A DNA stretch of 64,000 bases. It comes from an uncultured Bacilli bacterium (GTDB lineage Bacteria > Bacillota_I > Bacilli_A > RF39 > UBA660). The stretch covers positions 22,680 to 86,679 of the forward strand of contig CAKOOV010000002.1 of the NCBI GenBank assembly GCA_934098435.1, given 5' to 3'. A model generated the notes under the pieces. That model ran no database searches and was not told the DNA's origin. It saw only the letters and a program-made list of their open reading frames with translations. The position numbers were made by a program, and so were the translations under genes. Positions 1 to 64,000 of this stretch are shown here, piece after piece (positions within the stretch are counted from its first letter, which is position 1; the number at the start of each line of letters is the position of its first letter).

Positions 1-106
1 CATCTACAACACTAAAATAATAATCCCCCTTTTCTCCATCCCAAATACTTCTAATTTCTTTCCCTTCAAATAAATTTGAAATTGTACTTAATCTATTTTC
101 TTTCAT
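1..106 (-). CDS. 5' fragment of a gene running off the left edge; N-terminus MKENRLSTISNLFEGKEIRSIWDGEKGDYYFSVVD resembles Bro-N/KilA-N (ORF6N)-type antirepressor-like DNA-binding domains
   Basis: ATG at 106..104 with GGAGG RBS 6 nt upstream; reading frame open to the window edge; motif FEGKEIR...W...YYFSVVDV recalled from Bro-N family proteins. Confidence 0.4.
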   Translation of the reverse strand, partial: MKENRLSTISNLFEGKEIRSIWDGEKGDYYFSVVD

Positions 107-243
107 CTAAAACCTCCTTTTTTTTCGTACAAAAACAATAATTATATATAACCTCGCCACCCTTGCATAAAATGTTATCATTTTATTTTTACAATGTCAA
201 TACATTTTAGTACATATGTTCGCTATAAAAGTTAATTTTTTAT

Positions 244-274
244 AAAAAGAAAAAAAGCAAGAATTACTTGCTTA
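244..274 (-). terminator. rho-independent terminator of the lipoprotein gene
   Basis: Minus-strand RNA AGCAAG-UAAUU-CUUGCU hairpin overlapping the stop codon, followed by a U-run. Confidence 0.6.
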
Positions 275-1409
275 CTGGAAGTACTGATATACTTCTTGCT
301 ATATTTAACAATTCACTTTTAGATAACTTATCACTTACAACATAATATTCAATATTATTATCAATCCAATTAACCGAATTATCATTTACTATTGCTACCG
401 TAGAAGCCATAACCTCAAGTTCACCATAAGTTGGTACTATCAAATGCTCTTTTTCATAAGTAACAGTCTCTTCTATTAACATAAAAGGATTATCTCCATC
501 AAAAGTTAATATAAGTCTCTCACCATCATCCTTGCTTACCTTCTCTTTATTAGATAAATATGTATTAGTAGGTATATACATTGGATAAATCACATCATCA
601 ATAGAACTAGTTTGCTTAGTCTCACTACTTTTCTTATCTTCGTTCTTATTTTCAGTAGTATTCTTATTCTCATTTACATTAGTATTATTATTTTCAGTAG
701 TACTATTATCTTCTACTTTATTATCAGTAGTATTCTTATTATCATTAGTATTATTATCACTATTTGCATTATTATCTTCTTTAATATCAATTATTTGCTT
801 TAATTCAAAATGATTATCATTAAACTTACTATTTAAATCTATCTTATTAAACTTCATAGTAATTTGAGCGGTATCATTATTATCAAATACAGTTACCTTT
901 TTAATATTATTATTCTTATCTAATAAAATTTCTTGTTTTACCAATTTAGAATTATTAGGATAATTAGCACTAACAATAATCTTAGAACCATCATCAATCT
1001 TTTCAAATTTTCTATTTGCATCATTAGTAATATCATCTAATAAAGGTCCTAATAAATACACTTGTGAATTATTATATGGCCAATCACTTTGAAATTTAAA
1101 ACTCTTATTAATTCTAGGAGTAATAACATATACACCATCAGAATTACGTAAAATAATTTGTTCATGATTATTAACTGTATTTACCAAACTAACTTTATAA
1201 TTATCTTTTTCTTTATATGATACATTAACATTATAAGTATATACATCTTCATTATTAACAATTTCCAATGTTCCATCAACATAATAAGACTTAGAATCAT
1301 TAATTTTTTTAGTTAAATCCTTAATAACATCACTTTCACTATTTTTACCACAACCACTAATAACAAATACACCAATTATCATTATAAAAAACAATAACTT
1401 TTTTTTCAT
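264..1409 (-). CDS. lipoprotein with an N/D/T-rich linker; C-terminal domain resembles LolA-like DUF4367
   Basis: Signal peptide with lipobox (VISGC); low-complexity NT-rich spacer; 381 aa ORF. Confidence 0.6.
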   Translation of the reverse strand: MKKKLLFFIMIIGVFVISGCGKNSESDVIKDLTKKINDSKSYYVDGTLEIVNNEDVYTYNVNVSYKEKDNYKVSLVNTVNNHEQIILRNSDGVYVITPRINKSFKFQSDWPYNNSQVYLLGPLLDDITNDANRKFEKIDDGSKIIVSANYPNNSKLVKQEILLDKNNNIKKVTVFDNNDTAQITMKFNKIDLNSKFNDNHFELKQIIDIKEDNNANSDNNTNDNKNTTDNKVEDNSTTENNNTNVNENKNTTENKNEDKKSSETKQTSSIDDVIYPMYIPTNTYLSNKEKVSKDDGERLILTFDGDNPFMLIEETVTYEKEHLIVPTYGELEVMASTVAIVNDNSVNWIDNNIEYYVVSDKLSKSELLNIARSISVLPVSK

Positions 1410-1517
1410 TCTTCACCTTCCTTATTCTTTCTCTAAATTATATTAAATAAAATTTCTTATATGATGAATAATTTATAATTTTCTGCAGAAAATATTATAA
1501 AAAGGAGGATATTATTA

Positions 1518-1712
1518 ATGAACACATTATATAAAATAGCTCTAGTTATCAGTATAATAGGATGTATAAACTGGGGTTTAGTAGGTATTTTCAATTTCAA
1601 TCTAGTAGAATACCTTTTCGGAGACGAAAGTATGTTAACAAGAATAGTATATATTCTAGTACTACTTTCAGGTTTAATTAATATAGGTATATTTACCAAA
1701 AATCTAGATTAA
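1518..1712 (+). CDS. DUF378 family small membrane protein
   Basis: 64 aa; IGCINWGLVGIFNFNLV motif typical of DUF378; AAAGGAGG RBS. Confidence 0.75.
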   Translation: MNTLYKIALVISIIGCINWGLVGIFNFNLVEYLFGDESMLTRIVYILVLLSGLINIGIFTKNLD

Positions 1713-1829
1713 TAGGTCATGTATAGTGATCTATTTTTAATTTTATAACAAATGTCAATTTTCCAATCTTTTATCAATTATGTAGATTTTTTTACTTATT
1801 TATAGTATAATTTATATGGGAGGTATCCC

Positions 1830-2375
1830 ATGAGTTATAAAATTAACTTTAATAGTACTTACGCTAATAGAGGTATGGGACTTGAAAACGATATCAACGA
1901 AACAAATAAATATTACATAACTTATGATATTGCTCTTATCTATAAAAAGCCAACCCCTATTAGAATAACAAAAACCAATTATAAGGATATGCGTATTACT
2001 GATGGATTCTTTGAAACCCAATCAACATTAGATTACAACGGTGTATATAAAGGTTATTATATCGAATTTGATGCCAAAGAAACAAATAATAAAACCAGTT
2101 TCCCTATAAATAATATTCATCAGCATCAATTAGCTTATATTAGAAAAGTAATAAAGCATAAAGGAATCGTCTTTTTAATAGTTAGATTCAATAATCTACA
2201 TAAAGATTTCATTATTCCAGGCAATAATCTAATAAATTATATAGACAATAATGATAGAAAATCAATTCCTCTTGATTACTTTGAAAATAATTGCTATAAA
2301 TTAGATATCAAATATGCTCCAAGACTAGATTACATTAAAATAGTTGATAAATTAATTGAGGACATAAACAAATGA
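1830..2375 (+). CDS. recU: Holliday junction resolvase RecU
   Basis: YANRGMGLENDINETNKYY...HKKPTPI motif; conserved recU-ponA synteny; ATGA overlap with ponA. Confidence 0.9.
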   Translation: MSYKINFNSTYANRGMGLENDINETNKYYITYDIALIYKKPTPIRITKTNYKDMRITDGFFETQSTLDYNGVYKGYYIEFDAKETNNKTSFPINNIHQHQLAYIRKVIKHKGIVFLIVRFNNLHKDFIIPGNNLINYIDNNDRKSIPLDYFENNCYKLDIKYAPRLDYIKIVDKLIEDINK

Positions 2376-5300
2376 CACCAATAATAATTATTATGTATAT
2401 AACTATAACAGTATTAAGTATCATTACATTTGGTATAAAAGGTTCATTAGTACTATTAATTATCTCACCATTACTAATTGTATATCTCAATTTAAATAGT
2501 ATAAATATAAAAAAGAAGAATATTGAAAAAAGAAATTTTAGAGAAAGAAAGGAAGTTGAATTTGTGAGTTCTAGAGATAGAAAAAAAGCTATTTCTGATG
2601 GTACAAAGAAAAAAGTACCTAAGAAAAAAACTACTACAAAAAGCAATAATAGTAGTAGAAAGAAAGAAAATAATAAAACTGAAAGAAAAAACAACACAAT
2701 AGGAAAAGAAAAATTTAAAGATAAAAGTATAGGAAGGAAAATCTTAATTATCATTTTAGGTTTTGCTATATTCTGTATTTTTGCAGCGGCCCTATTTATG
2801 CTATATATTGTTATAAGTACAGGTTCATTTGATCCTGAAGCCTTAAAAAATCAAGATCAAACAGTAATATATGATAAAGACAATAACGTTATAGCCACTT
2901 TAGGAGCCCAAAAAAGAGAATCTATTACTTATGATGATTTACCTCAAGTACTAGTAGATGCCCTTATAGCAACTGAAGATTCAAGATTTTACCAACACAA
3001 TGGTGTTGATACAGCAAGATTTATAAAAGCAACACTTCTTAATCTTGTAGGTCGTGATGATGCAGGAGGAGCCTCTACTCTTACAATGCAAACAGTAAAA
3101 AATAATTTAACAAAAAAAGATAGTACTGAGACAAATAAAATAAAGAAAATAGTAAGAAAATTTCAAGATGTATATTTATCTGTATTCTTCTTAGAAAAAA
3201 AATATACTAAAGATGAGATATTAGAAATGTATGTTAATGACAGTTGCCTAGGTGGAACAGTTTATGGAGTTGAAGAAGCTAGTAAATATTACTTTAATAA
3301 AAAGGTTTCTGAATTAAGCTTACCAGAAGCAGCATTATTAGCAGGTATGTATCAAGCTCCTAATAGATATAACCCATATAAAAATCCTGAAGCTGCAACA
3401 AAAAGAAGAGATACCGTACTAACATTAATGGTCAGACATGGATATATAACAGAAGAAGAAAAGAAAATGGCCGAAGACGTTAGTGTTGAAAGTATGTTAG
3501 CAGGTGGAGGAACACAAAGTGATTATCAAGGATACATAGATACAGTTATCGAAGAAGTAGAAAATAAAACAGGTAATAATCCAGCACAAGTATCAATGAA
3601 AATATATACCGCTATGGATAGAACAGTTCAAGACGGTATCAACAAAGTACTTAGTGGTGAAGACCATACTTGGGCTGATGATACAGTACAAGCAGGTGTT
3701 GCAGTTACTAATGTTAACGATGGTACCATTGTAGCCATAGGAGCAGGTCGTAATCGTAATGCTGGAGATTGGAATTACGCAACACAATCACGTAGACAAC
3801 CAGGAAGTACTGCTAAACCTTTATTTGATTATGGTCCTGGAATGGAATATAACGATTTCTCTACATATACCCTATTCAATGACGAACCATGGACTTATAC
3901 TAATGGTCCAGAAATAGGAAACTGGGATGGTAGTTATCAAGGATTAATTACACTAAGACAAGCACTTAGTGTATCAAGAAATATACCAGCTCTTAAAGCT
4001 TTCCAACAAGTAGATAAAAAGAATATTGTTACTTTTGTTAATAATCTAGGATTAGATGTTGCTTATAGTACAAAATCAGAAAACTATAAAAAAGATGAAA
4101 AAACCGGAGCAGATAACGTTATCAATGAAGCCTACTCCATAGGAGGTATGTCATATGGTGTTACACCACTAGACATGGCCGAAGCATATGCATCATTTGC
4201 TAATGGAGGATATCATATTGAAACCCATGCTGTAACAAAAATAGAATATAGAAGTACCGGAGAAACAGTAGATTTCACTGAAGAGAAGAAAAAAGTTATG
4301 TCAGATTCAACAGCATATCTTATGAACAACGTATTAAAATACGCTGTTGATTATGGATTCAATGGTGGAGCTAAAGTAGCCGGATCTACAGTAGCAGCCA
4401 AAACAGGAACATCAAACTTATCAGAAGCCACAACAAAAGCCCTAGGAATTCCTAGTAGTGCTGTTAACGACTTATGGACTGTTGCCTACACACCAGAATA
4501 CTCAGTAGCATTATGGTATGGATATGAAAAAGTCGATAGTAGTCACTATCTAAGTGGTGCTAGTGCTCCAAAGGATGCCGTTATGCGTTCAGTAATGAAA
4601 TATATACCAAAAACAACAAAAGAATGGGAAATGCCTTCATCAGTAGTGGCTACCACAGTTGAAAAAGAAACATGGCCAGCACAACTACCAAGTGAATATA
4701 CACCAAGTGACATGGTTATAACCGAATACTTTAAAAAAGGAACACAACCTACTGAAGTATCACAAAGATACGCCAAACTAGATGAAGTAACTAACCTATC
4801 AAGCACTAAAGCATCAGAAGGATATAAACTAACATGGAGTTGGAAAGAACCAGATGTACTTAGCTCAACTTACCTAACAAAATATTTTAGTAACTCAGTA
4901 TTTGGAAAAAGCTCTGCTAATTACTTACAAGCAAGACTAAACTATAATAGTAGCACACTAGGAGGAAACGGATTTGGCATATATGTAAAATCACATTCTG
5001 GTAACCTAGATAGAATTGCATTTACAGAAAAAACAGAATACATATACCACCCTACTACTAGTGGAAATATAGAAATAGTAGTAAAAGCCGAATATGGTAA
5101 TTTCAAAGCAAATGCTAGTAATGGTGTTTCAACAACAATTAATAGTACTGGTGGTAGTAGTTTAAATAGTGATAAATTAGAACTAACATTAAATGATAAT
5201 ACAACAAATTATAATAAAGGTTCTTTCAATGATTCAGGAATAAAAGTAACCTTTGAAGGCGAAGATGTAACAAATAGTTCACTAATAACATACAAACTAA

Positions 5301-5443
5301 ATGGAATTACTAAACTTACATCAAATGACTTAGAAGAAGCCATTAACAATCTAGAATCAGGAGAAGAAGCTACAATAACATATAGTGCTACATATAAATT
5401 AAAATATAAAAATAGTATTACAAAAACAATTAAAATAAAATAG
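2372..5443 (+). CDS. ponA: class A penicillin-binding protein 1A (transglycosylase/transpeptidase) with Lys-rich N-terminal tail and about 300 aa S/T/N-rich C-terminal extension
   Basis: GT51 motifs EDSRFYQHNGVD and GASTLTMQ; transpeptidase STAKP, SRN, KTGT motifs. Confidence 0.9.
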   Translation: MTPIIIIMYITITVLSIITFGIKGSLVLLIISPLLIVYLNLNSINIKKKNIEKRNFRERKEVEFVSSRDRKKAISDGTKKKVPKKKTTTKSNNSSRKKENNKTERKNNTIGKEKFKDKSIGRKILIIILGFAIFCIFAAALFMLYIVISTGSFDPEALKNQDQTVIYDKDNNVIATLGAQKRESITYDDLPQVLVDALIATEDSRFYQHNGVDTARFIKATLLNLVGRDDAGGASTLTMQTVKNNLTKKDSTETNKIKKIVRKFQDVYLSVFFLEKKYTKDEILEMYVNDSCLGGTVYGVEEASKYYFNKKVSELSLPEAALLAGMYQAPNRYNPYKNPEAATKRRDTVLTLMVRHGYITEEEKKMAEDVSVESMLAGGGTQSDYQGYIDTVIEEVENKTGNNPAQVSMKIYTAMDRTVQDGINKVLSGEDHTWADDTVQAGVAVTNVNDGTIVAIGAGRNRNAGDWNYATQSRRQPGSTAKPLFDYGPGMEYNDFSTYTLFNDEPWTYTNGPEIGNWDGSYQGLITLRQALSVSRNIPALKAFQQVDKKNIVTFVNNLGLDVAYSTKSENYKKDEKTGADNVINEAYSIGGMSYGVTPLDMAEAYASFANGGYHIETHAVTKIEYRSTGETVDFTEEKKKVMSDSTAYLMNNVLKYAVDYGFNGGAKVAGSTVAAKTGTSNLSEATTKALGIPSSAVNDLWTVAYTPEYSVALWYGYEKVDSSHYLSGASAPKDAVMRSVMKYIPKTTKEWEMPSSVVATTVEKETWPAQLPSEYTPSDMVITEYFKKGTQPTEVSQRYAKLDEVTNLSSTKASEGYKLTWSWKEPDVLSSTYLTKYFSNSVFGKSSANYLQARLNYNSSTLGGNGFGIYVKSHSGNLDRIAFTEKTEYIYHPTTSGNIEIVVKAEYGNFKANASNGVSTTINSTGGSSLNSDKLELTLNDNTTNYNKGSFNDSGIKVTFEGEDVTNSSLITYKLNGITKLTSNDLEEAINNLESGEEATITYSATYKLKYKNSITKTIKIK

Positions 5444-5468
5444 ACTTGCATGCAAGTCTATTTCTTTT
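5435..5468. terminator. bidirectional rho-independent terminator between convergent ponA and ltaS
   Basis: Perfect 20-nt palindrome TAGACTTGCA|TGCAAGTCTA flanked by an A-run and a T-run. Confidence 0.75.
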
Positions 5469-6945
5469 CTTTATCTTCATTCTTTCTAATATATTTATAA
5501 TAATAAGACGAATTCTTCTTAAGTTCACTATTAAGTTTATCAATTCCCATTTCTTCAGCTAAAGTTTTAGAATTAGAAAACAAATTAGTACCAATACCAA
5601 GTCTATTACCTTCAATATTTACACCCATAGCCCCAAGAGTAGTAGGAAACATATCCATAGTAGTAAACACCCTATTCTTATTTTTAACATCATTATCATT
5701 ATATACATTAATAAAAGTATTAAATACAGTTCTCTTATAACCATTATCTAATTTATAAAAATTATTCTGCATAGTAGGATGATCACCAGTAATAATAATA
5801 GTCGTATTATCATAAAAATCTTGTTCCTTAACCCATGATATAAAATCACTAACCATTTTATCAGAACAATAGAAAGAATTAGCATAATGATTATCAAATA
5901 CCTCTTCACACTCATCATCCAAATAACCATCAGCAAAATGAGTATCAGCAGTTAATAAAGTCAAATTAAAAGGCTCATCATCTTTAGATATCTCCATTAA
6001 CTTCTCTTTAGCATAAGTAAATAACTTCTTATCCTCATAACCCCACCATTTATAATAATCACTACTTATTTTTCCCTCTTTAATAGCAGTATAATAATCA
6101 CTTATCTCATAACCATGAGTACTAAAATAAGCTTTCCTACCACCAAATTCAGAATCAGAACCAATCATCAAATAATTATTATAACCATTATCTTTTAAAA
6201 TATCCCCTAAAGTAACAATATTACTAAATTTAGTACTATTACTATCATAGTCATCAACTTTCAACTTTAAAGGAACACCCGAAGTTTGTGCAATCATAGC
6301 AGCTACAGTCCAACTAGTACCATAAGACTCTTCAGCTCCACCAAGTAAATTACTATTAGAAAAATTCAAATTATTCAAAGCCAATTCTTCTAAATTAGGC
6401 ATAATAGAAACATCAAAAGTACCACCATTCATCTTACTAACATTAGAAGTTTCAGTAGATTCCATAAAAATATATATCAAATTTCTTTTTTTATTAGGAA
6501 ACTCTATCTTAACATCATCACCAGATACATAATAATCCTTAAATAAATCACTATTAAATAACCCATTAAAAGCAAAATCAAAAAAGCCAACATTTATTCC
6601 TAAACAAATTATAGATATCGCTAGAATTATCCTATTATATCTCTTAATATTTTTTATCGGTAATACTTGTTTTTCTTTCTTTTTATTATTTCTAATATAT
6701 AACTTCTTATCAAAATCAACTATAGGTAACATAAGAACCAATAATATTACTATATATACAAAAAAAGCAATAATATAACTAACAAACTTAACCGGTTGTC
6801 CACCCGCTCCAGAAATCTTAAGAACACTATACATATACTGATCAAAAGAAGAATTATATATATTAAGTTTCAAATAAAAAGCTAATAAAAATATTAACGA
6901 AGAAATAACCAACAAAATATTATTTCTTAATTTAAACTTCTTCAT
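5458..6945 (-). CDS. ltaS: lipoteichoic acid synthase family protein (sulfatase domain); likely start at MKKFKL with AGAGGTG RBS
   Basis: N-terminal TM helices plus extracellular sulfatase domain (YIFMESTE, GTSW, ITGDH motifs). Confidence 0.8.
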   Translation of the reverse strand: MKKFKLRNNILLVISSLIFLLAFYLKLNIYNSSFDQYMYSVLKISGAGGQPVKFVSYIIAFFVYIVILLVLMLPIVDFDKKLYIRNNKKKEKQVLPIKNIKRYNRIILAISIICLGINVGFFDFAFNGLFNSDLFKDYYVSGDDVKIEFPNKKRNLIYIFMESTETSNVSKMNGGTFDVSIMPNLEELALNNLNFSNSNLLGGAEESYGTSWTVAAMIAQTSGVPLKLKVDDYDSNSTKFSNIVTLGDILKDNGYNNYLMIGSDSEFGGRKAYFSTHGYEISDYYTAIKEGKISSDYYKWWGYEDKKLFTYAKEKLMEISKDDEPFNLTLLTADTHFADGYLDDECEEVFDNHYANSFYCSDKMVSDFISWVKEQDFYDNTTIIITGDHPTMQNNFYKLDNGYKRTVFNTFINVYNDNDVKNKNRVFTTMDMFPTTLGAMGVNIEGNRLGIGTNLFSNSKTLAEEMGIDKLNSELKKNSSYYYKYIRKNEDKEKK

Positions 6946-7008
6946 TTCACACCTCTTCTTAACCATTATACTATATATCAAACAAAAATAAAAGATAGAA
7001 AATAAATT

Positions 7009-8817
7009 CTATCTTAATACAAAATACTCATCATACCATTTCAAGAAACTATAAACAGCCCAAATACGCCTATAATTATCCTTTACCCTATTCTTATGTT
7101 CATCTAATATTCTTAATAAATAATCATTATTAAATAACTCTTTAGCAATATCCGTATTAAAAGTATTCTTAATCTCATTATAAAAATCATCTTCTCTAAT
7201 CCATTCCCTTATAGGTACAGGAAACCCAAGTTTTTTCTTCTTATAAGCATCATTAGGAATCACCCTTTTAGCGGCATTTCTTAAAGCAACCTTAGTAATA
7301 CCATCAGATACCTTATATTTTCTAGGCAACATCGAAGAAACCTTAAATACTTCCATATCAGTAAAAGGAACTCTAGATTCAATAGAATGAGCCATAGTCA
7401 TTTTATCTACTATAGTTAAAATATTATTACTAAGCCAATATCTAATATCAATAGCAAGCATCTTATCAAGCTTATTATAATCCTTATATTCTTCATATAT
7501 ATCTTTAGTTATATCCTTATTTTTAATATAATTATCACTATTCAATACATCCTTAAGTTCATCATCATAATAAGTCCTATTAATACTAACATAAGACTCC
7601 TCTAAAGACTTACCTCTTCTTATAATATATCTTGTAATCTTATTCTTAGGTAATACCTTACATATACCAGCAAAAGATTTCCTTAACCATAAAGGTAACT
7701 TAGTATAAAAATTATCATCATAACTATTATAACCACCAAAAAACTCATCAGCACCCTCACCAGATAAAACAACCTTAACATCACGACTAGCTAATCTAGA
7801 TAAAAAATAAACAGCAATAGCACAACCATCCGCAGTAGGTTCATCCATATGATAATAAACATCACTAATAGCTTTCATATATTCCTCTTTAGATATCTTT
7901 TCACTAATATTCTTAATATCTAATTTATCAGTCAAATCTTTAGCATAATCAATCTCACTATATTTAGCCAGATCAAAACCAATAGTATAAGTTTTATCAG
8001 GTCTAGCTAAACTAACCAAATAAGAAGAATCAACACCACTAGAAAGAAATGAACCAACCTCAACATCACTAATTAAATGATGCTTAGTAGAATCTTCCAT
8101 AACATCAGATATCTTATCTACCATTTCATCAAAACTATCCTTAGAAGAAGAAAAAGAAACCTTAAAATACCTATTAATCTTAATATCACCATTCTTAACA
8201 TTAATAGTCATATAATTACCCCCAGGTAATCTATAAACATTCCTAAAAAACGTCTCATCCGTAGGAGTAAAACTAAAAGTCAAATAAGGCCCCAATAATT
8301 CCCTATTAAGTTCCTTTATAAATTTAGGATGAGCCAAAAAACTCTTAATCTCAGATCCAAATAAAATAACATCATTATTCTTATAATAATATAAAGGCTT
8401 AATACCAAACTGATCTCTAGCAATAAAAACCTCATCCTTATTCTTATCATAAATAGCAAAAGCAAACATACCTCTAAGCCTATTAAGTACATCATATCCC
8501 CATTTTTCATAACCATGAAGTATTACCTCAGTATCAGTATTAGTAGTAAACTTATATTCCTTTAATTCATCTTTCAATTCTTTATAATTATATACCTCAC
8601 CATTATACATAATCAAAATACTCTTATCTTCATTATATATAGGTTGATCTCCACCCTTTATATCAATTATAGATAATCTTCTTTGTCCTAAAGCAACATA
8701 ATCATCTACATATACACCCTCAGCATCAGGCCCACGATGTATAATTCTATTATTCATTTCTTTAATTAATTTATCTTTATTTTTCTCTTTACTTATAATT
8801 CCATTAATTCCACACAT
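7009..8817 (-). CDS. asnB: asparagine synthetase (glutamine-hydrolysing)
   Basis: N-terminal MCGI nucleophile Cys; SGGVDSS PP-loop motif; 602 aa. Confidence 0.9.
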   Translation of the reverse strand: MCGINGIISKEKNKDKLIKEMNNRIIHRGPDAEGVYVDDYVALGQRRLSIIDIKGGDQPIYNEDKSILIMYNGEVYNYKELKDELKEYKFTTNTDTEVILHGYEKWGYDVLNRLRGMFAFAIYDKNKDEVFIARDQFGIKPLYYYKNNDVILFGSEIKSFLAHPKFIKELNRELLGPYLTFSFTPTDETFFRNVYRLPGGNYMTINVKNGDIKINRYFKVSFSSSKDSFDEMVDKISDVMEDSTKHHLISDVEVGSFLSSGVDSSYLVSLARPDKTYTIGFDLAKYSEIDYAKDLTDKLDIKNISEKISKEEYMKAISDVYYHMDEPTADGCAIAVYFLSRLASRDVKVVLSGEGADEFFGGYNSYDDNFYTKLPLWLRKSFAGICKVLPKNKITRYIIRRGKSLEESYVSINRTYYDDELKDVLNSDNYIKNKDITKDIYEEYKDYNKLDKMLAIDIRYWLSNNILTIVDKMTMAHSIESRVPFTDMEVFKVSSMLPRKYKVSDGITKVALRNAAKRVIPNDAYKKKKLGFPVPIREWIREDDFYNEIKNTFNTDIAKELFNNDYLLRILDEHKNRVKDNYRRIWAVYSFLKWYDEYFVLR

Positions 8818-8890
8818 ATTAATACCTCTCTTACATACTAGTATACCACAAAAGAAAAAAACTAAAAACCATTTTTAATTTCTTTACTTA

Positions 8891-9700
8891 TTATTTACAA
8901 AATCTATCTTTATAAGAACAATGTTTACATATATCTAAATAGACCTTATTACTATTAAAGCCTTTAATAGTATTTAAATATTTATCACTACCAAGAATAT
9001 CTTCCATATTATCAGTAAAAATATTACCAAGATTACTTTCACCTTCAGCATCTAAGCAACAAACACAAACAGTCCCTGAAGCAAGAATAGCAATCTGTTT
9101 TTTACCACCAAGACAAGTACCATTTTCATTATAATATTCATTATAAGTACTAGGCCAATCAAACTTACTATCCAAACTCAAATATACATTATCCTCAAGT
9201 TTCATCTTATCATATAACTCAAAGACATTATATTTATTCCTAATCATATCTAAATACTTATTATTTAAAGTATCCATACTTTTATCCAAAGTCCAAAATC
9301 TATAACTAACATAACAAGATAACCTATCAACACTATAAAAAATATCATCTATATAATTACTCTTATTATTCTCACTATGAAGAGATATATTAATCTGATA
9401 AATATTATCATACTTATTAAGTATATCTAATCTATCTCTAATAAACACCCCATTAGTAGTAATACATACCCTTTTATTATATTTCTTACAAATACCAAGA
9501 ATATCATCAAAATAATGATGTGTAAGAGGTTCTCCCTTAACATGAAGATATATATAATCAGTATAATCACATATCTTTCTCATAACAATTTCAAATTCAT
9601 CAGGAGACATTTCCCTTTTCTCACTTCTAGTAAGACTACAAAAAGAACAATTCAAATTACAAACATTAGTTATTTCTACATATATCCTTTTAAACTTCAT
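8891..9700 (-). CDS. radical SAM protein with MoaA-like core and a C-terminal Cys-rich (SPASM/twitch-like) region
   Basis: CNLNCSFC CxxxCxxC motif; GEPL motif; C-terminal CVCC...CKHCSY...C cluster. Confidence 0.75.
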   Translation of the reverse strand: MKFKRIYVEITNVCNLNCSFCSLTRSEKREMSPDEFEIVMRKICDYTDYIYLHVKGEPLTHHYFDDILGICKKYNKRVCITTNGVFIRDRLDILNKYDNIYQINISLHSENNKSNYIDDIFYSVDRLSCYVSYRFWTLDKSMDTLNNKYLDMIRNKYNVFELYDKMKLEDNVYLSLDSKFDWPSTYNEYYNENGTCLGGKKQIAILASGTVCVCCLDAEGESNLGNIFTDNMEDILGSDKYLNTIKGFNSNKVYLDICKHCSYKDRFCK

Positions 9701-9734
9701 ATCATATCATCCTTTACCCAAAACATTTATTTTA

Positions 9735-9786
9735 AGACTATCACTATAGGCTTAAAATAACACTCTAAGACCTAGACTTAGAGTGC
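9735..9786 (-). terminator. rho-independent terminator after nth
   Basis: Perfect 9-bp stem CACUCUAAG/CUUAGAGUG overlapping the nth stop, followed by a U-rich tract. Confidence 0.55.
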
Positions 9787-10403
9787 ATAGAATAATATTT
9801 ACATATATCTCTTAATTTACAATCATCACATATCGGATTAATAGCTTTACATTTATACCTACCAAAAAACACCAACTGATGATGTACCCTATTCCATTTA
9901 TCCTTAGGAATCCTCTTCATAAGCTTCTTTTCCACAGTAAGTACATCATCATTACCATTAGCAAGTCCAAGTCTTTTACTAACCCTATTAACATGCGTAT
10001 CCACCGCTATAGTAGGTTCATTATATATAACAGATAAAAAAACATTCACCGTCTTTCTACCCACTCCAGGAAGAGACTCCAAATAACCCCTATCATTAGG
10101 AATAGGAATCATATTATCCCTAATCAATCTATTAGCAATTTCTTTAATAAATACACTTTTCTTTTTATAAGTACCAATAGGCTTAATTATCATCTCAATA
10201 TCCTTAATATCAGCATTAGCAATATCATAAATAGACTTATACCTATCAAACAATATCCTATTAACCTCATTTACCCTTTTATCAGTAGTTTGAGCACTCA
10301 TTACAATAGCTAATAATAATTCATAATCTTTCTTATATTCAAGTTCACATCTAGGATTAGGAAACAATTCATCTAAATAATCAATAATCATATTAATCAT
10401 CAT
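9765..10403 (-). CDS. nth: endonuclease III (HhH-GPD DNA glycosylase with 4Fe-4S cluster)
   Basis: LPGVGRKT HhH motif; C-x6-C-x2-C-x5-C at the C-terminus; dnaD-nth synteny. Confidence 0.9.
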   Translation of the reverse strand: MMINMIIDYLDELFPNPRCELEYKKDYELLLAIVMSAQTTDKRVNEVNRILFDRYKSIYDIANADIKDIEMIIKPIGTYKKKSVFIKEIANRLIRDNMIPIPNDRGYLESLPGVGRKTVNVFLSVIYNEPTIAVDTHVNRVSKRLGLANGNDDVLTVEKKLMKRIPKDKWNRVHHQLVFFGRYKCKAINPICDDCKLRDICKYYSMHSKSRS

Positions 10404-11046
10404 TTAACCAGTCATAGAAGAAAACATCTTTAGTTTCTTCTTTTCTACTTTCCCTAGCCTTATTTTTAGCTTCCATAACATCATTTTTACTCTTATAACC
10501 CTTCTTACGCCAATTATATAAAATAGTTTCAATATAGCGAAGACTAGTAACCCCATTATAAATAGCTTCTTTCAAAGCTTCCATAATTAACTCATGAGAA
10601 AAATTATCATCAATCCATCCCTTAATAATCTGACATTCCATCGAAGATATAGGTCTACCAAACTCATTTTCAAAAGTACTAAAAATATCACTATTATCTA
10701 GTGTCTTTTCCTTCTTATTATCAATAATCAAACCAACAATCTTCTTATATAACAAATCAAGTGATATATACTCCTCACTCTTACCATCACTATTCTTATC
10801 CAAAGTAATAGATATAATCTTCTTATCATCCAAATTACTAAGTATTTCCATAACTTTAAACTTATCAATTCCTAAATTAACAGCTATTTCTTCAGGATTA
10901 TATACAATTATATCTCCCTTATCAATAATAAAAATAAGTACAATCAATTCCTCAGCAGTAATACCCAATCTCAAATAATAATTAAACAAATATCTAGGTA
11001 CAATTATCGGTCTATCTTTTAACAATTTCTCAATATTATCCATCAT
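10393..11046 (-). CDS. dnaD: DnaD-domain replication initiation/membrane attachment protein
   Basis: C-terminal DnaD/DnaB_2 domain (YIETILYNWRKKG); immediately upstream of nth as in Bacillus. Confidence 0.75.
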   Translation of the reverse strand: MMDNIEKLLKDRPIIVPRYLFNYYLRLGITAEELIVLIFIIDKGDIIVYNPEEIAVNLGIDKFKVMEILSNLDDKKIISITLDKNSDGKSEEYISLDLLYKKIVGLIIDNKKEKTLDNSDIFSTFENEFGRPISSMECQIIKGWIDDNFSHELIMEALKEAIYNGVTSLRYIETILYNWRKKGYKSKNDVMEAKNKARESRKEETKDVFFYDWLNDD

Positions 11047-11437
11047 TACCTCCTAATAAAACTTGATAAGCTAATTCATTATTATCTATATTATAAAAAT
11101 TATAAGTCAAATTATCACCATCTCTTATCTTCTCCTCATAATATAAATTATTTCTTCTATAAACCAAATCCAAATCATTATCCACTATCCCAGTTCTATC
11201 TATACTATATACCTCTTCATAATTCAAATCAAGTACTATTACCCTATCACTAATCTTAATAACATAATAATTATTATCCTTATTCAAATACTCAATATCT
11301 CTAATATCAGTATTATCATAAATATCACCAATTAATTTCTTCTGATAATTATCATTCCTAATAGAAGGATAAATATATATACCAAGTATTAATACAATAA
11401 ACACCATAAGCAATATAAATCCACTTTTCTTAGACAT
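11036..11437 (-). CDS. hypothetical membrane-anchored protein
   Basis: N-terminal TM helix; 11-nt overlap with dnaD start (translational coupling). Confidence 0.5.
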   Translation of the reverse strand: MSKKSGFILLMVFIVLILGIYIYPSIRNDNYQKKLIGDIYDNTDIRDIEYLNKDNNYYVIKISDRVIVLDLNYEEVYSIDRTGIVDNDLDLVYRRNNLYYEEKIRDGDNLTYNFYNIDNNELAYQVLLGGNDG

Positions 11438-11466
11438 ATATTTATCACTTCCTTTAGCCTATTATA

Positions 11467-12063
11467 CTATGATTTTACCTTTTTGTGAATAGTTTTTCCT
11501 CTTATTTTATCTGTTGTAATAATAAAATTATTATCTCTTATAGTCATAGTCAAATAAGACGATTTATCTATCGTATAAGAATCTATCCATATCAAAGCCA
11601 AATGATACATAAACCTATAATTAAACTTACTATAACTATCATAAAAAAGAATATACATATCATTATTTAAAGTAATATAAAAATTCTCATCAATATCATA
11701 TAAATACAAAAAATCACAGTTACCATAATTATCCCTATCAAGTTCTTTAATATATATACAAAAATTATAATCATCAATATTTATCTCTATCTTATCATTT
11801 CTCTTAATAACCAAATCATTAATAACAATACCACTACCAATATCATTCAAATCAATATAATAATCCCTATATATATCATAATCATCATATCCAAAAGATA
11901 ACAAATAATATATATCATTCCTATTAATAAGAAAACTAGTAGTATCATCTCTAATAAATCTAATAGAATTATTAGGTAAATAATTATAATCCTCTTCTTC
12001 CCTATAATAACTATTACATCCAACTAGTAACAATACCATAAATATCAAACATATTTTTTTCAT
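11467..12063 (-). CDS. hypothetical lipoprotein
   Basis: Signal peptide with lipobox LLVGC. Confidence 0.55.
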   Translation of the reverse strand: MKKICLIFMVLLLVGCNSYYREEEDYNYLPNNSIRFIRDDTTSFLINRNDIYYLLSFGYDDYDIYRDYYIDLNDIGSGIVINDLVIKRNDKIEINIDDYNFCIYIKELDRDNYGNCDFLYLYDIDENFYITLNNDMYILFYDSYSKFNYRFMYHLALIWIDSYTIDKSSYLTMTIRDNNFIITTDKIRGKTIHKKVKS

Positions 12064-12102
12064 AGTAATTATTATGTATAAATATTAAAAAAATACTAGA
12101 TA

Positions 12103-13194
12103 TTATCCATAATTATCTAGTACATATTTCTTAATATCATCATAGTTATTATCAAGTTTACCATCTAATATTTTCTTTTCAATATCATCAAGAATCACTT
12201 TAATATACTTACCAGGTTCCTTACCCAAAATATTAGATATATCATTTCCCTTAATCAAAATATCCTTAGAAGTATGAATAGGTAATTCCTGATATATAGA
12301 ATTAATCTTTCTTTTAGAAATACCACGTATTTCCCCATATACAGTACAAAGATAAGGACCATATTTATATAACAAATAATTATCAAGCTTATCATACCTT
12401 AATAATTCTCTTAATTCTTTCATTTCCTCTTTTTCTAACCTAGTAAAAGGATAAATATCATCAACATCTAATTGACACCATATACCAATCAAATCATCAC
12501 AAACCTTAATATTAGATAATTTATTAATATCTAAAGCATTAGTCAAACTTAAATCCATTAATAATTTAATACCCTTTTCCTTATTCTGTGATAAAAATAT
12601 ACAATCAAGTTCCTCTTTCTTTCTATTCATCGATAATCCTTTTAAAAGATAACTATATTTAGATAAAAAATGTTTAGTCTTAGGCTCAATATCAAAATCA
12701 AGTATTGTAGCAAATCTTATACATCTAAGAATTCTAAGAGAATCCTCTTTAATACGATATCTAGGATTTCCTACAGTCCTAAGTATATGATTATCTAAAT
12801 CACTTCTAATATTTAAAATATCCAGTATCTTACCATCACTATTCATACACAAAGTATTTATCGTAAAATCTCTTCTTAACAAATCCTTCTTAATATTCTT
12901 AATATATTTAATTTTAACAGGAATCCTATTATTTTCATACTTAATTTCTTTTCTAAAAGTAGTTATATCATATTTATAACCCTTATAAGATACCACTACA
13001 CTACCATATTCAATATCAGATATACTTACATTATCAAATAAATTTAATATATCCTTAGGAGTAGCAGATGTACATATATCAATATCATTAGTCTTTCTAT
13101 TTAAAAGAGTATCACGTACATAACCACCAACTATATAAGCATCATATCCATTATCCTCAAATTTCTTTAATATTTCAAGTGCCTTCTCTTTCAT
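12103..13194 (-). CDS. cca: CCA-adding tRNA nucleotidyltransferase
   Basis: GGYVRDTLLNRKTNDIDI polymerase beta head motif. Confidence 0.85.
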   Translation of the reverse strand: MKEKALEILKKFEDNGYDAYIVGGYVRDTLLNRKTNDIDICTSATPKDILNLFDNVSISDIEYGSVVVSYKGYKYDITTFRKEIKYENNRIPVKIKYIKNIKKDLLRRDFTINTLCMNSDGKILDILNIRSDLDNHILRTVGNPRYRIKEDSLRILRCIRFATILDFDIEPKTKHFLSKYSYLLKGLSMNRKKEELDCIFLSQNKEKGIKLLMDLSLTNALDINKLSNIKVCDDLIGIWCQLDVDDIYPFTRLEKEEMKELRELLRYDKLDNYLLYKYGPYLCTVYGEIRGISKRKINSIYQELPIHTSKDILIKGNDISNILGKEPGKYIKVILDDIEKKILDGKLDNNYDDIKKYVLDNYG

Positions 13195-13225
13195 AGTACC
13201 TCCATTAATATTATAGCAAATGAGT

Positions 13226-13270
13226 AAAAAAAATGCAAAGTATCTCCTAATACTTTACATTTAATTTCAT
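13226..13270. repeat. copy 1 of a 40-bp direct repeat containing an imperfect hairpin (AAAAAATGCAAAGTATCTCCTAATACTTTACATTTAATTT)
   Basis: 40 nt identical to the copy at 13829..13868. Confidence 0.85.
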
Positions 13271-13304
13271 TTATATACTTTACTACAAACTATTATATAA
13301 ACAT

Positions 13305-13337
13305 ATTGACATATATATATTTCATCTGATATTATAA
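13305..13337 (+). promoter_or_regulatory. sigma-A-type promoter for the NUDIX gene (-35 TTGACA, 18-nt spacer, TG-extended -10 TATTAT)
   Basis: TTGACA at 13305..13310 and TGaTATTAT at 13326..13334. Confidence 0.55.
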
Positions 13338-13356
13338 TATTAAAGAAGGTGAAAAT

Positions 13357-13776
13357 ATGGAAAAAAGAATCAGTTCAAGAGCAGTAATAATCGAAAACAA
13401 TAAAATATTAGTTATGTTCAGAAGAAAAATAAAAGAAGGAAAAAAAGTTGAATACTATGTAATTCCAGGCGGTGGCAAAGAAGAAAACGAAACACTTGAA
13501 GAAAATGTAAAAAGAGAATTATTTGAAGAAATGAATATCAAAATTGATATTTTAGGCTATCTTGGAAAATACGAAAGTGAAAACGCCATTGAACACTACT
13601 TCCATTGTACTATCAAAGAAGGTATTCCAACATTAAGTGGTGAAGAAAAAGATCGAATGACTGAAAATAACTACTACGAAGTTAGATTCGAAGACATTAA
13701 AAATTTAAAAGAACTTCATCTTGCCGCTGAAGATAAAGTATTAAAAGCCATAGAACAAAAATATGAAACTGAATAA
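13357..13776 (+). CDS. NUDIX hydrolase
   Basis: Nudix box GGGKEENETLEENVKRELFEEMN. Confidence 0.85.
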   Translation: MEKRISSRAVIIENNKILVMFRRKIKEGKKVEYYVIPGGGKEENETLEENVKRELFEEMNIKIDILGYLGKYESENAIEHYFHCTIKEGIPTLSGEEKDRMTENNYYEVRFEDIKNLKELHLAAEDKVLKAIEQKYETE

Positions 13777-13828
13777 AAAATTATATTAATAGATTGATTA
13801 ATTCAATCTTTTTTTATTACCATTTAAA

Positions 13829-13868
13829 AAATAAAAAATGCAAAGTATCTCCTAATACTTTACATTTA
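13829..13868. terminator. copy 2 of the 40-bp repeat; acts as a bidirectional terminator for thrS (minus) and the NUDIX gene (plus)
   Basis: Minus RNA GUAAAGUAU-UAGGAG-AUACUUUGC then AUUUUUUAUUUUUU. Confidence 0.65.
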
Positions 13869-13875
13869 ATTTATT

Positions 13876-15621
13876 CTATTTCTTATCCTCTATTTGTTTT
13901 TCTAACATAGATTTAAACTCTTCTAATGTTACAGTAGTACTATCATCACTACCAAACTTACGATAAGTAATAGTATTATTATCCCTTTCATTATTACCAA
14001 GTACTAAAGTATATGGTATCTTCTTAGTTTGAGACTCTCTAATCTTATATCCCATCTTTTCATCTCTAGAATCCAATTCAACTCTAAATTCATCACTTCT
14101 AAGTTCTTCAAGAACCTTATTAGCATACTCTAAATGATATTCATTATTAACTGGAATAATATTTATTTGTACTGGACTAAGCCATAATGGAAAAGCACCT
14201 GCATAATGTTCAATTAAAATACCGATAAATCTTTCTATTGATCCATAAATAACCCTATGAAGCATAACAGGTCTCTTTTTAGAACCATCCTTATCAATAT
14301 AAACCAAATCAAATCTTTCAGGTAAATTCATATCAAGCTGAATAGTACCACATTGCCATACTCTTCCCAAAGAATCTTTAATATGAAAGTCTAGCTTAGG
14401 TCCATAGAAAGCTCCGTCACCAGGATTAATCTTACATTCATGACCAGCCTTATTACAAGCATCCTGCAATGCTTTTTCTGATTTATTCCAGATTTCCAAA
14501 TCACCAATATATTTTTCTTCAGGTCTTGTTGATAATTCAATATCATAAGTTAATCCAAATATTTTATACATTCTATCAATAAAATTAATTAATCTTATAA
14601 CCTCTTCTTCTATTTGATCAGGTCTCATAAAAATATGAGCATCATCTTGAGTAAAAGTTCTTACTCTAAATAAACCATTTAAAGCTCCAGAAGCTTCATG
14701 TCTATGTACTTGTCCTAGTTCTCCTATTCTAAGAGGTAAATCTTTATATGAATGTAAAGAATTTTTATATACTAACATTCCACCAGGACAATTCATAGGT
14801 TTAATAGCAAACACTTTATCATCTATCTCACTAGTATACATATTTTCTCTATAATTATACCAATGACCTGATAACTCCCATAATTCTTTATTTAACATAA
14901 TAGGAGTCTTAACAAATTGATATCCTTCTTTAGTATGTTCTCTATACCAAAAATTTTCAAGTTCATTTCTTAGTATCATTCCTTTAGGCAAGAAGAAAGG
15001 AAATCCAGGTCCATATTCACTTATCATAAATAATTCCAATTCTTTACCCAATTTCTTATGATCTCTTTTTTTCGCTTCCTCAAGAAAATCTAAATGTTCT
15101 TTTAATTCTTCTTCACTTCTAAAACATACTCCATATATTCTCTGAAGCATCTTATTATTGGCGTCTCCCTTCCAATAAGCACCACTTACCTTAAGTAATT
15201 TAAAATATTTTAATTCCTTTACAGTATCAACATGAGGTCCTCTACAAAGATCAGTAAAATCTCCTTGTGTATAACAAGATATTACCGTTTCATTCTCATC
15301 CATTCTACTAATTAAATCTATTTTATATGGATCATCATGGAACATTTCTAAAGCCTCATCTTTAGATATTTCATGTCTTACAATCCTTTTACCATCCTTA
15401 GCAATCTTCTTCATTTCTTTTTCAATTTTAGGCAAATCCTCTTCTTTAATAACATCTTCTCCCAAGTCAATATCATAATAGAAGCCATCCTCTATTACAG
15501 GACCTACCCAAAATTTAGCATTAGGATATAAATGCTTTACAGCTTGTGCAAGTAAATGTGCACAAGAATGATTTAATTTACTTAAATCTTCATTTTCTTT
15601 AATATTTACCATATTTACCAT
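13876..15621 (-). CDS. thrS: threonyl-tRNA synthetase lacking the N-terminal TGS domain
   Basis: Begins at HSCAHLLAQ (N2 editing-domain start); class II catalytic and anticodon-binding domains present; in-frame stop 10 codons upstream of the ATG. Confidence 0.9.
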   Translation of the reverse strand: MVNMVNIKENEDLSKLNHSCAHLLAQAVKHLYPNAKFWVGPVIEDGFYYDIDLGEDVIKEEDLPKIEKEMKKIAKDGKRIVRHEISKDEALEMFHDDPYKIDLISRMDENETVISCYTQGDFTDLCRGPHVDTVKELKYFKLLKVSGAYWKGDANNKMLQRIYGVCFRSEEELKEHLDFLEEAKKRDHKKLGKELELFMISEYGPGFPFFLPKGMILRNELENFWYREHTKEGYQFVKTPIMLNKELWELSGHWYNYRENMYTSEIDDKVFAIKPMNCPGGMLVYKNSLHSYKDLPLRIGELGQVHRHEASGALNGLFRVRTFTQDDAHIFMRPDQIEEEVIRLINFIDRMYKIFGLTYDIELSTRPEEKYIGDLEIWNKSEKALQDACNKAGHECKINPGDGAFYGPKLDFHIKDSLGRVWQCGTIQLDMNLPERFDLVYIDKDGSKKRPVMLHRVIYGSIERFIGILIEHYAGAFPLWLSPVQINIIPVNNEYHLEYANKVLEELRSDEFRVELDSRDEKMGYKIRESQTKKIPYTLVLGNNERDNNTITYRKFGSDDSTTVTLEEFKSMLEKQIEDKK

Positions 15622-15916
15622 TCCTTTCCTTTGATTTCCTTTTCTTATTCATCTTCCTAATCTTAGTTTCTTTCTTAATTTCTCTTCTATATCCAAAACC
15701 ATCATTATCATAATAATGATCATTATTAACATAAATATTATACCTCATTCTAATATATCCATCTAATATTCTAATAGAATCAGAATTAGCACCGAACCAT
15801 CTTAATTCCTCTCTTAATTCTAATAATTCACTCAAATTCAAATCTAAAACACTTAAATACCATAAATAATCTCTATTACCCTGTACCTCTACTGGTACAT
15901 ATCCTTTAATATCCAT
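15599..15916 (-). CDS. 105-aa upstream ORF between the T-box terminator and thrS, unknown function, Lys-rich C-terminus
   Basis: Strong RBS AUAGGAGGUUAGU-AUG immediately after the T-box terminator; 23-nt overlap with thrS start in a different frame. Confidence 0.45.
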   Translation of the reverse strand: MDIKGYVPVEVQGNRDYLWYLSVLDLNLSELLELREELRWFGANSDSIRILDGYIRMRYNIYVNNDHYYDNDGFGYRREIKKETKIRKMNKKRKSKERNGKYGKY

Positions 15917-15945
15917 ACTAACCTCCTATAAATAAAAAAAGACCA

Positions 15946-16135
15946 CTTAAAGGAGAGAATACATCTCGGTACCATCCTTATTTGGTCTTAATTATGATAA
16001 CGGTTTTACCCGGTAATCTCTTTCGAGTACACTCAAAGGTAGTAATTATATATCCCTATTATTAGTTTACACCAACCACTAACTCTCTATAAATAAAATA
16101 TATATAATCATGTCCTTCTCATTGCTTTGAATATG
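15946..16135 (-). promoter_or_regulatory. T-box riboswitch leader (threonine specifier) with intrinsic terminator
   Basis: T-box sequence AAUAAGGAUGGUACCGAG (plus 15965..15982); ACU ACC in the specifier region; AGAGAG stem I motif; terminator AAGACCA...UGGUCUU plus U7 at 15946..16000. Confidence 0.8.
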
Positions 16136-16140
16136 AATAT

Positions 16141-16169
16141 ATTATATGACTATTTCTTTTTTTTGTCAA
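16141..16169 (-). promoter_or_regulatory. sigma-A promoter for the thrS leader (-35 TTGACA, 17-nt spacer, -10 TATAAT)
   Basis: Reverse complement of 16164..16169 is TTGACA and of 16141..16146 is TATAAT. Confidence 0.7.
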
Positions 16170-16172
16170 TAA

Positions 16173-16469
16173 CTATCTATTAATAATATCAATATTTGTA
16201 TAATCAGAATTAACATATTCAACTAATAAAGGTATATTAAACTTTGATATTCTCTTAATAAATTGTTCAAACAATATAGTAAATATATCAATTCTATATA
16301 TTAGTAAATCATCAATAACATTAATACCTATACTTTGCATATAATTAATAATTTTTAAAGCATCATCTTCATTACATGATAAATTAAATAATATCGCTTC
16401 ATTATTATTCTTCATCATCTCAATCAATGTACTATCACTTATATTTACCCTCTTTAAGAAATCAATCAT
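16173..16469 (-). CDS. hypothetical protein (98 aa), last gene of the four-gene orphan operon
   Basis: 4-nt ATGA overlap with the upstream 613-aa gene. Confidence 0.55.
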   Translation of the reverse strand: MIDFLKRVNISDSTLIEMMKNNNEAILFNLSCNEDDALKIINYMQSIGINVIDDLLIYRIDIFTILFEQFIKRISKFNIPLLVEYVNSDYTNIDIINR

Positions 16470-18307
16470 CTTCTAGCTACCCCTCTCAAATCCTTACCAT
16501 ATACTTTTTCTAGACAATCTTCTATATTTCTATATTGTTCTTCAGTTAAAATACTATTTTTACATATAGCATATTTTATTGCTCCCAAAGTACCTGCCAT
16601 ACGATTCTTAATTAAAGTTTCATAAATTCTAAGTACCTTATATCTAGAAATTATTACACCATTAAAATTATATCTTAAATCATCCATCTTATACTCTTCT
16701 ACTTTTTGAATAAAATAATTATTATAAGCAAGAATTATAGGGCCTGCATTTCTATTACTATTTACAACATCATCAAATCTAGAATCAAATGTAGGAATAT
16801 ATTGCCCTACTGATTCAACTTTATTGCTATCATTTAAATTAAATTCATTATTCTTATCATTAGAAATTGAACCCATAAATTGAACCTTCTGTGTTCTTCT
16901 CTTACTATAAATATCTTTATTCATTTGACTAGCTTTAACTATACGATAAAACATCAAATCATCACTTCTTTTATTAACATATGAGAAATTAGATAAAATA
17001 TATTCGTAGCAGCCAACCTCAATAAACTGATCAATTGAAGATAAAGGATCAACAGCCTGAAATGATGACAAAGTATTCTTATATATTTCTGAAGGTATTT
17101 TATAAAAATCAAAACTATCAAAATTTTCTTTTACTTTATTATAAGAAAGACAAAATACACTAGGACAATCTTTAATAATATTAGTAGGATCTATCCCTCT
17201 CGATATAAATAATTTCCTATTTTTAATATAATTATCATATGCTCCAGTTACATATTTTTTATCATCTGAATATAAACCATCTACTGTTTTCTTTTTGCCA
17301 CCAGATCTACTATTATAGTAAGCACGTTTACCATTAATAAATAACGATGGAAAATTTAAATACTTATTTAATAATTCAGTTAAAGAAACATTATAACTAT
17401 TACCTTCATTATCAATATATTTATTACAAGTACAATCATCCTTTAAATTACTCATAATACTTGATACTATATCCCCATTAGAATGTAATAATATCTGAAC
17501 TAGCTTACTACTATAACCTTTAATATATAAAGATACCCCGTTATCACTAAATACCCTCAAAATATCATTTATAGTAGACAAATTACCATACTTAAGTAAT
17601 TGTACTTTGTCTTTATTTTTAAAATCATCGAAATTATAATTATATTTATCAAATAAATCAAAAACATCAGATTCAGATAAATTAGTTTCTTCTAACAAAA
17701 TAACCTCTTCATCATCTTTATTTACCTTTATATTATTAATTAATTCCAACGATTTCAAAGATATATCTTGAATAATAGTCATTTGTTTATCAATAGATAA
17801 ATCAGATAATTTCAAATATAAAGCTATATTATCAATATCTAAAGAAGTTAAATAACCATTTTCACTATATAAATTACTAATCTTACCAATTAAATTTTCA
17901 ATAATTTCTATAGTACTTTTTCTGTCTTTAATATCTTCATTATTATCTATTAATAATTCTTTCTTACCATTCAAATCATTTATTATTCTATTAGTAATAT
18001 CCACTATTTCATTTTTTTGTTCCGTAGTTAAAGGAAAATAACTTAACATTGACAATTTTTTATACATTTCTAATTTATTAATAATATTTATATCAAAATC
18101 AGATAAGACTTTCTTTAACTCTTCTATAGATAAATCACTTATTTTTATCGGATTATCTAATACTGAAAATAAATTATTTAATAAACTATTAAAAGAAAAT
18201 AATAATTTTAATTCTATATTATTTATATCCTTCAATTGACTATTTTTAACTAGTTTTAAAGTATTTATTATTTGTTCTTCCATTTTATCACTTCCTAATT
18301 TTATCAA
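16466..18307 (-). CDS. hypothetical 613-aa protein, N-terminal half coiled-coil-like (I/L/K/E/D/N-rich), no recognisable catalytic motif
   Basis: Long ORF in AT-rich DNA; overlaps neighbours (20 nt and 4 nt). Confidence 0.65.
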   Translation of the reverse strand: MIKLGSDKMEEQIINTLKLVKNSQLKDINNIELKLLFSFNSLLNNLFSVLDNPIKISDLSIEELKKVLSDFDINIINKLEMYKKLSMLSYFPLTTEQKNEIVDITNRIINDLNGKKELLIDNNEDIKDRKSTIEIIENLIGKISNLYSENGYLTSLDIDNIALYLKLSDLSIDKQMTIIQDISLKSLELINNIKVNKDDEEVILLEETNLSESDVFDLFDKYNYNFDDFKNKDKVQLLKYGNLSTINDILRVFSDNGVSLYIKGYSSKLVQILLHSNGDIVSSIMSNLKDDCTCNKYIDNEGNSYNVSLTELLNKYLNFPSLFINGKRAYYNSRSGGKKKTVDGLYSDDKKYVTGAYDNYIKNRKLFISRGIDPTNIIKDCPSVFCLSYNKVKENFDSFDFYKIPSEIYKNTLSSFQAVDPLSSIDQFIEVGCYEYILSNFSYVNKRSDDLMFYRIVKASQMNKDIYSKRRTQKVQFMGSISNDKNNEFNLNDSNKVESVGQYIPTFDSRFDDVVNSNRNAGPIILAYNNYFIQKVEEYKMDDLRYNFNGVIISRYKVLRIYETLIKNRMAGTLGAIKYAICKNSILTEEQYRNIEDCLEKVYGKDLRGVARR

Positions 18308-20210
18308 TATCTTCTAAAGGAACTTCCGGATTTTTAGATAACTTATCATAAATAGCATATGCATCATCAATCAAGCCAAAAACCTCACTTTTACTCGAAG
18401 AATCAAAATCACTATTAAATAAATTAAATACATGTCTTATATTAACTATCTCACGAGCAATTCGACTATTAAAATATGCAGGTACCCTATCACTATCATT
18501 AAGTTTTTCACGACAACCAATAATTAATAAAACAGAAGGATTATCTATGCCATATGCTTCACTCAATATTTCTTTGTTTTTAGCGGATACTGATAATTTA
18601 ACATAAGCAACTCTACCATCACCACTTCTATTTCTATATGCCTTTACCTCTTTAGTATAATCAGGTATTTTTCTTTCAGAACTAGGTTGAAGTTCCCTAC
18701 TTCCTAATATATCTTTAGATTGATAAAATTCATATCTTTTAAGATTATGTAATATACTTACAATATTATTCATAACAGACTTTTGTTCTTTAAGTATTAT
18801 CTTTTGATCATCATAAACACAATAATTACCATCCTCTAGTGGTAAAAATAATATTATTGAATTATCCTTATTCACTTGTTCTTCTAAAGGTTCTTCTGTA
18901 ATATTTCTTTCAACATTTAATACTTCATATTCTCTCTTTAATCTAGTTATTAAACTTATTACATCAGCCTTTTGACTATTTAAACAACTATTTATATCAT
19001 CTTGTAATCCTTCATTTACATATTCTTTTTCATTAGCACGATATTCCAAATATTCATCAAAAGATTCTTTTAACTTTCTAAATAATTCCAAACACATTAC
19101 ATAATTTACAGAAAACCTCTCACTAATTTCAGCAGTATTAGTATCACCACCTTTAATAAGTTCTAAAATACTATGTATCATATTTTTATCAACTTCATTA
19201 AACTTATCATAAGCATCAAACTCTAATTCCCCTAAAGATAAATACTTTTCTATTTCTTTTTTTTCTTCTTGAGTAAAATCATCTACTTGTGAAACAAATT
19301 GAGACTGTTCTTCTTTCTTATATTCATGATTAAATATTTCAAGAATATAATTAAATATTATCATTATTTCATTTCTGTGTTCTTTAAAACTAGGTAATAA
19401 ATTTTCTTTTAAATCCTCTATAATAAGATTTAACTTATCTGGAGATGAATCATATACCTTAATCCTTGTATCTAAACTATAATCCCCCTTAAGTAAATCA
19501 ACTAATGAATCATGTACCAAGGTTTTACCTTTTTCATAATTATCAATAATAAACATTATTTTATCATAAATATCTAATTCATCAGCACTTAAAGAAAGTT
19601 CATCTTGCTTATTATCATAACCATCATTTTCTACTTTATTATCTTCATCTATTACTCTTTGTATTCTTTCAGAATTCTCACTTATAATAATTTCTTGTTT
19701 GCGTTGATTCAATTTTCTTAATTGTTCTGCATAAGAAATACTATCTTTAGAAAATAACAATGTTAAATTATACTTTACACTTTCATCTAAACTAGTATTA
19801 TTTAAAAATATAAAAAATCTATTTAATTCATCCTTATTTAAATGTCTAACAATTTTACCATCATTAATTAAACTCAAATATTCATAATAATCATCTAATT
19901 CATTATTAGAATCCAAATTCAATTTATAAATTTTCATTTCCAAAGTTCTAGAGGCGCTTAATAAAATCTGTTTCAACTCTTTCAAATAATCTTTCGCCGC
20001 TTCAACCTGAGGAATATTATCATCATTAAATAAACGTATTATACTTATTGCTTCCATGATTTTATTAACTTTACTAGTAATATCTTCATTAGGATAAATA
20101 AATGACAATACATTCTTTAAATCATCAACATTCATCTTTTCAAATTCATAATCACCAATTACCTTATCAAGAAAATCAATATTCCTCTTTAATTCCATCA
20201 AATCATTCAT
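18288..20210 (-). CDS. hypothetical 640-aa protein, mostly helical/acidic; the C-terminal about 100 aa weakly resemble a RelE/ParE-like fold (YRNRSGDGRVAYVKL...VLLIIGCREK)
   Basis: Long ORF; translationally coupled to the downstream gene. Confidence 0.65.
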   Translation of the reverse strand: MNDLMELKRNIDFLDKVIGDYEFEKMNVDDLKNVLSFIYPNEDITSKVNKIMEAISIIRLFNDDNIPQVEAAKDYLKELKQILLSASRTLEMKIYKLNLDSNNELDDYYEYLSLINDGKIVRHLNKDELNRFFIFLNNTSLDESVKYNLTLLFSKDSISYAEQLRKLNQRKQEIIISENSERIQRVIDEDNKVENDGYDNKQDELSLSADELDIYDKIMFIIDNYEKGKTLVHDSLVDLLKGDYSLDTRIKVYDSSPDKLNLIIEDLKENLLPSFKEHRNEIMIIFNYILEIFNHEYKKEEQSQFVSQVDDFTQEEKKEIEKYLSLGELEFDAYDKFNEVDKNMIHSILELIKGGDTNTAEISERFSVNYVMCLELFRKLKESFDEYLEYRANEKEYVNEGLQDDINSCLNSQKADVISLITRLKREYEVLNVERNITEEPLEEQVNKDNSIILFLPLEDGNYCVYDDQKIILKEQKSVMNNIVSILHNLKRYEFYQSKDILGSRELQPSSERKIPDYTKEVKAYRNRSGDGRVAYVKLSVSAKNKEILSEAYGIDNPSVLLIIGCREKLNDSDRVPAYFNSRIAREIVNIRHVFNLFNSDFDSSSKSEVFGLIDDAYAIYDKLSKNPEVPLEDIDKIRK

Positions 20211-20220
20211 TATTTATCAC

Positions 20221-20694
20221 CTATAATATTTTTTTCTTGTTATATGTATTTTCTATTTCTTTATATATATCAATAAAAGCATCACAAGAAGCATTATAAA
20301 AATTAATATTTATATTTAATAATGCTTGTAGTTCAGTAATCGTTCTCTTTAAATACGTAATATAACCATCAAAAATATAATCATCATATTTAAGTATTTC
20401 TTCCATCTCCACCAATCTATCATTTACATATTTAATAATCTTTTCATCATTACATTTTTTCAAAGCAGTTTTAATAATATTTATCTCTTTCTTTATTCTT
20501 TCATTATCAGACATTTTCTCATTCTTAACAGTATATACGTCATCCTCATATCCTTGTAATTTCTTATAATCAATTTTAGATATCTTAGAATAATTAGAGT
20601 ATAATCTTAATAATATTTTCAAATTAATATCATTACTATTAGTAGAATTTAAATAGTCCTTTATAATATCCATCTTAAGATTTGTATCTTCCAT
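20221..20694 (-). CDS. hypothetical protein (about 157 aa from MEDTNLK), first gene of the orphan operon
   Basis: RBS AGAGGTGG before ATG at 20694; own promoter upstream. Confidence 0.55.
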   Translation of the reverse strand: MEDTNLKMDIIKDYLNSTNSNDINLKILLRLYSNYSKISKIDYKKLQGYEDDVYTVKNEKMSDNERIKKEINIIKTALKKCNDEKIIKYVNDRLVEMEEILKYDDYIFDGYITYLKRTITELQALLNININFYNASCDAFIDIYKEIENTYNKKKIL

Positions 20695-20719
20695 AATACC
20701 ACCTCTATAATCTGTCAAA

Positions 20720-20748
20720 ATTATACCATATTCTAGTAAAATATTCAA
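20720..20748 (-). promoter_or_regulatory. sigma-A promoter of the four-gene operon (-35 TTGAAT, 17-nt spacer, -10 TATAAT)
   Basis: Reverse complement of 20743..20748 is TTGAAT and of 20720..20725 is TATAAT. Confidence 0.6.
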
Positions 20749-20749
20749 T

Positions 20750-20778
20750 AAAAAAAGAACAACATACTTTGTTCTTTA
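20750..20778 (-). terminator. rho-independent terminator of glyQS
   Basis: AAGAACAA-aguaug-UUGUUCUU followed by UUUUU. Confidence 0.7.
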
Positions 20779-22155
20779 AAACTTAATCCTATCCTCAATA
20801 TACTTAGTAAGTTCCTCTACTTTAACAGTAGTTTGTTCCATAGTATCCCTATCTCTTATAGTCACTGTACCATTATTAATAGTATCTTCATCAACAGTAA
20901 TACAATAAGGAGTACCAATAGCATCACTTCTTCTATATCTCTTACCAATACTACCAGATTCATCATAACAAGTCATAAAAGATTTAGCAAGCATATTATA
21001 AATTTCCATAGCCTTCTCACTATGATATTTCTTTACTAAAGGAAGAACACATACTTTATATGGTGCTAAATAAGGATATATTTTTAAAACCTCACGAGTA
21101 GTTCCATCATCAAGTACATCTTCATTATATGCATCACAAAGTACTGCAAGCAATAGTCTATCTACACCTACTGAAGGTTCGATAACATAAGGTAAATATT
21201 TTTCATTAGTCTCCGGATCTAAATATCTCATATCCGTTTTAGAATGCTCCTGATGTACAGTCAAATCATAATCAGTACGATCCGCTATTCCCCATAATTC
21301 TCCCCATCCCATAGGATATTTATATTCAATATCTGTAGTAGCTTTGCTATAGAAGACTAATTCTTCTTTAGCATGATCACGATATCTCAAATTCTCTTCT
21401 CTAATACCAATTTCTTTTAAGAAATCTAAGCAATGGGTTTTCCAATAAGAAAACCATTCTAAATCACTACCAGGTTTGCAGAAAAATTCATATTCCATTT
21501 GTTCAAACTCACGAGTTCTAAAAATAAAATTACCAGGAGTTATCTCATTTCTAAAAGCTTTACCAATCTGTCCAATACCAAAAGGTACTTTAGCTCTCAT
21601 ACTTCTTAAAACATTATTAAAGTTAACAAATATACCTTGAGCAGTCTCTCCTCTTAAATAAACCAAACTAGAAGAATCAGAAGTAACACCCATATGTGTT
21701 TCAAATAACAAATTAAATTTACGTATCTTAGTAAAATCACTCTTTCCACATTTAGGACAAGGAATATTATTATCACTAATATACTTTTCTAACTTCTCAT
21801 TATCCCAACCATCACCAGTCTCTTCTCCATGAGTAAACTCTTCTATAAGTTTATCAGCTCTATGTCTAGTTTTACACTTCTTACAATCTATCAAAGGATC
21901 AGAAAAACTAGCAACATGACCAGATGCAACCCATACATTAGGATTCATAAGTATAGCAGCATCAAGACCATAACTATTAACATGTTCCTCAATAAACTTC
22001 TTATGCCATGCCTTCTTAATATTTTCCTTAAGTTCTCTACCTAAAGGACCATAATCCCAAGTATTAGCAAGACCACCATATATCTCACTACCTTGAAATA
22101 TAAAACCATATTGTTTACAAAAATTAACCATTTTATCCATTGTCATATTTTCCAT
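20776..22155 (-). CDS. glyQS: glycyl-tRNA synthetase, dimeric class II type
   Basis: FQGSEIYGGLANTWDYGPLG N-terminal motif; 459 aa. Confidence 0.9.
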   Translation of the reverse strand: MENMTMDKMVNFCKQYGFIFQGSEIYGGLANTWDYGPLGRELKENIKKAWHKKFIEEHVNSYGLDAAILMNPNVWVASGHVASFSDPLIDCKKCKTRHRADKLIEEFTHGEETGDGWDNEKLEKYISDNNIPCPKCGKSDFTKIRKFNLLFETHMGVTSDSSSLVYLRGETAQGIFVNFNNVLRSMRAKVPFGIGQIGKAFRNEITPGNFIFRTREFEQMEYEFFCKPGSDLEWFSYWKTHCLDFLKEIGIREENLRYRDHAKEELVFYSKATTDIEYKYPMGWGELWGIADRTDYDLTVHQEHSKTDMRYLDPETNEKYLPYVIEPSVGVDRLLLAVLCDAYNEDVLDDGTTREVLKIYPYLAPYKVCVLPLVKKYHSEKAMEIYNMLAKSFMTCYDESGSIGKRYRRSDAIGTPYCITVDEDTINNGTVTIRDRDTMEQTTVKVEELTKYIEDRIKF

Positions 22156-22213
22156 TTTATACCTTCTTCCATGTCATATATAATACTATATTTTAAATAT
22201 TTTGTAAATACTA

Positions 22214-23485
22214 CTATTTAATAATTTCATAAATAAGACTACTATTATCATTATTTATATTATCACTAATCTTAAATAACTTATTCTTATCAAATAAAGG
22301 AACATCCTTATTTGTATATAAAGTTAAAATAGTATCATTAATATTAACATAATCATTAATATTTTTATTAATAATAATACCAGCAGAATAATCAATCTTA
22401 TCATCCTTATTCTGACGACCCGCTCCTAAATGCATAGATAACTTAGCAATTTCTAAAGAAGAAATATCCGTCAAATAACCAGAAGTATCACTCTTAATCT
22501 CATATATCATATTACTTTTAGGAAGCTTAGTAATATCACCATGTTGATAAAGTACAAACTCTAAAAACTTATTATAAGCCTTCTTACTTCTAATAGCATC
22601 CAATACCATATCATTAGCTTCTTCATAAGAAATATTCCTTCCTAAGGATACCATATAACTAGCAAGACTAATACATAGTTTTTGTAAATTACTCTCTTTA
22701 TTATAATATAAAGTATTAATAGCCTCTAATACCTCTAAAGAATTACCAACATTATTACCAAGAGGAATATTCATATTAGTAAGAAGACATATAACTTCCA
22801 TACCATTCTCCTTACCTATCTTAATCATAAGATTACCTAATCTTTTAGCGGACTCAATATCTTTAACTAAAGCACCCTCTCCAACTTTAAGATCAATAAC
22901 AAGTTTTTTAGAACCAGAAGCAATCTTTTTACTCATAATCGAAGAAGCAATAAGTGGAATAGATTCCGTCGTACCAGTAACATCCCTAAGAGCATATATT
23001 TTCTTATCAGCCAAAGCAACATCATCAGTTTGACTAGTTATAGCCATACCAATATCTTCAATTTCATGAATAAATTCATCTTTACTAAGATTAGTTCTAA
23101 ACCCAGGTATAGATTCCAATTTATCAATAGTACCACCAGTATATCCAAGTCCCCTACCACTCATCTTAGCCACCTTACATCCACATGCCGCAACAATAGG
23201 AGCAATAATCAAAGTAGTCTTATCACCTACACCACCAGTAGAATGTTTATCAACAACATTATCCAAAAAACTCAAATCAATAGTATTACCAGATAACATC
23301 ATATACTTAGTTAAATAAATAACTTCATTATCAGTCATATCATTAATAGTAATAGCCATAAGTAAAGAAGACATCTGATAGTCACAAATAGAACCATTAG
23401 TAAATCCTTCTACTACATATTTAATTTCTTCCTCTGTAAGTTCCTCTTTATTCTTCTTTTTAAGAATAATATCAATTATATTCAT
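22214..23485 (-). CDS. pdp: pyrimidine-nucleoside (thymidine) phosphorylase
   Basis: HSTGGVGDKTTL and glycosyltransferase family 3 motifs. Confidence 0.85.
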   Translation of the reverse strand: MNIIDIILKKKNKEELTEEEIKYVVEGFTNGSICDYQMSSLLMAITINDMTDNEVIYLTKYMMLSGNTIDLSFLDNVVDKHSTGGVGDKTTLIIAPIVAACGCKVAKMSGRGLGYTGGTIDKLESIPGFRTNLSKDEFIHEIEDIGMAITSQTDDVALADKKIYALRDVTGTTESIPLIASSIMSKKIASGSKKLVIDLKVGEGALVKDIESAKRLGNLMIKIGKENGMEVICLLTNMNIPLGNNVGNSLEVLEAINTLYYNKESNLQKLCISLASYMVSLGRNISYEEANDMVLDAIRSKKAYNKFLEFVLYQHGDITKLPKSNMIYEIKSDTSGYLTDISSLEIAKLSMHLGAGRQNKDDKIDYSAGIIINKNINDYVNINDTILTLYTNKDVPLFDKNKLFKISDNINNDNSSLIYEIIK

Positions 23486-23544
23486 AATACCACTATCCTT
23501 CTATATAATTTTAACATAACATAACCATAAAAACAATTATAAAC

Positions 23545-23572
23545 TCAAAAAAGTGAGCTATAATGCTCACTT
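23545..23572 (-). terminator. rho-independent terminator after the yihY-like gene
   Basis: Perfect 8-bp stem AAGUGAGC/GCUCACUU followed by UUUUU. Confidence 0.65.
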
Positions 23573-23688
23573 AAGCCATATAAGACTTCAAACTAAGGAG
23601 AAAATAGTATTACTACATATAACTACCATAGTCTGTGAAAAGGATACTAAGTAATACTATTAATGTATCCATACATATTATATCACTT

Positions 23689-24516
23689 TTATTTCTTATT
23701 ATACTCTGCAGAATTAATAACAATACCAAGTATCAAAATAAAACTCAAAATATAAAACCAAATAAGAAGCATAATAATACTAGATAAACCACCATATATT
23801 AAATCATATTTAGCAAAATATTTAATATAATAACTAAATATAGCGGTAGCAATAACCCAGCCAACAGTAGTAACAAAAGCTCCTAAAGTAGTACTACTCT
23901 TATCAATTCTATATGAAGGAGCAATAGAATAAATAAGTCTAATATTAAAGAAAATAAATAAGAAAGTAATAGGCCATTTAATAGCCTTATATATAAGAAG
24001 TATATTTTCTACTACCTTATTCAAAGATTCATATCTTCCTAATAACAATATAATCTTATCACCAAGCATAGGAACTAAAATAAGGAAAAGAATAGCCATT
24101 ATAATAATAAGTAATATTAGAAAAGCCCTAAATCTATCTTTAATTTGTGAAGAATTCGGGGTTTTATACAAATCATTAGAAGCACTAACAATAGCATACA
24201 TACCATTAGCGGCAGCAATAAAAGTAAAAATATTTAAAACACCAACTGAAATATCAAAATCCTTACCAGAAATAACTCCCACTACAATATCACTAGCATA
24301 ACTAGGTAAAAATTCATTAATAAGACTAATAACACTATCAATAGATATCGAAAAATAACTAGCCACTATAACAATAATAGTAGCAATAGGAATAATAGCC
24401 AAAACAAAACTATATGCTAAGTAAGCAGGTAAAATTCTAAGTTCTTTTAAACTTAGAATTTTAATAAGCTTACTAAAATACCTTTTAACACTTTTTAAAG
24501 ACATAATATCACTCAC
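23689..24516 (-). CDS. YihY/BrkB (ribonuclease BN-like) family integral membrane protein
   Basis: 6 TM helices; family-typical N-terminal region. Confidence 0.7.
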   Translation of the reverse strand: MSDIMSLKSVKRYFSKLIKILSLKELRILPAYLAYSFVLAIIPIATIIVIVASYFSISIDSVISLINEFLPSYASDIVVGVISGKDFDISVGVLNIFTFIAAANGMYAIVSASNDLYKTPNSSQIKDRFRAFLILLIIIMAILFLILVPMLGDKIILLLGRYESLNKVVENILLIYKAIKWPITFLFIFFNIRLIYSIAPSYRIDKSSTTLGAFVTTVGWVIATAIFSYYIKYFAKYDLIYGGLSSIIMLLIWFYILSFILILGIVINSAEYNKK

Positions 24517-26534
24517 TTACTATTTTTTTTATTATTCTTCATATCAAGAATAGCTTCATTAATAGCATCATCAACAGTTTTAACATCATCCATTATCATA
24601 CTATAACCAACAGAAGCCCCAAAACCATAAGGAAGTTCCTTTAATTCTTTATATATTCTTCTAGTATAATTAACAACATCTTTTTCACTATAGCCAACCA
24701 TATATATTAAGAATTCATTACCATCAGTTCTAATAACATCAGTATTAGGTTCTTGATTAACAATCAAAATACTAGCGGCCTTTTTAATAATAATATCTCC
24801 CTCTTCATGACCATGACTATCATTAATATCCTTAAGATTATTAAGATCAATTACTACAAATGCCTGAGGATAAATAACATTATCATCCCATTCTTTAATC
24901 TTACAATTCAAATAAAGCCTATTTTTTAAAGAAGTCATAGAATCAACATATTTAAGCTTTTCATTATTCTTAACAATCTTTTCATTATTCTTTTTCTTTT
25001 TAATAATAATAATCAAAGCAAAAATAACAAGTACCAAGACAACACTACTTAAAAAAATCAAAAGAAGATTAAAATCATGTATATTAGAATTAATATTATA
25101 ATCATAACGCACAGTATTATAACTCATAGTGGATACATAATAACAAAACATATCCGCAAATATCTTATTCTTATTAACATTCCTAATAACAAAAGAATAA
25201 TCATTATTTAAAGTACCAGTATATAACACATAAAAATCACTAAATTTAGTATTCCTATAATACTCATACATATCCTTATCAATAACAAAAATATTATTAC
25301 CAATATGTTTAATAAATTCAGAAGAATTATCATAAAGTGTATATTTAATACCATTACTAGTAAGTAAATCATTAATAAAAGTACCATTTATTGTAGTAAC
25401 TTCCCTATTTTTTAAGCTCTTAATAGAATCAATAGTAAACTTATCTTTAGATAGAACAACATACTCCTCTTCAAATAAAGAAGGTGTATTAATAATATCA
25501 ATATTCATATTTTTAGTATTAAAATTAGCAAAAGCTAAATCAACTTCTCCATGAGACAAAGCAGTCTTAAGCTCATTAACACTATTATATCTATATAATT
25601 TAAAATCAACATCATAAATATCTTCAAATCCACTCAAATAATTAGATAAAGTACCAACAAATTCCGATGATTCTCCACCAGAATAAGGCATATAATCAAT
25701 ATAGCCAACGACATATTGTGAAGAATTATATCCAATCTTATCAACATCACTAATCTTCTTATCAAGAAAATATTCCGCTAAAAAATGTTTCTTATAAGAA
25801 TCAACCTGACTATCTTTACCATATAAATTATAAAATTTTTTCATTATATTTAAGAAAGTCTTATCATTAATAGTTAAAACATATTTCTTATAAATATCAT
25901 TAAAATGAAAAAGTATATTAAAGTTATTTTCTAATATATAATCAACATACATATTATAAGGAATAATAGCAAAGCACTTATCATCCTTTTTCATATCAGT
26001 AACAATATCTTCAATATTTTCCTTACTTGTAAAAGAAACATTCTTAGCATCAGACAAATAATTAGAAACAATACCAATATCTGACGATAATAACAAAACA
26101 TTCATATTAGTAATATCCTCTATTTTATCGACTGAATCATTCTTATTAGAAATAAGTACATATTTATCTTCATATAGTAAAATATCATTTTTACTAATAC
26201 TAGCATTACTATCAACAACATGAAAAGCACTATCTTTAAAACTAGTAGAATCATTAGCTAAATAAGATATTTTATTAAAATTAATACCATATTTTTCCGA
26301 AAAACTATCAAGTAAATCAAAAGATACACCACTACCATTTTTACCATATACTGGAATATCATTATAAATACTCACATCTATTACACTATTAGCATTATCA
26401 TTAATCCACTTTTTTTCCAATATTGAAAAACTAGAATCATCTTTACTATAATTAAGTATAAATACCACTAATAAAGATACAAAAATAATACCAGCTAATG
26501 CCAAAACAATTACTTTATTATTTCTTTTTTTCAT
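24513..26534 (-). CDS. membrane sensor protein with extracytoplasmic tandem solute-binding-like domains, TM helix and a C-terminal GGDEF domain carrying a degenerate DGNEF motif
   Basis: GGDEF-domain conserved blocks (DSMTSLKNR, VVIDLNNLKDINDSHGHEEGD, RTDGNEF). Confidence 0.8.
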   Translation of the reverse strand: MKKRNNKVIVLALAGIIFVSLLVVFILNYSKDDSSFSILEKKWINDNANSVIDVSIYNDIPVYGKNGSGVSFDLLDSFSEKYGINFNKISYLANDSTSFKDSAFHVVDSNASISKNDILLYEDKYVLISNKNDSVDKIEDITNMNVLLLSSDIGIVSNYLSDAKNVSFTSKENIEDIVTDMKKDDKCFAIIPYNMYVDYILENNFNILFHFNDIYKKYVLTINDKTFLNIMKKFYNLYGKDSQVDSYKKHFLAEYFLDKKISDVDKIGYNSSQYVVGYIDYMPYSGGESSEFVGTLSNYLSGFEDIYDVDFKLYRYNSVNELKTALSHGEVDLAFANFNTKNMNIDIINTPSLFEEEYVVLSKDKFTIDSIKSLKNREVTTINGTFINDLLTSNGIKYTLYDNSSEFIKHIGNNIFVIDKDMYEYYRNTKFSDFYVLYTGTLNNDYSFVIRNVNKNKIFADMFCYYVSTMSYNTVRYDYNINSNIHDFNLLLIFLSSVVLVLVIFALIIIIKKKKNNEKIVKNNEKLKYVDSMTSLKNRLYLNCKIKEWDDNVIYPQAFVVIDLNNLKDINDSHGHEEGDIIIKKAASILIVNQEPNTDVIRTDGNEFLIYMVGYSEKDVVNYTRRIYKELKELPYGFGASVGYSMIMDDVKTVDDAINEAILDMKNNKKNSK

Positions 26535-26544
26535 ATTAGTTCAC

Positions 26545-27006
26545 CTAACTCTTTACCCATGATATAGCTTCAAGATTATGATGCTTATTGCCAGTAATTA
26601 CAGTATTATTCTCTTCACCTTTCCATTCCAAAAAGAACGAAAAATCATAAAAAGACAATTCATCTTTACTATAATTATCTAAAGTATTAGAAGCGATTTC
26701 TTTAGCTTTGTCAACACTAGTATCATCCTTTAAAACAATAGTTGTATAAACAATCTTTCCCTGTAATCTAATACTAACATCAGTAACTAAATCAGTATTC
26801 TTAACCTCTTCTTTTACTTCATTATAAGTCTTATCTTCAATCTTAACCTTATCAATACCATCTAATCTATCACCATATTTATTAGAAGAACCACCTAATA
26901 ACAATTCTAGTGTTATAATCAAAAGTATTATAAATAATATAATAGCAAGTCCTACTATCGTAGCTAAACCTTTATTTTTCTTAGCCCAATCTTTAATCTT
27001 ATTCAT
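26545..27006 (-). CDS. hypothetical membrane-anchored protein
   Basis: N-terminal TM; apparently co-operonic with the GGDEF gene. Confidence 0.5.
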   Translation of the reverse strand: MNKIKDWAKKNKGLATIVGLAIILFIILLIITLELLLGGSSNKYGDRLDGIDKVKIEDKTYNEVKEEVKNTDLVTDVSIRLQGKIVYTTIVLKDDTSVDKAKEIASNTLDNYSKDELSFYDFSFFLEWKGEENNTVITGNKHHNLEAISWVKS

Positions 27007-27232
27007 CTCAACTCTCCTTCTTATTAATATAAATATATTATACTATAAAGATAAATATTTATCAAGATAATTAAAACTATTTTATTATCGCCTCACACTT
27101 CATTGTTCGTCGTTTTCTAATGCCTAAAGTCATTAGAAAAAAATTTTATAATAAATTTTAATAAATATTACAATTTTATTAAAAAATTAGTGTTTATATA
27201 TATGAGGAGGTAAAATATAGAAGGGAGTATTA

Positions 27233-28123
27233 ATGATAGATGTAAGAGATAAGATAAGAATATGTAATGATGTAGTATTTAAAAGTATATTCTTAAAAGA
27301 AAGAGATGCTCTAATAACGATGATTTATGATATTACTGGTATTAATGAAAAGATAAATAAAGATGAAATAATTACTGGTTATGAATTAGAGCCATATACT
27401 ATAAAAGGTAAAGTTAATAGAAGTGATATGTTAATAGGAATAGGAAAGAATAATTATCTAAATGTTGAAATTAATTATAAACACGAAAGAAATGTTATTG
27501 CAAGAAATATGATTCAACTATTTAGAATAACTAATCAAGTAGTGGAATCTGGTATGACTGATAAAGAGTTAAGTCTTAAGATGGTAGGACAATTGAATTT
27601 AAATACTTTTAGAAATTCAAATAATAAGATAATACAAATAGGAGCTTATGCTGATTTAGATACTGGAAGAGAACTTGATTATGGAGTAATAAAAATATGG
27701 AACTTAGATATTGAAAAATGTTATAAAATGTTGTATAATAATACTGAAAAGATTAAATATGCAACAAAAATGGAAAGATGGGGAGCAATACTATATTGTA
27801 GTATAAATAATATAGAATTAATATCCCAATTGTTAGGAGATGATCTTTTGACTATGGAAGCAAAAGAAAAGTTTATAGTAAAAATTAAAGATGCTAATAG
27901 TAGTGATAGAATAATACAAGATTGGATGGTAGAAGAGAATAATCGTCTTCGTCTTGAAGGACAACTTGCTTATGCTAAAGATGAAGGCACCTTACAAGGC
28001 ATTGAAACAAAAACTATAGATGTTATTCGAAGTATGTTAAAGAAAAACATTGATTATAATACAATATCTGAGATAACTAATAAAAGTATTGAAGAGATAA
28101 AAGAAATAGAAAAAAATATTTAA
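27233..28123 (+). CDS. Rpn/YhgA-like PD-(D/E)XK recombination-promoting nuclease / putative transposase (Transposase_31 family)
   Basis: N-terminal FKSIF motif; D...EINYK core; C-terminal EGxxQGIExK DUF4351-like motif. Confidence 0.6.
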   Translation: MIDVRDKIRICNDVVFKSIFLKERDALITMIYDITGINEKINKDEIITGYELEPYTIKGKVNRSDMLIGIGKNNYLNVEINYKHERNVIARNMIQLFRITNQVVESGMTDKELSLKMVGQLNLNTFRNSNNKIIQIGAYADLDTGRELDYGVIKIWNLDIEKCYKMLYNNTEKIKYATKMERWGAILYCSINNIELISQLLGDDLLTMEAKEKFIVKIKDANSSDRIIQDWMVEENNRLRLEGQLAYAKDEGTLQGIETKTIDVIRSMLKKNIDYNTISEITNKSIEEIKEIEKNI

Positions 28124-28147
28124 TAATAATTTAAATATTTTACCCCT

Positions 28148-28176
28148 CAAAAGTAGACCATGTCTACTTTTTATTA
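28148..28176. terminator. bidirectional terminator (Rpn-like gene and minus-strand 111-aa gene)
   Basis: AGUAGAC-CAUG-GUCUACU then UUUUU. Confidence 0.65.
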
Positions 28177-28186
28177 AATATAAATA

Positions 28187-28522
28187 TTAATCCTCTACCA
28201 ATTTACTAGCCACTTTAAACATACCTTCTATACCTTTTTTTAAAAAAGAATTAACTTTAAAAGAAACTTTATTAGTACCAGTAGTAAGTCTAGAAGTATA
28301 ATCCTTAGTAGTATTTACAACATAATCCTCCATAAGTACATCCTTTCCATCTTTCAAATCCTTTTCAAACCTTTCCATAGATTCTTTAGTCATAACAGTT
28401 TTATTACGAAGATTATATTCATAATAACCACTTTCTTCTATAACATAACTAATAATAAATATAATAAATATAAGTCCAAATATAAATTTAATTATCTTCT
28501 TTTTATTCATTTCCATCACCAT
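28187..28522 (-). CDS. hypothetical small membrane protein
   Basis: N-terminal TM; overlaps the spoIIP 3' end by 20 nt. Confidence 0.45.
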   Translation of the reverse strand: MVMEMNKKKIIKFIFGLIFIIFIISYVIEESGYYEYNLRNKTVMTKESMERFEKDLKDGKDVLMEDYVVNTTKDYTSRLTTGTNKVSFKVNSFLKKGIEGMFKVASKLVED

Positions 28523-29528
28523 TTATAAGATAATTAAAAATATTAGAAAGAGCCTCTGTAGTATTAAGAACCTCATCAATATTATTATAAACACCACCAA
28601 CTTCAATAAGTACTGAATTAGGACTTATATCCTGATTATAAATACCATCAACCCCTTCTCCCTCTTTCTTTAAAATACCTTTAGATAATCCTGGATAATA
28701 TTTATTACTAATATTATTTATTCTTTCCGCTATATCCAAATTACTTTTATAGTTATCATGCTCTAATCCTACTACAAATAATATTCTTGCATAATTCTTA
28801 CCATTAATATTAGTAGTACTGCTATTCTTACTAACAGAATCCCTATGAATATCAACAAAATATTTAATAGAAGAATACTTATTTTTTTTATCTAAAATAA
28901 ATATTCTTGATGCCTTATAACTACTAGCATGATTCCATCCATTCATATTTAAAAATTCCGTCAAATTAGCATCCTCTACTATCGTAGATAATCCCCTACT
29001 GTTAAGTTTTTCTTTAAGTAAATATGAAGCCATAAGAACATTAGGAGTAATACCATATACATCCAAATTAGTATTATCATAATTCTCAAGCTGATGAGAA
29101 TTATAAATGTAAATAATAGGATTATCAATATCAACAGGATTAGGATCTTCCATATAAGAACTAACTTTTTTAAGTTCTTCAAGATTACTATAATCATCAT
29201 TATGCATAAGAGAAACAGTCTTATCATTATCACCATACATAAAAATACCACTATCAAGTATACTCTTAGGATTACTAATATCAATATTAAATAAAAAATT
29301 AGTACTAGAATTAACAATATTAATCATCTTATAATCCGTCATCATATGACTATTTCCACCACCAAGTAAAAACTTAATAAACTTAGTATTATCAATCTTC
29401 TTACTATTGTTTAAAGAATAATAAAAAGTAATAGAAAAAATAGTATAAATAATTATCATATATAAAATATTTTTTCTAATAAATCTTCCATATTTTTTCT
29501 TAGAAGATTTAAGCTTCATCTTACCCAT
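28503..29528 (-). CDS. spoIIP: stage II sporulation protein P (SpoIIP family)
   Basis: IYIYNSHQLE, DIHRD, ARILFVVG and NQDISPNSVLIEVGGV motifs. Confidence 0.75.
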   Translation of the reverse strand: MGKMKLKSSKKKYGRFIRKNILYMIIIYTIFSITFYYSLNNSKKIDNTKFIKFLLGGGNSHMMTDYKMINIVNSSTNFLFNIDISNPKSILDSGIFMYGDNDKTVSLMHNDDYSNLEELKKVSSYMEDPNPVDIDNPIIYIYNSHQLENYDNTNLDVYGITPNVLMASYLLKEKLNSRGLSTIVEDANLTEFLNMNGWNHASSYKASRIFILDKKNKYSSIKYFVDIHRDSVSKNSSTTNINGKNYARILFVVGLEHDNYKSNLDIAERINNISNKYYPGLSKGILKKEGEGVDGIYNQDISPNSVLIEVGGVYNNIDEVLNTTEALSNIFNYLINGDGNE

Positions 29529-29576
29529 TAACCATCACCACTATTAGTATATATTAGTAGTAGTTAAATATATGTC

Positions 29577-29604
29577 GAAAAAATAGACATATCACTATGT
29601 CTAT
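29577..29604 (-). terminator. rho-independent terminator
   Basis: Perfect 9-bp stem AUAGACAUA/UAUGUCUAU then UUUUUU. Confidence 0.65.
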
Positions 29605-30431
29605 TGTAAATCCAATCTAAAATTTTTAAGTTCATCAATAAATTCATCAGTTTCTTCATCTTCAGTAATATTATATATCTTATCTTTCACTTTAAGAAGT
29701 TCATCGTAACTAATAATAGCCTCTTCTTCCTGTTTTTTCTCATACTCTGTAAGTTCTATATTAGAAGGCTTAACATCTTTTTCCATTCTAGAAACAACAT
29801 CTCCAGCAAAACGCATACTATCATTAACATCATACACATCTTCCATACTTTCAAGTGGTGATAAACCATCCTCGCCTAAATCTATACCATTAATATCTAA
29901 ACCATCATTATAATCATTAAAAGTAGTATCAGAAGAATCTTCCTTTTTAACTATGTTAATAGGGGAAGTTTGTCCCCTAGTATTCATCTCTCTAAGTACA
30001 TTCTTCTTATATGGTCCATTTACATCTTGAATATTATCTTTTATCACTTTTGTTTCATTAACTATTGGTTTAATCTCATTAACCATTTGAATATCATTCA
30101 TAGGTTCATCTTTTACTACTTCTTTCACTTCAGTTAAATAAGTAGTATCATCTTCTAATATTTTATCTTCTTTAGTAGGAGTATTACTAACCACAGGTAT
30201 TTCTTTATTTTCTATTGAAATATCCTCATCTATAGTATTAACATCATTCCTATTTTCCTTTAATAACTTAATAAGTTTTTTATTTTTAAGATATAAAACA
30301 ATAAGTAAAAATATTAAAAATATAAATAAAAAAGCAACTATCCAAAAGAAAAACAAACCATTTGAAGACAAATTATTATAAAAATCATTAAATGAATTAA
30401 GTAAATTCATATTACTCACCTCTACTACCAT
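29601..30431 (-). CDS. hypothetical acidic membrane-anchored protein
   Basis: N-terminal TM; D/E-rich. Confidence 0.5.
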   Translation of the reverse strand: MVVEVSNMNLLNSFNDFYNNLSSNGLFFFWIVAFLFIFLIFLLIVLYLKNKKLIKLLKENRNDVNTIDEDISIENKEIPVVSNTPTKEDKILEDDTTYLTEVKEVVKDEPMNDIQMVNEIKPIVNETKVIKDNIQDVNGPYKKNVLREMNTRGQTSPINIVKKEDSSDTTFNDYNDGLDINGIDLGEDGLSPLESMEDVYDVNDSMRFAGDVVSRMEKDVKPSNIELTEYEKKQEEEAIISYDELLKVKDKIYNITEDEETDEFIDELKNFRLDLQ

Positions 30432-31128
30432 AATAGTTTATTATAGAAGCCACATATATACACGCAGTCTCTACTCTAAAAATTAAATTACCAAAAGAAA
30501 CCGGACTATAACCATTATTAATTAAATAGTCCTCTTCCCTATCACTAATACCACCTTCAGGTCCTATTACCACTACAATTTTAGCACAATTATCTATCTT
30601 TTGTAAATAGCAATTCAATAATTTATCCTTTTCTTTTGTTGAAGCAACTAGCCTAACATCACCATCTATTTTAGATAAATCCTTTAAATTAATAATATCA
30701 TGAATAATAGGAACACTAATTCTTTTAGACTGCTCGCTAGCTTCTTTACATATAGTATTCCATCTTATCATTTTTTTACTAATTTTATTATCATCTATTT
30801 TAACAATACTTCTCTCCATATTAACAGGAATAATCTCATTTACACCAAGTTCAGTAAGTTTTTGTAAAATAAGATCCATCTTCTGTTCCTTAACAAGACC
30901 TAAAGCCACAGTAACATCCAAATTAATTTTATTTTCTTCATTTATAATATCAATAATTGATAAAGATAGAGGTTCTATAGAATCTATATTACATATATAT
31001 AACTTCTTATCAAACACAACCTCTATTCTATCACCAATCTTCATTCTCATAACATTCTTAATATGATGAATATCACTATCTCTAAGTATAATTTTATCAT
31101 TATATTCCTTAGCAAAATATCTTTGCAT
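30412..31128 (-). CDS. rsmE: 16S rRNA (uracil1498-N3)-methyltransferase
   Basis: RsmE family length and motifs; position after dnaJ as in Bacillus. Confidence 0.85.
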   Translation of the reverse strand: MQRYFAKEYNDKIILRDSDIHHIKNVMRMKIGDRIEVVFDKKLYICNIDSIEPLSLSIIDIINEENKINLDVTVALGLVKEQKMDLILQKLTELGVNEIIPVNMERSIVKIDDNKISKKMIRWNTICKEASEQSKRISVPIIHDIINLKDLSKIDGDVRLVASTKEKDKLLNCYLQKIDNCAKIVVVIGPEGGISDREEDYLINNGYSPVSFGNLIFRVETACIYVASIINYYGSRGE

Positions 31129-31173
31129 AATATCACTCCATACACAATAATTCGTAAATTAATTATAGCATAT

Positions 31174-31210
31174 AAAAAAGAAAACTTCTATAAATTAATA
31201 AGAAGTTTTC
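31174..31210 (-). terminator. rho-independent terminator after dnaJ
   Basis: Perfect 10-bp stem GAAAACUUCU/AGAAGUUUUC then UUUUUU. Confidence 0.7.
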
Positions 31211-31218
31211 ATATATAT

Positions 31219-32337
31219 TTATTTAATTCTTTTATTATACTTAGTAAATTCACTATCATTATCTAAATCAGTAAGAGCAAGTTCTTTAAATAATTCTTTT
31301 TGACCCCTAGTAAGTTTAGAAGGAATAACTACATTAGTAATAACATACATATCACCTTTCTTACCATTAACATCAGAATCAATACCCTTACCTCTTAATC
31401 TTAATTTACTATTATTTTTAGTACCATCAGGAATAGAAAGCTCTACATTTCCATAAATAGTAGGAATAGTCTTCTTGCATCCAAGTACAGCATCAGTAAT
31501 AGTTAGTGGAACAGTAATATATATATCATTACCATCTCTCTTAAAGAAGTCATCATCTTTAACAGTAAATTCAATATATAAATCTCCATTAGCTCCACCA
31601 TTACTACCAGCTTCTCCTTTACCAGATAGTCTAACTCTATTACCAGTATCTACTCCCTTAGGAACAGTAACAGTAAGAGTTTTAGGTTTAGTAACTCTAC
31701 CCTTACCATGACAATCAGTACAAATTCTATCAAAAGAAGTACCAGTACCACCACAATGACTACAAGTAGTTCTAGATAAAAATGAACCAAACATTGTACT
31801 TTGCTGTTTAGTAACAGTTCCAGTACCTTTACATTCAGGACAAGTATGACTACCAAATCCACCTTGACCCTTACAATTATCACATTCATCTTCTACTTCA
31901 ACCTTAATATCTCTTTTAGTTCCATGAACAGCTTCATCAAAAGATATAGTCATGCGGTATAACAAATCTGCTCCATCCTGTCTTCTATTTGAAGAAGAAC
32001 GAGACGATCTGCCACCAAACATATTACCAAACAAATCACCAAAAATATCTTCCATACCACTAAAGTCGAAACCATCAAATCCAGAAAAACCACCACTTGC
32101 ATTAGTAAATGCTGCATGTCCATATTGATCATATTGACGTCTTTTACTTTCATCAGACAATACCGCATAAGCTTCTTGAACCTCTTTAAATTTTTCCGCA
32201 GCATTTTCTTCTTTAGATACATCTGGATGATACTTTTTAGCAAGTTTTCTAAAAGCTGATTTAATCTCATCTTGACTAGCAGTCTTACTTACACCAAGTA
32301 CCTCATAATAATCTTTTTTATCCATAATTTCCTCCAT
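31219..32337 (-). CDS. dnaJ: chaperone DnaJ
   Basis: J domain with HPD; G/F region; four CxxCxGxG zinc-finger repeats. Confidence 0.95.
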
Positions 32338-32347
32338 ACATAAGTAT

Positions 32348-32383
32348 AAAGTTCTAGTAGTTAAAACTTTATACTAGAACTTT
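32348..32383 (-). promoter_or_regulatory. stable 12-bp perfect hairpin in the dnaK-dnaJ intergenic region (no U-tail; likely processing/attenuation element)
   Basis: AAAGTTCTAGTA...TACTAGAACTTT. Confidence 0.5.
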
Positions 32384-32391
32384 AACTTTGG

Positions 32392-34236
<1,845 letters not shown>

Positions 34237-34239
34237 TCA

Positions 34240-34452
34240 TTATTTTTTATCTTTATAATCAAACACTTCTTTAATATCTTTGTTCTTATCAGAAGTATTA
34301 TTCTTATTCATTTTAATATTACTATAAATAATAAGACTAAGCATTACCACAAGTATAATAGGTAATAACCATATCATAAACTTAACCGCAAGTATTGATA
34401 ATATAATAGCAATAATAATATAAATAACTTCTTTAATTTTTTCTTTATTCAT
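34240..34452 (-). CDS. possible small membrane protein in the unusually long grpE-dnaK spacer
   Basis: 70-aa ORF with one TM helix; weak RBS. Confidence 0.3.
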   Translation of the reverse strand: MNKEKIKEVIYIIIAIILSILAVKFMIWLLPIILVVMLSLIIYSNIKMNKNNTSDKNKDIKEVFDYKDKK

Positions 34453-34453
34453 A

Positions 34454-35041
34454 TTATTCACTTACCCTTACCATAGCAGTTCTAAGTACTTTGTCTTTAT
34501 ACATATAGCCTTTCTGAAGAACTTCTGTAACAATACCAGGTAAAACACCTTCTATATTATCAACAGCTATAGCCTCATGATAAGCAGGATCAAATGGTTT
34601 ATTTAACGGATCCATCTCTTTAACATCAAACTTAGCAAGCAAATCCTTAATTTGTTTATACATAAGTTTGAATCCAAGAAGAAACTTAGAAACCTCATCA
34701 TCCAAATTATCATCATCCATATTAATAGCTCTTTCAAAATTATCTAATATTGGAAGAAAACCTTTAAGTATATCTTCTTCAGCATATTTAATAATTCTTG
34801 AAGTCTCTTCATCCTTTCTTCTTTTATAATTAACAAGTTCGGCTTGACTTCTCAAAAGAGCATCTTCTAATTTCTTAATTTTATCAAGATTATTATCTTC
34901 TATTTTTTCATCACATGAACATTTCTCATCACAATTACATTCCTCATCGCAATTACATTCATCATTACATGAACATTTACATTCCTCTTTTTTTAGCTCT
35001 TCATTTTTCTTATTTTTATGTTTTTTATCCTTATTCTCCAT
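34454..35041 (-). CDS. grpE: nucleotide exchange factor GrpE with a Cys-rich tandem-repeat N-terminal extension
   Basis: GrpE C-terminal conserved blocks; N-terminal ECKCSCNDECNCDEECNCDEKCSCDE. Confidence 0.9.
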   Translation of the reverse strand: MENKDKKHKNKKNEELKKEECKCSCNDECNCDEECNCDEKCSCDEKIEDNNLDKIKKLEDALLRSQAELVNYKRRKDEETSRIIKYAEEDILKGFLPILDNFERAINMDDDNLDDEVSKFLLGFKLMYKQIKDLLAKFDVKEMDPLNKPFDPAYHEAIAVDNIEGVLPGIVTEVLQKGYMYKDKVLRTAMVRVSE

Positions 35042-36035
35042 TTTCTCCTCCTAAATTATTTTTTATATAATCAAGAAGAGCAACAACCCTATCATACTCC
35101 ATTCTCTTAGGACCAACAATCGCAATTGTACCCTCTTCTCCATTAATATTATATTTTGTTTTAATTACTGAAACATCATCAGTAAGTTTTGTCTCACTAC
35201 CAACATAAATATTAATACCATTATCCTCTTCTTTCATGTTAGAAATACTATCAATATCATCAAACTTACTAAGTATTTCTTTTACCTTATCAATATTACT
35301 AAATTCTGGTTGTTTAAGCATATTATTTCTTCCACCAAAATGAACATCTTCATTAGCAGAAGAAAATTCATGAAAAGCATCATAAAAAGTATTATATAAA
35401 ACTTCATATTGACTTACATAATCTTTTATAATTGGTTTAACCTCATACTCAAGCTTCTCACTAACCTCATTAATAGGAGTACCAGCCACTAACTTATTAA
35501 TAAGTTCTACAGTTTTCTTAATTTCTTCTTTAGATACAACAGTAGGCAAACTAAGTATCTTATGCTGTACAATACCTTTGTCTGTAATAACAATAGATAA
35601 AATCTTATCATCTTCAAGAGGTACAACTTCTACTTTCATAAGTTTATTAGAAGAAGAAGCATTACCAAGTACAACAGCAGTGTAATTAGTTATCTCACTA
35701 ACAATCTCTATACTTCTTTTAATTGTATCATTAAGATCAAGCGAATTATTATGAAATATAGTTTGTAACTTAAGCATATCTTCTCCAGTCATATTCTTAG
35801 GAGTCATAAGATTATCAACATAATACTTATAACCTTTTTCACTAGGAATTCTACCAGAAGCAAAATGATTCTTTTCAAGTAAACCATAATCCTCAAGTAT
35901 CACCATTTCATTTCTAATAGTAGCAGAAGAACACTTAAGTTTCTTGCAAATATGATTAGAACTTACAGCTTTAGCAGTTTTAATATATTCTTCAACAATC
36001 ACTTTTAGTATCTCTTTTTGTCTATTAGTGATCAC
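35031..36035 (-). CDS. hrcA: heat-inducible transcription repressor HrcA; likely GTG start giving MITNRQKEIL
   Basis: N-terminal TNRQ..IL motif; hrcA-grpE-dnaK-dnaJ order; RBS AAAGGAAG 7 nt before GTG. Confidence 0.85.
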   Translation of the reverse strand: MITNRQKEILKVIVEEYIKTAKAVSSNHICKKLKCSSATIRNEMVILEDYGLLEKNHFASGRIPSEKGYKYYVDNLMTPKNMTGEDMLKLQTIFHNNSLDLNDTIKRSIEIVSEITNYTAVVLGNASSSNKLMKVEVVPLEDDKILSIVITDKGIVQHKILSLPTVVSKEEIKKTVELINKLVAGTPINEVSEKLEYEVKPIIKDYVSQYEVLYNTFYDAFHEFSSANEDVHFGGRNNMLKQPEFSNIDKVKEILSKFDDIDSISNMKEEDNGINIYVGSETKLTDDVSVIKTKYNINGEEGTIAIVGPKRMEYDRVVALLDYIKNNLGGENGE

Positions 36036-36048
36036 AATATCACTTCCT

Positions 36049-36074
36049 TTAGCAATTATTATTTCCATTGCTAA
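36049..36074 (-). promoter_or_regulatory. CIRCE-like operator 2 (TTAGCAATG-N8-AATTGCTAA) between the -10 and the hrcA start
   Basis: Inverted repeat similar to CIRCE consensus TTAGCACTC-N9-GAGTGCTAA. Confidence 0.55.
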
Positions 36075-36094
36075 TATCATTATATTACTATTAC

Positions 36095-36121
36095 TTAGCA
36101 ATGTCAACACTAAATTGCTAA
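36095..36121 (-). promoter_or_regulatory. CIRCE-like operator 1 (27 nt, TTAGCAATG-N9-AATTGCTAA) overlapping a TTGACA -35; with TATAAT 17 nt downstream forms the hrcA promoter
   Basis: 7/9 match per arm to CIRCE consensus; same 27-nt total length. Confidence 0.55.
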
Positions 36122-36139
36122 TTTTTTTTTATTTTTTTC

Positions 36140-36167
36140 AAAAAAAAGCTCAGAATCACTTCTGAAC
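36140..36167 (-). terminator. rho-independent terminator after the second bacteriocin peptide gene
   Basis: Minus RNA GUUCAGAA-GUGA-UUCUGAGC (with a G-U pair) followed by U8. Confidence 0.7.
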
Positions 36168-36176
36168 TTTTTCTAA

Positions 36177-36347
36177 CTATAAATTACACATTTTATCTTC
36201 ATTACTTCTTCTAATATAACTACCAAGTGCCTCCCCAAGCTCATATATAAAACTAACTATTTTATATATAGAATTAAGCATCGTAGCACTAATAACATCA
36301 GTTCCCCCATCTATTTTTAACAATTCATCATTATCTAATTTCTTCAT
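36177..36347 (-). CDS. bacteriocin precursor peptide B (56 aa) with double-glycine leader MKKLDNDELLKIDGG; mature TDVISATMLNSIYKIVSFIYELGEALGSYIRRSNEDKMCNL
   Basis: GGAGG RBS 7 nt upstream; GG leader; GxxxG motif; adjacent to a C39-peptidase ABC transporter; below the ORF-track size cutoff. Confidence 0.7.
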   Translation of the reverse strand: MKKLDNDELLKIDGGTDVISATMLNSIYKIVSFIYELGEALGSYIRRSNEDKMCNL

Positions 36348-36360
36348 ATAATAGCCTCCA

Positions 36361-36501
36361 TTAATTACATTTTTGTGGATTAGAATATCCAGATAAAATA
36401 CCCGTTACAAAAGTAATAACCCCCGCTATTACAGATACTATCAAGACAGTACTAGAGCCACCTTCTATTTTTATAAGTTCATTCTTATTAAGTTCTTTCA
36501 T
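36361..36501 (-). CDS. bacteriocin precursor peptide A (46 aa) with double-glycine leader MKELNKNELIKIEGG; hydrophobic mature SSTVLIVSVIAGVITFVTGILSGYSNPQKCN
   Basis: AGGAGG RBS 5 nt upstream overlapping the stop of the preceding gene; GG leader; GxxxG motifs. Confidence 0.7.
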   Translation of the reverse strand: MKELNKNELIKIEGGSSTVLIVSVIAGVITFVTGILSGYSNPQKCN

Positions 36502-36510
36502 ATAAACCTC

Positions 36511-36939
36511 CTATTTAAACAAATAATCAAATACTCTTTTATCTTCCTTTAACAATTTAAGTTCCAAAATCAAATTAACATACTTATAATTATCAGAAAG
36601 TTCCAATCCTATATCAACAATTACATAAGTATCTACACCATTAGTATAATACTCTTCATTAGTAGAAATAATACTATATTTATAACTATCATTATCAATA
36701 TATAAAACATTACTATTATTAAAATAACCAATATAATTTCTAGGTACATAGACCATTAAATAATATTTATCATCAGAAGAAGATACAATACCATTAACTT
36801 TATAATATGTTTTATAATGAAATAATAATAAAAATATAATTAAAGAAAGTACTATTACAATAATAATCATTATATAAACATATACTATAGGCTTAATATC
36901 TTTATTTAAAATAATTCTACTATCAATACAATTATTCAT
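36511..36939 (-). CDS. 142-aa single-pass membrane protein in the bacteriocin operon (candidate immunity or accessory protein)
   Basis: One TM helix; 8-nt overlap with the ABC transporter gene; RBS of peptide A overlaps its stop. Confidence 0.55.
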   Translation of the reverse strand: MNNCIDSRIILNKDIKPIVYVYIMIIIVIVLSLIIFLLLFHYKTYYKVNGIVSSSDDKYYLMVYVPRNYIGYFNNSNVLYIDNDSYKYSIISTNEEYYTNGVDTYVIVDIGLELSDNYKYVNLILELKLLKEDKRVFDYLFK

Positions 36940-39019
36940 CGCATCTTCTCCTTTCTAAATTAATAACTTCTCCATTAGAAAACCTAATCATTCTATCATA
37001 TAAATCAATATTTTCTTTTCTATGTGATATAACAATAATAGTTTTATCTTTATAATAATAAAATAAATTTTTAAGTATTTTTCTTTCAAGATTAATATCA
37101 ATCTGATTAAACCCTTCATCAATCATAATAACATTACTCTTCTTAAGTAAACTTCTAGCCAAAATAATTCTTTGTCTTTGACCACCAGAAATATTAACAC
37201 CATTTTCCTCAAGCATAAAATTATCTCCCAAAGGATTATCTTTTATAATATCATTCACATAACACATATTAATAACATTTAAATATTCACTTTTATCTAT
37301 ATTTCTACCAAGTAAAATATTATCTCGGATGGTCTTGGTATATAACATTTCATTTTGTGAAATATAGACAATATTACTTCTAATATCATTAAGACTAAAA
37401 TCATTAATATCATAATTGTTTATAAAAATATTATCACGTCCGCAGTCCAAATACCTATAAATAAGTTTTAGTAATGTTGATTTACCACTTCCTGAAGTTC
37501 CAACAATAACAGTCTTTTCTCCATTTCTAATAAAAAAATTAACATTATTCAAAATATTATATTTATTATTATAAGTATAACTTAAATTCTTAACAACAAT
37601 ATCTCCATTAACTACAAGGTCATCCAATTCACCAATATTTTCTACCGAATTATTTAATAAACTATTAACCCTTTTAATAGAACTATTAATATAATGATAC
37701 TCATTCAAAACACCTAAAATATTTTTCCCCGGAGAAATAACATAATTAGCAAATAACATAACAGTAAAATAATCCCCAGTACTCAAACTATCATACATAA
37801 CAAATTTAATACCAAAATAACTAATTATCAAAAGACCAATATCTTCAATCAAAAATCTAATAAATATAATAACATTATTAATTCTTTCCCCATAAAATAA
37901 ATTATTTAAAAAAGAATTATAAACACTATCAAAATCATAAATAACATTATCTTCAATATTAAGTCCTTTAACAGTTTCAAAAGAACTAACATTTTCAATA
38001 ATTAAACCATTAATTTTAGCCATATTCTCCTGTTTTCTTAAAGTAATATTTTTTATAATAGGATTAAATATTAATACTATTAAATAATAAATAAATATAA
38101 TAACCATAAGTATTAAAAATATTTTAATATTAATATTACAAATAATAATACTAGCCACTATAAATAGTAGATTATCAACCAAAAAAATCATAATAAATTT
38201 AGAAATAAAATTCTTAACACTAAACAAATCACTAATACGTGATAATACTTCTGATGTCGTTTTATTTTTATAATACTTATAAGGAAGTAAAATAATTTTA
38301 GTAAAAGCACTAAGTATCATACTAATATCTAACTTTTGGTTCAAATAAATAATCAAATAATTCCTAATAAAACTAGTTACATTTTTAATAATAATCAAAA
38401 TGGAGAATATAATTGTTATAATTAGTAAATTATTAGTATTAGTATCAATTACATTATCAAACACAAATTTAGAATATAAAGATATTAAACAAGATAAAGA
38501 AGTAAATATTATAGACAATATAAAAACAAATAAAATACAATATCTATTATTAATAATAGAACTAAATAATATTTTAGTAATTTCTTTACCACTTTTTAAA
38601 ACTAAAACATTTTCCCTTTTCTCAAATAACATAATATTTCCTGTAAAATTATTAGAAAAATCAAAAATATCCACTTCTATTCTACCCTTAGCAGGATCCA
38701 TAATAAACATCTTATTATCATTTATTTTATAAACAACAACAAAATGAAAATAATTATCTACTTTAATTTGAGCAATAAAAGGCTCATTTAATTCACTAAG
38801 TTTTAAAATATCCGCTACTCTATAACCAATACCAATAAGTCCAATCTTATTAGCGGCCTCTTTAATATTATAAAAATTAGTTCCTTCTTTCGTAGTTTTA
38901 GTTAAATCAATTAATCTATCTAATGATACATCACCTCCATAATAACGAATAATTGATAATAAAGCAGCAGCCCCACAATCCTTACTTCCTTCTTGAAGTA
39001 CAATTAACTTTTGCTTCAT
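36932..39019 (-). CDS. bacteriocin-processing and export ABC transporter with N-terminal C39 peptidase domain (ComA/LcnC/LagD type)
   Basis: C39 motifs QEGSKDCGAAAL and HFVVVY; 6-TM domain; Walker A GTSGSGKST, LSGGQRQR signature; GAGGAGG RBS before MKQKL. Confidence 0.85.
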   Translation of the reverse strand: MKQKLIVLQEGSKDCGAAALLSIIRYYGGDVSLDRLIDLTKTTKEGTNFYNIKEAANKIGLIGIGYRVADILKLSELNEPFIAQIKVDNYFHFVVVYKINDNKMFIMDPAKGRIEVDIFDFSNNFTGNIMLFEKRENVLVLKSGKEITKILFSSIINNRYCILFVFILSIIFTSLSCLISLYSKFVFDNVIDTNTNNLLIITIIFSILIIIKNVTSFIRNYLIIYLNQKLDISMILSAFTKIILLPYKYYKNKTTSEVLSRISDLFSVKNFISKFIMIFLVDNLLFIVASIIICNINIKIFLILMVIIFIYYLIVLIFNPIIKNITLRKQENMAKINGLIIENVSSFETVKGLNIEDNVIYDFDSVYNSFLNNLFYGERINNVIIFIRFLIEDIGLLIISYFGIKFVMYDSLSTGDYFTVMLFANYVISPGKNILGVLNEYHYINSSIKRVNSLLNNSVENIGELDDLVVNGDIVVKNLSYTYNNKYNILNNVNFFIRNGEKTVIVGTSGSGKSTLLKLIYRYLDCGRDNIFINNYDINDFSLNDIRSNIVYISQNEMLYTKTIRDNILLGRNIDKSEYLNVINMCYVNDIIKDNPLGDNFMLEENGVNISGGQRQRIILARSLLKKSNVIMIDEGFNQIDINLERKILKNLFYYYKDKTIIVISHRKENIDLYDRMIRFSNGEVINLERRRCDE

Positions 39020-39181
39020 ATTATACCTCCTCATATATATAAACACCAAAAATTCCTAAAAATTGTAATTTTTACAAAAAAAAAATTAATTTTTTTATAA
39101 TATTTTAATCAAATCATATATTTTTAGTAGTCATATTGATATTTCAAAACAATTTTGATACAATATCTTTGGTGAAAAAAT

Positions 39182-39754
39182 ATGTTAAGTATAAAAAATA
39201 ATAATAAATATGAATACATAATAAAAAATTCCAAATTTATATCCCTACTATTTAAAGTAACAATAAAAGAAGAAGTAAAAGATTATTTAAATAAAGTAAA
39301 AGAAGAATATCCTAATGCTACTCACTATTGCTATGCATACATAATAGATAACGACACCAAATTTTCCGATGATGGAGAACCATCTAAAACAGCAGGATTC
39401 CCCATTCTTACCCAATTAGAAGGAAATAATTTAAATTACGTATTAATAATTGTTGTAAGATATTTTGGCGGTATAAAATTAGGAACAGGTTTGTTAACAA
39501 GAACATATTCAAAAGTAGCTAAAGAAGTAATAACTAAAGATAACATTATAGAACTAACCAAAGGCTATAATATAACCATAATTTTTGAATACGAAAACAT
39601 AAAAAACATAGACTATCTATTAAAAGATAGTCAAATAATAAAAAAAGAATTTCAAGATAATATAATATATAATGCAAATGTTAATGAAGAGACATTTAAT
39701 AAATTACAAAACTATAATATAAAAATAAATAAAATAATATATATAAAAAAATAG
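39182..39754 (+). CDS. YigZ/IMPACT family protein (UPF0029)
   Basis: HYCYAY, SDDGEPSKTAG and RYFGGIKLG motifs. Confidence 0.75.
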   Translation: MLSIKNNNKYEYIIKNSKFISLLFKVTIKEEVKDYLNKVKEEYPNATHYCYAYIIDNDTKFSDDGEPSKTAGFPILTQLEGNNLNYVLIIVVRYFGGIKLGTGLLTRTYSKVAKEVITKDNIIELTKGYNITIIFEYENIKNIDYLLKDSQIIKKEFQDNIIYNANVNEETFNKLQNYNIKINKIIYIKK

Positions 39755-39772
39755 CCTTAAAGCTATTTTTTA
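39744..39772. terminator. bidirectional terminator (AAAAAATAGC-N6-GCTATTTTTT) between convergent genes
   Basis: 6-bp stem flanked by an A-run and a T-run; the same motif recurs at 41564 and 54186. Confidence 0.6.
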
Positions 39773-40771
39773 ATTTCTACCAAGTCCTACTTTTTTAAAT
39801 ACATCTAAAGTCTTCTCTTTAGCTATCTCACAAGTCTTTTCTCTTCCCTTATCAAGTATATCATCGAGCATAGAACTATTAATAATTTCATTATATTTAT
39901 CTTGAATATTTGAAAGTACGCTAACAACTACATCAGCCACTTCTTTCTTAAAGTTTCCATAATTATAATCCTTAAAATAATTTTCTGCTTCTTCTATAGA
40001 TATATTTTTTAAAGAAGAATATATCGTAAGTAAATTAGAAACACCAGGTTTATTATCTTTGTCATAATATATTTTATTATCACTATCAGTAACAGCGGAC
40101 ATTATCTTCTTTCTAATTGTTTTTTCATCATCCAAAAGAAGAATTACCCCTTTATAAGTTTCATCGCTCTTACTCATCTTTTTAGTGGGATCCTGAAGAT
40201 CCATAATCTTAATGCCAATTTCACTCATCATAGGTTCTGGCATTTTAAAAGTATTACCATAAGTATTATTAAATCTAAGAGCAATATTTCTAGCAAGTTC
40301 AACATGTTGTTTTTGATCAATTCCAACAGGAACATAATCAGCATCATATAAAAGAATATCTGCTGCCATAAGTATAGGATAAGTAAATAAACCAACCGTA
40401 ACATTTTCACCCTTACTAGATTTATCCTTATATTGTGTCATTCTAGAAGCTTCACCCATATAAGTAGTACATTCTAAAACCCAGGATAAATTAGCATGAT
40501 ATAAATTCTCAGATTGTAAATATATCGTATTTTTATTTGGATCAACACCACAAGCCAAATATAAAGCCACATTTTTTTTAATTCTTTCTCTTAACATTTT
40601 AGGATCTTGCTTAACAGTAATAGCATGCATATCAGGTACAAACATAAAAGAATCATATTCATCCTGAAGTTTAACCATTTGATTAATACAGCCAATCAAA
40701 CTTCCTAAAGTAAGTTCACCACTAGGTTTCAAACCAGTTAAAATCCTTTTCATATTACACCTCTTTCTCAT
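39770..40771 (-). CDS. trpS: tryptophanyl-tRNA synthetase
   Basis: TGLKPSGELTLGSLIG HIGH-like region and KMSKS motif. Confidence 0.9.
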   Translation of the reverse strand: MRKRCNMKRILTGLKPSGELTLGSLIGCINQMVKLQDEYDSFMFVPDMHAITVKQDPKMLRERIKKNVALYLACGVDPNKNTIYLQSENLYHANLSWVLECTTYMGEASRMTQYKDKSSKGENVTVGLFTYPILMAADILLYDADYVPVGIDQKQHVELARNIALRFNNTYGNTFKMPEPMMSEIGIKIMDLQDPTKKMSKSDETYKGVILLLDDEKTIRKKIMSAVTDSDNKIYYDKDNKPGVSNLLTIYSSLKNISIEEAENYFKDYNYGNFKKEVADVVVSVLSNIQDKYNEIINSSMLDDILDKGREKTCEIAKEKTLDVFKKVGLGRN

Positions 40772-40856
40772 TAATTATATTATAATATAACATTTTTTTC
40801 AATATTAGTATCAAAAAAAATAATTTTATGTTATAATTACGAAGTGAGGTATTTAT

Positions 40857-41576
40857 ATGATGTACAATATTAGTTTTTATTTCATATTATTTCTAATATA
40901 CTCCATAATAGGTTGGACATTAGAAGTAATATCTGTCTTTATCGGAACAAAAAAATTTATCAATAGAGGATTCATGTTAGGACCATATTGTCCTATTTAT
41001 GGATATTCCAGTATCATAATGATATTCTATTTAAATCATTATAAAGATAATCCATTAACTGTTTTCTTATTAGCGGTAATAATATGTAGTTTTATAGAAT
41101 ATCTAATAAGCTACATAATGGAAAAAATGTTTTCTGCTAGATGGTGGGATTACTCCCATAGAAAATTTAATATCAATGGAAGAGTATGCCTAACAAATGC
41201 CTTTCTATTTGGTATTTTAGGAGTAATATTAGTATATATAGCCAATCCATTTTTCACTGAATTATTATCAAAAGTAGACAAAAACACATTAACAATAATA
41301 GGCATAATTCTAATAATACTATTTATAAGTGATCTAATAACATCCTTAATAGTAACGTTTAATCTAAAGAGTAAAATTAAAAACTTAAATATAGATGTAA
41401 CTGAAGAACTAAATAAAAAGATAAAAGAATTATTAGAAACAAAAGTATTAAACAGAAGAATATTAAAAGCTTATCCAAAGTATAGAGTCAACATAATAAA
41501 AAAATATTCCAAAACAAAACATGAAAAACTAAAAGATAAAATAGAAAAAGTCAAAGATAAATTAAAAAATAGCTAA
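40857..41576 (+). CDS. polytopic membrane protein (possibly PF06541-like putative ABC-transporter type IV family)
   Basis: Multiple TM helices; WWDYSH motif; Lys-rich C-terminal tail. Confidence 0.45.
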   Translation: MMYNISFYFILFLIYSIIGWTLEVISVFIGTKKFINRGFMLGPYCPIYGYSSIIMIFYLNHYKDNPLTVFLLAVIICSFIEYLISYIMEKMFSARWWDYSHRKFNINGRVCLTNAFLFGILGVILVYIANPFFTELLSKVDKNTLTIIGIILIILFISDLITSLIVTFNLKSKIKNLNIDVTEELNKKIKELLETKVLNRRILKAYPKYRVNIIKKYSKTKHEKLKDKIEKVKDKLKNS

Positions 41577-41592
41577 AAAGCTATTTTTTAAT
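41564..41592. terminator. bidirectional terminator (AAAAATAGC-TAAAAA-GCTATTTTTT)
   Basis: Stem-loop with A-run and T-run flanks between convergent genes. Confidence 0.6.
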
Positions 41593-43107
41593 TTTACTCT
41601 TTAAAAGTCCAAATATTCTAGCAATCAAATTTCTAGCGGACCCACTAATTGCATATAAAATAAGAGATGTAATTACTATTATTAATATAAATATCAATCC
41701 CAATTTAAGTACTGTCATAATAAAACTAACACTAGTACTTAAAAATAAATTTTCTATAGGTTTAAGTATAACAGCTAATAAAACAAATAAAATTATAGAA
41801 ATAATATAATACTTAAGTACATCAAACATCTTAACATTCTTAAATACTCGTTTAGCCACCAAACTAGATTTAAGAAGAATATTAATAAAGAAAGCAATCA
41901 CAGTACCAATAAGTACTCCATCAATACCATAATACTTAACTAATATAATAGATAAAAATAAATTAACAAATGCACATATAAATATATGTCTTTTATTTTC
42001 CTTAAATAAACCATCTGCATTAATAATAGCTACCAAAGGATAATATAAAATATTTAAAAACAATGTTAAGGTAAATAAAACAATAGTAAAATATCCAAGT
42101 ATATAGTTATCCTTTCCAACCCATACCGATACAAAACCCCTTATACCAACCATAAATGTAATACACATACAAAATCCAACAAGCACAAACAAAGCAAAAA
42201 ACTCTTTATACAAAGGATATACCTTATCTTCTTCTTTCTTAGCAAAAACATTTCCAAATGAATATACCGAAGAGAGTTCAACCCTAGAGGCAATCTCATT
42301 CAAAAATCTTAAAATATAATTATATGACGTATAAATACTAACCATTATAGGACCATTAAATCCCATAAGAAGTAAAGCATCAACATTATTAAGAATTAAA
42401 AAACCAACCTGCGTCCAAGCCAAATCCTTAGTCATTTTAACCATCGAAGTATTCTTTCTATCTATTTCATGAAGTTCCGGATATTTCTTTTTAACAACAA
42501 TTCTATTAATAACCTCCTCTAAAATCTTCATAATAAGAATAACAATAGCAATAGACTCAAGTGTTCTAAACTTAACTGTAACAATTACAATTAAAATATC
42601 ACATAAAAGTTTTACACCATTAAATATAAGCGAATAAACATACTTTTCTTGAGCAGCACTAAGTACCGCCATAAAAGTTTGTCCCTTACCAAAATATGAA
42701 ATCAAATAAGAAGTAGATATAATAAAGAAACAAATAAGTGAAGGCAACATATATCCACTTTCAAAATGATAAAATAAATATAATCCTAGTGTTACTAAGC
42801 AAATAATACCCAATATAATAAAGCCTATTATCCTAAATATTTTTCTAGCGCCACCATAAATAGCATTAATATCATTTTTATTCTTCTCTGCAAAAGGTTT
42901 ATATAAACTATATATAACAGCATCAGAAAAACCAGCTTGTGCCAAAAACACATAAGATATAATCTGATTTATCGTTTGATAATAACCATTACCAACATCT
43001 CCAATATAAGTAATCAGTACATTCATCTTAACAAGACCAACAATACCAATTAAAAGATAAGGCAATATATCACACAGCATATTTAAAAATATTTTTTTAG
43101 TTCTCAT
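41581..43107 (-). CDS. MOP-superfamily polysaccharide biosynthesis/flippase protein (Wzx/SpoVB/MurJ-like)
   Basis: About 14 TM helices; Polysacc_synt-like N-terminal region. Confidence 0.7.
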   Translation of the reverse strand: MRTKKIFLNMLCDILPYLLIGIVGLVKMNVLITYIGDVGNGYYQTINQIISYVFLAQAGFSDAVIYSLYKPFAEKNKNDINAIYGGARKIFRIIGFIILGIICLVTLGLYLFYHFESGYMLPSLICFFIISTSYLISYFGKGQTFMAVLSAAQEKYVYSLIFNGVKLLCDILIVIVTVKFRTLESIAIVILIMKILEEVINRIVVKKKYPELHEIDRKNTSMVKMTKDLAWTQVGFLILNNVDALLLMGFNGPIMVSIYTSYNYILRFLNEIASRVELSSVYSFGNVFAKKEEDKVYPLYKEFFALFVLVGFCMCITFMVGIRGFVSVWVGKDNYILGYFTIVLFTLTLFLNILYYPLVAIINADGLFKENKRHIFICAFVNLFLSIILVKYYGIDGVLIGTVIAFFINILLKSSLVAKRVFKNVKMFDVLKYYIISIILFVLLAVILKPIENLFLSTSVSFIMTVLKLGLIFILIIVITSLILYAISGSARNLIARIFGLLKSKIKK

Positions 43108-43172
43108 AAGTACACTTCCCTATATATATAATACCATATTTTAATTTTTATATAAAGAAAAATATATTAATT

Positions 43173-43355
43173 TTACACATCCTTGTTCTCATACATAATT
43201 AAAGCCGTAAAACAATATATCTGTTCTTCTCCATACATAGCACAAGAATTACTAAGTTTAATATCAACAACTTCAGGATTTTCTTCTTCCAAAAACTTAT
43301 TAATATCCTCTTCTAAATCTTTCTCATGTTCCTCATCAAAAACTTTAACTTTCAT
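43173..43355 (-). CDS. cse60: sporulation protein Cse60
   Basis: MKVKVFDEEHEKDLEEDINKFLEE...EQIYCFTALIMYE matches the Cse60 family. Confidence 0.7.
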   Translation of the reverse strand: MKVKVFDEEHEKDLEEDINKFLEEENPEVVDIKLSNSCAMYGEEQIYCFTALIMYENKDV

Positions 43356-43363
43356 ATTATCAC

Positions 43364-43400
43364 CAAAAAAAGTATATAGCCAAATCTATATACTTTTTGT
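43364..43400 (-). terminator. rho-independent terminator after the lipoprotein gene
   Basis: Perfect 9-bp stem AGUAUAUAG/CUAUAUACU followed by UUUUUUU. Confidence 0.6.
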
Positions 43401-43409
43401 CGTATTTTA

Positions 43410-43877
43410 TTATCCTCTTTTTACTTCATAATAAATTTTATTTTCTTCACCATTATCATCAGTATATTCCAAATATAATTTAAAATTAATATTACCAGTA
43501 TCAGAATCAGTATGAATATTTCCTTCAAGTTTAATTTTATCAGAACTATCCTTCCTTAAAGTTACAGGAGCATCAAATATACCAACAGAAGGAAAAGCAT
43601 CTTCATTCATATAATCATGAACAAGCAAAGCCTTTACATTATACATATTTATTTCAGGCTTATCAATAACAATACTATAATCAACTTTTTCAGTATCATC
43701 TTTATTCCTAACAATATTAAAATAAGTATCAAAATCAAGACTATCTTCTTCATCATAAACATCTTGTGATTCCAAGTCATTTTTATATTCTAAATAAGCA
43801 TACTTCTCATTCTCTTCTTTAGTAGAACATCCAGCCAAAAAAAACAAACAAATAATTATAAACAAATACTTTTTCAT
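43410..43877 (-). CDS. hypothetical lipoprotein
   Basis: Signal peptide with lipobox LAGC. Confidence 0.5.
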
Positions 43878-45094
43878 TTAATTCTTTCCTCAATTCTAAG
43901 TAATCTATTATATTTAGAAGTTCTCTCTCCCCTAGATAAAGATCCAGTTTTAATTTGACCCAAATTAAGTCCCACAGCAAAATCAGCTATATAATTATCT
44001 TCAGTTTCACCACTACGATGAGATATAATAGTTTTATAATTATTATCCTTAGCAAGTTTAATAGTATCAAGCATCTCACTAACAGTACCAATTTGATTAG
44101 GTTTAATCAAAATAGCATTAGCTATTCCCATCTTTATACCATCCTCTAATAACTTTTTATTAGTAACAAACAAATCATCACCAACCAGTTGAATATCCGA
44201 TAATTCTTTTGTCATAAGTTTCCATCCATCATAATCATCTTCTGCCATACCATCTTCTATTGATATAATATGATACTTATCAATAAGCTTTCTATAATAA
44301 CCAATAAGTTCTAAACTACTATAATTTTTACCTTCCACAACATAATATCCATCATGATATATCTCTGAAGCAGCAACATCAAGACCAATAAATATATCTT
44401 CTCCCAAAACATAACCACTTTTATAAATAGCAATACTAATAAGTTCCAAAGCCTCTTCAGCACTAGATATAATAGGAGCAAAACCACCTTCATCGCCTAC
44501 TCCACATAACAAATTTTCTTCTTTAAGAACACTTTTCAAAGTATTAAATACTTCACTCCCCATTCTTAAATTTTCTTTATATTCACTCTTATTAGGAATA
44601 ATCATAAATTCTTGAAAATCAAGATTATTATTAGCATGAACTCCACCATTTAAAATATTCATCATACATCTAGGCATACTATAATCATTTCCTAAATATT
44701 CATAAAGTTCCTTATTATTTTCCAAAGCATTTGCCTTAAGTACAGCAAGTGATACACCAAGCATAGCATTAGCACCCAAATTACTCTTATTAGAAGTACC
44801 ATCTTTATCTATCATAATTTCATCAATTTTTCTTAAATTGTTAGCATCTATGCCAACTATTAAAGGATTAATAATATTATTTACATTACTAACTGCCTTA
44901 AGTACACCTTTACCATGATATCTGTTATTATCATTATCCCTAAGTTCCAAAGCCTCTCTTTTACCAGTAGAAGCCCCGCTAGGAACAGAAGCAATACCCT
45001 TTATTCCAGACTCCAATAAAACCTCAACTTCAACAGTAGGATTTCCTCTAGAATCTAATATTTCTCTAGCATAAACATTACATATCTTACTCAC
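43874..45094 (-). CDS. eno: enolase (phosphopyruvate hydratase), GTG start
   Basis: [17 protein letters not shown]-terminal motif; enolase C-terminal TIM-barrel motifs. Confidence 0.9.
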
Positions 45095-45149
45095 TTACAT
45101 ACCCTCCTAGTTAATTATAAAACATAAGTAAAGAAAAATCAAGTCAAGA

Positions 45150-45172
45150 AAAAAAGAACATTTACATGTTCT
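45150..45172 (-). terminator. rho-independent terminator after the KH-domain gene
   Basis: AGAACAU-GUAA-AUGUUCU then UUUUUUU. Confidence 0.6.
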
Positions 45173-45425
45173 AATAAGAGTCAACATTAATTCTAACTAA
45201 TTTATTATCATGATTAAAAGAAGCAGCCTGAACTATAGTTCTTACAGAATTAATAGTCTTACCACCATGACCAATTACTCTAGCCATATCATCACCATTA
45301 ATCATAACCTCAATTAATACAGTATTATCTTCGTCTGACTCAAATTCTTTTACCGATACTGATTCTGAATCATTAACAAGACCTTTAATAATAAGTTCCG
45401 TTAATTCTACTAAACTATTATTCAT
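45171..45425 (-). CDS. KH-domain RNA-binding protein (YlqC-like)
   Basis: VIGHGGKTINSVR GxxG KH motif; immediately after rpsP. Confidence 0.8.
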   Translation of the reverse strand: MNNSLVELTELIIKGLVNDSESVSVKEFESDEDNTVLIEVMINGDDMARVIGHGGKTINSVRTIVQAASFNHDNKLVRINVDSY

Positions 45426-45697
45426 TACTTACCTTGTTTTAAATTATGAAATTTTTCCATAATTCCTGTTTTACTAAATAAATTCTTAACAGTATCAGTT
45501 GGAATAGCACCATTATTAAGCCATTTAATAGCAGCCTCTTCATCAATTTTAATTTCAGCAGGTGTAACTAAAGGATTATAAGTACCAATATTCTCAATAA
45601 ATCTACCATCTCTAGGACTTCTTGAGTCTGCTACAACAACACGATAAAAAGGTGCTTTCTTAGCTCCCATTCTTTTAAGTCTAATCTTAACTGCCAT
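45425..45697 (-). CDS. rpsP: 30S ribosomal protein S16
   Basis: [35 protein letters not shown]. Confidence 0.95.
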
Positions 45698-45721
45698 ATA
45701 TATCCCTCGCTTTCCTAAAAT

Positions 45722-45771
45722 ATTCTATCACAAAAAAAATATACTGTCAACCATTTTATGTTACAGTATAT
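45722..45771 (-). promoter_or_regulatory. terminator hairpin overlapping a TG-extended sigma-A promoter (-35 TTGACA, 17 nt, -10 TAGAAT) for rpsP
   Basis: 9-bp stem AUAUACUGU/ACAGUAUAU plus U8; reverse complement of 45745..45750 is TTGACA and of 45722..45727 is TAGAAT. Confidence 0.55.
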
Positions 45772-45779
45772 TTATATTA

Positions 45780-46301
45780 TTATAAATTATTCACTATTTT
45801 CTTAACACGCATGCATTTATTATAATCTTTCTTTCTCGAAGTACCCTCTATTACTAATTTAATATTACTATCAAAATCCTCTATATTAATATGATTAAAT
45901 CTTATAACCCTACCAGTTTGAAAAGAATCAAAATTAGATAATTCCAAATACTTTTTACACAAATAAGAAAACTCTTCCTTAGAATAATTATATCCCCTTT
46001 CCAAATAAATAACTTTAGTATAATTAATACCACTATAAGACTCAATAACAAGTATAGGAATATCATCTTAATTTCTATATAAATAACAATAATAATCAAC
46101 CTTACGATTACTACCATTAGAAGCCAAACAATAATAATCATAAGAATTAAGTATATTAACCCTATCATTAGCAGGAATAATTTTATTTATTCTATCCCTA
46201 CTATTATTACCACTATTAACACCACTTCTTCTAACAACAGTATCACAATCAGGCATAGTAAAATTAACAGTAACTAATTTTTCCTTATCATATTCTAGCA
46301 A
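45780..46301 (-). pseudogene. two short TTG-initiated ORF fragments separated by a stop; possible decayed gene remnant (weak GIY-YIG-like hints)
   Basis: No ATG starts; adjacent fragments in the same orientation. Confidence 0.25.
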
Positions 46302-46342
46302 ATCATCCCCCCAAAATTGATAATTATATTACCATATATTAA

Positions 46343-46370
46343 GAAAAAAGCCAAAAAAAAACCACAAAAA
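46343..46370 (-). terminator. rho-independent terminator after the SipW-cognate protein gene
   Basis: CUACAA-UUU-UUGUGG (with a G-U pair) followed by U9. Confidence 0.55.
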
Positions 46371-46379
46371 TTGTAGTTT

Positions 46380-47027
46380 TTAATCACCATTAGCCTTAAT
46401 ACCATTAACAGTACCAGTAAGCATACTACCATCAACAGAAGAATAAGTAACAACAGCACTATAAGTACCTGCATCTTCTTTTTCCTGTGCATCATCCAAA
46501 TTACTAAGCCATACAACAAGCTTAAAATTCTTAGTAGTAGGACTAATTTCCGTACCTTCACCTAATATAAAGTGTTCTCCTAATGACAAATCAGAAGAAA
46601 TACCATTAGGTATAGAAGTTTTATCTAAATAAATATTATCATTATCATCTAATATCATATAACTAAGATGTTCTATATTATTAACAGTAAAATTAATCTT
46701 GCCAATAACATCTTGCTCACGAGAAAAATTAGATAAAGTAAAATCGAAAACATTACAAGCACCATAACCATTATCATCAATACAATTATGTTTATAAGCA
46801 ATCATAATATCCTCATCTCTAGTAGGAATAAGTTTAATACCAGAAGTCATATCAGATACACCAAGTCCAAGTTGAACACGACCAGCAGAGACAGATACAG
46901 CATTAAGCTTACTTTTATTACTAACCGTAAAATAAGAAAAAGTAGCACCGACAAGTAAAATACCAACACTAAGAATTGTCGTAAAAAGCAAAAATTTATT
47001 AACCTTACCACTATCCATATCTATCAT
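46380..47027 (-). CDS. secreted protein with SipW-cognate class signal peptide (TasA/camelysin-like)
   Basis: N-terminal hydrophobic segment ending in LLVGATFSYFT. Confidence 0.6.
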   Translation of the reverse strand: MIDMDSGKVNKFLLFTTILSVGILLVGATFSYFTVSNKSKLNAVSVSAGRVQLGLGVSDMTSGIKLIPTRDEDIMIAYKHNCIDDNGYGACNVFDFTLSNFSREQDVIGKINFTVNNIEHLSYMILDDNDNIYLDKTSIPNGISSDLSLGEHFILGEGTEISPTTKNFKLVVWLSNLDDAQEKEDAGTYSAVVTYSSVDGSMLTGTVNGIKANGD

Positions 47028-47088
47028 CCCTTACTATAAATATAATACCAAATAATTAATATTTTTGCAATATAAAAAGTAAAGAATT

Positions 47089-48384
47089 TTACTCCCTTAC
47101 TTTTAAAATATTACATATCTCATCGATATTATCCATATTAATTTCAGTACTAAGACTATTAGCCATATCCTTAATTTCAATTATACCACTAGCAATCTCA
47201 TCTTCACCAATAATAATAACATAAGGAATATTATTCTTATCAGCCTTTTCTAAAATCTTACCAAGCTTTTTACCTTTCATTTCAATAAGTACATTAATAT
47301 CATTATTTCTAAGTTTACTAGCAAATTTTAAACACTCAACATTAGTATTCATAGGAATAATAAGAACATCATATAAAGATTCATCATAATCATTTTCAAG
47401 AATTTCACATATAGGAACAATACCAAAAGATATACCAACAGCGGGATAACTATTACCATCATCAATAAAATTAGTAATAATCTTATCATATCTACCGCCA
47501 CCGCCTAAAGCACAAGTAAGTCTTTGCTTCTTATCAAATACTTCCCATATCGTACCAGTATAAATCTCCAGTCCTCTAGCCAAATATGGTGTAAACTTAC
47601 ACTCAGTAAGACCAAGTTTATCAATATAATCAAATAATTCACTTATTTCATTTTTTCCTTGAATAAACATATCATTATCAATAGTAAGCTTAGCAATATC
47701 ATTTATAGATAATTTAAAATAGTCAAATAACTTATCAAGTTGTGAAGAAGAAATATCAAATTCTTTAAGTTCATCTCTAACACCATCTTCACCAATTTTA
47801 GCAAGCTTATCAACAGATAAAATAACATTATTAATAATATCATCATTAATTCCAGCAGCACTAATAAGTCCTTGTAATAATTTTCTATTATTAATTTCAA
47901 TATAAATATCAATACCAAGTTTTTTGTAGCAGGAAACAGTCATTTCAAGCATTTCAGCTTCAATATAAGAACCAGAAATACCGCATACATCAACATCACA
48001 TTGATAAAATTCCCTTGCTCTACCACTTTTAACAGGACCATCTCTAAATACCTTACCAACTTCATATCTCTTAAAAGGTAAACTGATATTTTTATTAACA
48101 TTCATACTAATAACCTTAGCAAAAGGTACCGTAAGATCATATCTAAGACCAAGTTTCCTATCCCCTTGATCATTTAAAGTATATACTTCCTTTAAAATTT
48201 CACTACCACCAGCATACTTACTAGCAAGTAAATCATAATAACATAAAATACTACTATCAAGAGGTAAATAACCATATTTTTCAAAAGTATTAGTAAGTAC
48301 ATTAACCACATTTCTTTTAATAATTTCTTTATTAGGTAAATTATCTGAAGTTCCTTTAACATTCATAAGTTTCATATATCTCAC
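47089..48384 (-). CDS. hisS: histidyl-tRNA synthetase
   Basis: Class II aaRS motifs; HisRS length and C-terminal anticodon-binding domain. Confidence 0.9.
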   Translation of the reverse strand: MRYMKLMNVKGTSDNLPNKEIIKRNVVNVLTNTFEKYGYLPLDSSILCYYDLLASKYAGGSEILKEVYTLNDQGDRKLGLRYDLTVPFAKVISMNVNKNISLPFKRYEVGKVFRDGPVKSGRAREFYQCDVDVCGISGSYIEAEMLEMTVSCYKKLGIDIYIEINNRKLLQGLISAAGINDDIINNVILSVDKLAKIGEDGVRDELKEFDISSSQLDKLFDYFKLSINDIAKLTIDNDMFIQGKNEISELFDYIDKLGLTECKFTPYLARGLEIYTGTIWEVFDKKQRLTCALGGGGRYDKIITNFIDDGNSYPAVGISFGIVPICEILENDYDESLYDVLIIPMNTNVECLKFASKLRNNDINVLIEMKGKKLGKILEKADKNNIPYVIIIGEDEIASGIIEIKDMANSLSTEINMDNIDEICNILKVRE

Positions 48385-48386
48385 CT

Positions 48387-48899
48387 CTATTCCTTAACTT
48401 TATATCTCATCTTAAAATTAACTTTAGTTAAATCCATCAAATCAGTAATCGTAACATAATCACACTCTTTACCAGAATCAGAAAACTTAACCGAAATACC
48501 GCCTTTATGAGCCCAATAATCCAAATTAGGTATAAAATCATCAACTAAAATAATACCTTTAGGATTAGTAAAATCAGCCTTTTCTATAGATTTAGGCACA
48601 ACATTAACTTTAATTCCAGGTAACATCTTATTAAAATACTTAATTTTAGAAATGCCCTCATTTTCAGAATTAACATGCGTAAGTATTTCAATATCATAAT
48701 AATTACATAAATCTTTTATCTTATCTATAGAATTATCTATTTGACCACATTCATCTATATATTCATCCCAATCCAATTTAGAAAAATATATACTAGTAGC
48801 CTCAGCAGTATTAATACCAAGTTCTTTTAACTTCTCATATATTCTTTTAGAAACAGTATCTAAAATAACACCATCACAATCTAAATATAATTTTTGCAT
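48387..48899 (-). CDS. HAD-superfamily 5'(3')-deoxyribonucleotidase-like hydrolase
   Basis: LYLDCDGVI DxDGV motif I. Confidence 0.6.
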   Translation of the reverse strand: MQKLYLDCDGVILDTVSKRIYEKLKELGINTAEATSIYFSKLDWDEYIDECGQIDNSIDKIKDLCNYYDIEILTHVNSENEGISKIKYFNKMLPGIKVNVVPKSIEKADFTNPKGIILVDDFIPNLDYWAHKGGISVKFSDSGKECDYVTITDLMDLTKVNFKMRYKVKE

Positions 48900-48908
48900 A
48901 AAACACCC

Positions 48909-49448
48909 CTAATCTAAAATAGAATTAACCTCTTCACTTCCACTATAAAATTCTACAATTTTCTTATCTAAAATCTTAACAATAGTAGGATTTTTCACTT
49001 TTAAATCACTAATATCATCCACTATTCCAGAAGGTTCACCAACATAATTACTATTAAAACCATCATTCAAATCCACTCTATATACCTTACTAGACAAACC
49101 ATCCACATTATTACTAATATTATCATTCTTATCACTACTATCATAATAGTAGACATAATATTCATTATCACTTTGATTCAAAGTATCCACTGCTAATATT
49201 TTATTAGAAACAGTACTATCACTATTAGTATCACTACTAGTATCATCTTTCTTATCAAACCAAGAAAAATCTTTAGTAATAAACAATCCAGTAATCAAAT
49301 ATAAAACACCAAATACTAATACAAGTACACCCAATATAATCAATAAAGTTTTAGGTTTAAGTTCATTAGCTTCCTTTTTCTTAATTTGCACTTCCTTAAC
49401 ATTTCTTCCTTCTTTTTTAGCTTGTTTTCTTTTAAGTTCTCTTCCCAT
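48909..49448 (-). CDS. hypothetical membrane-anchored protein
   Basis: Lys-rich N-terminus followed by a TM helix. Confidence 0.45.
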   Translation of the reverse strand: MGRELKRKQAKKEGRNVKEVQIKKKEANELKPKTLLIILGVLVLVFGVLYLITGLFITKDFSWFDKKDDTSSDTNSDSTVSNKILAVDTLNQSDNEYYVYYYDSSDKNDNISNNVDGLSSKVYRVDLNDGFNSNYVGEPSGIVDDISDLKVKNPTIVKILDKKIVEFYSGSEEVNSILD

Positions 49449-49496
49449 TTATAAACACCTCCTAATAATTATAATATATAAATCAAACTTTGTAAA

Positions 49497-50258
49497 TTAA
49501 TAAAATACATTCTTTAAATATAATCCTTCAGGATTAGCCGTTTTACCAGCAGTTCTTCTATCCTCATTATGAAGAATACTAATAATTTCCTCACTCTTTC
49601 TCTTGCCCTCACCAACTTCAATCAAAAGACCAACCATATTTCTTACCATATATCTCAAAAAACCAGTACCAACAAAAATCAAAGTAATTTTATTCAAATC
49701 TTTAGGGTCCCTAATAAGATTAGTTTGAGATATCGTTCTAACATAATCATCTTTTTCCTCATCACACTTTGTAAAAGACTTAAAATTATGTGTTCCCTCA
49801 AAATACTTCATAGCCCTTTCCATCTCAACAACATCAAGCTTCTTATTATGCTGATAAACATAATTTCTCTCTAATGGATTATACTCTCCAACATTAAGAA
49901 TATACATATATTCCTTACCAATAGCAGAAAATCTAGCATGAAAATTATCATTAACCTCTTCTACTTTCTTAATAAATATATCTTCCGGTAGTAGACTATT
50001 AAGCCCCTTAGCAAGTTTTTCAACCGTTATTTTAGTATCCAGATCAAAATGTATCTTCTGATTAATAGCATGAACTCCAGCATCAGTTCTACCCGAAGCA
50101 TGAATATCAATTTTCTTACCACCACTAATTTCTTTCAATGCCTTTTCAATCTCTCCTTGTACAGTTCTTTGTTTAGGCTGCTTCTGATAACCACTAAATA
50201 AAGTACCATCATAACTAACTGTAATTAAATATCTCATATAATACCTCCTAATAAACAA
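49497..50258 (-). CDS. truA: tRNA pseudouridine(38-40) synthase
   Basis: TruA motifs (GRTDAGVHA); follows the ECF module. Confidence 0.9.
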   Translation of the reverse strand: MFIRRYYMRYLITVSYDGTLFSGYQKQPKQRTVQGEIEKALKEISGGKKIDIHASGRTDAGVHAINQKIHFDLDTKITVEKLAKGLNSLLPEDIFIKKVEEVNDNFHARFSAIGKEYMYILNVGEYNPLERNYVYQHNKKLDVVEMERAMKYFEGTHNFKSFTKCDEEKDDYVRTISQTNLIRDPKDLNKITLIFVGTGFLRYMVRNMVGLLIEVGEGKRKSEEIISILHNEDRRTAGKTANPEGLYLKNVFY

Positions 50259-50988
50259 TTACAACAATAAGTATAAGAATATTCAAAATTAACAAAAATG
50301 TATCAATATTTTTCCATTTAAAAACCTTATAACTACTTCTAGACTTACTATAATTATATAACCTAAGATCCATAACATTAGCACTTTCCTCTGCTCTTTT
50401 TAAAGATAAAGTAAACATAGGAACTAACATCTTACCAATAATATTAATCTTACCAACTAAATTTTCCTTATCAAAATCCATCCCTCTTAATTTTTGTGCT
50501 CTAATAATCCTATTATATTCCTCAATTAAAGTAGGAATATACCTAAGTGTCAAAGTAATCACCATAGAAATATCATTAACAGGAATAAATTCATTAAAAG
50601 GATTAAGCAGCCTACTAATACCATACACAATCTCCGTCATCTTAGTAGTATAAGTAAAAATACTAGCATAAATAACAATAAAAATAAGCTTAAACAAATC
50701 AAAAACAATTCTATCAATACCAGTAAAAAATATAAGATTAATAATAAGTATAAATATCAAAAATAACCTAATACTACGAATATTCTTATAATATAACTTT
50801 ATATCAATATCACTATATATCATACAAAGTATTAAATAAAAACCAAGCATAATAATATCATCATAACTATCAATAAAAAATACACTAATAACCATAATAA
50901 TAACAGACAAAACTTTAAATAAAGGATTAAGTCTATATATAACAGAATCATTTGGAATATATTTACCAATACAAACATCACTTAACAT
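50248..50988 (-). CDS. ecfT: ECF transporter transmembrane (T) component
   Basis: Polytopic membrane protein; ecfA1-ecfA2-ecfT-truA order. Confidence 0.85.
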   Translation of the reverse strand: MLSDVCIGKYIPNDSVIYRLNPLFKVLSVIIMVISVFFIDSYDDIIMLGFYLILCMIYSDIDIKLYYKNIRSIRLFLIFILIINLIFFTGIDRIVFDLFKLIFIVIYASIFTYTTKMTEIVYGISRLLNPFNEFIPVNDISMVITLTLRYIPTLIEEYNRIIRAQKLRGMDFDKENLVGKINIIGKMLVPMFTLSLKRAEESANVMDLRLYNYSKSRSSYKVFKWKNIDTFLLILNILILIVVIVY

Positions 50989-51760
50989 TACGATATATAT
51001 CCTTCATAAGTTCTTTTATATCAAAAGTATATTCCAAATTAGCATTATATTTTTTATTAGCACTACTTATAAACTCAGTAATTCTAGGTACATAAACATT
51101 AGCATTTTTAAACTTACTAATATTATCCACTAAATCCCTTCTATTACCAGATAATACCATCTTACCATTTTTTAACAAAACATAATTATCAGTCACTTTT
51201 ATTAAGAATTGAGTATTAGAAGAAAAAATAATAATTGTTTTCTTATATCTATTACATAACTTCTTAAGTAATTTAATTAAATGATTACATCTATAATTAT
51301 CCAAACTAATACTAGGATCATCAATAATAATAACCTTAGGATTAAGTATAAGAATCGTCGCCAAAGCTAAAGCCACTTTTTCTCCACTAGAAAGAGTAAA
51401 AGGATTTCTATTCAAATAAGACATAGGAAGATTAACCATTTTAAGAACTTCTTCTATTCTCTTATCGACTTCATCAATCCTATAATTATATCTCTTAATA
51501 CCAAAAATCAATTCTTCTTTTACAGTCTCAAAAATAAAAGCTTCCTCAGGTCTTTGAAAAACATAACCAATATCCCTATTTTTATAAATACTATCAATAT
51601 TACCAGTATAATCATCTATAACACCACTAAGAATATAACTAAGAAGCGTCTTCCCGCTATTAGAGGACCCAATAACAGTAGTAATTTTTCCATCTTCAAA
51701 ATCATAACTAATATTCTTAATTTTATCTTTATATGAAACATCTTCTAACCTTATCCCCAT
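50978..51760 (-). CDS. ecfA2: ECF transporter ATPase component 2
   Basis: Walker A GSSNSGKT; LSSGEK signature. Confidence 0.85.
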   Translation of the reverse strand: MGIRLEDVSYKDKIKNISYDFEDGKITTVIGSSNSGKTLLSYILSGVIDDYTGNIDSIYKNRDIGYVFQRPEEAFIFETVKEELIFGIKRYNYRIDEVDKRIEEVLKMVNLPMSYLNRNPFTLSSGEKVALALATILILNPKVIIIDDPSISLDNYRCNHLIKLLKKLCNRYKKTIIIFSSNTQFLIKVTDNYVLLKNGKMVLSGNRRDLVDNISKFKNANVYVPRITEFISSANKKYNANLEYTFDIKELMKDIYRNVK

Positions 51761-52560
51761 AATTTCTTCATAACCTCCACATCATCAAAATAAACCTTAT
51801 CTAATACATCGTATAATATAAGATTATGTGATAGTTTAACAATAAAAGGAAGATTAAACCCCATTTTTTCCAAAGTATCGTCCTTATAAATATCCTCACG
51901 TGTACCATCTAAAACAATACTACCATTGTCTAAAACAATTATTCTATCAGCTTTCAAAGTATCCTCTAAATCATGTGTAATAAGAATAATAGTAAGTTTT
52001 TCCTTTCGTTTATATTCATCAAGAATTTTAAATACAAGTTTCTTGTCACTAGGAATGAGTTTATGAATCGATTCATCAAGTAAAAGAATCTTCGGATTAA
52101 AAATAAGACTACTAGCAATCATAACCTTTTCTTTTTCAGAATCATTAATCTTTTCAGAAGACTTATCAAGAATATCATCTATCTTAAATTTCTTAGCTAT
52201 ATTATTAACCATATTTTCAATTTCTTTAGGAAAGTATCCTAAATTTTCCAATGAAAAAGCCAAATCATCAAAAACAGTATCACCAATAAAATGTTCATCA
52301 GCATCATCAAAGCAAATAGCTAAACTTCTTCTAACCTTTTTAATATAAGTATCATTAAGTAAATAACCATCAACATTAATATATCCAGAAGCCTTACATA
52401 GCCCTCCTAATATTTTAACAAGTGTACTTTTTCCAGAAGCATTTTTTCCAATTAGGCAAACAAAAGAATTAGTATCAATATCCATATCAAAATCCTTAAA
52501 TATATATTTATCATCATATTTAAATGACATACTTTTAACTTTAACAATACTCTTATCCAT
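51751..52560 (-). CDS. ecfA1: ECF transporter ATPase component 1
   Basis: Walker A GKNASGKST; ABC signature. Confidence 0.85.
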   Translation of the reverse strand: MDKSIVKVKSMSFKYDDKYIFKDFDMDIDTNSFVCLIGKNASGKSTLVKILGGLCKASGYINVDGYLLNDTYIKKVRRSLAICFDDADEHFIGDTVFDDLAFSLENLGYFPKEIENMVNNIAKKFKIDDILDKSSEKINDSEKEKVMIASSLIFNPKILLLDESIHKLIPSDKKLVFKILDEYKRKEKLTIILITHDLEDTLKADRIIVLDNGSIVLDGTREDIYKDDTLEKMGFNLPFIVKLSHNLILYDVLDKVYFDDVEVMKKLWG

Positions 52561-52629
52561 CTACTACATCTCCACACATATATTATATATTAAATAAAAT
52601 AAAAGGGCAAGAAAAAAGAAGCAAACAAA

Positions 52630-53133
52630 TCACTTCTTAATAACTTTTTTATATATTTTTCTAACATTTTTATAAGAATAATCATCTAAAGTATTAACAT
52701 TAAGTTCAGAATCATCACCAAGACTATCATTCATAGCTAAAAACAAATTAGACTTTCTAATATCTTCCATTATTTTAATAGATTCTTTTGCTCTCATCAT
52801 TCCCCAAGTTCCCATAATAACTGAAGGAACAGTAATATAAAAAGGTACATTACCATCATGTTTAAAAAGACATGCCATATATAAACCATATAATGATGTA
52901 AAAGATACACAATCAAAATAACATTTTCTAGCCAAAAAATCAAAATCAACAATTTCATTTCTATTTTGTAATTGTCTTATCATTTTATTTTGTAACATTT
53001 TTTCATAATCACCATTAGGATCATAAATAGTAGCCATAGAATCATCTAAATATCTAATATATAAACGTTCCTCATAACGATAATAAGATTCAATAACCAT
53101 TCCTAAATCTTCATCACCAACATAAAATTTCAT
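52630..53133 (-). CDS. hypothetical protein (about 167 aa from MKFYVGDEDLG)
   Basis: GGGGGATATT RBS before the internal ATG; this start removes the overlap with rnhC. Confidence 0.45.
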   Translation of the reverse strand: MKFYVGDEDLGMVIESYYRYEERLYIRYLDDSMATIYDPNGDYEKMLQNKMIRQLQNRNEIVDFDFLARKCYFDCVSFTSLYGLYMACLFKHDGNVPFYITVPSVIMGTWGMMRAKESIKIMEDIRKSNLFLAMNDSLGDDSELNVNTLDDYSYKNVRKIYKKVIKK

Positions 53134-53248
53134 AATATCCCCCCAAAAAATTTCCAATATTATATCATAAAATAAAATAAATGTAAAATAATATTTAAAA
53201 ACTTGATAAAAACCAATATTATGATAAAATATATTTAGGAGGTACACT

Positions 53249-54196
53249 ATGGCAAAAACAATTACCAAAGTAATACGTGTAGATAACGAAACAAAAAAAC
53301 TAATGAATAATTTTTATGAACCAATGAAAAGAGAAAAAACACCACCATATGCCATCTTTCAAGCAGATACAGGAGACACAATAGTAACTTTATACGAATC
53401 AGGAAAAGCTATGTTCCAAGGTGTATCTGCAGATATAGAATCAAGTATGTGGGAAAATATCAAAAAAAATAAAGAAGACATTGAATACTTTACTGATGAC
53501 ATACCAAAGAAAGAAATAAAAAAGGAAGAAATAAATTTACCTCTTGATATATCTTCAGTAGGATCTGACGAAGTAGGAACAGGAGATTACTATGGACCAA
53601 TAGTAGTTACAGCCTCATATGTAAACAAAAATAATATACCATTTCTAACAGAATTAGGAGTTAAAGATTCAAAAAAATTATCCGATGAACAAATACTAAA
53701 AATAGTACCAAAAATAATAAAAAAAATACCATATAAAACCATAATGTTATCAAACAAAGAATATAATGAAAAATATGGCAAAAATATGAACATGAATAAA
53801 ATAAAAGCCATTCTTCATAATAAAGTATTATCCGAAATGGTAAAAAATAACAATTACGATTACATAGTAGTAGATCAGTTTGAACCAGAAAAAAGTTATT
53901 ATAACCATTTAAGCGATGTTCCTAACCCATTAAAAGGAATAACTTTTATAACCAAAGCCGAAGATAAATGTCTATCTGTTGCCGTATCCTCATTAATAAG
54001 TAGATATATATTTATTAAAGAAATAGACTCATTAGGAGAAAAATATGGAATATTTCTTCCTAAAGGAGCCAATTATTATGTTGAAGATATTGGTATAAAA
54101 CTAGTAGAAAAATATGGTAAAGATGTTCTAAAAAATATAGCCAAATTAAACTTTTCTAATACCGAAAGAATCTTAAAAGAAATAGAAAAAAAATAG
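53249..54196 (+). CDS. rnhC: ribonuclease HIII
   Basis: N-terminal DUF3378-like domain plus RNase HII-fold DEVGTGDYYGPIVV. Confidence 0.85.
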   Translation: MAKTITKVIRVDNETKKLMNNFYEPMKREKTPPYAIFQADTGDTIVTLYESGKAMFQGVSADIESSMWENIKKNKEDIEYFTDDIPKKEIKKEEINLPLDISSVGSDEVGTGDYYGPIVVTASYVNKNNIPFLTELGVKDSKKLSDEQILKIVPKIIKKIPYKTIMLSNKEYNEKYGKNMNMNKIKAILHNKVLSEMVKNNNYDYIVVDQFEPEKSYYNHLSDVPNPLKGITFITKAEDKCLSVAVSSLISRYIFIKEIDSLGEKYGIFLPKGANYYVEDIGIKLVEKYGKDVLKNIAKLNFSNTERILKEIEKK

Positions 54197-54216
54197 CCAC
54201 CGCTATTTTTTTTATT
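54186..54216. terminator. bidirectional terminator (AAAAAATAGC-CACC-GCTATTTTTTTT)
   Basis: 6-bp stem with A-run and T-run flanks between convergent rnhC and the ABC gene. Confidence 0.65.
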
Positions 54217-56563
54217 TACTTACCTTTTCAAACTGTGAATTATATAAATTAGCATAAAAACCATTCTTTTTCATTAAAGTATTATGATTTCCTTGTTCAA
54301 TAATATTACCACCATCCATAACAAGAATCAAATCAGCATTACGAATTGTCGATAACCTATGAGCAATAATAAATGACGTACGTCCTTCCATAAGTTTATC
54401 CATAGCCTTTTGAACTAATTCTTCAGTTCTCGTATCTACGTTACTAGTAGCCTCATCAAGTATTAAAAATGGACTATCATTGATCATACCTCTAGCAATA
54501 GTAAGAAGTTGTCTTTGACCAGAAGATACCGAATCATTATCAGATATAACACTATCATAACCATCAGGTAAAGTCTTAATAAAATGATCAACGCCAACAA
54601 TCTTACATACATCCTCTACTTTTTTATTACTTATATTTTTCTGATTATAAATAATATTTTCTTTAACAGTACCATTAAATAACCAAGTATCTTGAAGAAC
54701 CATAGTAAATAAATCATGAACATTACTTCTCTTTATATCACGAATAGACGTTCCATCAATAAGTATATCACCAGAATTAATATCATAAAACTTCATAAGT
54801 AAATTAACCATCGTTGTTTTACCCGCTCCAGTAGGACCAACAATAGCAACCTTCTCTCCTGCTTTAACTTTAGCTGTAAAATCATTTATAATAACCTTAT
54901 CATCATCATAACCAAATTTAACATTTTTAAATTCAATATTACCCCTAACCTTATTCTTATCTAACTTCTTAGTAATATTATCCTCACTACTCATTTCTTT
55001 ATCTTCGAGTAAACTAAATATTCTTTCACTAGCTGCAGCGGTAGTCTGAAGTGAAGTCATAGCCTGAGCAATTTGCGATAAAGGATTAGTAAATAATCTA
55101 ACATACATAATAAATGCTACAATAACTCCAAAAGATATCATATCCTTACTTACAAGTAAAGAACCAACTACACAAACAGCAACATAACTAAAATTACCAA
55201 TAAAACCCATAATAGGCTGCATAAGACCAGATAAAAATTGACTCTTTCTATTACAATCATATAATTTATCATTTAACCTATCAAATTTCATAGTAACTTC
55301 TTCCTTAGCATTACAAGTCTTAACAACATTAAGGCCACTATATATTTCCTCTATATAACCATTCAAATTACCAAGTTCAGTTTGCCTTCTAGTAAAATAT
55401 TTCTGAGATTTACCAAGTATAATAAACATAAGAACAAAACCAATTAAACTAGATACAATAGCAGTAATAGCCATAATATAATTAGTAACAAACATCATAA
55501 TAATAGAACCAATAAACAAAGTACCAGCAGAAACCAAAGTAGATAAACTATTATTAAGTGACTGACTAATAGTATCTACATCATTAGTAACCCTAGATAA
55601 AATATCTCCTGATAAATTATGATCAAAAAACTTAAGTGGTAACTTATTTATCTTTTCAGATATACTAGTTCTAAGCCTCTTAGCATAACAATTAGCTACT
55701 TTAATCATTGATAAGCCTTCAATATAAGTAAATAAAGCACTAATAATATACAAACAAGCAAGTAAAATAGCAATATCTTTAATTTTATCCATATTCATCT
55801 TAGGACCAATAACCTTTTGAATACTACTAGGAACATCCTCCATAACTTTATACATCTCATTAACTGAAGATGTATCACTACCAGCCATTTTAACAATAAA
55901 ATCTACCTTATCATCAGTACTAATTTCCACTCCATCAATATTAGTACTAGGAAATAAAGCCCTCTTAACACTATCTGGCAAATTATTAATACCAGTATAA
56001 TTTTTATTATTAACATCAATATCACGAAAAACCAAAATAGCATTAATTTTATCCTCTTTACTAATATAAATATCATTATAAGTACTATCAGAAATAATAA
56101 TATCAAGCACACTACTAGGAAGCTTACAAAATACTGAAGTAGCATTATCCCTATCACCATTAATTTTCTTAATAGTATCATTAAATAAATACTTATCATC
56201 ATCACTAATATCAGAAGTATTAACCCTATAAATAGTATTTTCATCTATATTAATACCCAAAATACTACCAATTTCACTAACATTGGAAGTAAGACTATTC
56301 TCTAACTCCTTCATATTAGTAGTATTAATCGTAATACCATGAGATATCTCATCAGTCAAATCAGATAACTTATTAGGAGCCACTAAAGACAATACAGAAG
56401 ATAAAGCGGCAAGTATAACAGCTACAAATATAAGTATCTTAAAACTACTAAGACTCTTCATAAGTTTCCTTATAGAAAGTCCAAAATTCTCTGGCTTCTC
56501 ATTTATTCTCATAGGGCCATGACCTCTAGAAGAATTATTTCTATTTTTATCATTACTAGACAT
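54212..56563 (-). CDS. ABC transporter permease/ATPase (heterodimeric exporter subunit, YheH/LmrD-like) with a large extracytoplasmic insertion
   Basis: Walker A GPTGAGKTT; LSGGQRQ; 6-TM domain. Confidence 0.85.
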   Translation of the reverse strand: MSSNDKNRNNSSRGHGPMRINEKPENFGLSIRKLMKSLSSFKILIFVAVILAALSSVLSLVAPNKLSDLTDEISHGITINTTNMKELENSLTSNVSEIGSILGINIDENTIYRVNTSDISDDDKYLFNDTIKKINGDRDNATSVFCKLPSSVLDIIISDSTYNDIYISKEDKINAILVFRDIDVNNKNYTGINNLPDSVKRALFPSTNIDGVEISTDDKVDFIVKMAGSDTSSVNEMYKVMEDVPSSIQKVIGPKMNMDKIKDIAILLACLYIISALFTYIEGLSMIKVANCYAKRLRTSISEKINKLPLKFFDHNLSGDILSRVTNDVDTISQSLNNSLSTLVSAGTLFIGSIIMMFVTNYIMAITAIVSSLIGFVLMFIILGKSQKYFTRRQTELGNLNGYIEEIYSGLNVVKTCNAKEEVTMKFDRLNDKLYDCNRKSQFLSGLMQPIMGFIGNFSYVAVCVVGSLLVSKDMISFGVIVAFIMYVRLFTNPLSQIAQAMTSLQTTAAASERIFSLLEDKEMSSEDNITKKLDKNKVRGNIEFKNVKFGYDDDKVIINDFTAKVKAGEKVAIVGPTGAGKTTMVNLLMKFYDINSGDILIDGTSIRDIKRSNVHDLFTMVLQDTWLFNGTVKENIIYNQKNISNKKVEDVCKIVGVDHFIKTLPDGYDSVISDNDSVSSGQRQLLTIARGMINDSPFLILDEATSNVDTRTEELVQKAMDKLMEGRTSFIIAHRLSTIRNADLILVMDGGNIIEQGNHNTLMKKNGFYANLYNSQFEKVSK

Positions 56564-58331
56564 TTTCTAATTCCTCCTTTGACACCTGTGATAAAGCAAT
56601 TTCTTTATAAACTTTACATTTTTTCATAAGTTCATTATGTGTTCCAACACCAACACATTTACCATTATCAAGTACAACAATCTTATCAGCATTAAGTATT
56701 GTACCAATTCTTTGCGCCACTATCATAACCGTAGCATCTTTAGTATATTCTCTAAGTTCACGTCTTAAAGTACTATCTGTCTTATAGTCAAGAGCACTAA
56801 AAGAATCATCAAATATATATATTTCCGGATTCCTAGCAATAGTTCTTGCAATAGATAACCTTTGCTTTTGTCCACCACTAATATTAGTACCTCCTTGAGC
56901 TATATGCGATTTTTCCCCATCTTCTAATTTAGATACAAACTCACTAGCTTGTGATACTCTAAGTGCATCAGCAATTTTTTTATTAGAAGGTTTACCATCA
57001 ATATTCTTACCAAAAGAAACATTAGATAAAATATCTCCTGAAAACAAAGTAGCCTTCTGTGGTACATAACCAATAATATTATTCAAATATTCAAAACTAT
57101 AATCACGTACATCAATACCATTAATAAGTATCTCCCCACTAGTAGCATCATAAAATCTAGGTATCAAATTAATAAGCGTACTCTTACCACTACCAGTAGA
57201 GCCAATAAAGGCAATAGTCTCCCCTTTATTAACCTTAAATGATATATCTTCAAGTACATATTCATCAGCATCAGGATACTTAAATGAAACATTCTTAAAT
57301 TCAACACATCCTTTAATATCACTATTATTCATAGTAACATTTCCTTCCTTAACACTAATAGGAGTATCAAGTACTTCATTAATCCTTTTAGCAGATACAC
57401 TAGCTCTCGGTAACATCATAAAAATCATAGCAAGCATCAAAAAAGACATAATAACTTGCATAGCATATGAAGAAAAAACAATCATATTACCAAACAAAAC
57501 AATCTTATCTCCCATGTTAGCTTCATTAATAAGATTAGCCCCTATAAAATATATACCCAAAGTCAAAAAGTACATAACTAAATACATAATAGGACTCAAA
57601 AAATTAAAAGTCCTTTGATTAAACATTTGCTGATTAGTAAGTGTATTATTAACATTTTCAAACTTATCTTCTTGATATTTTTCAGCATTAAAAGCTCTAA
57701 CAACTCTAATACCAGATAAATTCTCTCTCATAACCATATTAATCTTATCCATAAGTTCCTGTACTATTTTAAACTTAGGCATAACTATCATCATAATAAT
57801 ACCAATAGTAATAAGTAAAACCAAAACAGCAACGCCAGTTAACATACTCCACTCTATACTCTTATTAAGAATCTTAGTAACAGCCCAAACAGCAGTAATA
57901 GGAGCTTTAATCATTAAAGTAAGCCCCATTGCAATAAGAAACTCAATCTGAGTAATATCATTAGTAGTCCTAGTAATAAGACTACTAGTAGAAAACTTCT
58001 TAACCTCAAATGTACTAATATCCTCTACCTTTCTAAATAGCTTACCTCTAGTACGATAAGAAAAAGAAGCCGCCACTATTGAAGTAAAATATCCAACAAT
58101 AAAAGCAGATACCAAACTACCAAAGGCACACAAAAGCATATAAGAGCCTTCTCTTAATATATCATTAATAGAAGCACCACGAGTCTGTACAAGTTGTGTA
58201 ATATTAGACATATAATCAGGCATCTTAAGTTCTAACCATACCTGAAAAACAATAAGTCCAGCGGATATAAATACATATATATAATCTCTTTTATTCAAAT
58301 TCTTAAGTAATTTAAACATATAAACCTCCAT
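56556..58331 (-). CDS. ABC transporter permease/ATPase (heterodimeric exporter subunit, YheI/LmrC-like)
   Basis: Walker A GSTGSGKST; ISGGQKQR; 8-nt overlap with its partner. Confidence 0.85.
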   Translation of the reverse strand: MEVYMFKLLKNLNKRDYIYVFISAGLIVFQVWLELKMPDYMSNITQLVQTRGASINDILREGSYMLLCAFGSLVSAFIVGYFTSIVAASFSYRTRGKLFRKVEDISTFEVKKFSTSSLITRTTNDITQIEFLIAMGLTLMIKAPITAVWAVTKILNKSIEWSMLTGVAVLVLLITIGIIMMIVMPKFKIVQELMDKINMVMRENLSGIRVVRAFNAEKYQEDKFENVNNTLTNQQMFNQRTFNFLSPIMYLVMYFLTLGIYFIGANLINEANMGDKIVLFGNMIVFSSYAMQVIMSFLMLAMIFMMLPRASVSAKRINEVLDTPISVKEGNVTMNNSDIKGCVEFKNVSFKYPDADEYVLEDISFKVNKGETIAFIGSTGSGKSTLINLIPRFYDATSGEILINGIDVRDYSFEYLNNIIGYVPQKATLFSGDILSNVSFGKNIDGKPSNKKIADALRVSQASEFVSKLEDGEKSHIAQGGTNISGGQKQRLSIARTIARNPEIYIFDDSFSALDYKTDSTLRRELREYTKDATVMIVAQRIGTILNADKIVVLDNGKCVGVGTHNELMKKCKVYKEIALSQVSKEELENV

Positions 58332-58429
58332 CTATATACTATGATAAAAATATACAATCGTTAAAATTATAACATTCCCATATATCAATGTCAATCAAAA
58401 ACCATAATTTTCCACAAAAGAAAAAGTAG

Positions 58430-59701
58430 TTAAACTACCCTTCCATATACATTAAGACCCTCTACTTTTTCAATCTTAACATTAACAATACTATTATTTT
58501 CTATATTATCATTATCATCTATAATAACCGGTATAAAATTAGAAGTATGAACCACTACTAAACCATTATTATGTCTTTCAACTACCCCATCATATACCTT
58601 ACCAATTTTACTTTTATAATATTCATTTTCATATTCATTAGATAATCCAATAACCTCATGAACCCTTTTCTTCTTAATATCTCCTGAAATATGACCATCC
58701 ATCTTATCCGCTACAGTACCATGCCTTCTAGAATAAGGAAAAGTATGAATCTTAGTAAAGTGAATCTTCTTCAAAGTATCCATAGTCTCTTCAAAGTCAT
58801 CATCTGTTTCATTAGGAAAACCAACAATCAAATCAGTAGTTAAAGAAATATCCTCTATTTCCCTAAGTTTATCAATCATTTCCATAAACTCTTCTTTATT
58901 ATATCTTCTATTCATAAGTTTAAGTATCTTATCACTACCAGATTGAAGAGGTACATGCAAATGTCTAGCCATAATTTTATTATTCTTATAAAGATCTATA
59001 ATTTCAGGAGTAATCTCATTAATTTCAATAGAAGATAATCTAATACGATAAATATTAGGTATCTTAACAAGTTCACATAAAAGTTCATAAAGACTACTAT
59101 TAATATCAATACCATATCTTCCAGTATGAATACCAGTAAGAACAATCTCTTTATACCCATCTTTCACAAGTCTACTTACCTCTTCTATAACATCCTCTTT
59201 ATTCTTACTTCTAACTCTACCCCTAGTATAAGGAATAATACAATAAGAACAAAAAGCATTACAACCATCCTGTATTTTAACAAAAGCCCTAGTATGATTA
59301 TCAAAATGACTAATCTCCATCTTTTCAAATTCTACACTACTTAAATCATATATAATCTTCTTACTTTCCCTATCTCTAATAAAATCATTCAAAATCTCCA
59401 CTATCTTAGATTTATCCTTATTACCAAGAATAATATCAGCTTCAATATCATCACTACTAACCTGACTATAACATCCCATAACAGCAATAATAGCCTCACT
59501 ATTATTCTTTTTAGCCCTATTAATCATCTTTCTTGATTTCTTATCACTCTCATTAGTAACAGAACAAGTATTAATAATATAAATATCTGCTTTATCTTCA
59601 AAAGGAACTATTTCATATCCACTCTTCTTAAGTAAATCACTCATAACTTCAGATTCATAAATATTAACCTTACATCCCAAACTACATATTCCAACTTTCA
59701 T
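58430..59701 (-). CDS. mtaB: tRNA t6A37 methylthiotransferase (MiaB-like radical SAM, MtaB/YqeV)
   Basis: N-terminal UPF0004 Cys triad; radical SAM CNAFCSYC; TRAM-like C-terminus. Confidence 0.85.
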   Translation of the reverse strand: MKVGICSLGCKVNIYESEVMSDLLKKSGYEIVPFEDKADIYIINTCSVTNESDKKSRKMINRAKKNNSEAIIAVMGCYSQVSSDDIEADIILGNKDKSKIVEILNDFIRDRESKKIIYDLSSVEFEKMEISHFDNHTRAFVKIQDGCNAFCSYCIIPYTRGRVRSKNKEDVIEEVSRLVKDGYKEIVLTGIHTGRYGIDINSSLYELLCELVKIPNIYRIRLSSIEINEITPEIIDLYKNNKIMARHLHVPLQSGSDKILKLMNRRYNKEEFMEMIDKLREIEDISLTTDLIVGFPNETDDDFEETMDTLKKIHFTKIHTFPYSRRHGTVADKMDGHISGDIKKKRVHEVIGLSNEYENEYYKSKIGKVYDGVVERHNNGLVVVHTSNFIPVIIDDNDNIENNSIVNVKIEKVEGLNVYGRVV

Positions 59702-60249
59702 CTCGTTTCCCTCTTTCTCTAGTATTCTATCACAATATCAAGCAAAAACAAACAAAATTTACTCACATCACTATAGAGCGACATAAATTTCTATTCATAT
59801 TACCCATTAAAACCTTAAAATACTAGTATAATCTTTTATACTAGTACAATAGCTATTACTTTTGCCTAAATAACAATTATATACATATCTATTACATCAA
59901 AAATTTTTATTATCAATTCATCTCCATTTGATATTTAAATATAACTAAAGTATATATACCACTCATCACGTACGTATAAATAATATCATTTATTTTATAT
60001 GCTGTCAATACAGCATTTTTATAATTGTTTGTTGTTTTTAGTAATATATTTTTTATTACAAAAAATTTTCCATCTTTATAATTAATGTTACAATAATATC
60101 AAAAAAAATAATTATAATTTATATACATTACAAGATAATATCTTATTTTCAATTTTAAACATAGTTCAAAAAGATACTAGTTGATAATTAATTTTCCATC
60201 ATAAAAAAAAGAGTCTTAATATATTATCAAGATTCTTCATTTTAATTCA

Positions 60250-60816
60250 TTAATCAATATGAATATTATGTTTTTTCATGTACATTTCTGGTTTTCCCAT
60301 ATTTAATTCTTCTGATACATTTAACTCTAATCCATTAATAAAGTTTTGTATTTCTTCCTTTACTTGTTTTACATCAACATTATAATTAGTACAATATTCA
60401 ACTTCCATAAATATTCCCAAATCCTTAACATCTTCTATTACAATTTCATAGTCATTATAAGTATATGTTTCCTTTTTATTATCTATTTCTATAAATTTTA
60501 CTAATCCTAATCTATCAAATATTTTTTTCATCATAATAATTGATTCTACTTTTGTTTCATATTCATTTGAATATAACCATTTACCATTTTCAAAAACATC
60601 ATCTTTATAAGTTATAGAATAATCATCATTTTTACTTCTAAGTCTTAGACAATGACTAAGCTGATTTTCTTTATCAGGCTTTAATGTATCTCTTTTTGGG
60701 TCGTAATAATATTCATCTACCACTCTTTTTAATCCTTCATAATTAAATTTCTCAAATTTTTTCTTTATGTTAGTTATTTCATCATGCACTTCTACCAAAA
60801 CTTCTATCTCTTTCAT
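60250..60816 (-). CDS. CYTH-domain protein (class IV adenylyl cyclase/triphosphate tunnel metalloenzyme family)
   Basis: MKEIEVLVEV N-terminal ExExK-like motif; about 180 aa. Confidence 0.65.
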   Translation of the reverse strand: MKEIEVLVEVHDEITNIKKKFEKFNYEGLKRVVDEYYYDPKRDTLKPDKENQLSHCLRLRSKNDDYSITYKDDVFENGKWLYSNEYETKVESIIMMKKIFDRLGLVKFIEIDNKKETYTYNDYEIVIEDVKDLGIFMEVEYCTNYNVDVKQVKEEIQNFINGLELNVSEELNMGKPEMYMKKHNIHID

Positions 60817-60953
60817 TACATACCTCCATTATTTTTTTAAAATTCTTGATAAACTTTTTTATCATCCCATGTAATACCCATAGACATCCACCACATAGTC
60901 CTTTAACTATTTTATCACATTGAATCAAACATAAATATAAAGAAAGAATATTC

Positions 60954-62606
60954 TTAAAATATTCCCTCTATTATTCCATCCTTAATATCAATTCTCTCAG
61001 AATTAGGATTCTTAGGAAGACCAGGCATAGTCATTATCTTACCAGTCAAAGCCACTATAAACTCTGCTCCTGCTTTTAATATAACCTCTTTAACATGAAT
61101 ATCATATTCATTATCACCAGTCAAATTATTAGGATCATCTGATAAAGAATACTGTGTCTTAGCAATACATATAGGCAAATTACCATGACCATTATCTTCC
61201 AAATTCTTAATTTCTTCTAATGCTTTATTATCATAAATAACATCAGAAGCCCCATATATCTTATTAGCAACCTTAAATATCTTAGTTTTAATATCATCAT
61301 TAATATCATAAGAATAACTAAAATTATTCTTCTTATTAGCTTCTGCCATAACCTTTTCAGCAAGAAGAAGAGAACCATCACTACCATCCCTAAATCCAGT
61401 AGTAAGAGCATAACTAACATTCTTCTCATCTAATTTCTTAGATAAATAACTAATTTCCTTATCCGTATCACTATCAAATCTATTAATAGCCACTACTACA
61501 TTAAGTCCATAAACATTACGAAGATTATCTATATGTTTATATAAATTCTTCATACCAATATCCAAGTAATGAATATCTTCTTTAGTAATATCATTTTTAT
61601 CCATACCACCATGATACTTTAAAGATCTAATAGTAGCAACAAGAACAACCACATCAGGATTTAAATCATCCATTCTACACTTAATATCTAAGAACTTCTC
61701 TGCTCCCAAATCAGCTCCAAATCCAGCCTCAGTAACAGTATAATCACCAAGTTTCATAGCCGTATTAGTAGCAATAACACTATTACATCCATGAGCAATA
61801 TTAGCAAAAGGACCACCATGTATAATAGCAGGATTACCTTCTAAAGTTTGTACCAAATTAGGTAAAATAGCATCATGAAGAAGTACTGCCATAGCACCTT
61901 CTGCCTTTAAATCTCTTGCCGTTACTTCCTTACCATCCTTATTATAACCAATAACAATATTACCAAGCCTTCTCTTCAAATCATTAATATCTTTACTCAA
62001 ACATAAAATAGCCATAATCTCACTAGCAGCAGTAATATCAAATCCAGAGATTCTAGGAACAATCTTACTTTCACCAGATAAACCAGTATTAATAACCCTA
62101 AGTTGTCTATCATTCAAATCCAAGCATCTCTTAAAAATAACTTTATCAATACCAAGCTCATTACCAAAATAAATATGATTATCAATAAGAGAACATAATA
62201 AATTATTAGCACTAGTAATAGCATGAAAATCACCATTAAAATGAAGATTAATATCCCCCATCGGAATAACCTGAGCATATCCTCCTCCAGCAGCACCCCC
62301 TTTAATTCCAAATACTGGACCTAAAGAAGGTTCACGAAGAGCAAGAACACTCTTTTTACCAAGTTTATTAAGAGCATCAGACAAAGATATTGATACCGTA
62401 GTTTTTCCTTCCCCCATTGGAGTAGGATTAATCGCAGTAACCAAAATAAGCTTACTCTTCATCTTTTTATCACAAATATCATCAACAGATATCTTAGCCT
62501 TATACTTACCATAAGGTATAATATAATCACGAATACCAATCTTTTTAGCAACATCCATAATGTTCATAGGATTAACACTTCTAGCTATCTCAATATCACT
62601 CTTCAT
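60954..62606 (-). CDS. fhs: formate--tetrahydrofolate ligase; likely start MKSDIEIA
   Basis: PTPMGEGKTT motif; FTHFS family length. Confidence 0.9.
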   Translation of the reverse strand: MKSDIEIARSVNPMNIMDVAKKIGIRDYIIPYGKYKAKISVDDICDKKMKSKLILVTAINPTPMGEGKTTVSISLSDALNKLGKKSVLALREPSLGPVFGIKGGAAGGGYAQVIPMGDINLHFNGDFHAITSANNLLCSLIDNHIYFGNELGIDKVIFKRCLDLNDRQLRVINTGLSGESKIVPRISGFDITAASEIMAILCLSKDINDLKRRLGNIVIGYNKDGKEVTARDLKAEGAMAVLLHDAILPNLVQTLEGNPAIIHGGPFANIAHGCNSVIATNTAMKLGDYTVTEAGFGADLGAEKFLDIKCRMDDLNPDVVVLVATIRSLKYHGGMDKNDITKEDIHYLDIGMKNLYKHIDNLRNVYGLNVVVAINRFDSDTDKEISYLSKKLDEKNVSYALTTGFRDGSDGSLLLAEKVMAEANKKNNFSYSYDINDDIKTKIFKVANKIYGASDVIYDNKALEEIKNLEDNGHGNLPICIAKTQYSLSDDPNNLTGDNEYDIHVKEVILKAGAEFIVALTGKIMTMPGLPKNPNSERIDIKDGIIEGIF

Positions 62607-62607
62607 A

Positions 62608-63966
62608 TTATTTATCCTCCATAACCAAATGATTAACAATATTCTTAAGCTTCATACCATTAGAAGCCTTAAATAAGACAACATCACCACTTCTTAATAT
62701 ATCATCAAAAAATTCATAACTCTCACTCTCATTATTAAAATGATACCTATTATCAAAACCATTATCTTCTAAAAACCTATCCGTATACCTAGTATTATCT
62801 CCTATAGTAACAATAATATCAAGATTACTCTTAAATAACTCTTCACCAATCTTAGTATGAATCTCCTCATTATAATCCCCAACTTCTAAAACATCACCAA
62901 TAACCGCTATACGTCTCTTTGCCTCTTTATTTTTAAGAATCTCTAAAGAAGAACGAATAGAATCAAGAGAAGCATTATAAGTATCATCAATAAGTATAGC
63001 TCTGCATCTAGCCCTCTTAAATTCAAGCCTATTACCAGTAAGTTTAAAATTCTTAATACCATTCCTAATACTATCTACATCTACACCACATAAACTACCA
63101 ACACTATAAGCCACCAAAGAATTATATATAAAAGCAGTATTACCAATATCACATTCCATATCATTACCATTAATCTTAAATTTAGTTAAATCACTATTAA
63201 TATCACTAGCTTTATAATCACTATCATTATCAATACCAATAGTAACAATATCATTAAGAGATTCAATATATTTAATATTATTACGTATAATATCATTATC
63301 ATTATTAATAATAAGTGGTCCATTAAGTCCCTCTATTATCTCTAATTTAGCTTTCAATATATTCTCTCTTGAACCCAAAATACCAATATGAGCAGTACCA
63401 ATATTAGTAATAACCCCAATAGTAGGACGAACAATATCAGTAAGATAAGAAATCTCACCAAAATGATTCATTCCCATTTCAATAACCATAACATCTTCAT
63501 CTTTATATCTAAGTATTGTAAAAGGAAGACCAATATTATTATTATTATTACCCTCAGTTTTAAGAACCTTATATTTAGTACTAAGAACACTAGCTACCAT
63601 ATCCTTAGTAGAAGTCTTACCAACACTACCAGTAATAGCTATAACAGGAATATTAAGTAAACTTCTTTTATACTTAGCAAGCTTACCTATACATTCCAAA
63701 GTATTATCCACTAAAATAATAGTCTTATCACCATATTTATCAGTATCAACTAAAGTAGTATTATCAAGTATACACCCCTTAGCTCCCTTATCAAAAGCAT
63801 CAGCATAAAAATCATTACCATCAAAAGATTCACCTTTTATACCAACATAAATATCACCATTCTTAATAATTCTTGTATCTTTACAAAAATTATCAAGCAC
63901 CATATTCTCATCTCCACAAAGAAGTTTACCATTAAAACGAGAAATAATATCACTTACATATAACAT
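62608..63966 (-). CDS. murF: UDP-N-acetylmuramoyl-tripeptide--D-alanyl-D-alanine ligase
   Basis: Mur ligase GSVGKTSTK P-loop. Confidence 0.85.
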   Translation of the reverse strand: MLYVSDIISRFNGKLLCGDENMVLDNFCKDTRIIKNGDIYVGIKGESFDGNDFYADAFDKGAKGCILDNTTLVDTDKYGDKTIILVDNTLECIGKLAKYKRSLLNIPVIAITGSVGKTSTKDMVASVLSTKYKVLKTEGNNNNNIGLPFTILRYKDEDVMVIEMGMNHFGEISYLTDIVRPTIGVITNIGTAHIGILGSRENILKAKLEIIEGLNGPLIINNDNDIIRNNIKYIESLNDIVTIGIDNDSDYKASDINSDLTKFKINGNDMECDIGNTAFIYNSLVAYSVGSLCGVDVDSIRNGIKNFKLTGNRLEFKRARCRAILIDDTYNASLDSIRSSLEILKNKEAKRRIAVIGDVLEVGDYNEEIHTKIGEELFKSNLDIIVTIGDNTRYTDRFLEDNGFDNRYHFNNESESYEFFDDILRSGDVVLFKASNGMKLKNIVNHLVMEDK

Positions 63967-64000
63967 ATAAATACCTCCATTAAATTATATATAGTTTATA

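Follow-up and report, generated by a model that had tools for sequence, protein, structure and literature searches.

A threonine-specific T-box leader, an uncharacterised 105-aa protein gene and a TGS-less thrS in a predicted operon of an uncultured Bacilli bacterium

A threonine-specific T-box riboswitch probably controls a two-gene operon in the DNA analysed here, a 64,000-nt stretch from an uncultured Bacilli bacterium that is low in GC and Erysipelotrichales-like (the window). As read from the sequence, the first gene of the operon encodes a basic protein of 105 aa from an uncharacterised family, and the second, which overlaps its end, is thrS, for a threonyl-tRNA synthetase (ThrRS) without the N1/TGS domain. 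A consensus sigma-A promoter would drive a T-box leader with an ACU specifier, and transcripts passing the U-run would carry the 105-aa gene and then thrS. When uncharged tRNA-Thr accumulates, both proteins would be induced together.

The core of the finding is ordinary, as both T-box control of thrS and ThrRS enzymes lacking TGS are well known; the small protein adds a real, though modest, twist to a familiar regulatory scheme. What is new is an undescribed small-protein family stably wedged between a T-box and a synthetase gene, and the recurrent use of the leader-to-thrS slot as a landing site for genes in the TGS-less clade. Our literature searches returned no account of a clade whose ThrRS lacks TGS, nor of an ORF separating a T-box from thrS.

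Promoter, T-box leader and nested terminator

All coordinates below refer to features on the minus strand. The sigma-A type promoter (TTGACA-17 nt-TATAAT, 16141..16169) matches the consensus at 12 of 12 positions and is the same, with no differences, in relatives L001-L005. The Thr-specific T-box leader (15948..16131) aligns to the full RF00230 model (1-219) with 88.7 bits (E 7.7e-20). This is about 4 bits short of the Rfam gathering score of 93, which explains why a gathering-threshold Rfam scan does not return RF00230. Other Rfam families gave only chance-level matches in the leader or the ORF. The covariance-model alignment and the sequence place the specifier ACU at 16043..16041, followed by A (16040) and CC, so that a second Thr codon, ACC, adjoins it. 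Both the specifier with its following purine and the T-box sequence AAUAAGGAUGGUACCGAG (15982..15965), with its 7-nt UGGNACC bulge, are present, and specifier and T-box sequence are kept in 10 related leaders. Compared with L001-L005, nucleotide identity is 95-99% per 100-nt block of the leader. The promoter and the leader with a Thr specifier had both been proposed in the first-pass annotation, and both proposals hold. A translational, Shine-Dalgarno-sequestering T-box was considered and set aside; at most 5-6 bp of CUCCU:AGGAG pairing can form, and it is missing from the minimum free energy (MFE) fold.

The leader ends in a terminator-like hairpin (15934..15989, MFE -16.4 kcal/mol). Its bottom helix pairs AAGACCA (15989..15983) with UGGUCUU (15945..15939), and the antiterminator (A1 AAGGA:UCCUU, bulge UGGUACC, A2 GAGA:UCUC) lies inside it. 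A run of seven U (15940..15934) follows. Across 10 leaders, the bottom helix is 97% paired, with two compensatory pairs. The helix abutting the U-run and the antiterminator have no strand in common, and the two are not arranged to be mutually exclusive. The terminator noted earlier is thus present as a hairpin with its U-run, but not as a canonical competing hairpin, as the antiterminator is enclosed instead. This arrangement, which leaves unexplained how tRNA would prevent termination, and the sub-gathering Rfam score both count against the proposed T-box control. Relatives L010, L029 and L046 have the canonical terminator/antiterminator arrangement.

On a speculative and unlikely reading, the nested terminator is a distinct T-box switching geometry, in which tRNA binding would block a helix made of the linker between Stem III and the antiterminator, instead of stabilising a competing antiterminator. 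T-box researchers could use the nested terminator as a natural variant to test how termination is decided by the discriminator domain.

The thrS and thrZ leaders of Bacillus subtilis, reportedly studied by Putzer, Grunberg-Manago, Condon and Henkin, are said to act by tRNA-Thr-dependent antitermination. The window shares with them the sigma-A promoter, Stem I with a Thr specifier, a T-box sequence with the UGGUACC bulge, the U-run and a threonyl-tRNA synthetase gene under control. It differs in its shortened Stem II, in the 105-codon gene between leader and thrS, in the missing TGS domain of the enzyme, and in that its only U-run-abutting helix encloses the antiterminator rather than competing with it.

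A ThrRS without the TGS domain and with a recombinant core

The window's thrS (13876..15621) encodes 581 aa from the ATG at 15621, or 578 aa from the likelier start at 15612. Its product matches the Pfam domains tRNA-synt_2b, HGTP_anticodon and tRNA_SAD (E 7e-46, 3e-22 and 9e-16, respectively). TGS (PF02824), the N-terminal domain in canonical four-domain ThrRS, gave no match to the protein even at E<=1, while a TGS-positive control (L034) was matched at E 3e-9. Residues 3-578 align to residues 58-633 of E. coli ThrRS (545 bits), and S. aureus ThrRS is aligned over 65-639 (621 bits). The editing motifs HSCAH and CRGPH (HxxxH / CxxxH) are kept. The enzyme therefore begins at the N2/editing domain, as had been claimed. 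It is 99% identical to the ThrRS of 'uncultured Tenericutes bacterium UMGS610'.

The reading frame is closed by a TGA (15649..15651) that lies ten codons before the ATG at 15621, again in line with the first reading. The genetic code is 11; TGA terminates 7 of 50 long ORFs, and thrS has eight TGG codons. Reading UGA as Trp (code 4) would reopen the frame, but it closes further upstream at TAA/TAG and encodes nothing TGS-like. At about 40 related species loci, the thrS frame is likewise closed 1-24 codons upstream. The TGS-less set includes Longibaculum muris, Faecalitalea cylindroides, Erysipelothrix anatis and the complete genome of Allobaculum mucilyticum, whereas Izemoplasmatales, Acholeplasma, Bacillus and Clostridia retain an N-terminal extension of about 55 aa. 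Pfam searches, with the same TGS-positive control, confirm the clade-wide absence. Judged from these comparisons, the TGS loss is genuine, ancient and clade-wide in Erysipelotrichales-like Bacilli; the first reading had allowed for an ancient N-terminal rearrangement, and the loss is common to the related species, cultured Erysipelotrichaceae among them. Since the loss is clade-wide, no frameshift found by resequencing would be expected to restore the domain.

Naturally TGS-less ThrRS also occurs in Mollicutes. Like TGS-less bacterial ThrRS in general (about 565-585 aa), the window enzyme has the order N2/editing domain, class II core, anticodon-binding domain, and has only a few residues ahead of the HxxxH editing motif. 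The architecture is the same, but the window copy also has a recombinant catalytic core. In this segment (14195..15130), nucleotide identity to L001 and L094 is 50-70%, compared with 90-100% to L001 in the flanks, and the encoded core is 91-92% identical in amino acids to L007, L009 and L010. From this contrast, we conclude that the catalytic core was swapped by recombination and comes from a different lineage than the flanking N2 and anticodon-binding parts. The donor was probably similar to L007, L009 and L010. Such a domain-precise swap shows clearly that modular recombination can occur naturally in an essential synthetase.

The small-protein gene between leader and thrS

The 105-aa ORF (15599..15916) starts 17 nt after the U-run and is preceded by the Shine-Dalgarno sequence AGGAGG (15922..15927), 5 nt upstream of its ATG. 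This AGGAGG is kept in L001-L005, L086, L088, L092, L094, L096 and L097. At this composition, 105 codons would lack a stop with a probability of about 3e-4, and the codon-usage score is high only in frame (0.95 bits/codon, as against -0.4 and -1.4 for the two alternative frames), which together exclude an ORF that is open by chance. The ORF's codon usage is typical for genes of the window, whose median score is 0.85. Five full-length homologs with 74-97% identity have no frame-disrupting indels or stops; one of the five (P0002) has an in-frame deletion of 6 aa. The dN/dS of the ORF is 0.38-0.43 at a dS of 0.32, while thrS has an equal dS and a dN/dS of 0.06-0.09. A dN/dS of about 0.4 shows relaxed constraint. 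No paralogs of the ORF were found elsewhere in the window. As predicted from sequence, the ORF is a real, fast-evolving, conserved and previously undescribed protein gene. The strong ribosome binding site noted earlier is borne out, and the search in relatives proposed with it returned both the close homologs and a wider family.

A profile search found about 42 protein clusters in this family, 84-122 aa long. In a full HMMER scan, 24 cluster representatives had E<1e-3, mostly matched across nearly the whole profile; all are 84-105 aa, except for one 65-aa fragment and one spurious 1321-aa match. In members, a variable linker joins a conserved N-terminal module of about 58 aa to a C-terminal helix rich in Lys and Arg. 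Conservation of these 58 N-terminal residues at the protein level holds even where overall identity falls to about 28%, and P8, W19, L31 and L34 are invariant; the C-terminal third is variable. The AF2 model of the 105-aa protein (pLDDT 75) opens with a beta-hairpin, followed by three helices. Pfam-A, NCBIfam and PHROGs gave no consistent match across the 24 members, the best match of a PDB profile search had only E 0.2, and Foldseek returned nothing at E<=1e-3 against PDB and BFVD. The ORF is present in more than 20 independent samples. A metagenome scan with a subset alignment of the family returned only three loci. Four family members adjoin htpG or hsp20 and have their own promoters, without a T-box.

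The ORF ends within thrS. Its stop codon TAA (15601..15599) lies 23 nt inside thrS from the ATG at 15621, the overlap first described, and 14 nt inside from 15612. The latter is the better start, because the purine-rich, Shine-Dalgarno-like tract AAGGAAAGGA (15622..15631, inside the ORF's 3' end) sits 9 nt upstream of this second ATG, and because the equivalent residue is where most TGS-less relatives begin. The TAA falls in the conserved thrS codons AAT ATT AAA, read in another frame, and the 'KY' C-terminal endings common to slot ORFs arise because the conserved thrS start (ATG GTA AAT ATT AAA) is read out of frame. The thrS start and Shine-Dalgarno region is unstructured (-5.5 kcal/mol, z -0.14); RNA structure masking the start, as in enforced coupling, was therefore rejected. 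We infer that ribosomes initiate on thrS at its own, accessible Shine-Dalgarno sequence, and those terminating at the TAA of the ORF probably also translate it.

The at operon of B. subtilis, reportedly described by Chen and Yanofsky, is said to have a Trp T-box followed by the 10-codon leader peptide rtpLP and then rtpA (anti-TRAP). Three of the 10 codons of rtpLP are Trp codons, and it acts by ribosome position. As in the at operon, the window has a T-box and then an ORF that runs at its end into the initiation region of the gene behind it, which stacks transcription and translation signals. Unlike rtpLP, however, the window ORF is 105 codons long with a single Thr codon, its protein sequence is conserved, and the downstream Shine-Dalgarno is unmasked.

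The order Thr T-box, family ORF, TGS-less thrS recurs in about 10 lineages (window/L006, L001-5, L086/87, L088, L092/93, L094/95, L096, L097, L099 and the divergent L024). All thrS-linked carriers of the family are uncultured metagenome assemblies. Among the same-slot carriers, the ORF-thrS junction ranges from a 5-nt gap to a 23-nt overlap. The family has been inherited in the slot across lineages, and its ORFs have diverged to about 30% identity. In about half of the TGS-less relatives, thrS lies directly 3' of the T-box. Non-homologous ORFs occupy the slot at 19 of 34 TGS-less species loci, nearly all ending at or inside thrS, and unrelated genes found there in other TGS-less species encode GNAT, dUTPase, an MBL-fold hydrolase and other unknown ORFs. 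Because unrelated genes fill the same slot elsewhere, position alone does not tie the small protein to ThrRS. A single superfamily for all slot ORFs was rejected (hhalign probability of 1% for the window family against the short helical ORFs); the family HMM matched only L024 (E 1.7e-7) among slot ORFs and, marginally, L013 (E 1e-3 in a small database).

Possible roles of the small protein

The first-pass annotation had left the choice between a novel leader protein or regulatory uORF and an ancient N-terminal rearrangement. A conserved protein gene tightly juxtaposed to thrS is what we find, and a classical uORF or leader peptide is not. Threonine-sensing attenuation is excluded by the single Thr codon; leader peptides of this kind have about 10-40 codons enriched in the sensed residue, compared with 105 codons and one Thr codon here. 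A broader version, in which translating the ORF as a regulatory uORF or spacer matters and its product does not, through coupling to the thrS start or modulation of the terminator, would fit its position, as it begins just after the U-run, terminates inside thrS and has a tight junction in all carriers. The non-homologous slot ORFs that so often end at or inside thrS are also in its favour, as are the relaxed constraint and the variable C-terminal third. However, the N-terminal 58 residues are conserved as protein, with four invariant positions, and the stand-alone genes beside htpG or hsp20 have promoters of their own. The thrS Shine-Dalgarno and start also lie in unstructured RNA that needs no unmasking, and about half of the TGS-less relatives manage with thrS directly after the T-box. 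We consider this version improbable.

The ORF also lies exactly where the TGS-coding segment would be, between the T-box and N2, and could be imagined as a split-off, highly diverged N1/TGS domain that reassembles with ThrRS as a separate polypeptide. Its conserved module of about 58 aa is close to the TGS length in relatives (54-58 aa), and the AF2 model does open with a beta-hairpin and then a helix. Profile comparison argues against this, with an hhalign probability of 0.7% between the family and a 14-sequence TGS profile, and none of the 24 family members has a Pfam TGS match at E<=0.1. Searching with 14 TGS domains (tblastn) gave nothing upstream of any TGS-less thrS. The modelled hairpin and three helices are not a beta-grasp, and Foldseek matched the model to neither ubiquitin-like nor TGS folds. 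The family also has members at loci other than thrS. A split TGS domain is thus very improbable. As the window comes from an assembly of an uncultured organism, a frameshift or mis-assembly could in principle have split a normal TGS-containing thrS, the case that would have undone the first reading. But about 40 independent assemblies, some of them from cultured isolates and one a complete chromosome, have the same architecture, no upstream reading frame encodes anything TGS-like, and the ORF recurs in independent samples. We give an artefact next to no credence.

What the protein itself does is a matter of speculation. The basic C-terminal helix may, as a guess, bind RNA. A role with ThrRS or tRNA-Thr, including that of a dedicated partner, is possible but doubtful, and a general small nucleic-acid-binding or stress protein simply riding on the thrS promoter in this lineage is at least as likely. 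That it is a dedicated, co-evolved ThrRS partner is a still more speculative and unlikely case. Such a partner would be a trans-acting, T-box-co-regulated RNA-binding subunit of the TGS-less ThrRS. It would have arisen after the clade lost its N1 domain; the conserved N-terminal module would dock on ThrRS, and the Lys/Arg helix would contact tRNA-Thr or the thrS leader. Should binding to ThrRS or tRNA-Thr be borne out, the protein would be one of few bacterial examples of a synthetase cofactor under the tRNA sensor that also controls the synthetase gene.

Basic tRNA-binding helpers of synthetases, either acting in trans or appended to the enzyme, include Arc1p, Trbp111 and the lysine-rich helical appendices found on AspRS and LysRS in eukaryotes. 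By functional analogy only, the window protein may resemble these as a small polypeptide with a long Lys/Arg-rich helix and predicted co-expression with a synthetase. It differs in having no sequence or fold similarity to them, and in belonging to a family found also away from thrS.

One family member, P0048 (122 aa), has a Gram-negative-like context and overlaps a gene on the opposite strand, possibly on a chimeric contig.

The thrS leader and its terminator

The locus is a T-box thrS operon that also carries the gene of an undescribed small protein. Its terminator has an unusual geometry, and its threonyl-tRNA synthetase (ThrRS), apparently recombinant, lacks the N1 (TGS) domain. On the minus strand, which carries all window features given here, a sigma-A promoter (TTGACA-17-TATAAT, 12/12 consensus; 16169..16141) precedes a Thr T-box leader (16131..15948). 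The leader matches the Rfam model over its full length (88.7 bits, E 7.7e-20), but its score lies 4 bits under the curated gathering score, so the default window scan reported no T-box. The model alignment places the specifier ACU, followed by A and CC, at 16043..16041; the T-box sequence AAUAAGGAUGGUACCGAG lies at 15982..15965, and a run of seven U ends at 15934. Promoter, T-box, a 105-codon ORF and thrS form a single compact unit, conserved as such. Uncharged tRNA-Thr would be expected to permit read-through, with co-production of both the 105-aa protein and ThrRS. The first-pass annotation had accurately described the leader, the ORF, its overlap with thrS and an in-frame stop upstream of thrS.

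The terminator geometry of this leader appears unusual. The sole helix adjoining the U-run in the window group pairs AAGACCA (15989..15983) with UGGUCUU (15945..15939); helix and U7 together span 15934..15989, and recur in related loci of other genomes (L001-5, L086, L088, L092, L094, L096, L097). This pairing is 97% over 10 leaders, with two compensatory pairs, both from L096. The helix surrounds the antiterminator and the two do not compete, whereas canonical, mutually exclusive terminators and antiterminators are found in related leaders, in two other arrangements (L010, L029, L046; and L016, L007, L013). In the tRNA-bound discriminator, stacking of Stem III under helix A1 may be incompatible with a paired linker strand AAGACCA.

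A small-protein gene and its family

The 105-codon ORF (15916..15599, ATG to TAA) has a Shine-Dalgarno, AGGAGG (15927..15922), 5 nt upstream of its ATG. An open frame of this length is improbable at the window's base composition (P ~ 3e-4), and codon usage scores 0.95 bits/codon (median 0.85 for the window's long genes), being negative in all five other frames. Across five full-length homologs (74-97% identity, same synteny) there are no stops or frame-disrupting indels; the homolog P0002 lacks 6 aa, in frame. Compared with the L001-L003 lineage, the ORF and the first 160 thrS codons have the same dS, 0.32, and dN/dS values of 0.38-0.43 and 0.06-0.09, respectively. These measures indicate a real gene under purifying yet relaxed selection.

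A full HMMER scan of the family profile against 1.84 billion cluster representatives (E<1e-3) found 24 proteins, and a second profile search 42 clusters. The HMMER matches are 84-105 aa long and mostly cover nearly the entire profile, apart from a 65-aa fragment and a spurious 1321-aa hit. In the family alignment, a conserved N-terminal module (YIPVxV...WYLDVSNLSLSELIxLRKEL.G...SIRVLDGII, with P8, W19, L31 and L34 invariant) precedes a linker that varies and a tail rich in Lys and Arg. Using this alignment, AlphaFold2 models the 105-aa protein (pLDDT 75) as a beta-hairpin (6-22), two helices (28-41 and 45-59) and a long basic helix (73-101). The family is undescribed; it has no relative in Pfam, NCBIfam or PHROGs or among PDB sequences, and Foldseek with the model found no related structure in PDB and BFVD. 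One 122-aa member, P0048 (L100 1950..2318), shares its contig with LptC, CNNM and TPR genes and overlaps a gene on the opposite strand; this contig may be chimeric, or the P0048 call spurious.

We read the genomic context of members with enough flanking DNA. As in the window, most carry, in this order, a Thr T-box (with GAUGGUACCGAG, or GAUGGUACCACG in the case of L096), a spacer of about 50 nt, a strong Shine-Dalgarno, the ORF and a TGS-less thrS. Where ORF and thrS meet, there is anything between a gap of 5 nt and an overlap of 23 nt. Among these carriers (window/L006, L001-5, L086/87, L088, L092/93, L094/95, L096, L097, L099 and the divergent L024), identity drops to ~30% for the ORF and is 87-96% for the ThrRS N2 (editing) domain, which suggests that the two were long passed on together by vertical descent, with the ORF evolving fast. 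The remaining four members lie directly upstream of heat-shock genes: htpG in three (L089 2498..2776; L091 1800..2114; L098 3001..3339) and hsp20 in one (L090 54..356). None of these four loci has a T-box, and in three (L089, L090, L098) the family gene has its own recognisable promoter of sigma-A-like type. Between family member and heat-shock gene lies a CIRCE-like inverted repeat, TTAGCAAT-N11-ATTGCTAA, which overlaps the latter's -35. Such neighbourhoods suggest that the family's role may be broader. Speculatively, the modelled basic helix might bind RNA, and the protein's target could equally speculatively be tRNA-Thr, ThrRS or a molecule with no connection to threonine.

The ORF's position between leader and thrS would suggest that its product serves ThrRS, but the same slot in other species weakens this argument. 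In TGS-less species, a T-box is recognisable at 34 loci. At 15 of these, thrS lies 33-85 nt downstream of the T-box sequence; at the other 19, the intervening 200-1200 nt hold an ORF with its own Shine-Dalgarno (among them L007, L009, L012-L014, L017, L018, L022, L024, L027, L029, L046, L052, L053, L057, L067 and L080). Occupants include GNAT acetyltransferases (L017, L018), a dUTPase (L022), MBL-fold hydrolases (L057, L067), short helical ORFs (56-69 aa) and a modular unknown family (148-267 aa), a diversity indicating that the slot is permissive. They nearly always end at or within thrS, and many have 'KY'-type tails that read out of frame into the conserved thrS start ATG GTA AAT ATT AAA, whose ATT-AAA gives them their TAA. 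In TGS-containing relatives, judged by spacing alone, thrS mostly seems to lie right behind the leader, with a few longer distances. The 105-aa ORF and the other slot ORFs do not make up one superfamily.

The interpretation in the first-pass annotation finds partial support: it was right to consider a novel protein, and the ORF is conserved in relatives, thrS-linked in most contexts read. Other readings fared less well. A Thr-sensing leader peptide is contradicted by the single Thr codon among 105, and a structural device for unmasking thrS by an unstructured thrS initiation region. Nor is a TGS remnant or split TGS detectable by sequence or predicted fold.

A TGS-less, mosaic synthetase

From its first ATG, thrS spans 15621..13876, with an in-frame TGA 10 codons upstream. 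Pfam finds tRNA_SAD, tRNA-synt_2b and HGTP_anticodon in its product, and no TGS at E<=1. Residues 3-578 align with E. coli ThrRS 58-633 and residues 8-577 with S. aureus ThrRS 65-639, and the missing part is N1 only; both editing motifs, HSCAH and CRGPH, are kept. A frameshift hiding a TGS-containing ThrRS was not borne out. In ~40 of the best 80 thrS loci the frame closes 1-24 codons before the homologous start; these include Longibaculum muris, Faecalitalea cylindroides, Erysipelothrix anatis, the complete chromosome of Allobaculum mucilyticum and many uncultured 'Bacilli/Tenericutes' MAGs. Izemoplasmatales, Acholeplasma, Anaeroplasmataceae, Bacillus, Clostridia and Fusobacteria retain a ~55-residue N-terminal extension, and Pfam confirms the architecture in five of the TGS-less relatives, while detecting TGS in a control from Izemoplasmatales. 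This genome reads UGA as stop; under table 4 the upstream frame still closes, and its translation is not TGS-like. The domain loss is genuine, ancient and found throughout the clade, with no sequencing artefact behind it. A scan that took one genome for each GTDB species puts the window's ThrRS at 99% identity to 'uncultured Tenericutes bacterium UMGS610'.

Counted from ATG 15621, the ORF's TAA, formed out of frame by thrS codons ATT AAA, lies 23 nt inside thrS. The second ATG (15612) is the likely start, since the equivalent residue comes first in most TGS-less relatives and an SD-like tract rich in purines, AAGGAAAGGA, is found 9 nt before it; this start shortens the overlap to 14 nt. Tandem duplication of 9 nt, ATGGTAAAT ATGGTAAAT (15604..15621), accounts for both the two in-frame start codons and the C-terminal GKYGKY of the ORF. 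Translation of thrS would use its own Shine-Dalgarno, with re-initiating ribosomes probably adding to it.

Compared with L001, thrS is 90-100% identical in nucleotides in its N2 and anticodon-binding parts and only 50-70% between ~15130 and 14195 (divergent core, 14195..15130). In amino acids, the window's catalytic core is 47% identical to that of its closest relatives (L001, L094), vs 93-96% for N2 and 78-94% for the C-terminal domains, and 91-92% identical to L007/L009/L010. The clade has two core types, on N2 domains 82-85% identical; the second resembles S. aureus ThrRS (497 vs 318 bits to 1NYQ). All other small-ORF carriers with a readable thrS core have this second type, so the window species looks like a domain-precise recombinant, and such recombination appears to shuffle the two types within the clade.

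Upstream of the thrS promoter lie genes with no Pfam domains on record, of 98 aa and 613 aa in the window (16173..18307 and beyond) and of 605-664 aa in relatives, syntenic in L001-L005 (152..4744).

Follow-up and report, generated by a model that had tools for sequence, protein, structure and literature searches.

What is the four-gene cassette that lies between glyQS and thrS in this stretch of DNA (the window, 64,000 nucleotides), is it an inserted island, as the preliminary description held, and what might its proteins do together? The genes and their flanking signals are arranged on the minus strand as follows.

22155..20776, minus strand: glyQS, ending in a hairpin and a T-run.
20749..20775, minus strand: intrinsic-terminator-like hairpin of glyQS (AGAACAA-AGTATG-TTGTTCT) with the T-run behind it, visible in the sequence itself.
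20720..20748, minus strand: cassette promoter of sigma-A type, TTGAAT-17 nt-TG-n-TATAAT (extended -10), from promoter scan and sequence reading.
20694..16173, minus strand: cassette g1-g4, between the glyQS terminator plus promoter and the thrS T-box.
20221..20694, minus strand: g1, 157 aa, a soluble helical protein (ORF call; family searches without match).
18288..20210, minus strand: g2, 640 aa, helical and very acidic, net charge -39 (ORF call; homologue alignments).
16466..18283, minus strand: g3, 605 aa, the anchor family of the cassette (ORF call; start fixed by homologue N-termini).
16173..16469, minus strand: g4, 98 aa, acidic and helical, the repeat module of g3 in a third copy, with a 4-nt overlap between g3 stop and g4 start.

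The boundaries are as first described. The T-box of thrS is real, matching RF00230 at 88.7 bits (E 7.7e-20), slightly below the gathering score. The sigma-A promoter after the glyQS terminator is present with its TG extension, although the promoter scan overall performs at chance level in this AT-rich window (62 sites found, 62.5 expected), and its box is conserved in relatives: the TATGATATAAT box and an AGAGGTG ribosome-binding site are kept 5' of g1 in the window and in L004, L001, and L008, with a variant in L007, and this conservation extends to relatives whose ThrS is only ~63-66% identical to that of the window. In L004 a remnant of the glyQS terminator hairpin still precedes g1, despite 6 kb inserted between glyQS and g1. 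We take the cassette to be transcribed from its own conserved sigma-A-type promoter, as read from the sequence. The four ORFs are co-directional on the minus strand and their sizes of 157, 640, and 98 aa stand, but the 613 aa given for g3 had to be corrected. The longer version, which starts at TTG and overlaps g2 by 20 nt, is an artefact of longest-ORF choice; because the homologues all begin at the equivalent of ATG 18283 (MEEQII/MEDKII), g3 has 605 aa and starts after a 4-nt gap behind the g2 stop, so that of the two reported translational overlaps only the 4-nt one between g3 and g4 (ATGA) remains.

The products are four soluble, acidic, mostly helical proteins of no described family. Their I/L/K/E/D/N-rich composition and the long helical N-terminal halves of the two large proteins, the latter seen in AF2 models, agree with the preliminary description, and none of the four has a membrane segment. 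Searches of g1-g4 against Pfam, NCBIfam, PHROGs, and PADLOC gave no match above threshold, comparison with PDB sequences and by Foldseek with PDB and BFVD gave no significant match (for g3, none in Pfam, PDB, or Foldseek), and phage, plasmid, and viral collections contain no relatives of the cassette. The label of an undescribed system is thus apt in that the proteins lie outside every described family. They are not orphans, since a word-indexed search finds 43 relatives of g2 and 36 of g3, and an exhaustive HMMER search extends the g3 family to 480 clusters at 50% identity (E<=1e-3; 309 at E<=1e-10), nearly all members being 560-700 aa long.

The g1/g2/g3/g4 arrangement is seen again in ~80 gut MAG and metagenome loci, found through g3 itself (L001-L026 and L027-L078), in many species of uncultured low-GC gut Bacilli whose records are titled ‘uncultured Bacilli’, ‘uncultured Tenericutes’, or ‘Firmicutes bacterium CAG:321’. 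One homologue sits on a 1.4-Mb contig. The neighbours vary and include thrS, ftsA-ftsZ/rpsO-pnp, rpoA-rplQ, murA..rpmE, rpsL, tgt, dnaG-rpoD, and ackA. Divergence of g3 follows that of ThrS (90, 47, and 23% identity where ThrS has 99.5, 66, and 57%), GC3 of the cassette (0.12-0.18) is that of its neighbours (0.14-0.17), and 18 of 18 long conspecific contigs carry the cassette. The same gene order beside unrelated housekeeping genes, together with native GC3, presence on every long conspecific contig, and the lack of phage, plasmid, viral, or PADLOC relatives, overturns the idea of an inserted island; the cassette is native and vertically inherited in a broad group of uncultured low-GC gut Bacilli. 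Its individual genes are not equally constant. In 17 of the 27 first-set loci a g1 homologue (147-170 aa) immediately precedes g2. By hhalign, g1 is tied at 86% probability to 138-161-aa proteins of more distant loci, and it is missing from the L019 group and from L022, while g4 follows g3 in all 27 and in nearly all later loci. Evolution is fast, with dN/dS of 0.19-0.36 (g1 0.19, g2 0.28, g3 0.36) compared with 0.02-0.05 for the aminoacyl-tRNA synthetase genes.

One clade (L009-L011) has SpoIID-like and SpoIIID-like ORFs, named by reading their N-terminal sequences, a few genes downstream, which raises the question of whether the cassette proteins serve in the coat or in spore morphogenesis of a lineage that sporulates. 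Coat proteins are typically fast-evolving, low-complexity, and lineage-specific. We nevertheless consider a role as sporulation-stage structural proteins highly improbable: the conserved promoter has a sigma-A-like form with extended -10, unlike promoters for sigma-E, K, F, or G, homology to SpoIVA, SpoVID, SafA, or CotE is absent, and the sporulation-gene neighbours are limited to that clade.

In related strains defence genes do gather at this site. A Lamassu LmuA/LmuB island is inserted within g3 in L079, the space between glyQS and g1 in L004 contains PbeA-like and MzaA-like genes, and a WYL regulator follows g4 in L001-type loci. Because these islands insert beside and inside the cassette, the proposal that the locus is a landing place for accessory or defence genes fits the site but not the cassette genes, which are not themselves the island. 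Altered alleles also occur, namely a deletion (L072), insertions (L079, L080), an in-frame deletion (L086), and a hybrid (L088), and the natural deletion, hybrid, and insertion alleles imply that the complete cassette is dispensable in some strains.

The domains of the two large proteins, all on the minus strand, are the following.

19737..20210, minus strand: g2 N-terminal helical domain, ~residues 1-158 here, paralogous to the g3 N-terminal domain (hhalign, cross-matches, hybrid).
18486..18872, minus strand: g2 C-terminal small alpha/beta domain, ~residues 447-575, putatively RelE/ParE/Gp49-like (AF2 and sub-threshold matches).
17714..18283, minus strand: N-terminal helical domain of g3, residues 1-190, with the g2 N-terminus as its paralogue (AF2 pLDDT 82-93; hhalign).
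17384..17701, minus strand: g3 helical repeat module copy 1, residues 195-300 (hhalign; AF2 pLDDT ~90).
17249..17332, minus strand: g3 Lys/Arg/Gly-rich loop, predicted disordered, ~residues 318-345 (alignment; AF2).
16919..17257, minus strand: g3 helical repeat module copy 2, residues 343-455 (hhalign; conservation).
16469..16726, minus strand: g3 C-terminal conserved domain, residues 520-605, motif YNFNGVIISRxKVLR (alignment).

The N-terminal domains of g2 and g3, of ~190 residues, are paralogous by hhalign (A2 versus A5, 82% probability, E 1.1e-5), the g3 HMM also matches g2-like ORFs in L012-15, L017, L019, and others, and a natural hybrid, g2(1-197)::g3(208-607), joined at the domain boundary, is found on 8 contigs. 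The g2 of the window is an allele that lacks 24 N-terminal codons, the 640-aa form being present on 12 and a 664-aa form on 6 of the 18 long conspecific contigs, and its N-terminal domain is modelled with pLDDT ~87-91 for residues 1-60, ~78-91 to residue 90, and ~52-78 past residue 100. Paralogous pairing domains are typical of structural heteromers and, with the long helical or coiled-coil N-terminal halves and the position of the cassette immediately 3' of ftsA-ftsZ in L019, L021, L023, L025, L026, L071, and L073, they would suit a lineage-specific cytoskeletal, division, or chromosome-organisation scaffold. This remains unlikely in our judgement, as the ftsAZ adjacency is limited to one clade and the neighbours in other clades are unrelated, there is no match to EzrA, DivIVA, SepF, ZapA, SMC/Mks, or other known scaffold families, a membrane anchor is lacking, and loss alleles occur.

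The homology of g2 to g2-like proteins of distant loci is nearly full length (hhalign 98.7% and 92.4%). In g2 of the window AF2 places the elements in the order beta-alpha-alpha-beta-beta-(alpha)-beta at pLDDT below 60, the sole match of the C-terminus is MqsR_toxin (E 0.2), and the domain has none in PDB. Gp49 matches (E 0.0079, 4.7e-4, and 3.2e-4) are confined to the compact domains of distant homologues and are sub-threshold, the best scoring 21.1 bits with a cut-off of 23.9. The RelE/ParE-like pattern first seen in this C-terminus remains a sub-threshold lead. Aligned by hhalign, the C-termini alone link the window domain to those of the distant homologues at only 9% probability; the end domain may have a RelE/Gp49-like fold.

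These matches raise the alternative, in line with the preliminary description, that the four genes form a defence or toxin-antitoxin-like system not yet described, in which the RelE/Gp49-like C-terminal domain of g2 would be a toxin restrained by the rest of the complex. The L019 group and L077 have an acidic ORF of 65-83 aa at the antitoxin position after the g2-like gene, yet it shows no HTH match; defence genes in related strains lie next to the cassette and interrupt it, yet PADLOC and the phage, plasmid, and viral collections contain no relatives of it. Fast evolution and natural loss alleles would also fit, but a fixed order in many species, ThrS-tracking divergence, native GC3, and presence throughout the long conspecific contigs contrast with the patchy way in which defence systems spread, the g2 C-terminus of the window is not tied to the Gp49-like versions, and the hybrid, which lacks that domain, persists on its 8 contigs. 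We regard a defence or toxin-antitoxin function as improbable.

A shared helical module connects g3 with g4. Copy 1 of g3 matches copy 2 at 80% and g4 at 79% hhalign probability, unrelated segment pairs serving as internal control giving <4%, and g4 aligns with g3 residues 198-255 at 70.6%. The best conserved of the four proteins is g4 (64% identity where ThrS has 66%), and the top Pfam matches of its family, all sub-threshold, are the mTERF, HHH_RecD2, and RecX three-helix domains, with mTERF best for the consensus (E 0.0023, 17.3 bits, cut-off 23.1). In the Foldseek search with g3, mTERF1-DNA and MTERF4 ranked 4th and 5th at E about 1. Copy 2 carries an invariant D418..E422 motif (IDQFIExG), the loop has the family consensus GKRxYKRRxxGxxGPxGGG with pLDDT <50 at residues 325-342, and in the C-terminal domain, modelled at low AF2 confidence from a 24-sequence alignment, S546, K549, and R552 (S-R-x-K-x-x-R) are invariant across 128 sequences. 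Net-basic parts are limited to the C-terminal half of g3 and the g2 end domain.

Based on these features, we tentatively propose, as the best explanation of the locus, that the native cassette encodes a cytoplasmic nucleic-acid-binding scaffold complex; that the four proteins form one such complex we infer from how tightly the genes are coupled, from their constant order, and from the modules they share. In this hypothetical assembly the paralogous N-terminal domains would join g2 to g3, g3 with two copies and g4 with a third would supply the degenerate module of mTERF/RecX/helix-hairpin-helix type, and g3 would add the Lys/Arg/Gly-rich loop and the basic C-terminal domain with its invariant Ser-Arg-x-Lys-x-x-Arg. 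Modules, loop, and basic domain might jointly make a surface for RNA, the ribosome, or the nucleoid. To the complex g2 would contribute its small alpha/beta end domain, possibly of RelE/Gp49-like fold. Against binding of nucleic acid, no function-bearing similarity exceeds any curated threshold and the Foldseek matches are insignificant, AF2 yields no fold for the C-termini of g3 and g2, which are the two most informative domains, the overall acidity of the proteins, strong in g2, is unusual for nucleic-acid binders, and in a small genome chance alone would be expected to place translation- and replication-related genes nearby.

Among known systems, EzrA, DivIVA/GpsB, and SepF, the coiled-coil division and organisation proteins of Firmicutes, resemble the cassette proteins in being soluble and helical, and the cassette adjoins ftsA-ftsZ in one clade; however, sequence or fold similarity is not detected, a membrane-binding element is absent, and the ftsAZ linkage is not general. 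With RelE/ParE toxins of the Gp49/HigB type (PF05973) the g2-like C-termini share the pattern ...L(K/R)..ELR....G..aRVvY..L.d.i.gii..f.KKad and the predicted order beta-alpha-alpha-beta-beta-beta, and the small ORF after the g2-like gene in some clades recalls higBA. In contrast to these toxins, the Gp49 score stays below its cut-off and comes from distant homologues alone, the g2 domain of the window has long insertions and is fused behind ~450 residues of helical protein, and it belongs to a conserved chromosomal cassette with no recognisable antitoxin within the window and not to a mobile two-gene module. A further comparison is with the mTERF family (PF02536), to which RecX and helix-hairpin-helix three-helix modules are nearly equivalent: g4 and two g3 regions repeat one degenerate helical module, of pattern L..(Y)G(I/F)....I. 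PMC4005652 describes mTERF proteins as nucleic-acid binders built of degenerate ~30-aa helical repeats; they are the top Pfam match of the g4 consensus and among the top Foldseek structures for g3, and like g3/g4 are all-helical repeat proteins. The cassette differs in its sub-threshold scores (17.3 versus 23.1 bits; Foldseek E about 1), in being bacterial where mTERF is organellar, with nucleic-acid binding that is putative, in having just three module copies divided between two polypeptides, and in adding a coiled-coil N-domain and a distinct C-terminal domain.

The interval between glyQS and thrS, which the preliminary description took to hold an inserted orphan operon, possibly for defence, contains a conserved, unnamed, lineage-wide cassette situated in a defence-island hotspot. 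Its four genes, g1 to g4, all lie on the minus strand in head-to-tail order, with co-transcription signals, tight coupling, a fixed gene order, shared modules and soluble products.

Features between glyQS and thrS (window positions)
22155..20776, minus: glyQS, ending in a hairpin and T-run at 20775..20749
20748..20720, minus: cassette promoter, TTGAAT-17-TATAAT with a TG extension, directly after the glyQS hairpin and T-run
20694..20221, minus: g1, 157 aa, ATG behind the ribosome-binding site AGAGGTGG
20210..18288, minus: g2, 640 aa
18283..16466, minus: g3, 605 aa
16469..16173, minus: g4, 98 aa
16169..16141, minus: perfect TTGACA-17-TATAAT promoter downstream of g4
16131..15948, minus: thrS T-box leader (RF00230, 88.7 bits, E 7.7e-20)

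The 613-aa form of g3 described earlier, read from a TTG, is a longest-ORF artefact, as the homologues all start at the equivalent of the ATG at 18283 (MEEQII or MEDKII). The 20-nt overlap claimed for g2 and g3 is replaced by a 4-nt gap after the g2 stop, while the 4-nt overlap of g3 and g4 stands. The sigma-A promoter reported after the glyQS terminator is present and its box is conserved. Because promoter-type hexamer pairs are as common in shuffled sequence (62 found in a scan of the region, 62.5 expected), the TTGAAT-17-TATAAT site takes its weight only from this conservation. Upstream of g1, three related loci (L004, L001 and L008) retain both the TATGATATAAT box and the ribosome-binding site, and a fourth, L007, has a variant; ThrS identity to the window is 99.5% for L004 and about 63-66% for L001, L007 and L008, and L004 keeps the box despite 6 kb of foreign DNA between glyQS and g1. 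No terminator was seen after g4, and the order downstream of it is the perfect promoter, the T-box leader, a conserved 105-aa ORF and thrS. The default Rfam scan of the whole window returned no RNA family because the T-box score lies below the gathering score of 93. The 105-aa ORF (window 15599-15916, minus strand) encodes a basic protein and has a ribosome-binding site of its own. It is located between the terminator of the thrS T-box and thrS, sharing 23 nt with the thrS start, and homologues of 82-105 aa occur at the corresponding position in L001, L004, L007 and L008. Pfam has no recorded family for this ORF, and it is uncommon for a protein gene to separate a T-box from the synthetase.

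All four cassette proteins are soluble and acidic (net charge -39 for g2), and net-basic stretches are confined to the end domain of g2 and, in g3, to the C-terminal half. The window's g2 has 24 N-terminal codons fewer than a 664-aa form, and it is a common natural allele, since among the long contigs with an identical 105-aa ORF the short version is carried by 12 of 18 and the long one by 6 of 18. The loss (window 20139-20210, minus strand, compared with L004 10001-10144) lies between two ELK-containing stretches.

The cassette is not an orphan: relatives of both g2 and g3 occur in metagenomes at two levels of identity, about 90-95% and about 40-50%. When a single genome was scanned for each GTDB species, 22 loci came out, all in gut MAGs with titles such as "uncultured Bacilli", "uncultured Tenericutes" or "Firmicutes bacterium CAG:321", and a metagenome scan, run with a narrower alignment than the deep g3 alignment, gave 52 further loci. 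Searched exhaustively with HMMER, a set of 1.84 billion representatives yielded 480 clusters of the g3 family at E<=1e-3, of which 309 reach E<=1e-10, and almost all are 560-700 aa long; one cluster has 667 member sequences, and one of these sequences is present on 517 contigs. The deep alignment added no new relatives in a word-indexed protein search, no source in the cluster look-up gave a name for any family member, and no description of such a cassette was found in the literature. In the first 27 loci, the window included, g4 always follows g3 and a g2-like gene precedes g3, with a g1-like gene before g2 in most; the distant g2-like and g1-like forms are tied to those of the window by hhalign at 98.7%, 92.4% and 86% probability. 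The neighbouring genes vary with the clade.

Neighbours of the cassette by locus or clade
Window: glyQS and thrS
L001 type: sensor kinase and thrS
L019 group: ftsA-ftsZ upstream, rpsO-pnp downstream
L017: rpoA-rplQ
L009: murA..rpmE
L018: rpsL
L022: tgt
L078: yqeH...dnaG-rpoD-trmK
L077: ackA

The neighbourhood of ftsA-ftsZ raises the reading that the four proteins form a lineage-specific scaffold for division or organisation, which we regard as unlikely. A general ftsAZ link was rejected, as it occurs in one clade only, and EzrA, DivIVA, SepF and ZapA profiles are absent from the Pfam and NCBIfam output for the four proteins or their homologues. Downstream of the cassette in L009-L011, at a distance of a few genes, are ORFs that look like SpoIID and SpoIIID when only their N-terminal sequences are inspected by eye (L009 12697-14651), and these suggest that at least part of the lineage may form spores; that the cassette proteins themselves are structural proteins of a sporulation stage is very improbable. 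In three assemblies g2 is split into two ORFs (L031 7850-10001, L042 840-2852 and L057 6988-9002), in L031 by a 1-nt indel relative to L030; these splits may be sequencing errors or pseudogenes.

The divergence of the cassette parallels that of ThrS, and its GC3 is that of the flanking genes, the lower total GC coming from codon positions 1 and 2. Its dN/dS, calculated against a 95% relative, is 0.19-0.36 versus 0.02-0.05 for the two synthetase genes, it is found on 18 of 18 long conspecific contigs, and no relatives were detected in a phage and plasmid tblastn or an IMG/VR scan. The divergence, GC3, dN/dS and lack of mobile or PADLOC relatives together identify a native, vertically inherited, fast-evolving cassette, and we consider it very probable that g1-g4 are native and conserved and are not a defence island. 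Spurious ORFs were rejected on dN/dS below 1 and conservation across species, recent horizontal transfer was rejected on the native GC3, and so was a mobile island (phage, plasmid or ICE cargo) given the native GC3, the lack of relatives in the collections and the 18 of 18 contigs. The view of the four genes as an inserted island has been given up on these same grounds.

The idea of a defence-island location does hold for the site, because the interval is a hotspot that carries inserts in related strains, but it fails for the four genes, which are the resident framework and not the cargo. Between glyQS and g1, L004 (4219-9361) and L040 have an insert encoding a PbeA-like helicase, an MzaA-like protein and a transposase-associated gene. 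Between g4 and thrS, the L001 type (14207-16232) has a WYL regulator and an HD_4/AAA_28 protein; L005 and L044 have additional genes there. L079 (9001-15000) has an island inside g3 that includes the full Lamassu pair, LmuA and LmuB, the insertion yielding a g3(1-485)::PemK-domain fusion ORF. In L080 (1-6117) HNH_2/CTD11, MC6/MC7 and DUF2326 genes adjoin a NERD::g3(390-605) fusion. When the PADLOC search proposed in the preliminary description was carried out with PADLOC-DB 2.0, none of the four proteins had a match at E<=1, while the neighbouring inserts in other strains, which serve as positive controls, matched clearly (LmuA 1.7e-71, LmuB 2e-167, WYL 1.7e-26 and PbeA 2e-17). A chromosomally fixed defence or toxin-antitoxin-like system, which would be in keeping with the site and its inserts, is left as a rather improbable reading of g1-g4 themselves.

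The complete cassette can also be lost or remodelled in some strains. In L072 (9805-10312) g1, g2 and g3 codons 1 to about 530 are gone, and in L086 (763-2274) an in-frame deletion joins an upstream sensor kinase to g3 residue 394; both deletion alleles retain the 3' end of g3 and g4. A third type, L088-L090, is a three-gene cassette of g1, a g2(1-197)::g3(208-607) hybrid and g4, found on 8 contigs, in which the hybrid ORF (L088 6001-7785) is in-frame with its junction at the microhomology REE-V.

The hybrid swaps exactly the domain that g2 and g3 share, as their first 180-190 or so residues are paralogous (hhalign 82% probability, E 1.1e-5), and the g3 HMM also matches g2-like ORFs in several clades. 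In AF2 models the g3 N-domain is a helical bundle (pLDDT about 82-93), and the g2 N-domain has pLDDT of about 87-91 over its first 60 residues and about 52-78 beyond residue 100. One helical module occurs three times, as residues 195-300 of g3, as residues 343-455 of g3 and as g4 (hhalign pairs 71-80%, other segment pairs <4%), the two g3 copies being separated by a Lys/Arg/Gly-rich loop predicted to be disordered. E422, S546, K549 and R552 are invariant in the g3 family, D418, Y428 and Y538 are nearly so, and the motifs are IDQFIExG and YNFNGVIISRxKVLR; AF2, from 24 sequences, could not fold the C-terminal part of g3.

As first described, the four proteins have no recognisable family: Pfam, NCBIfam, PHROGs and PADLOC gave nothing above threshold. 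Pfam searches of 15 g4 homologues, 14 g2 C-termini, family consensus sequences, g1 homologues and the small L019-type ORFs returned only sub-threshold mTERF and Gp49 matches, and PDB sequence searches with g4, two versions of the g2 C-terminus and a 128-sequence g3 profile returned only designed helical proteins or chance matches. The suggested Foldseek comparison, with both AF2 models against PDB and g3 against BFVD, found no structural homologue at E<=0.001. The divergent dnaB-dnaI-ytxB-ytxC block, which lies upstream of thrS in Bacillus subtilis, was rejected as a counterpart on mismatched gene sizes, the lack of an ATPase and the lack of a DnaB_2 match. The proteins are new by exclusion, in that no known kind fits, rather than by a demonstrated mechanism.

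The best Pfam match of the g4 consensus is mTERF (PF02536), with 17.3 bits (E 0.0023), below the cut-off of 23.1. The same family matches 1 of 15 g4 members (E 0.0052) but neither g3 nor the window's g4, and mTERF structures rank fourth and fifth in Foldseek for g3 with E of about 1. We have not filed g3 and g4 under mTERF because the family profile score is below the gathering cut-off.

The preliminary description also saw a RelE/ParE-like pattern at the C-terminus of g2, for which compact relatives give leads that all fall below the cut-off. A small alpha/beta domain forms the C-terminus of the g2-like proteins, and its compact form, a short version in the distant L019 group and L078, reads ...LKGLEELKPNSKGRQARVVYTRLRDNIFGIIGLFGKKAD and scores 14-21 bits with Gp49 (PF05973, RelE/ParE clan) against a cut-off of 23.9 (16.7, 21.1 and 14.1 bits in distant g2 homologues). 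The end domain of the window's g2 has long insertions, its only match is MqsR_toxin at E 0.2, and it is linked to the compact form at 9% when hhalign is given the C-terminus only. PDB profile searches of the g2 C-terminus found no RelE-type chain, the best weak match being the SmtB wing (E 0.39). A winged-helix reading of the domain is the less likely one, since a RelE-type sheet accommodates the conserved third strand better. In AF2 the order of strands and helices fits beta-alpha-alpha-beta-beta-beta, at pLDDT <60 and with a helix inserted between strands, and the g2 model had no Foldseek match in PDB. Hence g2 is not filed under RelE/Gp49, because the scores fall short of membership. In clades that lack g1, an acidic ORF of 65-83 aa lies between the g2-like gene and g3 (L019 9166-9405; also L021, L023, L025, L026 and L077). 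Its position corresponds to that of an antitoxin gene behind a HigB-type toxin, and Pfam gave no HTH or antitoxin match for it.

We propose that the four proteins would form one cytoplasmic complex, in which g2 and g3 would pair via their paralogous N-domains and g4 would extend the repeat surface of g3. With the basic loop and the S-R-x-K-x-x-R domain, this surface would bind nucleic acid, and g2 would add a domain that is possibly of the RelE fold. The signs of nucleic-acid binding are indirect and come from three features of g3: its Gly-rich loop, which is basic, the invariant S-R-x-K-x-x-R motif and the net-basic C-terminal half. This function, read from sequence, is possible but doubtful. 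The combined statement of a native conserved cassette that encodes a nucleic-acid-binding complex is one that we put forward tentatively. A more specific version, in which g3 is a recurrent landing site for defence islands and a lineage-wide complex of mTERF-like repeats (g3 and g4) and a RelE-fold domain (g2), joined through the paralogous N-domains, acts on RNA, the ribosome or the nucleoid, has a low probability. If the mTERF-like or RelE-like readings were true, bacteria would here employ those folds in a housekeeping context, which is unusual.

The carriers are small-genome, low-GC Bacilli of the gut for which metagenomes are the sole source. They are abundant in humans and animals, and a conserved, co-transcribed set of four proteins without family assignment is a well-defined piece of the uncharted biology of this lineage. 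The domain map offers constructs (the paralogous N-domains, the three modules, the S-R-x-K-x-x-R motif and the possible RelE-like end domain), and natural variation already supplies hybrid, deletion and insertion alleles as genetic variants. Compared with known systems, the helical modules of g3 and g4 most closely resemble mTERF, RecX and HhH-type modules, with all similarity below threshold. RelE, ParE and Gp49 toxins are small, stand-alone proteins with an adjacent antitoxin, whereas the domain in the window is the tail of the 640-aa g2 and is followed by g3. Uncultured lineages have many conserved hypothetical operons, and among these the g1-g4 cassette is abundant, well delimited and testable by means of its domain map and natural alleles.

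Follow-up and report, generated by a model that had tools for sequence, protein, structure and literature searches.

A putative class IIb-like two-peptide bacteriocin operon with a candidate minimal export accessory in uncultured gut Bacilli

Introduction

The initial annotation of a 64,000-nucleotide stretch of DNA (64 kb, hereafter the window) from an uncultured, very AT-rich gut bacterium proposed a class IIb-like two-peptide bacteriocin locus next to a C39-peptidase ABC exporter, raising the question of whether these genes have the make-up of such a system and what the two peptides are for. We compared the locus with what is expected of a class IIb cluster, namely two different peptide genes side by side in one operon, precursors that both begin with a double-glycine leader, a GxxxG or similar motif in the mature part of each peptide, a C39-peptidase ABC exporter with an accessory protein, and an immunity gene of its own, either within the operon or adjoining it.

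Results

Gene organization of the locus

The region 39019..36133 of the minus strand is a single operon made of an exporter gene, the gene of a 142-aa protein, two peptide genes (A and B) and a terminator. All ORFs were found where they had been placed, supporting the claim of two translationally coupled genes for double-glycine-leader peptides downstream of a full C39-peptidase/ABC exporter. The features are as follows:

39050..39190, minus strand: intergenic region 5' of the ABC gene, with weak sigma-70-like candidates only
36932..39019, minus strand: gene of a C39-peptidase ABC exporter (PCAT type), 695 aa, identified by Pfam, NCBIfam and PCAT1/ComA alignments
36511..36939, minus strand: 142-aa single-pass membrane protein, candidate minimal membrane-fusion-protein-like export accessory
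36361..36501, minus strand: peptide A precursor, 46 aa (leader 36501..36457, core 36456..36364)
36177..36347, minus strand: peptide B precursor, 56 aa (leader 36347..36303, core 36302..36180)
36133..36174, minus strand: intrinsic terminator, a 15-bp hairpin (36174..36141) with a 4-nt loop, then a U-run, identified by RNA folding

The 142-aa gene begins within the end of the ABC gene, in an overlap of 8 nt that takes in the ABC stop codon. The peptide genes lie 13 nt apart on the same strand and share one terminator, so that two different adjacent peptide genes are present in one operon, each behind its own ribosome-binding site; these sites had been called strong and read TAGGAGG before A and GGAGG before B. 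A TTG at 39049 was rejected as the ABC start in favour of the ATG at 39019, which has GAGGAGG 7 nt upstream (39032..39026). In the whole 64 kb, the leader pattern E-[LIVM]-x-x-[LIVMFT]-x-G-G is found in two ORFs only, those of peptides A and B.

The clean terminator said to close the unit was recovered by explicit folding, having been missed by a simple consensus terminator scan: its hairpin and U-run reach -16.2 kcal/mol (z = -5.89 versus shuffles), a stability equalled by 0 of 200 shuffles. Directly beyond it lies a perfect TTGACA-17-TATAAT promoter (36107..36079) belonging to hrcA, with two CIRCE-like TTAGCA-N14/15-TGCTAA palindromes (36049..36074 and 36095..36121), the only two of the window, where 0.02 would be expected by chance; the location just upstream of the hrcA promoter is thus confirmed. 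At the other end, TTAACA-17-TATTGT (39188..39160) and TTGAAA-16-AAAAAT (39147..39120) are putative operon promoters, being consensus matches only, of a kind frequent in DNA so AT-rich. The neighbouring genes of the operon are hrcA, yigZ and trpS.

Anatomy of the two peptides

Peptide A consists of the leader MKELNKNELIKIEGG and the core SSTVLIVSVIAGVITFVTGILSGYSNPQKCN, and peptide B of the leader MKKLDNDELLKIDGG and the core TDVISATMLNSIYKIVSFIYELGEALGSYIRRSNEDKMCNL. The canonical double-glycine leaders attributed to both precursors are evident on direct reading, each having 15 residues with M(-15), L(-12), E(-8), L(-7), I(-4) and GG, as expected of class IIb precursors. On the TIGR01847 model (cut-off 15.7), peptide A scored 18.1 bits and peptide B 15.3 bits, just under the cut-off.

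Core A (31 aa) is hydrophobic, with a GRAVY of 0.94 and a net charge of +1, and core B (41 aa) is amphipathic, with a net charge of -1 and a pI of 4.9. The alignments agree with the proposed GxxxG motif in the mature part of each peptide, another class IIb feature. In peptide A this motif is G34-I-L-S-G38, with both glycines, P42 and C45 invariant among 25 homologues; in peptide B it is G38-E-A-L-G42, with G42 invariant and G38 kept in at least 90% of 53 sequences, followed by R46-R47 and an invariant C54. AlphaFold predicts one long helix for residues 21-54 of peptide B, with pLDDT >90 for residues 31-50. The A and B pair is roughly neutral in net charge, whereas B peptides of the wider family carry a positive net charge (median +3).

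A C-terminal K-x-C-N motif with one cysteine in each peptide had also been reported; the single cysteine stands, but the motif is not shared, A ending in K-C-N and B in K-M-C-N. With one cysteine per peptide only an intermolecular disulfide could form, and the invariance of this residue in A and B predicts an interchain bond, which to our knowledge is undescribed for class IIb peptides. The predicted monoisotopic masses are 3166.70 Da for core A, 4656.33 Da for core B and 7821.01 Da for the two joined by a disulfide.

Family matches and existing annotation

The initial annotation had presented the locus as unannotated and the peptides as not recognised, which does not hold for peptide A: NCBI names a member of its 90% cluster 'class IIb bacteriocin, lactobin A/cerein 7B family'. 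Peptide A indeed scored 25.2 bits on the corresponding TIGR03949 model (cut-off 21.5). This match is leader-driven, since the leader by itself reaches 15.7 bits of that score and the core of 31 aa, searched by itself, had no match. Peptide B did not match this model, and one of its relatives is labelled 'hypothetical protein' by the NCBI pipeline. The suggested check against PF10439 (Bacteriocin_IIc) turned out negative, with 21.5 bits for A and 13.8 bits for B, both under the gathering threshold of 27.1. Among relatives and at E<0.01, PF10439 was matched by only 8 of 25 peptides of the A type and 6 of 53 of the B type; of 25 A-type peptides, 20 matched TIGR03949 and 11 the model for lactococcin G-beta/enterocin 1071B.

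Both leaders gave weak matches to the EntF induction-factor model, and PDB searches with both peptide profiles returned leader matches to pre-carnobacteriocin B2 and to the PCAT1 substrate CtA, the rest being noise. No characterised bacteriocin was matched by the core peptides in PDB profile, family-model and full-text motif searches, the last of which found nothing in the literature, and core B matched no curated family in Pfam or NCBIfam. A profile search with peptide B nevertheless gathered an unnamed family of 138 representative clusters (50% identity) at E<=1e-3. Its members all come from uncultured low-GC Firmicutes, for the most part of gut origin, and some of these are highly abundant in metagenomes of the human gut. 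Two apparent A-B fusion proteins (P0137 and P0173) were rejected, P0173 being a gene-calling artefact through a TAG stop.

The exporter and the 142-aa protein

The exporter starts with a C39 cysteine-peptidase domain at its N-terminus and also has an ABC membrane domain with 6 TM segments and a nucleotide-binding domain (Pfam Peptidase_C39, 1.5e-33; ABC_membrane, 3.2e-36; ABC_tran, 6.9e-26). It thus combines in a single chain the elements that define the PCAT group, including the catalytic Cys in Q..DCG; HFVVV and DPA are also visible in the sequence. Full-length alignments were obtained with PCAT1 of Clostridium thermocellum (4ry2, E 4.5e-96) and ComA (8hf4, E 1.3e-74), covering the C39 domain, TMD and NBD. 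Since its TIGR01193 score (374.5 bits) lies under the curated cut-off of 523.85, we regard the exporter as a divergent PCAT member. On NF045998 (Mbov_0121 family) it scored 314.6 bits for a curated cut-off of 500.

The 142-aa protein had been proposed as an immunity or accessory candidate. Its predicted fold, gene overlap and conserved synteny make it a candidate stripped-down export accessory; the immunity role was rejected, because the fold, the overlap with the ABC gene and the fixed position before the peptides favour export. The claim that no HlyD-type accessory is present is correct in that the Pfam HlyD search gave no match (Foldseek support being weak). The protein does not belong to the HlyD/membrane-fusion-protein family as defined by a sequence match and alpha-helical hairpin, lipoyl and beta-barrel domains: compared with BesA, MacA, EmrA, Spr0693 and LcnD/ComB, it has ~100 extracytoplasmic residues and neither alpha-hairpin nor lipoyl domain. 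The class IIb pairing of a C39-peptidase ABC exporter with an accessory protein would thus be present, the accessory part by predicted fold and synteny. The partner of the exporter would be a mini-adaptor, whereas PCAT1 and ComA systems have ComB or none.

On NF045999 (MAG1140 family), the 142-aa protein reached 15.4 bits (E 0.016), under the cut-off of 35 bits, and 36 of the 57 members of its own family matched at E<=0.1 (best 2.8e-6), over the TM segment and the first half of the barrel. Judged from these profile scores, the relationship to the MAG1140 family is remote and is not membership. The exporter and the 142-aa protein both have remote relatives in the Mycoplasma pair Mbov_0121 (NF045998)/MAG1140 (NF045999), with window scores below the curated cut-offs; a literature search on this pair found nothing relevant. 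An hhalign comparison of the 142-aa family with the accessory of 121 aa in one distant cassette (L035) gave no significant match (prob 3.9%), so that the accessories of the wider family would be homologous by position and architecture only.

Immunity and regulation

If the 142-aa protein is an export accessory, the operon is left without any immunity gene. There is no ORF between B and the terminator, and no immunity gene was identified in the operon or in the 64-kb window, although a dedicated immunity protein is a standard component of such clusters (PMC6957408). A 73-aa two-TM ORF between grpE and dnaK was not taken as the immunity gene, being a member of the heat-shock operon and unlike the immunity-like family found elsewhere, and is at most a candidate. 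That family consists of 45-59-aa TM proteins encoded directly after B in distant cassettes, with a C-terminus that imitates core B (hhalign prob 80%, E 1.3e-5). They resemble short class IIb immunity proteins such as CbnZ (42 aa) and BrcI (53 aa) (PMC6957408), a likeness in favour of a toxin function of the family at large. In the window, the HMM of this third gene matched peptide B itself only. As the initial annotation had noted, no quorum-sensing kinase or regulator accompanies the peptides: in none of the loci are genes for sensor kinases, response regulators or other receptors linked to the cassette.

Conservation, synteny and evolution

Identical copies of A and B are present on 17-24 public contigs, and relatives at the 90% level on up to ~1000. 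Loss of conservation or frameshifts in the peptide ORFs had been named as evidence against the proposal; in all the related genomes that were examined, the ORFs are conserved and free of frameshifts. In 61 of 62 related loci A directly precedes B, with B-peptide identity down to ~40%. The cassette is located just upstream of rpsU in ~28 of 37 distinct loci, and is present on all 21 contigs (21/21) bearing the exact neighbouring gene of the window. A tblastn search of the window for rpsU, the upstream 360-aa membrane protein of loci L008 and L011 and the PolC fragment found none of them. A mobile-element origin was rejected, the flanks being housekeeping genes and the site conserved. Found in a broad clade of uncultured, low-GC Bacilli of the gut, the cassette is inherited vertically as a module and is not a strain-specific island.

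The cores are under purifying selection and the leaders evolve faster; for residues 27-56 of peptide B, comparison with a related species gave a pN of 0.054 and a pS of 0.43. The dN/dS of the cassette (0.3-0.6) is above that of the flanking housekeeping genes (0.10-0.20), as would suit an accessory competitive trait. In some natural strains the upstream ABC gene is lost or the locus rearranged, suggesting that the system is dispensable, and the accessory gene is broken in one strain variant.

Discussion

From the sequence evidence, we consider it probable that this chromosomal four-gene operon makes, processes and exports two peptides that constitute a class IIb-like two-peptide bacteriocin. 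Gene content and order, the exporter domains, the leaders, the GxxxG motifs and cysteines, and the A-B pairing all count for this reading. The initial annotation was thus largely right in its gene content and peptide anatomy, and fell short on the immunity gene and on the unannotated status. In the mechanism that we propose, both precursors carry leaders that are hydrophobic at -4, -7, -12 and -15 with Glu at -8, and the C39 domain of the exporter, as its full-length homology to PCAT1 and ComA suggests, would cleave after Gly-Gly while the cores are exported. The 142-aa protein, a membrane-anchored beta-barrel by its predicted fold, would be the counterpart of an HlyD/LcnD/ComB-type accessory, a role consistent with the overlap and synteny of its gene. 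Hydrophobic core A and amphipathic, helical core B would then pair in the target membrane via the invariant GxxxG, and the single C-terminal cysteines may join them covalently.

Several observations count against this reading: neither the operon nor, in the case of the B-like third gene, the 64 kb holds an immunity gene; core B is acidic and the pair near-neutral, in contrast to the cationic wider B family and known class IIb peptides; there is no linked regulator, and the cores are unlike characterised bacteriocins. In addition, one fixed chromosomal site across lineages and presence on every contig of the strain group look more like a core function than a variable bacteriocin island. These points lead to a possible, if doubtful, alternative, in which the two exported peptides serve the producer itself, as a heterodimeric signal or a membrane-active physiological factor, and are not a weapon. 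Such a function would explain why an immunity gene is needless and why the cassette behaves like a core gene, with long-term vertical inheritance at the rpsU site in many lineages and retention in small genomes (longest contigs about 1.1-1.4 Mb). It would also suit the near-neutral or acidic pair in the clade of the window, the very strong conservation of the C-terminal half of B and the curation of remote relatives of transporter and accessory as the mycoplasma families Mbov_0121 and MAG1140. However, no locus has a linked receptor gene of any kind, and a 31-residue transmembrane-like GxxxG core resembles no known Gram-positive pheromone. The cassette also evolves 2-4 times faster than its flanks, distant family members have the immunity-like third gene, and some strains have a rearranged locus with no upstream transporter.

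A more far-reaching version, which we hold to be rather unlikely, sees the cassette not as a conventional weapon but as an ancient, vertically inherited exporter of a Cys-Cys-linked heterodimeric peptide, a physiological or communicative core trait of a clade of small-genome, uncultured gut Bacilli, in evolutionary continuity with the uncharacterised Mbov_0121/MAG1140 pair and with the 142-aa partner as the smallest known membrane-fusion-type adaptor of an ABC exporter in a single-membrane cell; with such a role, too, an immunity gene would be unneeded. Multi-bacteriocin loci with one shared C39 transporter are common, and A and B could likewise be independent one-peptide bacteriocins, or a toxin and its inducer, that share the exporter and form no obligate pair. 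The weak leader matches to the EntF model would fit an inducer, but there is no two-component system for it to act on, and the fixed A-B order throughout the family, together with the retention in each peptide of one GxxxG and exactly one Cys near the C-terminus, make this quite improbable. That the small ORFs are not real genes or that the locus is decaying, as their shortness in very AT-rich DNA and the broken accessory gene of one variant could suggest, is effectively refuted: the ORFs are conserved in >60 loci, where change is biased towards synonymous sites, and they follow strong ribosome-binding sites, while the transporter is intact, catalytic Cys included, and the operon has a terminator of its own.

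The preferred class IIb-like reading can be set against known loci. With lactococcin G (lagABCD), enterocin 1071, plantaricins EF/JK and carnobacteriocin XY, the locus shares a pair of small genes side by side within a single operon, leaders of the double-glycine type, one GxxxG per core, a helical amphipathic or hydrophobic core, and a dedicated C39-ABC exporter with an accessory gene (component list in PMC6957408). A-type peptides also show a weak HMM likeness to two models, that of lactobin A/cerein 7B and that of lactococcin G-beta/enterocin 1071B. Unlike these loci, the operon lacks an immunity gene and three-component regulation, its accessory has 142 aa compared with a ~450-aa HlyD-family protein, core B has no curated model, the pair is about neutral and not cationic, and each peptide has an invariant C-terminal Cys. 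Class IIb loci are moreover strain-variable, whereas this one is chromosomal, syntenic and vertically inherited across its clade. Gallocin A of Streptococcus gallolyticus, reported as an atypical two-peptide bacteriocin with disulfides and with cysteines important for activity (PMC10100652), is similar as a two-peptide, GG-leader, gut-associated, cysteine-bearing system. Each gallocin A peptide has an intramolecular disulfide, whereas A and B have a single Cys each, and the two systems are not similar in sequence.

Should the peptides prove active, they would represent a previously uncharacterised two-peptide bacteriocin family, bearing on gut competition and peptide discovery. The 142-aa minimal adaptor would define the smallest functional accessory unit of an ABC exporter, with ties to unstudied mycoplasma genes. 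Finally, the mechanism of two-peptide bacteriocin immunity 'remains a mystery' (PMC6957408), and family members with a B-mimicking, membrane-anchored immunity candidate, set beside members with no immunity gene, would offer a natural experiment on two-peptide immunity.

Organization and boundaries of the operon

In the very AT-rich window (26.6% G+C), four closely packed genes occupy the minus strand from 39019 to 36133. The initial annotation had placed a two-peptide, class IIb-like bacteriocin locus here, and re-reading of the sequence together with folding bore out all of its coordinates, peptide sequences, ribosome-binding sites, terminator and neighbouring gene.

Features of the operon and its downstream boundary.
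ATG 39019, minus strand: 695-aa protein, GAGGAGG 7 nt upstream
ATG 36939, minus strand: 142-aa protein, overlapping the stop of the 695-aa gene by 8 nt
36501..36361, minus strand: peptide A, 46-aa ORF, 9 nt past the 142-aa stop, preceded by TAGGAGG
36347..36177, minus strand: peptide B, 56-aa ORF, 13 nt past A, preceded by GGAGG
36049..36121: two CIRCE-like palindromes flanking the hrcA promoter

With its ribosome-binding site, ATG 39019 makes the 705-aa TTG-extended ORF of the mechanical list unnecessary. No ORF in the 64 kb other than A and B has an E-L/I-x-x-hydrophobic-x-G-G leader. Folding predicts a 15-bp hairpin, followed by a U-run, that starts 3 nt past the B stop (-16.2 kcal/mol, z = -5.9); directly beyond it a perfect TTGACA-17-TATAAT promoter precedes the genes hrcA-grpE-dnaK. 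The two palindromes (TTAGCA-N14/15-TGCTAA) are the sole such sites in the 64 kb; one overlaps the -35 box (TTAGCAAT-N11-ATTGCTAA) and the second lies past the -10 box (TTAGCAAT-N10-ATTGCTAA). hrcA likely starts at GTG 36036 rather than with the longer listed ORF from 36110.

Three neighbouring genes were also noted. GrpE (34454..35041, minus strand) carries an unusual Cys-rich N-terminal extension, CKCSCNDECNCDEECNCDEKCSCDEK, with ten Cys in 26 residues, which resembles a metal-binding repeat; its orthologues in related contigs have no Pfam match on record. grpE and dnaK are separated by an ORF of 73 aa (34240..34461, minus strand) for which two TM segments are predicted; every related contig (L001-L007, L065-L069) has it as a 70-aa gene, and it has no similarity to the immunity-like family described below. 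A 508-aa polytopic membrane protein (41581..43107, minus strand), conserved beside a CmpB-like gene and trpS, has no Pfam match on record in any related contig.

The exporter and its proposed accessory protein

The 695-aa protein contains the Pfam domains Peptidase_C39 (1.5e-33), ABC_membrane (3.2e-36) and ABC_tran (6.9e-26), and it aligns end to end with two structurally characterised peptidase-containing ABC transporters, PCAT1 (4ry2, E 4.5e-96) and ComA (8hf4, E 1.3e-74). Its sequence also shows Q..DCG, HFVVV and DPA, as an active C39 domain should. It is a divergent member of this transporter class, since it falls below the curated cut-offs of both TIGR01193 (374.5 vs 523.85) and the mycoplasma model NF045998, 'Mbov_0121 family' (314.6 vs 500).

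The 142-aa protein matched no Pfam model, those of HlyD included. Its AlphaFold model, built with a 57-sequence alignment and confident (mean pLDDT 81), shows a TM helix at residues 16-39 followed by a beta-barrel; Foldseek gave a weaker signal, with BesA near the top yet at E 0.025. The mycoplasma family NF045999 ('MAG1140 family protein'), whose number adjoins that of the Mbov_0121 transporter model, is independently matched by 36 of the 57 family members (best E 2.8e-6), the window protein itself scoring 15.4 bits against a cut-off of 35 bits. Given the predicted fold, these matches, the 8-nt overlap and a position between transporter and peptides that is invariant, the protein is best read as a minimal membrane-anchored adaptor that would work like the HlyD-type accessories LcnD and ComB, although by sequence it lies outside that family. 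The view that the locus has no HlyD-type accessory is thus contradicted as regards role, not sequence, and the alternative assignment of this protein as an immunity candidate becomes unlikely.

The two peptides

The leaders of A and B are alike, with M(-15), L(-12), E(-8), L(-7), I(-4), G(-2) and G(-1), the pattern that C39 domains recognise. Core A (31 aa) is hydrophobic and TM-like (GRAVY 0.94, net charge +1) and ends in G-Y-S-N-P-Q-K-C-N, and core B (41 aa; net charge -1, pI 4.9) is predicted to form one long amphipathic helix over residues 21-54, with pLDDT >90 for 31-50. Leader GG, G34, G38, P42 and C45 are invariant in A; in B the second leader Gly (G15), G42 and C54 are invariant, and the first leader Gly (G14), G38, S43, R46 and R47 are at least 90% conserved. 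Exactly one Cys occurs in all 25 A cores and in 43 of 52 B cores.

Peptide A scores above the cut-off of NCBIfam TIGR03949 ('class IIb bacteriocin, lactobin A/cerein 7B family'; 25.2 vs 21.5 bits), a name that the NCBI pipeline already gives to a 90%-identical relative, so the locus is not wholly unannotated as first described; a relative of B is named 'hypothetical protein'. The A leader alone accounts for 15.7 of the 25.2 bits and the core alone has no match. The family assignment of A appears to be leader-borne, and the B core lies outside every curated family. Profile searches of the PDB with A and B returned leader matches only (pre-carnobacteriocin B2 and the PCAT1 substrate CtA), and full-text literature searches with the core motifs found nothing. 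Judged by sequence, the mature peptides have no demonstrable relation to any described bacteriocin.

Distribution, synteny and selection

Exact copies of both peptides occur in 17-24 public contigs, and 90% relatives in up to ~1000 gut-metagenome contigs, some >1 Mb. The closest GTDB species representative, 'uncultured Tenericutes bacterium UMGS610', encodes the 142-aa protein at 96% identity, and nineteen further representatives, labelled Bacilli, Bacillales, Tenericutes, 'Firmicutes bacterium CAG:321' and others, do so at 44-59%. The sporulation genes SpoIIP and Cse60 adjoin the locus in relatives and show the hosts to be walled spore-formers despite the 'Tenericutes' label. One hrcA-type cassette (L017, CAVCHK010000067.1; accessory 59% identical) is filed in a 'Paludibacteraceae bacterium' MAG; with 27% G+C and Bacilli-type neighbours, this contig is probably mis-binned.

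In the 142-aa family, all 25 loci have an A-type and a B-type peptide next after the accessory gene. An exhaustive profile search with B (E<=1e-3) yielded 138 representative clusters at the 50% identity level, and none of the ten looked up carries a name. An A-type gene lies directly upstream of B in 61 of 62 loci, and the cassette (ABC gene, 121-137-aa single-TM protein, A, B) extends to far more distant low-GC Firmicutes (L035, L042). P0137 is an apparent single protein with both peptides in tandem; a second candidate fusion, P0173 (L034), was rejected, the gene call running through a TAG stop. In most lineages rpsU-yqeY lies directly downstream of the cassette (L008-L033, L035-L037, L046-L060), with rpsU <=2.2 kb, mostly <=350 nt, downstream of B in ~28 of the 37 distinct loci with enough sequence. 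The exception is the window's lineage, where the cassette sits between yigZ and hrcA, upstream of hrcA; it is present in all contigs with the window's exact YigZ (n=21), wherever the sequence reaches.

In a comparison with a related species (L001), identity is 78-91% for the flanking genes (dN/dS 0.10-0.20) and 57-69% for the cassette (dN/dS 0.31-0.62). Identity within B is uneven, at 40% for the leader against 90% for residues 27-56 (pN 0.054, pS 0.43). The cassette genes are functional and change more rapidly than housekeeping genes, in the manner of accessory traits used in competition; even so, the position of the cassette is stable.

In several independent assemblies of close relatives, the locus exists as a natural variant produced by rearrangement or deletion. 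The 142-aa gene keeps its C-terminal half there, fused in frame to an N-terminal PolC fragment, and the fusion follows NifU/SUF genes with no ABC gene upstream; A, B and hrcA are intact.

L039:3964-4347 and L040:865-1248: PolC-fused gene; also P0091-P0096 and P0101

Immunity and proposed function

According to PMC6957408, a class IIb cluster has at least five genes: those for the two precursors, for a transporter with an accessory protein, and for a dedicated immunity protein, which may be a single-TM protein of only 42-55 residues. The window operon holds four of these five components, and B is followed by the terminator with no ORF in between. A third ORF, of 45-59 aa, overlaps the B stop codon in 12 loci that are more distant.

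L038, L043-L048, L051, L052, L055, L060, L061: third ORF (e.g. L046:5144-5293, L044:5144-5293)

The product of this ORF has a TM helix at its N terminus and an F-N-L-G-x-Y-x-G-T-x-x-R segment at its C terminus, and lacks a GG leader. The segment aligns with the B core around GxxxG (hhalign probability 80%, E 1.3e-5), and the third-ORF HMM cross-matches B peptides at E ~1e-3. We infer that the third gene is a candidate immunity protein mimicking peptide B; so read, it favours a toxin role across the family at large. Neither the window nor any locus of the 142-aa family contains this gene. In L041, a multi-TM protein of 137 aa is encoded ahead of the transporter instead, and there is no mini-adaptor.

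Sequence and homology establish two GG-leader precursors co-transcribed with a PCAT-type exporter. The precursors would be cleaved after Gly15 and exported with the help of the mini-adaptor; A and B may then pair through GxxxG in a membrane, and a disulfide between A-Cys45 and B-Cys54 is possible. That both are genuine exported GG-leader peptides is very probable; that they act as a two-peptide bacteriocin is, with less assurance, the reading we favour. The main rival, a conserved role for the producer itself, seems rather unlikely. The missing immunity gene, the near-neutral pair of this clade (the wider B family has a median charge of +3), a synteny like that of core genes and persistence in small genomes all speak for it; against it stand the absence of receptor or regulator genes from all loci examined and the immunity-like gene of distant members. 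As a putative bacteriocin locus, the cassette works like those of class IIb, with a PCAT as exporter; however, linked immunity, one defining feature of that class, is missing from the window, and we therefore stop short of calling it an ordinary member.

Bacteriocin-like loci are common in uncultured gut bacteria. For specialists, the interest of this one lies in a mini-adaptor with a mycoplasma link, paired invariant cysteines, a B-mimicking immunity candidate present in some cassettes and absent from others, and a chromosomal site next to rpsU that is unusually stable across such divergence.
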